Of a DNA stretch of 64,000 nt, positions 1-64,000 are shown one piece after another (the first letter of the stretch is position 1; the number at the start of each line of letters is the position of its first letter). The stretch comes from Macrostomum lignano. Its lineage: Eukaryota. Location: the NCBI GenBank assembly GCA_002269645.1, contig NIVC01000436.1:62001-126000 (forward strand). Reading direction: 5' to 3'. The position numbers and the translations under genes were made by a program. Under the pieces are notes generated by a model. The model ran no database searches. It had not been told where the DNA came from and saw only the letters and a list, made by a program, of their open reading frames with translations.

Positions 1-3000
1 GGCTGGTGCCGGTTGTAGCCGTGCTGGTGCTGCTGTCTGCGGCTGCTACCGCCGCCGCCGTGCTGACGGCGAGAACTGCTGCTACGGCTGGATTGCGGGC
101 CGCCGCGACCGCCCCCTGGCAGGTAATCGTCGGCGTAGCTCTGATCGGAGTAGGGCGAGCTGAACTCGTCTTGCCTGCGGGGGGTGTTAGAGGAGACGGC
201 AATTTTAGTGGGATCAATAGCTTCAGTTTAAGCCCGGAGGCTGGCCCAGCAACTGAGGATCTGGGAGGCTGATGGCTTAGCAACTGAGGATCTGAGAGGC
301 TGGTGGCTCAGTAACTGATGATCTGGGAGGCTGGTGGCTCAGTAACTGAGGATCTGGGAAGCTGGCCTAGTAACTGGGGATCTGGGAAGCTGGCCTAGTA
401 ACTAGGGATCTGGGAAGCTGGCCTAGTAACTGGGGATCTGGGAAGCTGGCCTAGTAACTGGGGATCTGGGAGGCTGGCCCAGCAACTTAGGCTGGCTCAG
501 GAACTGACGATCTGGGGGTGGCGGATGTCAGTTTACAAAAATCGTGGTTTAAAGAAATGCCTAGACATACCTTCTGAAGTGGTCGCCAGAGCTTTCATAA
601 TGGTGATCGCGAAATTTTCTCCAGGACTTGTGATTCGATTTCACATAATCATCCGTAATCACCATGTCGGAGCGGTAACGACCTTTGCTGCCGCCTCGGC
701 CGCCAGCGCTGCCGCCGCCACCACTGCTGCCGCTGCCGCTGCGACCGTGGACGGCGCCACGATCGAATTCGGGCGGATAAAGTTGCTCGAATATCCTGCG
801 CAGATGATAAAGCAGATTGACAAAGTTGAAAAGCATGCTTGTAGAGACAAACTCCCCGTAAATCTAGAGACAAACTTCCTTTAAATCTAGAGACAAACTC
901 CCCGTAAATCTAGAGACAAACTCCCTGTAAATCTAGAGACAAACTCCCTGTAAATCTAGAGACAAACTCCCTGTAAATCTAGAGACAAACTCCCTGAAAA
1001 TCTAGAGACAAACTCCCTGAAAATCTAGAGACAAACTTCCTTTAAATCTAGAAACAAACTCCCCGTAAATCTAGAGACAAACTTCCTTTAAATCTAGAGA
1101 CAAACTCCCCGTAAATCTAGAGACAAACTCCCTGCACATCTAGAGACAAACTGCCTGTAAATCTAGAGACAAACTCCCTGCACATCTATAGACAAACTCC
1201 CTGTACATCTATAGACAAACTCCCTGTACATCTATAGACAAACTCCCTGTACATCTATAGACAAACTCCCTGTACATCTATAGACAAACTCCCTGTACAT
1301 CTATAGACAAACCCCCTGCAAATCTAGAGACAAAACTCCAGTAAAAAAAAGCAAGGCCGGTACTCACTTGTAACCGCTGCGACTTTTGCCGCCAGTCCTA
1401 GCCAGATCTTCCATGAAATCTCTCTGACACTTTTGGCTAGCAAAGTCGGCTTGCAGTTTCCTGCCGCAGAGATAACGATTCTTCATCTCCATAAGAGCTT
1501 TTTGCGCCTCGTCGGAATGATGAAAATATACTAGAGCTCGTAATCGATTGAAATTTAAGCAAACATTTCGAACCCGACCGTAAGTTGAGAACGTTTTAGA
1601 TAGGAATGATTCGCTAACGTTCTCGGACAGATTGCCCAACCAGAGACACTCGGTTGGCGGGGAGCGGCCGAATCCTAGCTTTGGCTTCTGGCCTTTCAAA
1701 GCAACCGTATCTGGCCGTTTTAACACGCCAACAACGCTTTTAATATCGGGAAATTGTACGAAAGCGTAGGCGCTGCAACTGCTGCCGGTGCTATTGTTGC
1801 CGCCAGGACCAGTGTTGCCGGAGCCGCTGTTACTGTTGCTGCTTTGAATTTTGATGTCGATGTCCTGATGAAGTTTATTTTAGGGTTTTTATTAACAAAG
1901 TCGATTTAATATTAATGCAGCGTGTTTTGAGTTGAGTCGGAACAAACATTACCAAGCAGTTGGCTCTTTAATAACTGTCTATGGCCAATAGATAGCCATA
2001 TAGAAATGAGTCTGGCCCATAGACAATTGGAAAGTACAAATTGCTACACGTAATTATAAAATAACTTGCAAATTCTTTTCCCACATGTTGTTGTCAGAAG
2101 AATTATTAGCAGAGACGAGACAAAAAAACGCGAGTACACAGTCCCAGAAAGTTTACAAACGAGAAATAAGGAGAAGCAAAAATGCATTTAAGAATGTTAG
2201 GCAGATCCAGTTAGCATCCAGAACTATTGTGGCCTCATTATTGGACTAGAAGAATACAGCTAGACAGACCCTGGGGGCATATTGCAGAAATTGCAGTTCA
2301 GTTAAGAAACACGACTAAAAAGTTTATTCTACATCTCACACTCAGGCAATACAGATGAATATGCTATGTGTGTAGATGTAGGCTAATAGAACAAGCCATT
2401 TATAAGGTGTATGAATAATTATGATAACAACAGAGTCCTCAATTAAATCCAAATTCTAGAAGTACAATTAAGAAGCCTCGATGTTAAATTTGCAAGGCAA
2501 CAAGCGAAGAGAGAAACGAGATTAGATGCTCTACCAGGAAGAAACAAAACGCTTAGACTAAGTTTAGATGCCAGAGAAAGAGAGAGAGAAGACTGAGATC
2601 ATATCCAACGGGGAGAGGAGACTGAGAGGGTGAGATCAGATCCTGTACGGGGAGAGAGGAGACTGAGAGGGTGAGATCAGATCCTGTACGGGGAGAGAGG
2701 AGACTGAGAGGGTGAGATCAGATCCTGTACGGGGAGAGAGGAGACTGAGAGGGTGAGATCAGATCTTGTACGTAGAGAGACGAGACCTGAGAGAGTGAGA
2801 TCAGATCCTGTACGGGGAGAGGAGACTGAGAGTGTGAGATCAGATCCTGAACGGGGAGAGAGGAGACTGAGAGGGTGAGATCAGATCCTGTACAGGGAGA
2901 GAAGAGACTGAGAGGGTGAGATCAGATCCTGTACAGGGAGAGAAGAGACTGAGAGGGTGAGATCAGATCCTGTACAGGGAGAGAGGAACTGAGAGGGTGA

Positions 3001-6000
3001 GATCAGATCCTGTACAGGGAGAGAGGAACTGAGAGGGTGAGATCAGATCCTGTACAGGGAGAGAGGAACTGAGAGGGTGAGATCAGATCCTGTACGGGAA
3101 GAGAGGAGACTGAGAGGGTGAGATCAGATCCTGTACAGGGAGAGAGGAACTGAGAGGGTGAGATCAGATCCTGTACAGGGAGAGAGGAGACTGAGAGGGT
3201 GAGATCAGATCCTGTACAGGGAGAGAGGAACTGAGAGGGTGAGATCAGATCCTGTACGGGGAGAGAGGAGACTGAGAGGGTGAGATCAGATCCTGTACAG
3301 GGAGAGAGGAACTGAGAGGGTGAGATCAGATCCTGTACAGGGAGAGAGGAGACTGAGAGGGTGAGATCAGATCCTGTACAGGGAGAGAGGAGACTGAGAG
3401 GGTGAGATCAGATCCTGTACAGGGAGAGAGGAGACTGAGGGGGTGAGATCAGATCCTGTACAGGGAGAGAGGAGACTGAGAGGGTGAGATCAGATCCTGT
3501 ACAGGGAGAGAGGACACAGGGTGAGTGATGCGACACAAAATAGACAGTTAAGACGGTGACTCACCAAAACATTGCCAAACCGAGACAGCGCATCGCGCAA
3601 ATCGGTTTCCCAGACAGTTTTGGGATCCAGATTGCCTACGAACAGAGTTCGCGTAGCCCTAGGGTGGTACTCGTCTGGAGACTGAGTCAATAGCAGAGTA
3701 GACGAAGAAGTAGAATCGTCGGCTTGAGCTGGCGGCTGCTGCTGCTGCTGTTGAGGCGACGCCACATGGGCGGAATCGGCCGCGCGTTTGACGCTTAAAT
3801 TGGCGCCGCAATAATGCTTGCCAGCGCGCGTAGTTTCCAGAGCGCGCTCGGCGTCGTCTGCACGCCTGTACATAACGGTGGCGTACCTATCCTCCAGGAT
3901 GCCGCCGTGCAATTGTACGCCTAATATCCTGCCCAGGCGGCGGAACTCGTGATAGAGGCCGCTCTGCAGGCTGGCGTCTGGGCGATAGGGGGGCGGCGGG
4001 TTGGCGAAATATGAAATTTTACTGATCTCCTCTTTGAGTTTCCTGGAGTACACCGAGTGAGTACAGCTGGAGGGGCACTGAAGGACAGGAGGATGGCACT
4101 GAAGGACAGGAGGATGGCACTGAAGGACAGGAGGATGGCACTGAAGAACAGGAGGATGGCACTGAAGAACGGGAGGATGGCACTGAAGAACAGGAGGATG
4201 GCACTGAAGAACAGGAGGATGGCACTGAAGGACAGGAGGATGGCACTGAAGAACAGGAGGATGGCACTGAAGAACAGGAGGATGGCACTGAAGGACAGGA
4301 GGATGGCACTGCAGCCTCACCTGACAACCTATCCGGCAGGTTGCAAATCTTCAACGTTCTCGATCTGTTGTCAATATCGACAGCGGTTGAATCGTTAAGT
4401 GCCGCTGTCGGGCTGCCGTCATCCCGCCTGCCGCAGGATTTGCTGGCGCTGCAAGCATGTTAATAAAATAATAAGTATTGTACTGATAACATGAATATTA
4501 GCGACAAAGGAGAAAGTCTACGTTGAAGAAAATTATAATTGCAAGGGTCTATCGGGGCTTGGGTTATAAGTGTATACATTTAACATTAATCTTAACATTA
4601 GCATTACGTGTACATTAATACATGCGAAAGGAGAAGGCATCGCAGTAATTCCATCACAGTTTGAAACACCCATCCACCACCCCACATTCCCCTGGGCCTA
4701 GCATAAGCTTTCGCCATGTCCTTGAGAGTTAAGAGAGAGTCCCTGAGAGATATATACTAATGCATATGCATAACTAGATGCATATATAAAATATATAACT
4801 AAAGCCCTAAAGCTCCCCCCCAAGGCCAAGCTAAAGAATCCCCACGTCAACTGTAGCAGGCTCAGCTCAATCCAAGTAGATGGAAAGTGGAAACGCTCGA
4901 GGGGGGATGGAGGGATTGGGGTCGGATGAAGAAGAGGGAGAGAGACTGGGCGCATTTGGGAACGGACTAGCGGAAACTGTGAAGCCAAGATCTACTAAAG
5001 CATTGCTCCCGCTGCCTCGGCTTCTCGCCGGGCCTCACAAGCCTTAGGAGAGGGGGGGGGTAAGAGCGGTGAGCAGAGGGACAGAGGCCCTGGGGAGGCC
5101 ACGAGAGAAGCCTACGCAGATGAGGAAAACAGGGAAAGAAGGGGATGGCGATGGGGAGGGTAAAAAATCGATATTCCTTATTCCCCAAACCCCCCAAGTC
5201 CTCTTACTTTACCAGGCCATGAGGAAATAAGGGGAAGAGAGGGAAGGAGCGCGAGATGGATTGGACAAGGCTTAGGTAGGACTAAAGGCAACTATAAACT
5301 CTGTATTATAGCCTTACTATAGGGCATGTATTCATTTATTGTATTGCGCGGCTTTGAGCCCCGGCGGGGTTGGCTAAGGGGTAAGGGATGGAATGAAAGC
5401 AAGCCTGATGGGCGGCTAGGGCTTGCCTGTGCACATTATATATAATGTAAAAGCTATGATTGAGAACAGCCCAGAGTTGCTGGCTTGCTGCATATAAACA
5501 GGAGAATGGATTAGCACGCAGATGTTGTACACGCTAGCCCAACTAGTAGTTCAGTTATATTTATATATTTATACTACGGCTACTACGATACGAGATGAAG
5601 AAGGGAAATGAAGGGGCTAGAGAATAAGTCGGGACTAGCTTGGGAAAGGCGGATGGGGAAATAGCGTGGGCTGGGCTGAGCTGACGAGAGAAGGGGGGAG
5701 GGGACTCCCAATACATGGTACATTCGCCTGTCTTACCCACCAACTTCCGCAGTTCCCCCCCGCCCCACAAGGAAGCTGCTCCTGATTGCAGGCCTCGTAG
5801 CTGTGCCTTTTTTCTCAGCAGCAGCCAGATCTGTCTCTATGTCTGTCCCAGATCTTCTCTAATTTTTCGTGTCTGTGAAACGCAGCTGTTTCTTAAAGCC
5901 TCAGCGCCTGCCAAATTATAAATGAATATTGGTATCAGAAACAGAGAGGGAAAGCAGGGGGAAAGGGACCAATGAGTCCATTGAGTAAAGGGCCTGGATT

Positions 6001-9000
6001 TTAGCATCAATGTATGCATGAGATAATTACTAAAAAATTATTCCAGGCAAATAGAACAGGGAAAGAAATTCGGATTAAGCCTAGGGATTAAGGATTATTT
6101 AGCCCCTTCTTAAAAGCCTTTAGCTCGACAATACGAAGGATATATAATAAAATAAAGCTAAAGAGAAACTGATCGTGACGGTCGATTTGTATCGAAAGAT
6201 ACTTTTCTTGCTGTATAACACGTTATTTTTTAAAGAGGAAATTGGGAATCATTCTCGCATTTAATACTATAACTAAGGCTAATAGATATATCTCTGTAGC
6301 AGCAGATGCGCCGATGTGAAGATTACACTCAAAGGCAAAGGGGCAATGGGGCATTTATTTCTCTTTTTGCTCCCCCCCCCCCGATTTTTCTTCTGTTCTT
6401 GACTCGCTTAACATTTAGAATTCGCCTTAGCAAGCAGACAGCTAGACTATAATTGTCGAACAGCTCCCATGAGCGTAGCTCAGCTGCAGATTTTCTAAAT
6501 AATCTCTAGACCAAGTCGGGCAATAATCCCCTTCCCTCACCTCAAGAAAAGAAAACACCCCGTGATTCAGCAAGCTCTGAGCGATTGTTTAAACGGCGTA
6601 TAGACTATCACGTACGTAAAGTCTTGAAGAAGCTTATTTGTCGCAACTCGCAATTATGAAATTGCATCATAATTTCTGAAACAAAATGCCATCTTATTAC
6701 ATTTAAAATATACACAGTAATTTTTTTAAACAGGACAAGAGATATGGGTTAGACTTTAGACCTACAACTGCGCTTTTAGATATGTTCTGTTAGTTACAAA
6801 GAATTGCTTTGTCAATGCTATAGTTAAAAAAACAGATAATAAATATAGGATAAAAATGAAGACAGCTAAGCTAAATAGAGATTTCTAAGGCGTGCTAACG
6901 GCAGCCCAGAATTGGGAGGGAATTGGCTGGGGTAAAGAATGGGGCCACTGGAAATAGAAAGTAGAAAAAAGAGAGAAAGAAGCTTTTTTTGGGCTATTGG
7001 ACTGCAGTTGGGTATAGTAGAGCCTACACAAGAGAGGAAAGACAGGGAAGGAAATGCTTTTTTGGCTTTCCAATTCCAACTAAAAGCCGCGCATAGTCAG
7101 TCAGGCACGCACGTTCGCGCCTTACTTTAATTGTACAGTGTACAGTTTTTACACAAGTTCAACAATTCCAAGGCATACACTAGGCATTAGATTAGGAAAA
7201 AATCTTTCTACACGACGCAAACGCCAGTTTTAGAGGGGGGAGGGGGGAATTCTGTGTGTGAACGTTCAAGTTCTGTTCAGGGCTCGGGCTTGCCTATTGC
7301 CTAGGTTTAGCAACCCCATACCCCAACTCCCTCAGTCCAAGCCCCAGCACCCCTTTTAACCCAAACGCCTGCCTCCCGCCTATATAATCAACATAGCTTG
7401 GAAGTTTGGGGCGGGCACGGGGGAATGGGGTGGGGCGTCATAGATAAGGCTTAGTATTAGTTATATATATACGTATAGAATATAGGGTTATACATATAAA
7501 AGGATACAAGGGGCGCGCGCTGTGTGCGCACAAACCGACAAGCACCCACCCCACTCTCCACTGGGGGCTACACAACACACTTAATATTATAAGCTTAGTA
7601 ATGACTGATATGTATAATAGGTTCTATACTATAGGCATGCAAAGACCTGGAGTTGGGGGGGGAGAGAGGGGGGAGTGGAGTGGAAAGGACGGGAAGGGTT
7701 TTTGGGGCCAAAAAGGCTTGGCCTGTTTCTCTTTCTCTCTCTTATTCTCGCATTGTGAATGCTTTGTAAACCCCACCCACTCCTCACTGGCATAGTCCAG
7801 TCCAGTCATACATAGCCCTTCCTAACCCCCAACTTAAAATTGTAATATAGTAAAGTAAGGCTTTCTTATTCTCTATAGCAGAGCTTTATATATGCATACT
7901 ATTATGGTATAGAAAAAAACGTCACTGTCACACACACACACAACAGAACAGGCTAGAGCTCCACAACTTTGAAAACCCAAGTGTAGATAGGTATACAATA
8001 GAGTATGAAGAGAGCCAGCCAAGGGCTGCCTTAGTATATAAAATATAGGCGCAGGCTAAAACGCGCACACAGAGAAGAACTAGGGGCTTGTGTGCTGTGC
8101 AAAAATGAGTAATAATACGCACGGCCCTTTCCCCTTAGTTCTAATTATGATATATTAACTAAGTATTCTATTGTGATTGTGAATTGCATTGCACTGCGTG
8201 CAAGTTTTCAAAAAAAGAAGCCTTGGTCCAAATACATAAACAATACGCACACTGCACAAGTAATTACGCACGCCACAACAGTGAACCATGGGGCTATAAT
8301 GTAAGAGCATTTTACACTAAACACTTAATAAGCCTGCAAAACCAAAGCCTGCTTAGGCAAGTTTTTTGTTCGTTTTTTCAGACTTCTCTGTCTATAGATG
8401 CATAATATACAACTTAGCGTCTTTAAGAATGAAATTAGTAACAGAAACTTATATATAATACATATTCTACTAGAGCTATTAAGAGTGGAAGAATAAATGC
8501 AACAAAAATCCGTACCTGCTCGGCGGACTGTTGTTATTATTAACGCTAGTCGTTGTAGACGAACCGTTCTCCAACACTGGAAGCCTGCGAATAATGATAT
8601 TAGATTATTAGAATATTCATAGTTTTGAACTCACAAATTTCTTTCCTCGTCAATCAATAAATGAAATAGATTAATCCAATGACCATCGTATTAACACGCT
8701 CAAGGCTCACTTATCAAATTTGACGCAAGCGGAATCTTTTAATCGTTGCAAACCCGGTTCGCCTGACTGATCGCAATATTCGGACGTCAACGACTGTCCA
8801 TCAAGCAAATGAATGCCTGTGCAAGCTTTAACGGCTGTTTTTGTATCCAGAAATGATAATACTGCTCCTCTAAGTTGGCCGGCCTCGTGAATCTTGGTGC
8901 TCAGAATGCGACCGTAGCTAGAGTAGTGAAAAAGTTGGAATGAAAAGTACAACCAGTTAGTTATTATGAATCGAGATTAGAATAAACAAACATACACAAT

Positions 9001-9698
9001 TAAGGTATTAATCCAATGAAAACCTGCACTGCTATTCCTTGTGCTAAGAGAACTGCTTCAGTGTCGGTCTGTCTGTATCTCTGTTTTGAATCCGATGACA
9101 GATAGGTTTTATAACAAATGAAACACAGAAATTAAGTGAACTGACAAACTCACCACTGACAGCAGCGCCGATAGGGCTCAGCGGATATTTGTTTTTAAAT
9201 AATATATTCCTATTATTAATACTAAGAATCAAGAGCATGCAAATTAAAACGCACGTGATTTTATTTGAAATATAACTCTCCTAGTCTAGCTTCAATATCT
9301 CTGACCCTGATTTTGAATTTATGGAATGTTTAAAAAAGTACCAAATTTAATATTAACTAACATTCTTCTAAGCTAAGCCCAAAGACAAAATATGTGTGTT
9401 ACTTTTAGCTTAGCTAATGGTAATGATAAAAAAAAATTATTTTCACGTGGCCAGTCTACTCGTAACAATTTATAAACTTACTACTGCAATAAACCAATTT
9501 TTGTTTAAGTTCAAGTTACTCTTTGCAACTATCAAACATTAAGTCTTTCCCAGTATACTGAAAACTAAATCGATACGATATAAAAATCATTGACAGGTCG
9601 TGCGGATTAACTTACCTCGAAAACAGATCCGTCAATTTTTTCTGTGTAGCATTTGGCGGTAATTCACTAATCCACAGATAGCGTGTCTCTTCTTTCAT
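1..9698 (-). CDS. SPEN: SPEN/SHARP (split ends) RRM protein, 5' part; 8 exons in window, continues beyond window start
   Basis: Exons 9698-9616, 8917-8711, 8584-8516, 4448-4321, 3977-3565, 1864-1368, 795-571, 174-1 have GT-AG boundaries and consistent phases. N-terminus MKEETRYLWISELP..YGRILSTKI resembles SPEN RRM1 (MVRETRHLWVGNLP). Later RRMs include DASLQSGLYHEFRRLG, ATRTLFVGNL and KLGFGRSPPTECLWL. Confidence 0.92.
250..515. repeat. Intronic minisatellite, ~26-27 bp unit with TGAGGATCTG core
   Basis: Repeated AACTG(A/G)GGATCTGGGA(A/G)GCTGG inside a SPEN intron. Confidence 0.85.
842..1335. repeat. Intronic minisatellite, 23-bp unit
   Basis: TAGAGACAAACTCCC(C/T)GTAAATC, about 21 copies. Confidence 0.95.
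2590..3515. repeat. Intronic minisatellite, 40-41 bp unit
   Basis: GAGAGGGTGAGATCAGATCCTGTACAGGGAGAGAGGAGACT, about 22 copies. Confidence 0.95.
4070..4312. repeat. Intronic minisatellite, 21-bp unit
   Basis: CACTGAAG(A/G)ACAGGAGGATGG, about 11 copies. Explains the low-complexity ORFs in the track here. Confidence 0.95.
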
Positions 9699-9771
9699 TA
9701 CACACAATCGAAATAGTCGAATTACTCCTCATATCATAGCATAATCTGAACGTGATAAAACACTGATACTG

Positions 9772-10029
9772 TTAAAAAGACAATCCGCGAAACGAATTAA
9801 CAAACTGATTGATGCAGTGAATCCACTGATCGATCCAAAAATGCAGAGCAGAGGCGCTTTCAACGTAGAATTCTGTTATACAGTGTAGATGCAATTGCAA
9901 GCCGTAAAGACGTGGCCCGAGCTCAGGGCAGCCAAGGTTCTTGCTGGGTATATAGAAAAGTCTGCATGGGGCTCGTCGTTTAGCTAATTTGAATAGCTCA
10001 TGGGCCAACCCCACGGTCGATAAGTCCAT
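9772..10029 (-). CDS. Possible 85-aa small protein or uORF immediately upstream of SPEN
   Basis: ATG-initiated, non-repetitive ORF (MDLSTVGLAHELFKLAKRR...), more GC-rich than its flanks. No family recognised. Confidence 0.3.
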   Translation of the reverse strand: MDLSTVGLAHELFKLAKRRAPCRLFYIPSKNLGCPELGPRLYGLQLHLHCITEFYVESASALHFWIDQWIHCINQFVNSFRGLSF

Positions 10030-10829
10030 ACCACTTTTTGGGGGGCAGCATGGTTCACGCGCACGCGCGTACTAGCCTACTTCAAATAGTAGGCAGCTAA
10101 AAATATACACACCGATAATTATGCGAAAATGATTTATTTACCTAGCCGTATCAAAATGGAGAAAAAAGATAGATAGACATAATTTACCAATAACTTTTAC
10201 AAATAACTTGATCGAAGAAAAAATAGACGCACCAAACTATACTGTATATTTTAGAGTTCAAGTACACCCAGCCTTAATCGGGCTAAGTATTAGAAAAATA
10301 TACAAAAGTAGATGCAACATGTAGTATTACACGTACACAATAAAACAAACACGAAATCTAAATGTAATACATGCAAAATTTGTTCTCAATCAGGTAACGC
10401 CAGTTTTTACTCCAATTGTGTAATAATGCGAACCTTTAACCGTGCATTTACTTGTGCAAGTTATTCAATTTATGCAATGGACAGCTATACTACTGAGAAT
10501 TGAGAGACCTGTCATTTCTGTCAACCTTTATGTTTTCCTGTAGTCTTTACACAGCCAAGTATTATTCAGATTTATACGTTACTTTGTGAAAATTTGGCAA
10601 TAAAAATGTACAGTAGTAAAAATTTTAGGATAGCATAAAAATAATCTACAGAAATGACACCTACTTATAGTAGTTAAGTTTAAACGCATTAAAAAGTTAA
10701 ATAAAAATATAATCCATAATCACTGAGAAAAAACACTATAAAAGAATTCCTTTTACCGACATAGCCATACACTTGTTTAATATCAAATAGTTTTGCCAAC
10801 AATCTATACGACACAATCAATAGTACAAA

Positions 10830-21562
<10,733 letters not shown>

Positions 21563-23404
21563 GATGCTGAGCAATGACTCCTTACTCTGTAGGACAAACA
21601 CCTAAAATAAATAAATAGATATCAAATTAATCAGGAATAATTGGCTTTATTATTTAAAACAGAGTTGAAACAGACTTAGGTTTTTGAATTGTTCATTATC
21701 TAGGACTTTTAGCAATGTAAAACTATCATACTATGCAATGCATTACACTAAATTTCATGTCTTCTAAATTTCTATAGAAAAATTAAAAAAGTAATCTCTG
21801 TGAGTCTAATTATATGGGAAATTATAAAACTATCCTTGAAAAGATATTTTGGTACTAAAAGATACCAAAAATGTGGCTAGCAATTTTGTTTGTAATAGTT
21901 CTCAACTTGCATGCATGTGCACTTCTAGTGTGTTCAGTTGTTTTCTCCATATTTCTTTCTGAGTTACCCTATCCTTGCATACAACCTTTTGTAAAATTTC
22001 TTCTCATTTCTGATTCTGATTGGTTGTAAATGTGTGAATAACGAGCCCCAACCAATGAATGCTTAGTGCCTATACCCTGCCAGTGAAATCAAATTGGGTA
22101 AGATTGTCTAAGCTGCGCCTTTCACCCTACCTTCCCCTATACCCATGCGGTCAAGTCTATAAATTTAAGTAAGCTGGCAAGCTAATAAATCAAGTTTCTT
22201 CAACTAACAAAGTATTCTATAGTTGGTAGAAATTTGAACTCTGGATTTTAGAATACACAGCTACATGTTGTTAAATTAAAAAGTTATTAAATTAATTATC
22301 TACATTATAAACTAATATACTTTCTCTATCTAAGTATATATTTTCTATATATCCATTCACCACTGTATTTATGATATGTACTATGGCCATAGGGTAAAGG
22401 GAAAACCACCTCTCATCTTTATTAATAAAACTATTATAGATACTACTTATTTAAAAGAAAATTATTAAAAAATGTATTAAAAAACTGATCATTTTTGCAA
22501 AAAAAGGAAATTATAAAGATGCCTAAACACTATAAAAGTAGTAGGTGCTAATACAAATGGCTTGGATTATCTATCATTATCATTTTATTATAATATTATA
22601 ATTGATAATTTTAATTTATCCAGTTCCATTCTAATAAGAATATCAATAAATAAAAAAGTCAACATACAGAGCTATTAATATTATCCTCAGTCCTTCGTGT
22701 GGAAATGCCGCAGGTCCTACGACCTTTATTTGGCAGTGACGGTGAGGTAAGACCTGGGTTCAATAAGAAAGAATAAGACTTAGTTGAGACGCGTAATTAT
22801 TAAGTATATCAGTCGATGATTGCAAATGGTAATTACTTAATTTGTACAACAAAATACTTCTTAGAAAGGTCTCGTGTTAAAATTACTCAGAAAAATTAAG
22901 TCCAGTAAAACAATCTATAATCACTGAGTGTTAAAGCAAGGCTAGAAAATTGTATAATTCACATTTTTTAATATAAAAATTAGGTAAAAACTGCCTATCT
23001 GATTAGTTACTCAAATTAATAATAGAAATAGCTTGAAATGAAAAGTTAACTACATTTTGTCAAACTTCCTGATTGATGTATATTTTGTGCCTTTTCGTTG
23101 GCCTACTGCGGCAATAAAGCGCGCACAGGCATGGATGGAGATCACTTTTTATTTTTTATTTTATTAATTTTCACTGTGTCGTACATGACATTTTCTTTAT
23201 AATCGGTGATACAGTCAGATATCATCGGTGATATGATATCCGTATCACCGAACGCTTAATTGTTACATGTATGCGTGCATATAATTTCTAATGAAAAACA
23301 GTTTCTAGGAAACTTGTAAACTTGTACATGTAAAATGTTTAACTTGTCTTTTAGTCGATCAAAGACTATGACTGTAATCATTTCTTCTCGATCATTCAGT
23401 GATG

Positions 23405-26400
23405 CTACACTTTGGAAGCCACCAGTTCGTCCAGATCCATCGTTAGACAGTGGACAAATTCTGCATTGACAATGGGAATCAAACAATTGTTATTTAACTC
23501 ATTCTCAATTTCATTCGCATTAACAATAGAACTATTGCTCGTACCAAGAGGGGGGGCGTGAATTCTCCCCCGGCCCCAATTAACCCTGACAATTTTTTGC
23601 TGCGCCGGAACGGAGCAACGCAGGCACACGAACTTCAAGAACACGGGCCAACTTTTTGTTGCGCACATTCTTAAGCAAGAGTCAAGTCGCCAGCTCTCCG
23701 GACCGTCGAGATATTTGACGATTCTGCTAGAAGTTCGGGTTTTTCCCATAAGCGCTAGTGTATTTAGTACATGTACACCCCTGTGCGCCAATCCGCCCTG
23801 CGCCTAGTGCAGCCTTGCCAAGTCTCCAAATTTCATCAGCACATCGACCACATGTGTCTGCACCAGCTCTGGCTTCGTTGGTCACTAGCCTTCACCCAGG
23901 CGGAGCTTCTGGACCTTCAGCAGGTGGCACCAGGAGACCATGAACACCCTGATGCGAATTTATCTAGTTTCGCTGATCAAGCCTCGACAGCCGGCAAACC
24001 GTGCTGGACATCCTCAGGTAGTCTCTTCAAGCATTCAGTCATCACCCCGACGCCGTCGGCACCTACTGTTGATTAGAGCTGACAACACAATTTCCCCTAA
24101 TTACCATCGATACTGAGGTCACCGCTGCCATCGCGATCGCCCATCTGGAAGATGGTCTCCAGTTCGGCTTCGCTGAGCGGCTCCGCGCCAAACGAAGTCA
24201 GCGCCAGGGCCAGCTGTTCACGACTCAGTCGGCCGCTGCCGTCCTCGTTGAAGTGCTGGAGGGTTTGGCATTAAAATTTGTTACATATTGTGTGATGCTG
24301 TAGAAAAATTATTTGGCTTCTTCTTTCAAGAGCGTATTCAGAATTTTTCATTGAGAGGTACATGCGAATGCCACGCCTTGCGCTAGCACCAGGGGCGCCA
24401 GCACCAGGGGCGCCAGCACCAGGGGCGCCAGCACCAGGGGCGCCAGCACCAGGGGCGCCAGCACCAGGGGCGCCAGCACCAGGGGCGCCAGCACCAGGGG
24501 CGCCAGCACCAGGGGCGCCAGCACCAGGGGCGCCAGCACCAGGGGCGCCAGCACCAGGGGCGCCAGCACCAGGGGCGCCAGCACCAGGGGCGCCAGCACC
24601 AGGGGCGCCAGCACCAGGGGCGCCAGCACCAGGGGCGCCAGCACCAGGGGCGCCAGCAACAGGAGCTAGAAAACTATTACATGCATTTAACCAGCACCCC
24701 AGACCAGTAATTTAAATGCTAGCCAGCACCCAAACCAGCAAATGTACATGCCATGCAGCCAGCACCCCCAAACCAGCAAATGTACATGCCATGCAGCCAG
24801 CACCCCCAAACCAGCAAATGTACATGCCATGCAGCCAGCACCCCCAAACCAGCAAATGTACATGCCATGCAGCCAGCACCCCCAAACCAGCAAATGTACA
24901 TGCCAGCCAGCACCCGAAAACCAGCAAATGTACATGCCATGCAGCCAGCACCGCAAAACCAGAAAATGTACATGCCATGCAGCCAGCACCCCGAAACCAG
25001 CAAATGTACATGCCATGCAGCCAGCACCCCAAAACCAGAAAATGTACATGCCATGCAGCCAGCACCCCAAACCAGCAAATGTACATGCCATGCAGCCAGC
25101 ACCCCGAAACCAGCAAATGTACGAGCGTACATGCCATGCAGCCAGCACCCCAAAACCAGAAAATGTACATGCCATGCAGCCAGCACCCCGAAACCAGCAA
25201 ATGTACATGCCATGCAGCCAGCACCCCCAAAACCAGAAAATGTACATGCCATGCAGCCAGCACCCCAAACCAGCAAATGTACATGCCATGCAGCCAGGAC
25301 CCCAAACCAGCAAATGTACATGCCTCAAAAGCCGCTCGCAGCTCGGCCTGCCTCTCCGCCTTATCTTTATGATGCTTACGAGCGGCGATGCAAAACTCTT
25401 GAAAGCTGATTACGCCGTCTGAGCCTGCGGTGTCCGAAAAAACAGATACATGCAGAGCTAGTGAAGTTTATATACGCTAGTGGAGATCTAAATATACCCT
25501 CCGAGTTTAAAACTATAAATTTTACGACGTACTAATGTCGATCTCGGCCATGATGTCGCGCAGCTGGGCATCGGTGCAGTCAACTCCGAATAGTCTGAGC
25601 ACGTTGCCGAACTCGCCAGCCTCAATGGCGCCGCTGCTGTCTGAGTCGAAATAGTGAAAACTGCGCCACAGCTCTGCGGAGCAGATTGGTGCGGGATCGG
25701 GGAGGGATCAGGGAGGGATGGTAGGGATCCGGGAGGGATCGGGGAGGGATCAGGGAGGGATCCGGGAGGGATCAGGGAGGGATCAGGGAGGGATCAGGGA
25801 GGGATCCGGGAGGGATCAGGGAGGGATCAGGGAGGGATCCGGGAGGGATCGGGGAGGGATCCGGGAGGGATCAGGGAGGGATCAGGGAGGGATCAGGGAG
25901 GGATCCGGGAGGGATCAGGGAGGGATCAGGGAGGGATCAGGGAGGGATCGGGAAAGTTTCAGGGAGGGATCAGGGAAGGATTAGGGAGGGATCGCGGAGG
26001 TATCAGGGAAGGATTAGGGAGGGATCGGGGAGGGATCAGGGAAGGATTAGGGAGGGATCGGGGAGGGATCAGGGAAGGATCAGGGAAGGATCAGGGAGGG
26101 ATCAGGGAGGGATCAGGGAAGGATCAGGGAAGGATCAGGGAGGGATCGGGGAGGGATCAGGGAAGGATTAGGGAGGGATCGGGGAGGGATCAGGGAAGGA
26201 TCAGGGAAGGATTAGGGAGGGATCGGGGAGGGATCAGGGAAGGATTAGGGAGGGATCGGGGAGGGATCAGGGAAGGATCAGGGAAGGATCAGGGAGGGAT
26301 CAGGGAGGGATCAGGGAGGGATGGTAGGGATCAGGGAGGGATCGGGGAAGGATCAGGGAGGGATCAGGGAGGGATTAGGGATGATCGGGGAGGGATCGGG

Positions 26401-26851
26401 GACCATAGAGGGATCTGGAAGGGATGTCGAATGCCAAAAAAACTGTTAAACTCACGCTTAGCTTGTGTTTCATCGAATCCCAAACCCATTGCCATACGAA
26501 GATTCTCTTCTGAGATTGTCTGAAATGGATCAAGGGTGTTAAATGCTCTGAAAGATTTCTAAAACAAATATATAAGTAAATTTTCTCATGAGGGTTGCGG
26601 GCACCCTTCGGCGACATCGTCCTGACATCGGCCAATTCCATGCCCCATTCCGCTGACTCCTGAACACATACAAGCGCGGCAATACTGTACAGAGCGTGTA
26701 CAGCAGCATTCAGACTCTCAAATTGCCGAGCATGTACACAGCTATCTGTGCCTTGGGGGGTTGACCTACTATGAACTGCATGACAATTGATTTATCAATC
26801 AGCCAATAATTAATCGTGCGCATGCACACAAAAATAATATAAACTCACCAT
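23405..26851 (-). CDS. Calmodulin-like EF-hand protein (~184 aa), 6 exons, one GC-AG intron
   Basis: Exons 26851-26849 (ATG only), 26558-26456, 25673-25533, 25424-25324, 24255-24105, 23460-23405. EF loops FDSDSSGAIEAGE, IDISSDGVISFQE, FNEDGSGRLSREQ and GDRDGSGDLSIDE. Phases are consistent only with a GAG|GCATGT donor at 25324. The first two exons are less certain. Confidence 0.8.
24385..24662. repeat. Intronic minisatellite, perfect 15-bp unit
   Basis: GGGGCGCCAGCACCA, about 18 copies. Confidence 0.97.
24718..25322. repeat. Intronic minisatellite, ~38-bp unit
   Basis: AACCAGCAAATGTACATGCCATGCAGCCAGCACCCC(A), about 16 copies. Confidence 0.95.
25695..26405. repeat. Intronic purine-rich minisatellite, 11-12 bp unit
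   Basis: GGGA(G/A)GGATC(A/C/G) repeats. Confidence 0.93.
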
Positions 26852-27377
26852 TTTTGCCTTAATGTTCGATGCAATGCCTGCTATCGAATATTAGAATTTT
26901 CATGTATATGCAGCTGAGTCCAAAACAGATTAGTAGTGGCCTATGAAAAAAGTTCTCTTAAATACGTGCAGCCTGATGGTGCAAGTTGACCATTGAAAAG
27001 CTTTTCTATTATAATCTCTTTTACAATGAAGTAGGAAAAGCATCACAATGCATGGGCAAGATTTCTATAGGCCATTGTTGCCTTCTGTCTGGCTTTGTAT
27101 AGAATTTTCCTATAGAAAAGGAGTACTGATTCATTCTTTTTTAATTGTGAATTGTGACCGTGACAGCGATGAGAAATAGTCCTGTGTCTGGTGAATAGGA
27201 GTTTTAATTATGCTTTGCTTCATATCCTTAGGTCTGTCTCAACTGCCAGCTATTCATAAAATATACAGTAAGATATAGCCATGTTTACAGTGTATTCTGG
27301 CTACTTTAAGTAGCATTTTACGACTTATTAACAGATAAAAATGAAAATGAGCTGCCGAAGCCAAAACTCCATAGAAA

Positions 27378-28315
27378 GCCCGCGAAGGGAGAAGAGAGGG
27401 TGATGGAAACCCCACGAAGGGAGAAGAGAGGGTGATGGAAACCCCACGAAGGGAGAAGAGAGGGTGATGGAAAGCCCACGAAGGGAGAAGAGAGGGTGAT
27501 GGAAACCCCACGAAGGGAGAAGAGAGGGTGATGGAAACCCCACGAAGGGAGAAGAGAGGGTGATGGAAACCCCACGAAGGGAGAAGAGAGGGTGATGGAA
27601 ACCCCAATGGAGGGAGAAGAGAGGGTGATGGAAACCCCATGGAGGGAGAAGAGAGGGTGATGGAAACCCCCTGGAGGGAGAAGAGAGGGTGATGGAAACC
27701 CCCTGGAGGGAGAAGAGAGGGTGATGGAAACCCCAATGGAGGGAGAAGAGAGGGTGATGGAAACCCCAATGGAGGGAGAAGAGAGGGTGATGGAAACCCC
27801 AATGGAGGGAGAAGAGAGGGTGATGGAAACCCCAATGGAGGGAGAAGAGAGGGTGATGGAAACCCCCTGGAGGGAGAAGAGAGGGTGATGGAAACCCCCT
27901 GGAGGGAGAAGAGAGGGTGATGGAAACCCCAATGGAGGGAGAAGAGAGGGTGATGGAAACCCCAATGGAGGGAGAAGAGAGGGTGATGGAAACCCCAATG
28001 GAGGGAGAAGAGAGGGTGATGGAAACCCCATGGAGGGAGAAGAGAGGGTGATGGAAACCCCATGGAGGGAGAAGAGAGGGTGATGGAAACCCCAATGGAG
28101 GGAGAAGAGAGGGTGATGGAAACCCCAATGGAGGGAGAAGAGAGGGTGATGGAAACCCCAATGGAGGGAGAAGAGAGGGTGATGGAAACCCCAATGGAGG
28201 GAGAAGAGAGGGTGATGGAAACCCCAATGGAGGGAGAAGAGAGGGTGATGGAAACCCCATGGAGGGAGAAGAGAGGGTGATGGAAACCCCATGGAGGGTG
28301 AAGAGAGGGTGATGG
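27378..28315. repeat. Minisatellite, 32-33 bp unit
   Basis: GGAGGGAGAAGAGAGGGTGATGGAAACCCC(AAT/CT/AT/AC), about 28 copies, between TMEM218 and the EF-hand gene. Confidence 0.96.
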
Positions 28316-28828
28316 TTACAATGTCCCCAACAAAAAGGCTGCAAAAATAAAATATTCAAACAGCCATTGGCAATTTCAATCAGTAGTTAAAAGTATTTTG
28401 TAAGACATTGAATTAGCGGCATTAATATAAATATCAACTGACAAATAGTAAGTAAAATTTTTTATTTGATTGGATAATTTTTTATGTAGAATTCTTTGTG
28501 CGTCAATTAATGTAAATAAGTACGACGTAAAGTGATAAAATGGACGATGCACTGAAATTCAATACACTTGATCTACACAGCTGGTGCTAAATTATCAAAA
28601 GTACTTTATGTACTTGGAAGAATTTCTGAAAAAAACCCAGAAATATATCAGTAAAAAGTGAGCGAACAAGTCAATAAAATCCAAACAGAAGCTTTTCAGC
28701 GGATGTGGATCTTTCTAATTCCAGATTAGAAATGTTGTAGCGTCGATCACAAGAGTCAACTATTCGTTGTTCGTTATTCATTTGTTGTTATAATCCAGTA
28801 AACCTGACGGAGTTAATTTACGAACATT

Positions 28829-29164
28829 TTAGCGCACCAATTCCGGCTTGCATTCAACAACTTGAGATGCGAAGAACAAATGAAGGCCCATAATAATTGC
28901 TAAAAGGCCTAGCATACTCAGGAGGGCTGCACGACCAATCAGCATGGCGTCCATAATAGCGTAGGCCCTGGCATAGTCTGTAGCCACATCGGATTTCGGT
29001 ATAACAATCAACACTAATGATATTAGGAAGACTAATAGCAGTAGTATGATGCCGACATAGCGCATGCCAGACTTGGCCTTCGCCGTGGCCAATAGGACTA
29101 TTAAGGTGAACGACCATAGTACACCCAGTACTATGACGCCGACTCCAACGCCAAGGACAGTGGC
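28829..29164 (-). CDS. TMEM218: Transmembrane protein 218 (ciliary transition zone)
   Basis: ATVLGVGVGVIVLGVLW...IIPKSD...D.MLIGR..LL resembles recalled TMEM218 (MAGTVLGVGAGVFILALLW...PRA..VD.FFIGRYVLL). Three hydrophobic segments. Homology begins right after a TTTCAG acceptor; the start codon is uncertain. Confidence 0.8.
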   Translation of the reverse strand, partial: ATVLGVGVGVIVLGVLWSFTLIVLLATAKAKSGMRYVGIILLLLVFLISLVLIVIPKSDVATDYARAYAIMDAMLIGRAALLSMLGLLAIIMGLHLFFASQVVECKPELVR

Positions 29165-32100
29165 CTGAAAGGTGTTAGTTGCTTGTTGTTTATAAAAGTG
29201 TTCTACAGATGGCTCATTCCATATAAGATGGACATTTTTGGAAAATAGAAAAAAGTCAATATTTTTGCTTGCCATTGCCTTATCAGCCAATTTTTTTACC
29301 AAATGTTTTTTATGTGTAATATCTACAATCTAAGAATAAATGAATGATAAAATGTTAGATTAGTATGCTATCAAGTGGCAAAAAGTCATTTTTGTAAAAA
29401 TTTAGACATTTTTCTAAGCAAAAGACATCATTAAGTTTGTGTACCTTTTAAAAACAAATAGAAAGCTTTGGAAGGTTGAAACAAACTATAGATAAAAGTA
29501 TAGTACTTGCATTATCAGATAAAAGTATTGGTGACCAAATAATCTATTATATTTTTAATATATTGGTACCTCAAAGTTACTGAATTGACAGAAAAAAATA
29601 TGTTACGATCATAATGTTACGACCATAAGGCTGCCTTTTCTTTTGTATCTTTGTTGCCTTTTTGAGTTTATATATTCTACAAAAAGAGTATGATTTCTAA
29701 AGATGTTCTGAGTCAAATTTTAAAAAATGTATTGCAAAATATCAAAAATAAGAATGTTATAAGACTTTTACCTTTTAGTTTCTATATGTCAAAAATCCTG
29801 TTGTTACGACCATAAGTGCCATTCAAGGTTTAATAGTATCTATACTAATGATGATATCTACATGAAACTCTATAAAAATATTTTTGACAAAATTATCTTT
29901 CATTTAAAATATTGGTTTAGTATATTCTATTATTATATTTCATTTTATAAGTAAAAATAGCCTGTCATGTTACGACCATGCTTATATGGAATGAGCCAGA
30001 TGATTTTGTTATTTCTGCATATGCGAAACCAGAAAATCAAAGTGCTTAAATAAATATAATTAATGACAAACAAACTACACAATCAAGATGGTAATTATGA
30101 AACTAGCTGTGAAAATAATCTAAAAAATTAGATTCACACTGAGGAATCATCACACTAAATTCATTCTCAGGAGAGTATTTAATGGTATGGTAGGAAATTT
30201 TCTCATAATAAAGTCAGTCTAAGGGATTATTTAGTTGACATTCAGTTAGAGGAACCATAATTTTTACTATATTTAGTTTTTTTCTTTATTATCACAGACC
30301 TGTAGTTTCATAAACCCTGCTAAGTATTTAATTGGTAGACTGAACCACAGAGCTTTATTTTTGATGTAGGCAAATTTTCTAATTTATTGGTACAAAATTC
30401 TAAAATTAAAAAAATTGAATCCAAAAGTCCTGCATAAAAATTAACTACAATGGATTAACAGTAAAAAAATCTTATATGATTTTTTTAAGTCGAGACACAA
30501 TGTTATCTATCTATACTTTATCAGTGAAACAATGATTAAGTTAAGACAAAGTTACAAGTATACTGCAAATTATGCTTTAAGATAACATTAACTGTAAATG
30601 TGAAATTTTTTAAATGATAAATGAAATGACTATTTCATAACAGCTGCTAATGCTAAACTTGATATTTATAGACCAAAATGCACCCAAAAATTTAAACATT
30701 GCACAGTATTAAACTGTGAAATAGCACGCCATCAAGTTCTTATCAAACTTTTCAATTTTCAACAGCCAAATTGGACATGAATAGATACATTAGAATAAAA
30801 TAATGCACAATAATCATACACAATAATTCCACAAGTTTCATTATTTCGTGCTATAGCCTCTGCATTTCTGTTCGTATCATTTGCTATTTGCATTGTAATT
30901 TGTAGATAATTTTTAGATTACGTTTTCTTCAAACAAAAGTTCATTGTCATTGTCATTGGAAGTGCTAATTTACGATTAATACAGTTAAAATTCCAATTAT
31001 GTACGACTGTGCGATGGAATCTCGGCTCGAAGTTTCGAACAGCGGTCTCAGCCACCAAGCCTAAAGGTTTTCAAGTGTTGTAAAAATTATAGTTATTATA
31101 TGTACTTAAAAACAAAAAGCTACGCAAAAAATGTTAAAAGTAAATACTGCAAAAATAAAAAAAATATTAAAAACTTTAAAAACTAATTATATCTGGCTTA
31201 AATATTATCTAAAATATAACCAAGAATTATTGAGCAGTAAATATTGTTTTAGTCAGACATACTTTTCACGATGATTTAAAATGTCTAGTAAGTAGCGTGA
31301 TATCAGTTGCACGGTAAATCCAAGTTTCTTGGGTAAATCCATGACGTACACAGGAGTTTTTAAATATGGGAATAACTCCGGTTAAGAGCTAGGATTGTCA
31401 AAAATGCAATTTGCTTATTGGTGTTACTACATGGAAAGAGCTACACGTAGAACTTCGAATGCTCCTTACACGGAATTTGCTTTAACCAAACCCTTTTCAT
31501 GGGAGCAATGGAGACTAGTGTACGTAACAAACAAATAGACACTTCTATTTTAGATCTTACACGAATTTTGTATCTTTTGTATTTACATGTAAATATTCAG
31601 CTCTGCATGAGCTCTTTTTGTGTACGTATGAATATTGTTTCACCAGAACTTATCGTTGTATTAATTAGGACACTGCAAATATCTTAGAGCTTCCTAGACT
31701 CAAAGAAAAGCGCAGGTTTCTTTAAATCAGTCGAGTGAGGATGCTTTTTTAGAAGGCAAGCATCGCTAAATGCACGTAAACAAATTTTCGTCGTGTTTAA
31801 ATAATTTTGCAATATCTACGAGTGTTACGTTCTGATACAACGCGGTAACTACAGTACGCTCGTACTAGTGGTTTTTAATGGTAATTATATTAAAAGACAA
31901 ACACTAAACAAAAAGCACCATGGCTACTTAAATCATTTGTGATAGCCTATTTTTGAACAACATAAATCTCATACCCTAAAAACCTTAATATACGAGCTAA
32001 CTAAGTTTTTATTTTATTCTTATAAAATAATTACTTCTGAATGCTAGCGAGTGCAAGTAGGGAAGTACGAATTAAAAACACTATTTTATCAGTGGTAAGG

Positions 32101-32857
32101 AATAATAATAACTCGATCTTCTGAGAAGCTAAAAATTAGACGAGCGATAATAAGTTTGTTAGACAACACGACTGTACAGACTGCACTTAACAGCATATCT
32201 ATATTGCAATACATAAGCAGCCACAAATGGGATTAAACATGAAACACATTAATCTTGAATCGAATCTAATAATCACAGTAAATTTTGGTGTCCTGAATTT
32301 AATACACACATAATGAGCGCATTATGCTACTAAGAGTAACTGCATAAGTAAAGCTAATAAATAATATTATGCTTTATTTTAAGAAATTTCGGAAAATGAA
32401 TGATCTAATTAATAGTAAAGAAAGCAATAGAAAATTTAACTGATGACGTAATCCTTCTGTGTACAATCCTTAGACACCTAGACACCTCTGTGACTGGAAT
32501 GGGATTGTGGGCAATAATTGCTAAGCACATAAAAATGTCTACGAATCAATGCTTAGGTGAAAAAACGAAACAATCAACTTATCAATAGGTTAAAAAATAC
32601 GCTATATAGGTTCTCACTCTAAAATAAATAATCATATTTCTTCGGGCAAAAAACTATAATTTAACAATAAAACGCTTAACATACGCTAGCATAAGTAGTT
32701 TAAAAACTTCACTATAGTTGTAATGCTACCAAATTGATCCAAACAGAGAAATGAGATTGCAAAAAATTTGATTAATTAATTAATTAATTAAAAAAGATAA
32801 CCATATAAACATTGTCAGTAGTATATACGAGCTATATAAAATAGTTTTAAAAACAGG

Positions 32858-35800
32858 TCACGGCTGAAACGTGGCATGAATGCCGCTAGGCGTCAGGACG
32901 GCTACAGTTTTCGGATCGATCCAATTCAGCCGGCAGCTGCGACCCTGCAGAGACGGACTGACATTGAACTGTTTGCCAGTTTTGATGTGACTGCTGCCCA
33001 TGTTGAAGAGGGTTGGCGCGCTTAATTGAAAAAATCTGACGTTGTTATCCGTTGCGCTTAGCGAGGCCACATGACGACCGTCCGGGGAGAAGGCGCACGC
33101 GCTGCAGCCGGCTCCGTGCCGGTGGGCCTGGCCAAATAGGCGCGTACAATAATATTTACTTGACATTGTGCTACTTTAAGTAGGCGGATTTTAAAAGCGA
33201 TTCTCTAAATCAAAAGAGCTATTCTAAGAAAATTTTTAAAAAGGTGATTCTAAGAAATATTTGTAGTTGAAAGCGCTTTTCTAGGGAATGTTGCAAAAAG
33301 GTGATTCTAGGAAATGCTGCAAAAAAAAGTGATTTTAGGAAATGTTGCAAGGGAGCGATTCTAAATAATATTAATAATTGATTACACCTGCCCCAACTGG
33401 GCCAGATGTGCAACCAACAGCTCAGCCGCAGCTATTGCGCGGCGCATTTGAAGGCTGCGTACGGCTGTTCAGTCCAAGGACTGGGGAGGTGGTCGCCACA
33501 CACAGCCTCAATTACCCCAGCTAATGCTGGCACCCATTTTACAGCTGGGTGAGCTGAAGCAAAGCAGAGTTAAGTGTCTTGCTCAAGGACACAAATTATT
33601 CCGAGAGGGTCGGGAATCGAACCCCCGACCTTCAAGTCGTGAGTCAGACGCTCTTACCCTTAGGCTACAACCTCTACTAGAAAAAGCGACTAAGATGGCG
33701 ATTTTTGGAAAAGCTACAAAAAAGGGGTTTCTACGAAATTTTGCAAAGGGACGATTCTAGGAAAAGCTACAAGGGAAGCCGATTCTAGTAAAAAAATAAT
33801 TTAATACAACAATGAAGCATAGAAAAAGTAAAACAATACGAGTTGGCGCACCTGTGTAGTATGCAGTTTGCCCGCCCGAATATCAAAGAACGCCAATTGG
33901 CCAATTTTATTGCCGGCCACAATTTTGCCAGACTTCAAATGACAGGACACGGTGCAGAACCGGCTGATAGGCGGGAACAGCTCGGCCAGGCCGCGGTCTC
34001 TGGTCAGCTGACCTTCCAAGCAGAACAGCAGCAGTTCGATGGTGTCAAACATCAGATCGTGCACGTCAGCTGCTGCACGTTCGCACACTGGGGTTATAAA
34101 TAATAATTGTTTTTGTTACAGATGCTTGAGGAGTAAGTAAACTAAATTTAGGATACTTTTTTAGTTGTCTAAATTTAGGACATTTCAGGTATCTAAATTT
34201 GGAACAATTTAGGTGTCTAAATTGAGGACAATTTAGGTGTCTAAATTTAGGATAATTCAGGTATCTAAATTTAGGACATTTCAGGTATCTAAATTTGGAA
34301 CAATTTAGGTGTCTAAATTGAGGACAATTTAGGTGTCTAAATTTAGGATAATTCAGGTATCTAAATTTAGGACATTTCAGGTATCTAAATTTAGGACAAT
34401 TTAGGCATCTAAATTTAGGACAATTTAGGTGCCTAAATTTAGGTGATTCAGGTGTCTAAATGTAGGACAATTTAGGTGTCTAATTTTAGGATAATTCAGG
34501 TGTCTAAATTTAGGACAATTTAGGTGTCTAATTTTAGGATAATTCAGGTGTCTAAATTTAGGACAATTTAGGTGTCTAATTTTAGGATAATTCAGGTGTC
34601 TAAATTCAAAACAGAAGTGCAACTTACCCAATTCCAAAAGCTTCAGTATAGTACTCCGACCTTTGTACACAGGTGCCTGTTCGGGTGCCTTCGCCCCAGC
34701 CAAGTGGGCATTAGTTGCCAGGGTATTGTAGCGGAGCAGCTCCCGTCTCATTGTAATGAGAAACAGCTGAGGCCGGGACGTGGAAATCTGGGTCAGAGCC
34801 AGACGGGCCTGCAGGGCCAGGTCAGTCTCCGAGCTCAGCACACGCCAGCTCAGAGCCACAGTGGCCGAGGCGGCGCTGTCCGTGCTGGCTGTGAGACTGT
34901 CCGAGCTGTTCGGCATCAGGCGGTCCAGCTCGGCCGCCATGTCCAGCAGGAAGCGGAGCACCTTTTAGTGGGGTTTATTAGGGTTGATTGAGGTTGATTG
35001 GGTTTCATTAGGCTTTTTACGGTTTCATTGGGGTTTTATTAGGGTTCACTGGATTCAAAAGGTTCACTGGGTTCAATAGGGTTAATTGGGGTTCAATAGG
35101 GTTAATTGGGGTTCAATAGGGTTAATTGGGGTTCAATAGGGTTAATTGGGGTTCAATAGGGTTAATTGGGGTTCAATAGGGTTAATTGGGGTTCAATAGG
35201 GTTAATTGGGGTTCAATAGGGTTAATTGGGGTTCAATAGGGTTAATTGGGGTTCAATAGGGTTAATTGGGGTTCAATAGGGTTAATTGGGGTTCAATAGG
35301 GTTAATTGGGGTTCAATAGGGTTAATTGGGGTTCAATAGGGTTAATTGGGGTTCAATAGGGTTAATTGGGGTTCAATAGGGTTCATTGAGGGGGGTCAAT
35401 AGGGTTCATTGGGGGGTCAATAGGGTTCATTGGGGGGTCAATACGGTTCATTGGGGGTCAATAGGGTTCACTGGGTTCAATAGGGTTAATTGGGGGTCAA
35501 TAGGGTTCATTGGGGGGTCAATAGGGTTCACTGGGGTTCAATAGGGTTCATTGGGGGGTCAATAGGGTTTATTGGGGTCACTAGGGTTCTTGGATGTTCA
35601 ATAGGGTTCATTGGGGTTCAATAGGGTTCATTAGGGCTCAATAGCAAACGCGTCTCACCTGAGTGACATCAACATGCGCCTCCCAGGTGCGAAAGCCCCT
35701 GCCAAGCAGGTCAACAGCAGTCCTAGATTCGGGCGCCAGCAGCCGTTTCGAACCGCAAGGCGCCATCTCGCCGCCAGCCTGCCCCGGCTCCTGCAGCAGT

Positions 35801-38800
35801 CGAATCAGAGCGCCAGCAGCGGCCCTAGTCAGGTTCAAATCCGACTGGCCAGCCGGGAACTCGCAGCAGATTAAGCAGACAAGCACCAGCGAGGCTAGAG
35901 AAGTTTTCAAGCTTAAATCGTGCTGGCCGAGTAGTTCCTGCCGGCCGGCCGGGCCTAGGCGACGCAGCTCGGCCATGAGAAGCTGTTGAGCAGCCTGGCG
36001 CAGATGCGGACTGGCAGTGTGATACAGGCCGGCTAGGGACAGCAGGCATGGCTGCTGGTACAGGCTGGGGTCAAGCAGGTCGGCTAGCAGTACCGTGTGA
36101 TGCGTCAGCGTCAGACCCCACGCCTGACGCTGTTCAGCGGTTGGCGGAGGCAGCGACGCGGAATTCGATGCTGCCGTTGGATCGTTGTCGGCTGTTGGAT
36201 CTTCGACAGCGGCGGCCAGAGACGCGCGATGAGGCTGATCAAGCGGCCAGGCTTTGAAGCTGGATGCGGTCCTGGCTGTGGCCAAAGCGCCGGCCAGAGC
36301 TGTGGTGGCTAGCAGGTGCAAAGTGGTCAGCTGACGGTTGGTCTCCCAGTGCGGCGGCGGGTTGGGGCACATCAGGCAGGCGGCGCGGGAGCGGACCAGA
36401 CCGAAACAGGGGGCGATACGGGGCGGCCAGAGGCCCAGAGTTTCACCTACGGTTCGATCAAGGCCAGTGTCCAGGCCCCAGGAGTGAATCAGCGATAGGA
36501 GCAGTTGGGCAACTTGAAGTGTTAGAGCTTGCTCGTCTGCGCCAGTTGTGGCGTTGGCTGCGGCGGCGGCGGCGGCGTCGACAGACGACACGGCAGCTCT
36601 GGACGATGAAGCATCGGAAAGTCGGGCAGCTGAGAGGCCGCTGCGACCTCCGAGATATGCTGATAGAAGTAGGGGTGCATTAGGATAGTGAAACACTGAT
36701 TTGGAGCCTAGCACCCACCTCACTCTACCTAGCACCCACCTCACTCTACCTAGCACCCACCTCACTCTACCTAGCACCCACCTCACTCTACCTAGCACCC
36801 ACCTCACTCTACCTAGCACCCACCTCACTCCGCCCAGCACCCACCTAACTCCACCCAGCAACCACCTCACTCCACCTAGCACCCACCTCACTCCGCCTAG
36901 CACCCACTTCACTCCGACTAGCACCCACCTCACTCTACCTAGCACCCACCTCACTCCGCCTGGCACTCAACCTCACTCCGCCTAGCACCCACCTCACTCC
37001 GCCTAGCACCCACCTCACTCCGACTAGCACCCACCTCACTCCGACTAGCACAAACCTCACTCTACCTAGCACCCACCTCACTTTACCTAGCACCCACCTC
37101 ACTCAACCTAGCACCCACCTCACTCCGTCCAGCACCCACCTCACTCCGCCTAGCACCCACCTCACTCCGCCTAGCACCCACCTCACTCCGCCTAGCACCC
37201 ACCTCACTCCGAACACTTACGAGACCTAGACGACTCCTGCGTTTCGCTGTCTCTCGATCGACTCCTTAGCCTGGCCAACTGATCGTTGCTCAGAATGCGT
37301 TCAATGAGGCAGGCCACATTAAAATGTAGCACAATAGGCAGACCCCGACCGCCGCCGGAATCCTCGCTCCGAAGTTTAGTGACGCGCAGAGGCGCAGCCG
37401 ATCGGCTAGAATCGCTCAAGGACTCTTCGCTACGCCGGAGCAGCTCTTCCAACGCCGGGCCGCTAACAATGCGATCTAAGGCTGGCACCTCGGTCTGCCA
37501 CACGTAAGCGCTATTGTCGCTAGTGTGCACAACTAGCAAATCTTCTAGCGGCCGCCAACGAACCGACAGCACCGGGTACAGATGCCGAGAGGCCAACAAT
37601 AATAATCGACGTTCGCGCAGATTCAACAAGCTGACAGAATGATCGGCGGCAACGGATACAACTGACACGGCTAGACGGGAGCCCTGGCAGCCGTTAGGAG
37701 GCAGCTGCAGCGATGCCACCGGGCCGCCGTGGACGCAGAATCGATGTATCAACGAGCCGGATTCGCAGTCCCACAGGGCGACGGAGAAATCTTCGGCTCC
37801 GGACACCAGGTGGATGGGATTGTATCGATCGGGAGCCAGGCTGGCCGGGTGCAGCAGAGCAGTTACGGCCCGGGTGTGACCCGACAAGCGGAGATGCGTG
37901 GGCGGATCGGGTCTGAAATATCGAGTCAAGTATTGTTGCAGCTAAGGGTGGATGTTGGCGATTAGCTTACAGTCATGCTTAATTTGATATACAGCTGGGG
38001 GTCATGAATTTCATACGCATTCACACCACCTCCACCAACCTCACTCCATCTGGAACCCACCTCACTCTATCTGGCAGCCACCTCACTCCATCCGGCAGCC
38101 ACCTCACTCCATCCGGCAGCCACCTCACTCCATCTTGCAGCCACCTCACTCCAAATGGCAGCCACCTTACTAGATGTGGCACCAACCTCACTTTATCAGG
38201 CACGCATTTCACTCCATCTGGCACCAACATCTATACATGTTGGCACCAACCCCACTCCGCCTGGCACCAACCTCACTCTGTCCGACACCAACCTCACTCC
38301 GCCCGGCACCAACCTCACTCCGCCCGGCACCAACCCCACTCCGCCCGGCACCAACCTCACTCCGCCCGGCACCAACCCCACTCCGCCCGGCACCAACCCC
38401 ACTCCGCCCGGCACCAACCCCACTCCGCCCGGCACCAACCTCACTCCGCCCGGCACCAACCTCACTCCGCCCGGTACCAACCCCACTCCGCCCGGCACCA
38501 ACCCCACTCCGCCCGGCACCAACCTCACTCCGCCCGGCACCAACCCCACTCCGCCCGGCACCAACCCCACTCCGCCCGGCACCAACTTCACTCCGCCCGG
38601 TACCAACCCCACTCCGCCCGGCACCAACCTCACTCCGCCCGGCACCAACCCCACTCCGCCCGGCACCAACCTCACTCCGCCCGGCACCAACCCCACTCCG
38701 CCCGGCACCAACCCCACTCCGCCCGGCACCAACCTCACTCCGCCCGGCACCAACCTCACTCCGCCCGGTACCAACCCCACTCCCCCCGGCACCAACCTCA

Positions 38801-41800
38801 CTCCGCCCGGCACCAACCTCACTCCGCCCGGCACTAACCCCACTCCGCCCGGCACCAACCCCACTCCGCCTAGCATCAACCCCACTCCGCCTAGCACCCA
38901 CCTCACTAGCACTCAAGCAACAAAACAAAGCAGCCGGACTCACTTAGGCGCCTGGAAGCAAGCTGCGGCAAGCCATTGCACCATAGTTAGCAGCACAATA
39001 TGGCCAGACTGCAGACCTAACGCTAACCGACCGCTAGTATAAACCAGCGTAGCCGCCGTAACTTCCCAGTCAGCCAGTGGCCAACGCTCGGCCGGCCAGA
39101 GCAGCCGCAGGCTTGTATGCACACTCGGCCGCACGCCGGACAAGGCGGCGCCACCGGCGGCAGCCGGCAAAGCGGCGCCAACATTTGGCGCCAGAAACCA
39201 GAGAGTCAGGCCGGCTTGGCCGTGTGCGCAGATGACTAGCGAGCCGCCAGCGGGCAGTCGGTGATACAGGAACACGGCGCCAGCGGCGGCCGGATTGAAG
39301 CCGGGACCGTACGGTTCGGCCGGTTTGTTCCCTGTTGGACCGCCGCCGGCCAGAAGCAATTTACAGGTAAGTGTTGGCTGCTCGCACCGACGCAGATGCT
39401 CTGCACCATCTGTAGCACTGTGGCGTCAGTTTAGAAATAAAAAGCAATGAGAAATAGAAAACAAACAAAAATAGGAAATAGTAAATTTTATTGCTAAAGC
39501 AGTTTTTTAATAGTAGTTATCTATTGTACCCTACGCATCTAGTTTATTGTCTGAAGCAGTAGAACACACACCACGCTGCCTAGCACCCACACCACTCCGC
39601 ATAGCACCCACCCTCAGTCCTCCTAGCACCCACCCCCAGTCCTGCTAGCACCCACCCCAATCCGCCCAGCACCCACCCCGCTCCGCCTAACACCCACCCC
39701 GCTCCGCCTAGCACTCGCCCCACTCCGCCTAGCACTCGCCCCACTCCGCCCAGCACCCACCCCACTCCGCCTAACACTCACCCCACTCCGCCCAGCACCC
39801 ACCCCACTCCGCCTAACACTCACCCCACTCCGCCCAGCACCCACCCCACTCCGCCTAACACTCACCCCACTCCGCCCAGCACCCACCCCACTCCGCCTAA
39901 CACTCACCCCACTCCGCCCAGCACCCACCCCACTCCGCCTAACACTCACCCCACTCCGCCCAGCACCCACCCCACTCCGCCTAACACTCACCCCACTCCG
40001 CCCAGCACATGCCCCACTTCACCTTGCAAAGTGTTGAAGACCACAAAACTTAAAGAACAGTCGATAAGTTGTGTAATATGTGCATAATACACTACAAATC
40101 TTTCTAGATTCTATATTGTAAAGAAAAGAATGCTAAAAAACTATATTTTTAATCAAGGGTGGGACACTACAGTAAATACTTCAGAACCCGAACCAGTAAA
40201 AAACTTTAATGCATTTATAAATGTCAATAGATATAGTACGCCAGTTACCTATACATAATAAATGAAAGATATGCTACTATTAGTAATTAAAATGTGAGTA
40301 AGCACTTTACCAGGTAAGATTTAATAATTATAAAATAAACAGTTGATCACCATTTTTCTGTGCTAAACTTTGTACAGTGCTTTAAAAACTCATCCAAAAA
40401 TTTAGCCTTCATAACGCTGGGAGTGACTAATTTGTTACGTAACATTTATAAATATATTTTCGCTCTAATTACAATACGTAAAAAAAGGCGCAAGAACTTT
40501 CCGGATGACCAGATAAGTTGAAAAAAATACCTATTCGTCAAACTGGGCATGCAATTTTATACAACGTGCAATTTTGATTTAAAAAAATAGAAATTAGTAA
40601 ATTATTATTAATAGAAAAACAGACTCTTTACTGCCAATGTTGCTCTCAACTTACCCGGCAGAGAACTTTTTACCGCGTAGCGCACTGCGTATTAATATTA
40701 ATGATACGGAATTAAGTGACATTTTTTGTATGACAAAATGATAATCCAACCAAGGTAAAAAAAAAATATACTAGATATTCTTAATTTTAATCAAATATTA
40801 GCCATAGTAGTATATATATATTTGATTATTTAACTTTGTTATACATGGCAATAATTGCCAAAGCGAGTGCAGTTTTTGTTACATTTGTAAATGAAATCGA
40901 ATTTCAAATTAAAGCAATAATTTTTTCTTTAATAAAAACCATACATGCAATTTTTTATTTGCAAGACCTTTCCCAATACAAGCTATCTGAGGATCTGGTC
41001 TGACAATCTGAGGATCTGGTCTGACAATCTGAGGATCTGGGAGTCAGGGGTCTGAGGATCTGAGGTGTGAGGATCTGGGTGAGGGTCTGAGGTTTGAGGA
41101 TCTGAGGGTCTAAGGATTTGAGGGTCTAAGGATTTGAGGGTCTAAGGATTTGAGGGTCTGGGGTCTGAGGATCTGGGGTGACGGGTCCGAGAATCTGGAG
41201 AGTGGGGGTCTGAGGATCTGGAGAGTAAGGGTCTGAGGATCTGGAGAGTGAGGGTCTGAGGATCTGGAGAGTGAGGGTCTGAGGATCTGGAGAGTGAGGG
41301 TGGGAGGATCTGGAGAGTAAGGGTCTGAGGATCTGGAGAGTAAGGGTCTGAGGATCTGGGGTCTGAGGATCTGGGGATCTGGAGTCTGAGTATCTGGTTT
41401 TTGAGGATCAGAGGATTTGGCGGATGAAAAAGGATTCAAAAGGGTAATTAATAAATTTATTAAATTAAAGAAATGAAACAAGAAATCAACGAATCAAAAA
41501 TAATTTCACATTTAACAATCAAACAAACAGCCATAAGAGCCATTGATTGATCACTACACAGATTCCACTATCAGTTTAGCTTAGCAATAACAAATCAAAC
41601 AAAACAGATTGACTGCTCACCCGGCAGGCAGCTGATAAACGTAAGCTTCGCCATCAGTAGTGCCGACCAGTACCCGATTGATGGCTAGAAAATCTCCCGA
41701 CTGCCAGCGAGTGCCCTTAGGCGCCTCCTGCGACACCAGCAGGCACATGTCTACGGCGTCATAAATCTGCCAGAATTTTGGCGTCACCAGCAGCAACGTG

Positions 41801-43865
41801 CGAGGATTGTCTGGGTGACAGGCCATCGCCTGGGTGCTCATGCACCGAACGGTTTTCGATTCGTCCTCGAGTTTGACGCCTCCCTGACGTTATTGTTATG
41901 ATTTATTGGACTGAGTTGCCAAGTAGCTTGGAGGTAACTTCATCGGTTGAAATTTAAATGCCAACTACTAAGGCCTGGTCTTTTTCTGCTCTCTCCTTCA
42001 ACTGATCTTCTTCCGCTCTCTCCCCACCTGGTCTTCTTCCGCTCTCTCCCTCAGCTTGTCTTCTTCCGCTCTCTCCGATCCCCACCTGGTCTTCTTCCGC
42101 TCTCTCCCTCAGCTTGTCTTCTTCCGCTCTCTCCCTTAACTGGTCTTCTTCCGCTCTCTCCCCACCTGGTCTTTTTCTGCTCTCTCCTTCAACTGATCTT
42201 CTTCCGCTTTCTCCTTCACCTTGTCTTCTTCCGCTCTCTCCCTTAACTGGTCTTAGGCCCTCTCCTTACTACATCAGAACAATAAAATACATGCTCGTTT
42301 AGCACTGAGTACTGTCAGAATTATGTAAAAGACAATTATATTTCCACTATATAGTTGTGTACCTTCTTTTCATCGCCAGCAATAGTCCACATGAAAACCG
42401 TACCGCAGCTGGATATGCCCAATAGGACGTCCTCTGAAAATTGATTTGAACAATTAGCTAAATTAATAAATATCGAATGGGGTTGTGGATGTTTTGTACT
42501 TTGGTCTCGGGGTTGGGGTAGTGGATGTACATTGGCCCGGGTTGGGGTTGTGGATGTACATATGTCTCGGGTTGGGATTTTGGGTGTACATTGGTCTCGG
42601 GCCAGGGACTTGGATGTACATTGGTCTCAGGTTAAAGGTGTGGATGTAAATTCGCCCGGTTGGAGTTGTGGATGTACATATGTCTCGGGTTGGGATTTTG
42701 GGTGTACATTGGTCTCGGGCCAGGGACTTGGATGTACATTGGTCTCAGGTTAAAGGTGTGGATGTAAATTCGCCCGGTTGGGGTTGTGGATGTACATTGG
42801 TCTCGGGTTGGGTTTTGGGGTGTACACTGGTCTCGGGTTGGGGTTTTGGGGTGTAAATTGGTCTCGGGTTGGGTTTTGGGGTGTACACTGGTCTCGGGTT
42901 GGGTTTTGGGGTGTACATGGGTCTCGGATTGGGGTTTGGGGTGTACATTGGTCTCGGATTGGTGTTTTGGGTGTACATTGGTCTTGGATTGAAGGTGTGG
43001 ATGTACATTGAAAGGTGTGGACTCAATAAGCACACAGAGGCGCACGAACCATTACAGCCTTGGTGGCTGAACACGCTAAAAGCGGACATCCATTGCGGCT
43101 TCCTACGCGAGGACAAAGTGAACAGTGAATCCAATGTGGCCGGATTTAGTACTAGAATGTCCGGATAGCGACCGCAGCACAGCAGCATGGGTGTACTGGA
43201 CGAAGTTGATTGATAGTACTTGATCGCAGTGTGAACGAACTGCGAGTGTCTGGTCAGCTTGCACGTGGCTGCGTTCATATTCCACAGCATCATTTTGCTG
43301 TTGGCGGTTGGAAAATACTTCTATTTTGATTAAGTGCTTCAGGCATGCTTGCTGCTCTTCCCTTCACCTGGTCGTCAGCAACTGACTCTAGTCTCTCACC
43401 TGCTCCTTTGTTCTCCTCCACACCTGGTCTTCCGCTCTCTCCCTCTCTCTACCTGGTCTTCTACTCTTCCTCACCAGGTCTTCCGCCACCCCTCACCTGG
43501 TCTTCTTCTCTCCCTCACCTGGTCTTCCGCTCTCTCTCTCACCTAGTCTTCTTCTCTTTCTCACATATGGTCTTCCGCTCTCTCCCTCACCTGGTCTTTC
43601 ACTCTCTCCCTCACCTATGGTCTTCCGCTCTCTCTCTCACCTAGTCTTCTTCTCTTTCTCACATATGGTCTTCCGCTCTCTCCCTCACCTGGTATTTCAC
43701 GCTCTCCCTCACCTATGGTCTTCCGCTACCCCTCACCTGGTCTTCTACTCTCCCTTACCTGGTCTTCCGCTCTCTCCCTCACCTGGTCTTCTTCTCTTTC
43801 TCACATATGGTCTTCCGCTCTCTCCCTCACCTGGTCTTTCACTCTCTCCCTCACCTATGGTCTTC

Positions 43866-43956
<91 letters not shown>

Positions 43957-44396
43957 AAACTCTCCATTCCTCTGTACCAATTCTACTCACCCGCTAGCAT
44001 CGGAACTGATAAAATGCCCATCCAAATCTGGAGTGGAGTCTGGCAGCGTTACAAACACTTCGCACAGAACATCAACGCTGGTCTTGTGCGAGAAGTACAC
44101 AAATTCAGGCTTCAGCTGTTGGTTTGGAAGAGATAACAAGAATAATTAAATTTACAAACCTGATCATTATTACTAATAAGTAGATAAATTTGAATATTGC
44201 TCAATATACAAATACCAACCTTCCATTGTTCCTGAACATCCCAGACAATAATATGTCCCTCTCTGCTGCCAGTTACAATACTGCTATGCTCTGGCATGAG
44301 TATTATAGATGTGATACAATGACTAGGTGGCTCTTTGCTCCATAGCGTCACTGGCACTATACACTTGAAGGTATCAGAGTTAGTAGAAGAAAGCAT
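32858..44396 (-). CDS. WDR7: WD repeat protein 7 / Rabconnectin-3 beta (~1296 aa), 11 exons
   Basis: Exons 44396-44220, 44115-43991, 43297-43050, 42433-42363, 41883-41621, 39417-38944, 37912-37221, 36659-35659, 34961-34628, 34087-33852, 33127-32858 sum to 3891 nt, in frame. Motifs LW.KEPPSHCIT, FCVHGGPV, SVAADHSVSLLNLRE, LLASRHLYPV..VRWRP and LLLSLIHSWGLD match WDR7. Confidence 0.92.
33365..33674 (-). mobile_element. tRNA-derived SINE with CORE (MIR-like) domain
   Basis: Minus strand: tRNA-like head with A box (TAGCCTAAGGG) and B box (GGTTCGATTCC), then TGTGTCCTTGAGCAAGACACTTAAC...CTGTAAAATGGG resembling the MIR core, then an AT-rich tail. Confidence 0.8.
34170..34605. repeat. Intronic minisatellite, 24-bp unit
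   Basis: TCTAAATTTAGGA(C/T)AATT(T/C)AGGT(G/A) repeats. Confidence 0.92.
35075..35640. repeat. Intronic minisatellite, 20-bp unit
   Basis: AATAGGGTTAATTGGGGTTC, with a pure core and degenerate flanks. Confidence 0.95.
36705..37205. repeat. 21-bp CTCACTCCGCCTAGCACCCAC family, array 1
   Basis: Tandem array in WDR7 intron 7. Confidence 0.95.
38030..38910. repeat. 21-bp CTCACTCCGCC family, array 2
   Basis: C(T/C)CACTCCGCCCGGCACCAAC tandem array in WDR7 intron 6. Confidence 0.95.
39580..40010. repeat. 21-bp CCCACTCCGCC family, array 3
   Basis: Alternating 21-bp variants in WDR7 intron 5. Confidence 0.93.
40985..41415. repeat. Minisatellite with TGAGGATCTG core
   Basis: GGGTCTGAGGATCTGGAGAGT(G/A)A repeats in WDR7 intron 5. 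Confidence 0.9.
41970..42250. repeat. CT-rich minisatellite, array 1 of the CCTGGTCTTCTTCCGCTCTCTCC family
   Basis: Degenerate tandem array in WDR7 intron 4. Confidence 0.85.
42480..43010. repeat. GT-rich minisatellite, ~33-bp unit
   Basis: TGTACATTGGTCTCGGGTTGGG(G)TTTTGGGG repeats in WDR7 intron 3. Confidence 0.9.
43345..43954. repeat. CT-rich minisatellite array 2 ending in a pure (CT)n run
   Basis: CTCTCCCTCACCTGGTCTT(C/T) repeats, followed by (CT)n at 43866-43954, in WDR7 intron 2. Confidence 0.92.
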
Positions 44397-47279
44397 TTCA
44401 ATCTTTGATATTTATTTTTTGCAAGTCTGAAATAATAAAATGGTTAAGTTTTTGATATAAGAAAATATGCAAATCCCCATTTTATAATACAAAGCAAGAT
44501 ACAAGGTGCATGTAAGGGGGTATTAGGATATAAAATGTAGGAGGGGTGCATAAGGGATAAAGGTTATATATAAGAAAGGATAATTGTTTAGAACAAAAAG
44601 GATGTCTAATATAGCTTAGATCTTGGCTATACAAGGGTATAGTTTTAGCATAGGTCTAACTAATTTTAGCTATTGAATTTGAATATTAGATACTATCATT
44701 ACATTATGCTTAATAGCCTGGAATTAACCATCATCTACAAATAAGTTATTAAATAATTACAAAATAGATAAAATAAATTGACAATAACTGATCTTAAATA
44801 AATCTATATCCAAACCCTTCTAGTTTATACTAAAAATTGATGAGAAAATAAATGTACTTGACTAAAATTAAACAGAAAAATATTTAATTATAGCTTTATC
44901 AATGTTTTATATTTTTATAATTCCAATTAATTAAACTATATATACTCTTATTTTGTATAATTGCACCTTAAGATGTATATTCTTATTAGAGTAAAAGAAT
45001 AAACAATTTTTCTAAGACTTAAAATTAAATATAAATCAGAGATCCAAATCCTAGGATCTTAGTTTCATTAATCTTAAATCTAAAGATTATAATTGTCTAA
45101 GATAAAAAATCTTGGGATTGACTATTGGTATTCCAACCCCACTTTGTATAATAATTCAATAAACATGTTTGATAATTAATGAACAAAGAAATTTGTTTAT
45201 TGTCTCCATTTGCCCTCCTCAGTCCTTAACAGTGTAAAAAATTGACTTCAATGCAAACATGACATGATCAATTGCATTATTGCAGCAATGGCTAGAGTTT
45301 TGGCACCAGAACCCATTTTCTAACACTAATAGCTATGGATCTGGCAGTGGTATTCTAGTAGTGCAATTTATGGGTACAATATAGCAGAAACATTTTACTT
45401 TTTAAATGGTGGTTGATATTGAGATTTTGTTCAACAAGATGAGATAAAAAATGATGAGATTCAAAACAAGATACTTCTATTGTTCAAAGAATTCATTAGT
45501 AGATAACTGCCTGCAGAAGACTGCCGGATCTGGAGCATTAGAAAACGGGTTCCGGTGCCGGAACTCTAGCCATTATTATCAATTGCAGCTGCAGCAGATT
45601 GCATTAGGCCCTGACAAAAATTTATGCTATGCAAATGCTATTCGTGGCAGCATATAACAAGAAAGTTGGTGAAAAAGAGATAGGCTTAGATCTTACAATA
45701 GAGAAATACTAGATACTATTGATATTACAATTATCAAGCAATGTTACTTTTTGACGTATATTTGCTCCTTCAACTCAACTTAATGACGCTGATTATCATC
45801 TGATGGTTCGAAGAAAAATAGGATCTCAAATTTTGTAATATGTAAAATCATAACAAATACCTGCAATGTGCCATTATTAGCAGCTGCTAAAACCCTTGCG
45901 AGAGATAAAGTGCTAAAATACTTAAAAACATAGTAAGAGTATCATCGTTACATGTTTGTGCTTTTTCTTTAAAAAAAACTGGCCAGTCGTCGTAATACTA
46001 ACCAACGGCGGACAAGACAACATAGCAGCCTAGGCAAGCGGTACATGGGGTGGAATTTGATCAATAGCTTCCTAATGCTCATGCCGGTAAGCATGATGAT
46101 CATTTTAGTAAAAAGTCATTAGTTTTTTTAATATTTATTTTCAAACATGCTTAACAACGATTACAACTTCTTAGCCTACAACTAAGCCTACAACCCCTGG
46201 GAGTGGGACCAATTTCGTGAAGCACATGAAGTGCTTCAGCAGCAGCAGCTAACCAATAGTTAAGAAGTTTTGGTTTCATCTCTGAGCTGCTTAGCTTAAT
46301 AGCAGCTGCTAGTTAGCAGTAGGGTTGTGCCATAAACAAACATCTTTGTGGCAGGAACATAAGGTAAAAATTGAATAAACCTAGGCCCTATGAAGTGGCT
46401 TTTTGTGGCTTTGATTGAATTAAAATGGTACCGATACTATAGAACAGAAGAAACTTCTTTATCCTCAATGGGAGCTTGCAAGTCAATGTTTGGAAGTTTT
46501 TCTAACATTTTTGAGGCAAAGAAATAGAAGAAAAAGGTGTAGGCATAGGAAAAGATTAGATCTATCATGGAGTCCAATGGACTGAGCAAGTCAATGTTAG
46601 CTCAATGCTCATATAAAATCAGACTTTTACTTCTTGGCTTGGGGCATTGTATTCCAACTCTGGGGCCTGGGCCAATGGCAATATGATCTACTAGAAAGTT
46701 AAATTTATCATATTTTTAGATTCATTTGGAAATACTATTTGAAGTCATTATTGCATCATAATTAATGTGATCTTTAAACTTTCTTGGCCAATAATTTTTG
46801 ACCAAAATATCAGCTAATTTTGAAATGTGTCAAATAGTAAAATCTCCATTCTTATCTTAGCTGACTCTTGAAATGCTAAACTTTAGCAGGTAAAGTTTTG
46901 TTTTTAGCTAAACAAATTGCTAGGCCTATTATAAAACCACAAATTTGTAGTCTACTATAAAAACCAAGCCTTTTGACCATAGAGTATAGAGTATTGACAT
47001 TGCTTAGAAACTCCTTTTATCCTATCCCACTGCTAAGCTTGTGAAGCCAAAAGTTAGTAGATTGGTAAAAATTAGAATATGACTATTAAACTCAAAAAAC
47101 AAAAGCCAATTAGGGCCTAGTAGCTAGGGCCTAAGTACCTTTTAAATGGTAGTAGCAATGCCTTATGAAATTGGTCCTTTTTCTTTGCTCAAATAAGGCC
47201 TAATCAAGTTCAAATAGGCCCTTAGACTAATAAGTAAGAGTTGATAGTTATAGTTTATGGGAATGACCTAGACCTATAA

Positions 47280-47557
47280 CCTGATTGCAGCGCATGGGCA
47301 TTTTGGCGGACGGCGTCCGGCGCGGATCTAATACGGCGCAGCGCGGCGCGTATGGCGCGCGGCGATTAGTACGGCGCGGCGCGGTACTAATTAGGTGCCG
47401 AGGCATTTAGGCTTGATAAAACAGTCATAGTTACTCCTGCCGTTTACCCAAAACTGCGTTAATTTTGCTTTAGGGTTTCTTTCACAGGTAAGTCATTTCA
47501 CAGCGTGGCGCAGGTTGTGTAGGCGTCTGGCGTACTTAAGCCATGCGCTGCAATAGG
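47280..47557. mobile_element. MITE (278 bp) with 17-18 bp TIRs and 9-bp TSD
   Basis: Ends CCTGATTGCAGCGCATGG / CCATGCGCTGCAATAGG. Direct repeat GACCTATAA at 47271-47279 and 47558-47566. A 9-bp TSD is typical of Mutator-like (or Merlin) elements. Confidence 0.85.
47385..47449 (-). pseudogene. Degenerate ~65-nt fragment of 28S rRNA (H69-H71 region)
   Basis: Minus strand GGGTAAACGGCAGGAGTAACTATGACT-gttttatcaagcct-AAATGCCTCGGCACCTAATTAGT, compared with recalled 28S GGGTAAACGGCGGGAGTAACTATGACT-ctcttaaggtagcc-AAATGCCTCGTCATCTAATTAGT. Confidence 0.75.
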
Positions 47558-48342
47558 GACCTATAATTCTAGTGCAGTACATAGAACCTAAGCCTAGCTA
47601 GTTGCAGTTGGAGATTATATGAACATAGGTCTAAATCAAAACAAAAAACAACAAATAAAAATTTCATAAGAATCTATGCTAGGCCTAAGGCTTGAAGCTT
47701 TCTGCAATTTACGAGTAATATATATATATGATAGGGGCATAGGTAATAGTAATTGCCATATTAGCAATAACAACCTAAAATTCTTGGCAAAAGCTTAGGC
47801 TACAATTAGAATGAATGAATAAAGATTGATAAGATGAATGAGCAATTTAATTATAAAAACTATTAGTTTTACCTAGTAGATTGTTAGTATAATGGCAAAT
47901 AAACCTATTTAGGTCTACATTAAACTAGTGATTTTCTTAGTACCAATCTTAGTCTATTCATATTGAATTAGATCTTGGCCTATACTAATAAAAAACCAAA
48001 TTGTCTAAGCCTTGATTTATAGAAAGATTTTTTAGAATACACCTGATTTTTCTGATATTTAAAAATTAAAATAAATGCACTTATAAATACATTGTACATG
48101 CCAGTTTTTCTCATGTCATTGTTATTTATAAGATATTAAAAGAATATAGGAAATATTTATGTTTATAGGTATAGCTCAAAATCTGTCAACTAATATATAG
48201 GAATATAAAAGCTTTGTGCACCTATGCCAAAAGCTTACATTTAGAGGGAGCAATTGTAATAAATATTTAAGTAAATAACCTTTAAAACAATGTGTCTACT
48301 CATAGTCATACTTGATACAATTAAAACAATTTTAACTTACAG

Positions 48343-50031
48343 CATCAATTGGCAAAGTCTGGGCAGCATCATCACTCTGATATTATGAATGGAACTCCAG
48401 CTCATAGTCAGCCCAATGCTGGGCCGCCACCTCATCAGCATCATCCAGTACCAATGTCGCCTCATCAACACCTGCCACCAACACCACAGCCGCCATCATT
48501 CTGGTGGCCATTGGGCTCCTATCACGCTGCCGCCGCTGTCTATCAGGCCCAAAGTGGCAGCAGATATGAACAATTGTATAATCCATTTAGCGGAGCCGCC
48601 TATGGCCAGCAGCAGCAACAGCAGGCTCTGTCGCCTAGTGATGACCAACAACGGCAGCCCGTTTCCTCTGCTGTTCAACAGTCTGCGCCGCCGCCACTGG
48701 CTCAGAATTCTACTCTGACAAGGAATAGCTCAGCGAATGAGAAGCCAGTGACACAGCAGCAGCAGGAGGAGCAATCCTTTTGTGGATTTAAGTGCAAGAT
48801 CTGTCAGCAGGTGAGCGTTTATTAGTTGACAGCCAATAGCGAAGATCGATAGATTCAAGAACGGGTGGCATAGCTGATCACTAGCTATGTTTCCTTGACT
48901 AGCCAATTGGGGCCAATGCTAAGTAGTGCTAAGTTCAAGTAATATGCTGGCTTAAGGCTTTGATGTCTATTTATACGAGCTAGTTACTAATTTAAACCTC
49001 TTAGAGCCTAAATTCCATAAATTCTATAGGATATACTCAAGAACTACTCAAAGTAGGGCAGGAAACTACGTTTTTTTGGAAAATTTTAGGAGGCAATTTC
49101 TCCGTAAATTATATTACGGAGAATGGAGGTTTTCATTTTTTAGCATAAGATTTGTATTTGCTTTTATATCGAATGTCAGCTTGTCAAAATATGAACATTG
49201 GGTCTGCCTGCTATCAAAAGCAATAATTTTAGTTTCCCGTCCTACTTGAGTAGTCCTTGTTGGATATGCTAATTTTGATTATTACTTCAAATCTATCGAA
49301 TGCGAATACAGTGTTTAATATTTGGAACCCGGCTTTTTCCAAGCTACAATACATTCCCTGCCTCCTCCCCATTCACCACACGCCAACCGCAGCTCTGCTT
49401 CAGCAAGCAGGATCTGCAACAGCACAACAGTGCGGCGCACAAAACTGACGCCAGGCCGCACCAATGCGACACCTGCGGCAGGCAGTTCGCTACAGCTGCC
49501 TACCTGGGCCAGCACAGGCGAATTCACACCGGTCTGAGGCCGTACGGTTGCAAATTCTGCGACAAGCGATTCACCCAGCTGTCTCATGTGCAGCAGCACG
49601 AACGGGTGCACACTGGTGACCGGCCCTATCGTTGCTGTCACTGCGCCAAAACATTCGCCCAGATGAGCAACCTGCAGAGTCACCAGCGCCAGCATCAGCG
49701 CGACAAGCCGCACAGGTGCGCCGCCTGTCGGGCCTGCTTTGACACTCGCGACGATTTGGACACGCACACGGCTGCAAAGCACGGCGCCAACAGGTACAGC
49801 CGGGTGCTGCTGTGTAGGATCTGCAACAAGGCTTACAATTCTGAGACTTATTTGGCTAAGCATCTTAGTAAGCACGAGCAGCAGTATAGGCAGGCTGGCG
49901 ACGTCGGCGCCGGCACTAGCAAAGATAACGCCGCCGCTAGCGACGAGGTCGGCGATGTCGGTGGAGGAGTATCGTCCTCGACTGCAGCCGCGGCAGCTGC
50001 TGCGGTGGCCGCCTTTAAGTTTCCATTCTAG
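48343..50031 (+). CDS. ZNF384: C2H2 zinc-finger transcription factor, ZNF384/ZNF362-Rotund-Lin-29 family (6 fingers)
   Basis: Exons 48343-48810 and 49393-50031 join in phase 0, splitting the first finger (CKICQQ|LCFSKQDLQQH). TQLSHVQQHERVHTGDRPY, SNLQSHQRQH..DKP and AYNSETYLAKH are characteristic of the family. Possible upstream exon 46045-46086 (MGWNLINSFLMLMP|GTAAG), or start at ATG 48385. Confidence 0.88.
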
Positions 50032-50189
50032 ATGGGTTTAAAAGACATTTGATCTTACCGACATAGCGATGGTTGTGTCTTTCTGTGTTTAAAAATTTTA
50101 CACTTGTTCGATTAATTAGTATATCATTTTTCATCCTTTTAGAGCGGGATTTTCAATTTTAAATTTTCTGTACAGATATATACTTGCAT

Positions 50190-50630
50190 TCATGCTTGAG
50201 AGTGGAATTTTCCATTCATCCTTGAGAGTGGAATTTCCCATTCATCATTGAAAGTGGAATTTTCAATTTATTCTTAAGAGTGGAATTTTCCATTCGTCCT
50301 TAAGAGTGGAATTTTCCATTCATTTTGAGTGGAATTTTCCATTGATTCTTGAAAGTGGAAGTTTCCATTTACCCTTGAGAGTGGAATTTCCCATTCATCA
50401 TTGAAAGTGGAATTTTCAATTTATTCTTAAGAGTGGAATTTTCCATTCGTCCTTGAGAGTGAAATTTTCCATTCATTTTGAGTGGAATTTTCCATTGATT
50501 CTTGAAAGTGGAAGTTTCCATTTACCCTTGAGAGTGGAATTTCCCATTCATCATTGAAAGTGGAATTTTCCATTCATTCTTAAGAGTGGAATTTTCCATT
50601 CGTCCTTGAGAGTGGGATTTTCCTTTCATT
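50190..50630. repeat. 26-bp satellite with 153-bp higher-order period
   Basis: GAGTGGAATTTTCCATTCATCCTT(G)A units. The same variant unit recurs at about 50221, 50374 and 50527. Confidence 0.9.
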
Positions 50631-51411
50631 CTTAAGTAAAAATGTCCAATTGTACCTGAATTAAAAATGTTTTTGAATTAAATTTTCCAGTTAGCCTTAA
50701 TAGCCGTAGTAATGTCATGTTTAGCCTTGGCGATGAAATTTGAGCACTTATTCTCCTTAGATGTATAAGTCTAATTAAATGAAAATTTTAGTGTCTTAGA
50801 AAAAGTGGTAATACCTATTCCATTGTCGAAGGCTTTTTAGTGCCAAAATATTGTATTTTTCAAGTTGATTGTACAAACTGTGTCAGCGTACTAATATTAC
50901 TATTAATAATAAACTATTTATCAGTTTTTTTACATATCATGTACACGAGTTACAATCTTCCCGCTTTACTCTTGTACACATCGTATACTATAATTTATTG
51001 CACTCATTATCCTGCAATTTTCTCTCGATAATGATGCGTCCTTTTACTGCTGGATTGGATTTCATTTATGAACAGGTGTCTCTAGTCTGTTAATTTTATT
51101 AGCTTGATTGTACATGTAATGCCTAATCCTAAATCTGTACTATAAAAAGCTTACTTAATAATAATAGTACCAGTAAAGTAGTCTATAAGATGTAGCTTTT
51201 TACAGACATGCATGAAATAAACGAAATTCTCAATGCTACTCACTGTACTTTTCTGTAACTGCCTGCGCCTGAAAGCTTTTAAAATTATTTGTTAATTTTT
51301 TCATTCTTCAACACTAGCTGATTATGGCTAATGGCTAATTTGGCTACACTGGGCGTTGGCCAGAGTGCTGGCAGAGTACATGGTGCCCTTTTAAAGTAGC
51401 TTTGAGTTAGA

Positions 51412-52410
51412 TTAACCCCTCTCACGGTAGCTTTGGCACCCCCTCTCACTGTAGTTTTGGCGCCCCCTCTCAGGGTAGCTTTGGGGCCCCCTCTCAGGGT
51501 AGCTTTGGGGCCCCCTCTCAGGGTAGCTTTGGCACCCCCCTCTCACGGTAGCTTTGGCACCCCTCTCACGGTAGCTTTGGCACCCCCTCACTGTAGTTTT
51601 GGCGCCCTCTCTCACGGTAGCTTTGGCACCCCTCTCACGGTAGCTTTGGCACCCCTCTCACGGTAGCTTTGGCACCCCCTCTCACGGTAGCTTTGGCACC
51701 CCTCTCACGGTAGCTTTGGCACCCCCTCTCACTGTAGTTTTGGCGCCCCCTCTCACGGTAGCTTTGGCACCCCTCTCACGGTAGCTTTGGCACCCCCTCT
51801 CACGGTAGCTTTGGCGCCCCCTCTCACGGTAGCTTTGGCGCCCCCTCTCACGGTAGCTTTGGCGCCCCCTCTCACGGTAGCTTTGGCGCCCCCTCTCACT
51901 GTAGCTTTGGCGCTGATAGAGTGAGATTGATCAGTTGATAAGAGTGAGATTAACCCCTCTCACGGTAGCTTTGGCGCACCCTCTCACTGTAGCTTTGGCA
52001 CCCCCTCTCACGGTAGCTTTGGCGCTGATAGAGTGAGATTGATCAGTTGATAGAGTGAGATTGATTAGTTGATAAGAGTTAGATTAACCCCTCTCACTGT
52101 AGTTTTGGCGCCCCCTCTCAGGGTAGCTTTGGCGCTGATAGAGTGAGATTGATCAGTTGATAGAGTGAGATTGATTAGTTGATAAGAGTTAGATTAACCC
52201 CTCTCACTGTAGTTTTGGCGCCCCCTCTCAGGGTAGATTTGGCGCTGATAGAGTGAGATTGATCAGTTGATAGAGTGAGATTGATTAGTTGATAAGAGTT
52301 AGATTAACCCCTCTCACTGTAGCTTTGGCACCCCCTCTCACGGTAGCTTTGGCACCCCCTCTCAGGGTAGCTTTGGGGCCCCCTCCCACGGTAGCTTTGG
52401 CACCCCTAGC
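51412..52410. repeat. Composite minisatellite, 24-25 bp unit with interspersed GATAGAGTGAGATTGATCAGTT blocks
   Basis: CCCCTCTCACGGTAGCTTTGGC(A/G)CC repeats, with ~94-bp composite units in the distal half. Confidence 0.93.
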
Positions 52411-55400
52411 TCTTCCGTAGCTTGGCCGCCCTCTTCCATGGCTAATTTGGCGCCCCTAACGCAAACGTGCATGCAACAAGAAATCTTTTCTAGTTTCGCC
52501 CCTGGTTAGCAGCGTAAAAATAAAACAATAGCAAATTGAACACCAAGTTGAAAAATTGCAACATCAATATACTAACAGAAAATTAAAGAATGAACCGATT
52601 ACCTGAAATTTTATAATATCATTTTGCACTCACATGTATAGTCAAAATCAGCAGCGTGTAGACTGTAGAGACTTAACAATTGAAAAAAAAAACAAATAGA
52701 AGTAATATACAATTACCTCACTACATTAAAATAGCGAAACTTACAATAGTTGCATGTTAAAAACAATTCTAGAAAATACTATTGCTACTTGAAGTAGAAC
52801 GATGAAAAAATCCGAATATTTTAATTGAAAGATTCTAAAATATTTTTTCAAAGAATAGACGACCAGATATAAGCAATTGAATTGATCAGTTTCTCCGTTT
52901 GAAAAGCCTCTAGGAAGCGGCGGGCGCGTGATCCGTATTCGAAACTACTAAGGGATTCCGAATGGCTTGATTTTGGAGGTGGGGTGGGTGTCAACCCTCC
53001 TCGCCTCTCATTGGCTGGCGCCCCGATCACTAGGTGATCGATACCCGTATCGATATCGGCGCTCGGCGCGCGCGCGCCGCAGGCGCGTGGCGCCAAGCGC
53101 CGCAGGCGCACCCTCCCGATATTAGATCCCAATAAATCAATCAGATCCCAAATCAATCAGATCCCAAATCAATCAGATCCCAAGCGCACCCTCCCGAGCC
53201 GCAGGCGTCCATGCAGCAGGCGCCCCTCCCCGCCGCACGCGCCCTCCCCGACATGTATGCCGCAGGCGCCCTCCCCGTCTCAGGCGCCCCTCCCGATATG
53301 TATGCGCACTCTCCCTATATGTACACCGATATGTATGCAGCAGGCGCCCGAGTGTACACTCCCCGATATGTGTGTACACCGATATGTAGTCATCGATACG
53401 GGCCTCTTCCCCTCTCTCACCTACATCTCAACTAGCGAAATCGAACCCAGGTCGCGCCCATACTAGGACACTACACGGTTGTGGGGTATAGGGAGCGAGA
53501 AGTTTCAACCCTAACGCTGACGCAGCCCTGTACAGTGAGAGTGTACGGGCAGAGAGGGGTGGCGCGGACAGAGAACCAGCCACTAGGTTGTTATACTGTT
53601 GAAGCATAGGGAGCGAGAAGTTTTAACCCCGATGCTGACGCAGCCCTGTACACTGAGCGTGTACGGGCAGAGGGTGGGTGGAAAGAGATGTGAATAACAC
53701 AGCCTGCTGCAGGAGCCGGATAGAGAGGCGCATGCTAGGACAGAGAGGTAGTGTGAGTCACACACACCCCACAGAGAAAGCCATACAGAGGATAGAGAGC
53801 TCCCTCCCCAGTTGCAGGGGACAGAGAGGCAGGCAGGGTATGCAGGGGCATGCGAACCGTCAAGGGGCCACGCGAGGATAGAGTGGAGGAGCAGAGATGT
53901 GTTTGGACAGAGAGCCAGCCACGTGTGCGTAGTGTGAGGGAACAGAAACATATGGAGCAGGAGGGAGATAGGAAGCAAACGCGCAGGGTAAGGGAGCCAC
54001 ACAGGGCGGTACAGTGAGACACGGGCAGGGGTGGAGCCGTGCGTGGACAGAGCTGAACGGCACGGTCAGCTGCAGGAATAGGATGATAGAGAGGCGCGGA
54101 GGGGGACAGAGAGCAGTGTGCAGGGGTAGGCAGCCACGCAGGCTGGGGAACAGAGAGGCGCGTGTCAGCCAGTTGCAGCCCGGGACAGAGAAGTATGAAG
54201 GGGGGCCTGGGACAGAGTTCCGAGCAAGGCACAGAGGTAGGGTCCTGTAGCTATGTATAGGCAGGGAGCCACGCGAGGGCAGGACAGGGGAGCAGACATG
54301 CAAGTTGCATGCAAGGCCAGAGAGGTGTGCGCGGAGGGAGACAGAGAGCAGTGTGTAGGGGTAGGTAACAGCAAACTTTAGTAGCGGCGCGTGCGGGGAC
54401 GGAGAAACCAGTCAGAGCATACAGAGACGTTACAGAGAGGTACACAAGCAGAGACCAAAGCGAGCAGAGCACATGTGTAGGGACAGAGACGTGAGGGAGA
54501 ATCGACCAAAACACGCTATGTATTTTCAAAAGTTGGTTTTAGTGCAACATGTTTAATAGTGGGTAGTATAATAGTATGTACATAGTAGGTATAATAGTAG
54601 TAATAATAGTAAGCATATTAGCCCAAAAGGTAGACTAAAACAGGCTAAACTGTGTGTACGCATCCTCATCACCCCACAAGCCCCCTCTCCCGCCAGACTC
54701 ACTCTACCAAACCTGTATTGCTGCATGAAGGAAAATATAGTGTAAAAATACAGATCTTAACCGTCAGACCGCTGAAATCAGGGCACACTAGAGGGGGTTT
54801 CGGGGTCTGCATGCTCTATGTAAGCTGCTTGAGGAGGTTCCAAGGGCGTTGTGAGGGTTTCCATTATGTTTTGAAAAAAACTAGAGGCTTAAATACAACG
54901 TTTTATTCAAAAGTAGGTTATTTTAATGAAATAGCTGACACAATCATTGTCGAGAGTAGAAATTTTTATAAGAAACCAGGCATTTTAGCAAAAATAAACC
55001 TTCAAACCACATAAAATTGAATAAAAAGCAGACATTTTCAATTATAAACCGCAAGTATTTTAATAGAAAAGTAAGCAAACAAGGCACAAAACCAGCAAAT
55101 TTTACCTTTTTATTTTAATGTTACTGATAAGGTAGAGAGTAGAAACTTGTGAGCTGTACGGAGTTAGAAAGTATTAACCATTATGTATCGTATGAATTAT
55201 TAGTTCAGTACCAGCCATTGGTCAAGCGAGCATTTATGAAGTTATTACGAGTGATGAAGGGATAGAGAGCTATATACAGGAAGACAGTATCCTTCTAAAC
55301 CACCACGAACAGATTGCTAATAGAGATAAGCTTTGTCTGTGTGCAGTATGAGTAAGCGAAGGCGGGGCAAATACTTTTCCACATGCCGGACAGAACAGTA

Positions 55401-57459
55401 TTGTGCTAGGATTTCTCTCGAAATCGCGGTACGTTACTAGTTTTTATCACACCATCCAGATGCGTCAACTAGTCAGCAGTAGTCATTTATATGTTATTAG
55501 AACTTACAAACCCAGGTCAAGTAAATATTACAAAGAGTATATTACGTACACACACCAACTACGAATACCAAGCCATACTAGTCTACTTGCAGTGCTCCTG
55601 GAGGGAAGGGACGGCGGGGTGTACATCCGGCAGGGTGGGCGTCCAGCGAGTGTACATCTGACAGGATGGGTGTTCAGCAAGTGTACATCTGACAGGGTGG
55701 GCGTTCAGCAAGTGTACCTTCAGCGTCGAGTAGGTGTACACCCGTCAGTGGGAACTCAGCCCCTCCCACCAATGTCGTGTGCATGCGGTTAGTCAGTATA
55801 GTGGTGGGGTAGACGGTGCAGGAAGGAAACCCAGATGCTGACGCTGCCCTGTACAGCGAGCAACCAGCCCTCCTGTAGCAGGAGGGGGACAGAGAGTGCG
55901 TGGAGGCAGTAGGAGATAGAGGACGCTACCCGGCATGTCGCAGCACGCGGCGCGGGACAGAGAGGCAGTGTGTAAGTCACCCCCACAGGGAGAGCTGCCC
56001 TGGCAGGAGGCGCGGGACAGAGAGGCGGTGAATCACACCCCACGGAGAGAGCCGTACAGCGAGCTTCCCCACCCGAGTCCGGTAAATATTACAGAGTATT
56101 ACGTGCACACGCCAGCCCTGAATACCAAGCCATACTAGTCTACCTGCAGTGCTCCCAGAGGGAAGGGATGGTCAGGAGTTACACACCAAGAATGCATTCA
56201 TACAAAGAGTACACAACTCGAGCCCAGACACCAAGTCACAGTCTACTTACAGTAGAGATGGTAGATTAATAGCAAGATTATATTACAATTAGACCTCCCT
56301 AGCACATGAGGAGTGAAATTCAATAATAATTGAATTCAATAATAATACAACATTTAGACGTAGTAATTTAATTACAAAATACCACTAACACTGAGCCAAC
56401 GAATTGTAGGTTACAAAGGAGTTGCCACTCATATGGAAAGCCAGTATAATGCAGGTGTATATTATTAAAACATAGACAAAAACGATGCAGACGTATATAC
56501 ACACTATTGATTTTGTACATGTACATTTCGGCATATTACCACACATCGCAGGCACATATTATATATCGGGGGATAGGTTAAAATACACACATCGTAGATG
56601 TAGAAGCAGACACAATGCAGGAAAATTATGATACGAGTGTACATATTAGTGCGTAAAAGTATCATATTATGACACCCTGTAGCACATATTGACATAATGC
56701 AGGGGAAAATATTGACAGAAATAGTACACAATTGTAGAGGTAACAACCCGCCAACTAGTAAGGACATCCAGCACTTGTTCAGGTTTTTATTATTTCGAGA
56801 CGAGTGTCATGCCCCCGCAAGAGATCTTATCAGAAATTTGTTGAACTCCACTGCAACTCTCCCAGAGCCTCCAAATGTGAGTTTTTAACCCAGGGTCGAG
56901 TACAAAGGACCCGCCCACTCTTAACCCCAAGGGGTGATCGTAGCGGAGACCAAGTACAGTGCGGACGGAGAGGGGTAACAGAAAGCGCTGCATCAGACCG
57001 CAGGGCTGCATTCCTCCCCGAGGTAGGCGCGTCAGCTCCCACTCCTCATTTAACCATCAAGTAAACTAAAGAAGTCAAGCAGAAAGCCTTACAATCACCC
57101 GCAACCAGCACAAGTAAGAGTACTTTCCACTAGAGAGCCATAGTGCAAGATTCGCGAGCCAAGTTGAAGAAGCACACCAAATTACACTAAAGACATATGT
57201 ATTAAAAAGCATACCGGCACCTCTACAAAAACACAGTATGTACCGATTAAAGTTGCTTTTGGTGCAGTGTATTTAATAAAAAGCAGGTACCTAACACAAA
57301 AGTAGGCATCAATGCAGTGCACGGACTAAACTGTATTTACAAACGCAGGGCAACGAACTACACACAATGTAGCGCATAGACATAATTGTACGCATAAATG
57401 TACGCAATTTCCGGTATATAGGACCACATGCACGCAAATGCACACAATGCACACAAACA

Positions 57460-57485
57460 AACACACACACACACAAACACAAACA

Positions 57486-57528
<43 letters not shown>

Positions 57529-57615
57529 AGGCGCATCCTGCAGAGCGCATCCTGCAGCGCCGATCGCCGCAGGCGATGGCGCCATCGGCAGGAAGCTCTT
57601 GCTGTGAATACGCCT

Positions 57616-57652
<37 letters not shown>

Positions 57653-57680
57653 GTGTTTGTGTGTGTGTGTGTGTTTGTTT
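57460..57680. repeat. (CA)n and (TG)n microsatellites flanking the palindrome axis
   Basis: CA-rich run 57460-57526, mirrored by TG-rich run 57618-57680. Confidence 0.95.
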
Positions 57681-58065
57681 GTGTACATTGTGTACATTTG
57701 CGTACATGTGGTCCTATATACCGGAAATTGCGTACATTTATGCGTACAATTATGTCTATGCGCTACATTGTGTGTAGTTCGTTGCCCTGCGTTTGTAAAT
57801 ACAGTTTAGTCCGTGCACTGCATTGATGCCTACTTTTGTGTTAGGTACCTGCTTTTTATTAAATACACTGCACCAAAAGCAACTTTAATCGGTACATACT
57901 GTGTTTTTGTAGAGGTGCCGGTATGCTTTTTAATACATATGTCTTTAGTGTAATTTGGTGTGCTTCTTCAACTTGGCTCGCGAATCTTGCACTATGGCTC
58001 TCTAGTGGAAAGTACTCTTACTTGTGCTGGTTGCGGGTGATTGTAAGGCTTTCTGCTTGACTTCT

Positions 58066-58440
58066 TTAGTTTACTTGATGGTTAAATGAGGAGTGGGAGC
58101 TGACGCGCCTACCTCGGGGGAGGAATGCAGCCCTGCGGTCTGATGCAGCGCTTTCTGTTACCCCTCTCCGTCCGCACTGTACTTGGTCTCCGCTACGATC
58201 ACCCCTTGGGGTTAAGAGTGGGCGGGTCCTTTGTACTCGACCCTGGGTTAAAAACTCACATTTGGAGGCTCTGGGGAGAGTTGCAGTGGAGTTCAACAAA
58301 TTTCTGATAAGATCTCTTGCGGGGGCATGACACTCGTCTCGAAATAATAAAAACCTGAACAAGTGCTGGATGTCCTTACTAGTTGGCGGGTTGTTACCTC
58401 TACAATTGTGTACTATTTCTGTCAATATTTTCCCCTGCAT
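58066..58440 (-). CDS. Possible 124-aa ORF inside the palindromic element (mirror copy 56697-57069 is frameshifted)
   Basis: ATG-initiated, non-repetitive ORF MQGKILTEIVHNCRG... No family recognised. Confidence 0.2.
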   Translation of the reverse strand: MQGKILTEIVHNCRGNNPPTSKDIQHLFRFLLFRDECHAPARDLIRNLLNSTATLPRASKCEFLTQGRVQRTRPLLTPRGDRSGDQVQCGRRGVTESAASDRRAAFLPRGRRVSSHSSFNHQVN

Positions 58441-61400
58441 TATGTCAATATGTGCTACAGGGTGTCATAATATGATACTTTTACGCACTAATATGTACAC
58501 TCGTATCATAATTTTCCTGCATTGTGTCTGCTTCTACATCTACGATGTGTGTATTTTAACCTATCCCCCGATATATAATATGTGCCTGCGATGTGTGGTA
58601 ATATGCCGAAATGTACATGTACAAAATCAATAGTGTGTATATACGTCTGCATCGTTTTTGTCTATGTTTTAATAATATACACCTGCATTATACTGGCTTT
58701 CCATATGAGTGGCAACTCCTTTGTAACCTACAATTCGTTGGCTCAGTGTTAGTGGTATTTTGTAATTAAATTACTACGTCTAAATGTTGTATTATTATTG
58801 AATTCAATTATTATTGAATTTCACTCCTCATGTGCTAGGGAGGTCTAATTGTAATATAATCTTGCTATTAATCTACCATCTCTACTGTAAGTAGACTGTG
58901 ACTTGGTGTCTGGGCTCGAGTTGTGTACTCTTTGTATGAATGCATTCTTGGTGTGTAACTCCTGACCATCCCTTCCCTCTGGGAGCACTGCAGGTAGACT
59001 AGTATGGCTTGGTATTCAGGGCTGGCGTGTGCACGTAATACTCTGTAATATTTACCGGACTCGGGTGGGGAAGCTCGCTGTACGGCTCTCTCCGTGGGGT
59101 GTGATTCACCGCCTCTCTGTCCCGCGCCTCCTGCCAGGGCAGCTCTCCCTGTGGGGGTGACTTACACACTGCCTCTCTGTCCCGCGCCGCGTGCTGCGAC
59201 ATGCCGGGTAGCGTCCTCTATCTCCTACTGCCTCCACGCACTCTCTGTCCCCCTCCTGCTACAGGAGGGCTGGTTGCTCGCTGTACAGGGCAGCGTCAGC
59301 ATCTGGGTTTCCTTCCTGCACCGTCTACCCCACCACTATACTGACTAACCGCATGCACACGACATTGGTGGGAGGGGCTGAGTTCCCACTGACGGGTGTA
59401 CACCTACTCGACGCTGAAGGTACACTTGCTGAACGCCCACCCTGTCAGATGTACACTTGCTGAACACCCATCCTGTCAGATGTACACTCGCTGGACGCCC
59501 ACCCTGCCGGATGTACACCCCGCCGTCCCTTCCCTCCAGGAGCACTGCAAGTAGACTAGTATGGCTTGGTATTCGTAGTTGGTGTGTGTACGTAATATAC
59601 TCTTTGTAATATTTACTTGACCTGGGTTTGTAAGTTCTAATAACATATAAATGACTACTGCTGACTAGTTGACGCATCTGGATGGTGTGATAAAAACTAG
59701 TAACGTACCGCGATTTCGAGAGAAATCCTAGCACAATACTGTTCTGTCCGGCATGTGGAAAAGTATTTGCCCCGCCTTCGCTTACTCATACTGCACACAG
59801 ACAAAGCTTATCTCTATTAGCAATCTGTTCGTGGTGGTTTAGAAGGATACTGTCTTCCTGTATATAGCTCTCTATCCCTTCATCACTCGTAATAACTTCA
59901 TAAATGCTCGCTTGACCAATGGCTGGTACTGAACTAATAATTCATACGATACATAATGGTTAATACTTTCTAACTCCGTACAGCTCACAAGTTTCTACTC
60001 TCTACCTTATCAGTAACATTAAAATAAAAAGGTAAAATTTGCTGGTTTTGTGCCTTGTTTGCTTACTTTTCTATTAAAATACTTGCGGTTTATAATTGAA
60101 AATGTCTGCTTTTTATTCAATTTTATGTGGTTTGAAGGTTTATTTTTGCTAAAATGCCTGGTTTCTTATAAAAATTTCTACTCTCGACAATGATTGTGTC
60201 AGCTATTTCATTAAAATAACCTACTTTTGAATAAAACGTTGTATTTAAGCCTCTAGTTTTTTTCAAAACATAATGGAAACCCTCACAACGCCCTTGGAAC
60301 CTCCTCAAGCAGCTTACATAGAGCATGCAGACCCCGAAACCCCCTCTAGTGTGCCCTGATTTCAGCGGTCTGACGGTTAAGATCTGTATTTTTACACTAT
60401 ATTTTCCTTCATGCAGCAATACAGGTTTGGTAGAGTGAGTCTGGCGGGAGAGGGGGCTTGTGGGGTGATGAGGATGCGTACACACAGTTTAGCCTGTTTT
60501 AGTCTACCTTTTGGGCTAATATGCTTACTATTATTACTACTATTATACCTACTATGTACATACTATTATACTACCCACTATTAAACATGTTGCACTAAAA
60601 CCAACTTTTGAAAATACATAGCGTGTTTTGGTCGATTCTCCCTCACGTCTCTGTCCCTACACATGTGCTCTGCTCGCTTTGGTCTCTGCTTGTGTACCTC
60701 TCTGTAACGTCTCTGTATGCTCTGACTGGTTTCTCCGTCCCCGCACGCGCCGCTACTAAAGTTTGCTGTTACCTACCCCTACACACTGCTCTCTGTCTCC
60801 CTCCGCGCACACCTCTCTGGCCTTGCATGCAACTTGCATGTCTGCTCCCCTGTCCTGCCCTCGCGTGGCTCCCTGCCTATACATAGCTACAGGACCCTAC
60901 CTCTGTGCCTTGCTCGGAACTCTGTCCCAGGCCCCCCTTCATACTTCTCTGTCCCGGGCTGCAACTGGCTGACACGCGCCTCTCTGTTCCCCAGCCTGCG
61001 TGGCTGCCTACCCCTGCACACTGCTCTCTGTCCCCCTCCGCGCCTCTCTATCATCCTATTCCTGCAGCTGACCGTGCCGTTCAGCTCTGTCCACGCACGG
61101 CTCCACCCCTGCCCGTGTCTCACTGTACCGCCCTGTGTGGCTCCCTTACCCTGCGCGTTTGCTTCCTATCTCCCTCCTGCTCCATATGTTTCTGTTCCCT
61201 CACACTACGCACACGTGGCTGGCTCTCTGTCCAAACACATCTCTGCTCCTCCACTCTATCCTCGCGTGGCCCCTTGACGGTTCGCATGCCCCTGCATACC
61301 CTGCCTGCCTCTCTGTCCCCTGCAACTGGGGAGGGAGCTCTCTATCCTCTGTATGGCTTTCTCTGTGGGGTGTGTGTGACTCACACTACCTCTCTGTCCT

Positions 61401-62202
61401 AGCATGCGCCTCTCTATCCGGCTCCTGCAGCAGGCTGTGTTATTCACATCTCTTTCCACCCACCCTCTGCCCGTACACGCTCAGTGTACAGGGCTGCGTC
61501 AGCATCGGGGTTAAAACTTCTCGCTCCCTATGCTTCAACAGTATAACAACCTAGTGGCTGGTTCTCTGTCCGCGCCACCCCTCTCTGCCCGTACACTCTC
61601 ACTGTACAGGGCTGCGTCAGCGTTAGGGTTGAAACTTCTCGCTCCCTATACCCCACAACCGTGTAGTGTCCTAGTATGGGCGCGACCTGGGTTCGATTTC
61701 GCTAGTTGAGATGTAGGTGAGAGAGGGGAAGAGGCCCGTATCGATGACTACATATCGGTGTACACACATATCGGGGGAGTGTACACTCGGGGCGCCTGCT
61801 GCATACATATCGGTGTACATATAGGGAGAGTGCGCATACATATCGGGAGGGGCGCCTGAGACGGGGAGGGCGCCTGCGGCATACATGTCGGGGGAGGGCG
61901 CGTGCGGCGGGGAGGGGCGCCTGCTGCATGGACGCCTGCGGCTCGGGAGGGTGCGCTTGGGATCTGATTGATTTGGGATCTGATTGATTTGGGATCTGAT
62001 TGATTTATTGGGATCTAATATCGGGAGGGTGCGCCTGCGGCGCTTGGCGCCACGCGCCTGCGGCGCGCGCGCGCCGAGCGCCGATATCGATACGGGTATC
62101 GATCACCTAGTGATCGGGGCGCCAGCCAATGAGAGGCGAGGAGGGTTGACACCCACCCCACCTCCAAAATCAAGCCATTCGGAATCCCTTAGTAGTTTCG
62201 AA

Positions 62203-62423
62203 CCCGTCGACCGTTGATCAAACGGCAGCTCTTCTAAGAAATTCGATGCGGATGCTGATTCGCTGTCGGCTACGCTGGCAACGACAACTAATGTGACAAT
62301 GCCGGCAACCACTAGCATAACTAGTATCAGAACTTTTATCACACTCAAACTATCGAGTCGGCCTGATCGGCTTCTTGAACCCTGCTGCTCAGACTCGTGT
62401 TGATCCAGCTGGTACCGGTGCAT
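62203..62423 (-). CDS. Putative small single-pass membrane protein ORF, interrupted by the palindrome (3' end at 52937-52910)
   Basis: MHRYQLDQHES...VIKVLILVMLVVAGIVTLVVVASV has one hydrophobic segment. Removing the palindrome gives an 84-aa ORF ending STGSNTDHAPAAS*. Confidence 0.4.
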
Positions 62424-62589
62424 TGCTGCTGCTGCATGCAAATGCAATCTCTATTGTGGCAGCATGTACTGCTGTTGTGCACCCGGAAGTTTCTCACGGA
62501 TCTTTTAAAACTAAATCAGTCTGCAATAAATGAGAGCGAAGCTTTGTGGAGTGAGTTGATTCTGAACATTTTCCACTCCTCTTCCTTTC

Positions 62590-63720
62590 CACCCTATCCT
62601 TGCTCCTCTACACCTGTTCCTTTCCTCTATCCCTGTTTCTCTCCTCTACACCTGTTCCTCTCATCTACACCTGTTCCTTTTCTCTACCCCTGTTCCTCTC
62701 CTCTACACATGTTTCTCTCCTCTACACCTGTTCCTCTCCTCTACACCTGTTCCTTTTCTCTACCCCTGTTCCTTTTCTCTACCCCTGTTTCTCTCCTCTA
62801 CACCTGTTCCTCTCCTCTACCCCCGTTTCTCTCCTCTACACCTGTTTCTCTCCTCTACACCTGTTCCTTTTCTCTACCCCTGTTCCTCTGCTCTGCCCCT
62901 GTTCCTTTTCTCTACCCCTGTTTCTCTCCTCTACACCTGTTCCTCTCCTCTACACCTGTTCCTCTTCTCTACACCTGTTTCTCTCTTCTACCTCTCTTTT
63001 TTTCTATCCCTTTACCTCTCCTCTACGCCTCTTTCCTATACTCCTGTTCCTTTTTCTCTATCCTTGTTCTTTTTCTCTACCCCTGTTCCTCTCCTCTACA
63101 CCTGTTCCTTTCCTCTATCCCTGTTTCTCTCCTCTACACCTGTTCCTCTCCTCTACACCTGTTCCTCTCCTCTACCCCTGTTTCTCTCCTCTACACCTGT
63201 TTCTCTTCTCTACACCTGTTCCTCTGCTCTACCCCTGTTTCTCTCCTCTACACCTGTTCCTTTTCTCTACCCCTGTTCCTCTGCTCTACCCCTGTTCCTT
63301 TTCTCTACCCCTGTTTCTCTCCTCTACACCTGTTCCTTTTCTCTACCCCTGTTCCTATGCTCTACCCCTGTTCCTTTTCTCTACCCCTGTTCCTTTTCTC
63401 TACCCCTGTTCCTCTGCTCTGCCCCTGTTCCTTTTCTCTACCCCTGTTCCTCTCCTCTACACCTGCACCTGTTCCTTTCCTTTCCACCCCCTGTTCCTCT
63501 CCTCTACACCTGTTCCTTTTCTCTACCCCTGTTTCTCTCCTCTCCTCTACACCTGTTCCTTTTCTCTACCCCTGTTCCTCTGCTCTACCCCTGTTCCTCT
63601 GCTCTACCCCTGTTCCTTTTCTCTACCCCTGTTCCTCTGCTCTACCCCTGTTTCTCTTCTCTACCCCTGTTCCTCACTTATACCTATCTTCTCCCCTCCA
63701 CTCCTGTTCCTCTCCTTTAC
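62590..63720. repeat. Pyrimidine-rich degenerate minisatellite, ~18-19 bp unit
   Basis: CTCCTCTACACCTGTT(C/T) and TTTCTCTACCCCTGTT variants. Source of the spurious 250-450 aa ORFs. Confidence 0.95.
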
Positions 63721-64000
63721 CGCTCTTTTTTCTTTCTTTCCTCTACCGCTAGCTACTATTCTCCTCATTTCTTTCTCCCCAGTAATCTATTACCTTTTGG
63801 TAGGAAAACTTGAACAATCATTTGCATTTTTAAGCAACATCAAATAAAACGCAGAAAAAATCTAATAAGATTTTATAACGAAATGTAATCTCTCTAGTGC
63901 TTTTTTATATTCGGAAACTTTAGCACAGCTGAATTGTGTTCTGATGCTTTAAAATCAAAACGAATAGCGGAACCTGAGGATATTAAACTGCAGGCAACAA

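Follow-up and report, generated by a model that had tools for sequence, protein, structure and literature searches.

The palindromic element and its target site

The window, that is the whole 64-kb stretch of Macrostomum lignano DNA analysed here, contains a palindromic element of 9,253 bp (52944..62196) that starts with ACTACT, ends with AGTAGT and lies between two copies of TTCGAA, at 52938-52943 and 62197-62202, exactly where the original prediction had placed its junctions. Aligned to its own reverse complement the element is 99.3% identical, and the inverted repeat continues through both TTCGAA copies to end at the first base beyond them. The left arm (52944..57525, plus strand) and the right arm (57619..62196, minus strand), its reverse complement, are separated by a 93-bp asymmetric spacer (57526..57618) that lies between (CA)n tracts, is conserved in the family and is predicted to form the loop of a hairpin. 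The centre forms a stable hairpin when folded as DNA (z -5.6), to which 12 bp of arm contribute. Away from it the two arms are distinguished by five single-base C indels, the extra C always being in the right arm, and close to it by four C/T changes and a difference in (CA)n length. The terminal 31-32 bp (52944..52975, plus strand; mirrored at 62165..62196, minus strand) comprise an (ACT)2 tip followed by variable, modular positions 8-25; they are common to two classes of coding elements, termed A and B and described below, and may constitute the replication origin and integrase site. Further, the first ~300-390 bp of the arm resemble the terminal repeat of the A elements (89-93% over 176-283 bp), and an internal piece (55615..56071, plus strand; arm positions 2672-3128), which is flanked by two direct repeats 81% alike and mirrored in the right arm at ~59066-59522, resembles the terminal repeat of the B elements (70-80%). 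Terminal sequence of the A type (~0.3-0.4 kb) and of the B type (~0.45 kb) makes up all of the arm that has a recognised source; no coding parent of the arm was found beyond these pieces.

The element is non-coding. It contains no long open reading frame, its three short frames have no Pfam match, and it has no match in Rfam or to protein-primed polymerase (pPolB), PC4-like, integrase, capsid, protease or ATPase genes; tblastn with pPolB was negative in this and in 8 other palindromes. A large ORF or a transposase inside the palindrome was accordingly rejected, the ORF, Pfam and tblastn results all being empty. A scan for bacterial promoters and terminators was blank and is uninformative for animal DNA.

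Searched separately, the two flanks of the element both match contigs C173 and C1756, in which they are contiguous across a single TTCGAA, i.e. the empty site with one copy of what is duplicated in the window. Leftward the colinearity with the window extends ~18 kb in C1756 and ~4 kb in C173, mostly at 85-99% identity. Three copies of one locus fit the description of M. lignano as a hidden polyploid (PMC10468722). The DNA-type run X2 contains the empty form as well as the left junction, including the first 30 bases of the element. The insertion proposed from the window alone is thus a true one, and the empty allele whose search had been suggested occurs in two genome copies, in run X2 and in RNA-type contigs.

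As TTCGAA is itself self-complementary, the original prediction had left the length of the duplication as 6, 4, 2 or 0 bp, to be fixed by comparing the flanks of other copies. This comparison gives 6 bp: the duplication has this length in 9 of 9 paired copies and in 54 of the 59 elements with both ends (62 examined), and likewise in 14 of 15 in a further set (19 examined) and 8 of 9 in another (19 examined), tallies in which a few sites represent one insertion on two contigs and some loci recur across sets. Lengths of 0, 2 or 4 bp were thereby rejected. The ACTACT…AGTAGT termini that a 6-bp duplication implies are borne out across the related elements, and when the left end is searched against the genome, similarity mostly begins at ACTACT (40 of the 265 candidates scored). 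TTCGAA as a preferred target was also rejected, since it accounts for 1 of the 54 duplications; only 2 of the 54 are self-complementary, and the palindromic look of the target site is incidental. The motif by itself is not rare, with 8 occurrences in the window. The target bias over the 54 sites is weak and symmetric, with A at position 2 in 26 and T at position 5 in 23, a pyrimidine at position 3 in 42 and a purine at position 4 in 45.

The interrupted host gene

Joining the window flanks across one duplication restores the minus-strand ORF of 84 aa that had been reconstructed earlier. The single membrane helix assigned to it corresponds to its only hydrophobic stretch (19-residue Kyte-Doolittle maximum of 3.27 from residue 31), and the reported shift from GC-rich to AT-rich sequence at the stop codon is evident as a drop in GC content from 0.62 over the 34 coding bases that adjoin the element on the left to 0.28 over the following 200. 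The 5' part of the gene (62203..62520, minus strand) has a spliced-leader acceptor at 62521-62522, a start codon at 62423 and the membrane-type helix, while the 3' part (52556..52937, minus strand) supplies the last codons, the stop at 52910-52912 and an AT-rich 3' UTR reaching to a poly(A) site at ~52556 (minus strand), placed by homology with C173. The insertion lies at codons 74-76, downstream of the helix, and separates one copy of this small spliced-leader gene from its final ~9 codons and its 3' UTR; the read-through frame of the interrupted allele (62103..62423, minus strand) has 106 aa and ends 94 bases inside the element. The 84-codon frame is the same in both empty copies, and the window copy differs from it at two bases, both residue-changing, which are too few for a test of selection.

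RNA-type contigs in all three of three runs, from three studies, span ~825 bases of the host gene. None of the runs is registered as RNA; X9, X13 and X17 were called RNA from spliced joints and X11 from its leader. All three contigs have a non-genomic 5' end equal to the published 35-nt spliced leader of M. lignano (PMC8629364), and one terminates in poly(A). From leader and poly(A) it follows that the host gene is transcribed, the 84-codon protein being predicted. This protein corresponds to a public M. lignano hypothetical-protein model; the frame first described as coding-like is intact in both empty copies, transcribed and represented by a gene model. Among 10 candidates of 46-147 aa we found no relative of it beyond M. 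lignano, Pfam gave weak matches only, and the 'APP_amyloid' label carried by model P0065 was not reproduced on the frame of P0063.

The public gene models treat the insertion as an intron. This raises the question of whether the element is indeed removed from the host RNA as a 9.26-kb GT-AG intron, with the gene still yielding an 84-85-aa product. Models P0064 and P0065 carry the substitutions of the window allele on both sides of the insertion and are exactly reproduced if the donor is set one base ahead of the duplication and the acceptor at one or the other AG of the AGTAGT end (implied introns of 9,259 and 9,256 bp), and run X17 contains 3' UTR pieces with the indels of the window copy. 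However, gene models are translated from genome coordinates, and a transcript of the empty site aligned across the insertion gives the same models. Moreover, the donor context is weak, the acceptor would sit inside a long RNA stem, and an AATAAA 188 bases into the element in the direction of the gene favours early termination. Neither the diagnostic junction base nor the coding-side substitutions of the window copy are present in the RNA contigs of the three runs, and no RNA contig bridges the junction of host and element, in assembled contigs that drop rare variants; the lack of a bridging contig does not count as evidence against such a transcript. Hence, we consider splicing of the element from the host RNA unlikely. 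For genome annotation the case illustrates how such an insertion can hide as an intron within public gene models.

Two classes of coding elements with the same ends

The exact pattern of the tips recovered 165 ACTACT-type tips against 1 control match and, for a sister family with ACTACG-type tips, 142 against 0. Apart from short derivatives, the elements retrieved belong to three main classes, namely A, B and palindromes. The A elements of the ACTACT family are 9.0-9.8 kb long, typically ~9.5 kb, with terminal repeats of ~0.9-1.2 kb, and encode a protein-primed polymerase (PF03175) and a PC4-like gene. The B elements measure 10.5 kb without inserts and encode an integrase, a capsid protein and protease-like and ATPase-like frames. 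The two gene sets are complementary: pPolB is present in 17 of 17 A elements, and integrase, capsid, protease and ATPase in none of them, while the latter four are present in 9 of 9 B elements and pPolB in none. As A and B elements were found through their own genes, only the absence of the complementary genes counts as a test. None of these five genes was detected in 9 of 9 palindromes, and no element with ACTAC-type ends among the 59 holds pPolB and integrase together. In copy C106, outside the 59, a canonical Polinton is nested that has ends and a duplication of its own.

The B integrase passes the rve cut-off. The 427-aa protein of the B elements has a predicted fold (pLDDT 96) of the double-jelly-roll capsid type, which matches the major capsid proteins of PBCV-1, iridovirus and the virophages mavirus and Sputnik (E 1e-18 to 1e-14); a sequence search of solved structures left it unmatched. 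The protease-like and ATPase-like frames are supported by weak Pfam matches (E 0.07 and 0.016) and by similarity to frames of canonical Polintons, and a further frame is putatively penton-like, a label taken from gene order only. In the A elements GT-AG introns break up the polymerase frame at its motifs A, B and C; RNA contigs from 2-3 of 3 runs lack them and the DNA run retains them, indicating that A is expressed and spliced. The nearest relatives of this polymerase outside Macrostomum are ~31-33% identical, it does not align to the canonical Polinton polymerases of M. lignano, and a search of viral contigs limited to close relatives found none. Frames of 1,507 aa and 875 aa in two A elements were rejected as element genes, being nested LINE reverse transcriptases.

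The genome is also rich in canonical Polintons of 16-17.5 kb, with integrase and AGTAGT…ACTACT ends, whose duplications are likewise 6 bp long. The original prediction, which had pointed to Polintons while noting that the ends do not match the canonical motif, was right in kind and right about the motif, as the canonical Polintons of this genome begin with AGTAGT; what it missed is the separate, split system, with the motif reversed, of which the element is part.

Alignment of the terminal repeats of an A element (C211) and a B element (C181b) is limited to bases 1-32, which are 100% identical. Positions 8-25 of the tip vary blockwise, and the same three variants recur at positions 8-18 in A elements, B elements and palindromes. 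The window palindrome has the 6-bp duplication and (ACT)2 at both 5' ends. It is not an autonomous Polinton, as it lacks pPolB, an rve integrase and capsid/protease/ATPase genes, and does not combine polymerase and integrase in 13-25 kb; elements with these ends typically measure 9-10.5 kb. The link between the palindromes and the A and B elements is the contribution of this analysis.

Palindromes also occur in the sister ACTACG family, in which 4 of 20 stretches, of 9.2-9.9 kb, are at least 98% palindromic. The one sister palindrome compared (C657) has no similarity to the arm in the window, which implies that the process forming palindromes occurred at least twice. Palindromes measure 6.7-9.4 kb and members of the sister family 6.6-9.9 kb, the palindromes having a median of 8.9 kb, against 9.5 kb for A and 10.5 kb for B. 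This match in size to A and B is a hint of packaging, and much shorter derivatives, of 0.5-5 kb, also have both ends.

Spacer, arms and their homogenisation

The 93-bp spacer occurs in at least 41 places, with 40 of 58 candidates scored. In 13 of a further 18 stretches that contain it, the spacer is flanked by inverted arms on either side; in the remaining 5 the arm is one-sided, three of them running into the same non-coding tandem-repeat insertion and two going a short way into the second arm. None of the 18 adjoins A or B genes, nor was a coding parent found beside the spacer in them, and the five one-sided stretches lead to no genes. One common spacer with arms on both sides indicates that the family derives from one fold-back and moves as a palindrome. 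A candidate half-size parent (C1283) was rejected, since it retains the spacer but lacks the greater part of one arm, and is hence a derivative; the half-size forms C1242 and C1300b, which are without the spacer, remain candidates.

Arms are far more alike within copies than between them. In a comparison of 1.8 kb, left and right arm show 0-3 differences for 8 of 9 copies, and separate copies are up to 57 differences apart; with 0.7 kb the counts are 0-2 for 7 of 7 copies and up to 28, respectively. The most similar copies are 0-1 base apart across 1.8 kb; the palindromes are gene-less yet have recently multiplied. The identity of arms within copies looks as predicted for a hairpin intermediate, and chromosomal gene conversion or polishing of the assembly could also equalise them. 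One copy (C660) has unequal, mixed arms with 42 differences and the tips are unequal in 9 of 59 elements, which points to incomplete homogenisation.

A probable fold-back satellite of a split Polinton-like system

The above observations make it probable that the palindrome is a gene-less, multi-copy fold-back (snap-back) satellite, copied and inserted by two Polinton-like halves, A and B. Its replication, packaging and integration would take place in trans, as the shared ends and the complementary gene content suggest. Protein-primed replicons are described as starting by sliding or jumping back at repeated tips and as replicating by strand displacement, and template switching can yield subgenomes derived from their ends (PMC4974454); displaced strands have been proposed to form panhandles that restore end-to-end homology (PMC11886824). 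By analogy, the polymerase of A would start at the (ACT)2 tip by jumping back, and a strand displaced from the palindrome would snap back on itself as a 4.6-kb hairpin carrying a single duplex origin; copying of this hairpin would restore the palindrome in full and make its arms alike. The retrovirus-type integrase of B might then insert the product with a 6-bp stagger at weakly chosen sites, and the size of 8-9.4 kb may reflect packaging in the B capsid. In the sequence data the palindrome was seen as integrated copies only, with no free linear, hairpin or packaged form.

In one alternative, the A polymerase copies the palindrome and canonical Polintons, with their AGTAGT ends, provide for its integration or packaging, which would make B a separate parasite; canonical Polintons with integrase and 6-bp duplications are numerous in this genome, and one is nested in a palindrome copy. 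Yet their ends carry the opposite motif, their integrases are only 34-35% identical to that of B, and it is B that has the exact tips of the palindrome, so that we regard a canonical helper as improbable. The arms, inverted over the whole length with internal short repeats and devoid of coding capacity, are also what a non-autonomous foldback-type cut-and-paste transposon (FB, Galileo, Mutator-like) with very long terminal repeats and an unrelated DDE transposase would display. FB, Galileo and Mutator-like families make duplications of 7-11 bp. Here, in contrast, the duplication is uniformly 6 bp, the tips match those of the pPolB and integrase/capsid elements variant for variant, and the only cut-and-paste transposase among the retrieved elements with such ends is a P-element-type THAP transposase in C2132, read as cargo; a foldback transposon is accordingly very improbable. 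An assembly artefact of fold-back long reads, or a palindrome formed in place after insertion, is hardly credible: all five single-base differences between the arms place an extra C on the right, a pattern that read errors would produce, and in the sister family four stretches, which represent two sites on two contigs each, show inverted host flanks in place of a duplication, but exact 6-bp duplications occur at many unrelated sites, one spacer is common to at least 41 copies, the left junction recurs in the independent DNA-type run X2, and two public gene models are derivable from the insertion allele only.

The satellite interpretation can be extended, tentatively and as a single joint proposal, to a live three-part system in an animal germ line, comprising a polymerase segment, an integrase/capsid segment and segment-sized, gene-less snap-back palindromes that arose at least twice, replicate as hairpins, exchange variable tip sequences with the two other segments, are packaged and integrate. 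If this were true, the palindromes would be heritable defective-interfering genomes, and the reversed end motif may even allow the insert in the window to be spliced out of its host gene. Should the palindromes compete with their helpers, they would form a heritable, self-made brake on an endogenous virus. The replication of Polintons and their formation of particles in animals are still mostly inferred; homogenised whole-length palindromes are expected of a strand-displacing, protein-primed replicon with panhandles and are hence indirect evidence of that cycle. The palindromes also map the cis signals naturally, as the overlap of A and B is limited to the 31-32-bp tip, and segment-sized palindromes in two sister families offer a testable hint of packaging. 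Finally, they explain giant palindromes of the M. lignano genome.

Relationship to known systems

In the portions consulted of the literature, including PMC3014272, PMC6431247, PMC10748475, PMC10924063 and PMC4443254, there is no mention of a whole-palindrome Polinton satellite, of Polinton ends with ACTACT first or of a split Polinton; palindromic or non-autonomous Polinton derivatives may already have been described in Repbase or by Kapitonov and Jurka (2006). The closest likeness is to the animal Polintons/Mavericks (adintoviruses), for which a 6-bp duplication, terminal inverted repeats and a short repeated end motif are described (PMC8097293, PMC10748475, PMC8502044), and whose pPolB, rve integrase, double-jelly-roll capsid, protease-like and ATPase-like genes are jointly present in A and B. 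The differences are threefold: 1) the ends are (ACT)2…(AGT)2, the reverse of the commonest motif (AGT)2//(ACT)2, described for vertebrate Polintons as AGTAGT…ACTACT, and fall outside the three motifs listed for vertebrates (PMC8097293); 2) the genes are split over two ~10-kb elements, with a polymerase that has spliceosomal introns; and 3) the window element is gene-less and palindromic from end to end. Incomplete Polintons are known as mobile polB-lacking forms in butterflies (10.1101/2025.02.07.637071) and as loci with terminal inverted repeats and pPolB but no integrase in C. elegans (PMC11414722). They resemble the present elements in that a core gene is absent, and those of butterflies seem to have kept their mobility; as described in these sources, however, they are neither whole palindromes nor gene-less, and have no complementary partner sharing only the tips.

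The parvovirus-like bidnaviruses have two segments recognised by their matching ends, with the protein-primed polymerase (pPolB) on one of them (PMC8502044). In the M. lignano system, unlike in these viruses, the capsid is of the double-jelly-roll type and all parts integrate. Bidnaviruses are not known to carry an integrase. Drosophila FB and Galileo elements likewise have very long inverted arms and non-coding copies, and differ in the length of the duplication, the sequence of the ends and the helper enzymes. Hairpin and palindromic derivatives of yeast pGKL1 were reportedly observed by Kikuchi in 1985. The snapback genomes of AAV (PMC10924063) and the template-switch subgenomes of phi29 (PMC4974454) are, comparably, palindromic or end-derived, gene-poor and helper-dependent, and keep the origin. 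As presented there, these snap-back forms are transient, whereas the palindromes of M. lignano constitute families integrated in the germ line, with a conserved spacer and with terminal sequence of both the A and the B type.

Host locus and a second insertion

Comparison of the colinear copies of the locus revealed that a second member of the palindrome/A/B family lies close to the 84-codon host gene. In contig C173, which carries the empty site, an A element occupies positions 199634-208632 (stretches L051/L052), 1.4 kb from that site, and it is missing from the other empty-site contig, C1756. Thus, the family has inserted twice, independently, no more than 1.5 kb from the same small gene. 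About 3 kb to the left of the palindrome insertion lies a C2H2 zinc-finger frame (L051:420-1193 in C173, homologous to window 49300-50031). The long tandem arrays with 20-, 24- and 19-bp units at window 16800-19700, 51416-52433, 62603-63721 and elsewhere are host repeats, and those at 51416-52433 and 62603-63721 are found in the colinear copies too.

The host transcript (L052:4551-5376, minus strand) contains two further frames, namely one of 9 codons opened by the spliced leader's own ATG, and an out-of-frame ATG frame of 30 codons that starts 14 bases ahead of the 84-codon frame. Given this arrangement of frames in the sequence, translation of the 84-codon frame may be weak or regulated.

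Gene content of the A and B elements

The polymerase gene of the A elements (L112, contig C691, 1000-8600) is interrupted by GT-AG introns within motifs A, B and C and by two more close to its 5' end, and a further gene of the A elements contains a single such intron. The A-element introns are absent from RNA contigs, having been skipped, and are retained in the DNA run. An A element of the sister ACTACG family (L091, contig C1263) encodes PC4-like and dUTPase genes, and the first gene of the ACTACT-type B elements encodes a Fic domain (L148:4884-5687, contig C150; E 7e-14). Several elements of the system harbor nested cargo: a canonical Polinton (C106), LINEs (C1945 and C2286), a P-element-type transposase (C2132), two copies of an 806-aa frame (C558a), and, adjoining the 93-bp central spacer, a non-coding tandem-repeat insert (C2693, C1330, C1872 and C5246).

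Termini and target sites

At two ACTACG-family sites, each represented on two contigs (L131/L133 and L135/L137), inverted host flanks replace the target-site duplication, which means that either the palindrome grew outward into the host sequence or the contigs were misassembled. Within the tips of all elements, positions 8-25 (window 52951-52968 in the palindrome) consist of interchangeable blocks that vary among copies, with the surrounding bases being conserved. The blocks are usually identical at both ends of one copy (50 of 59 elements), and identical blocks are found on A elements, B elements and palindromes, despite the divergence of A and B past base 32. One guess is that tip blocks are exchanged between elements by template switching directly after initiation.
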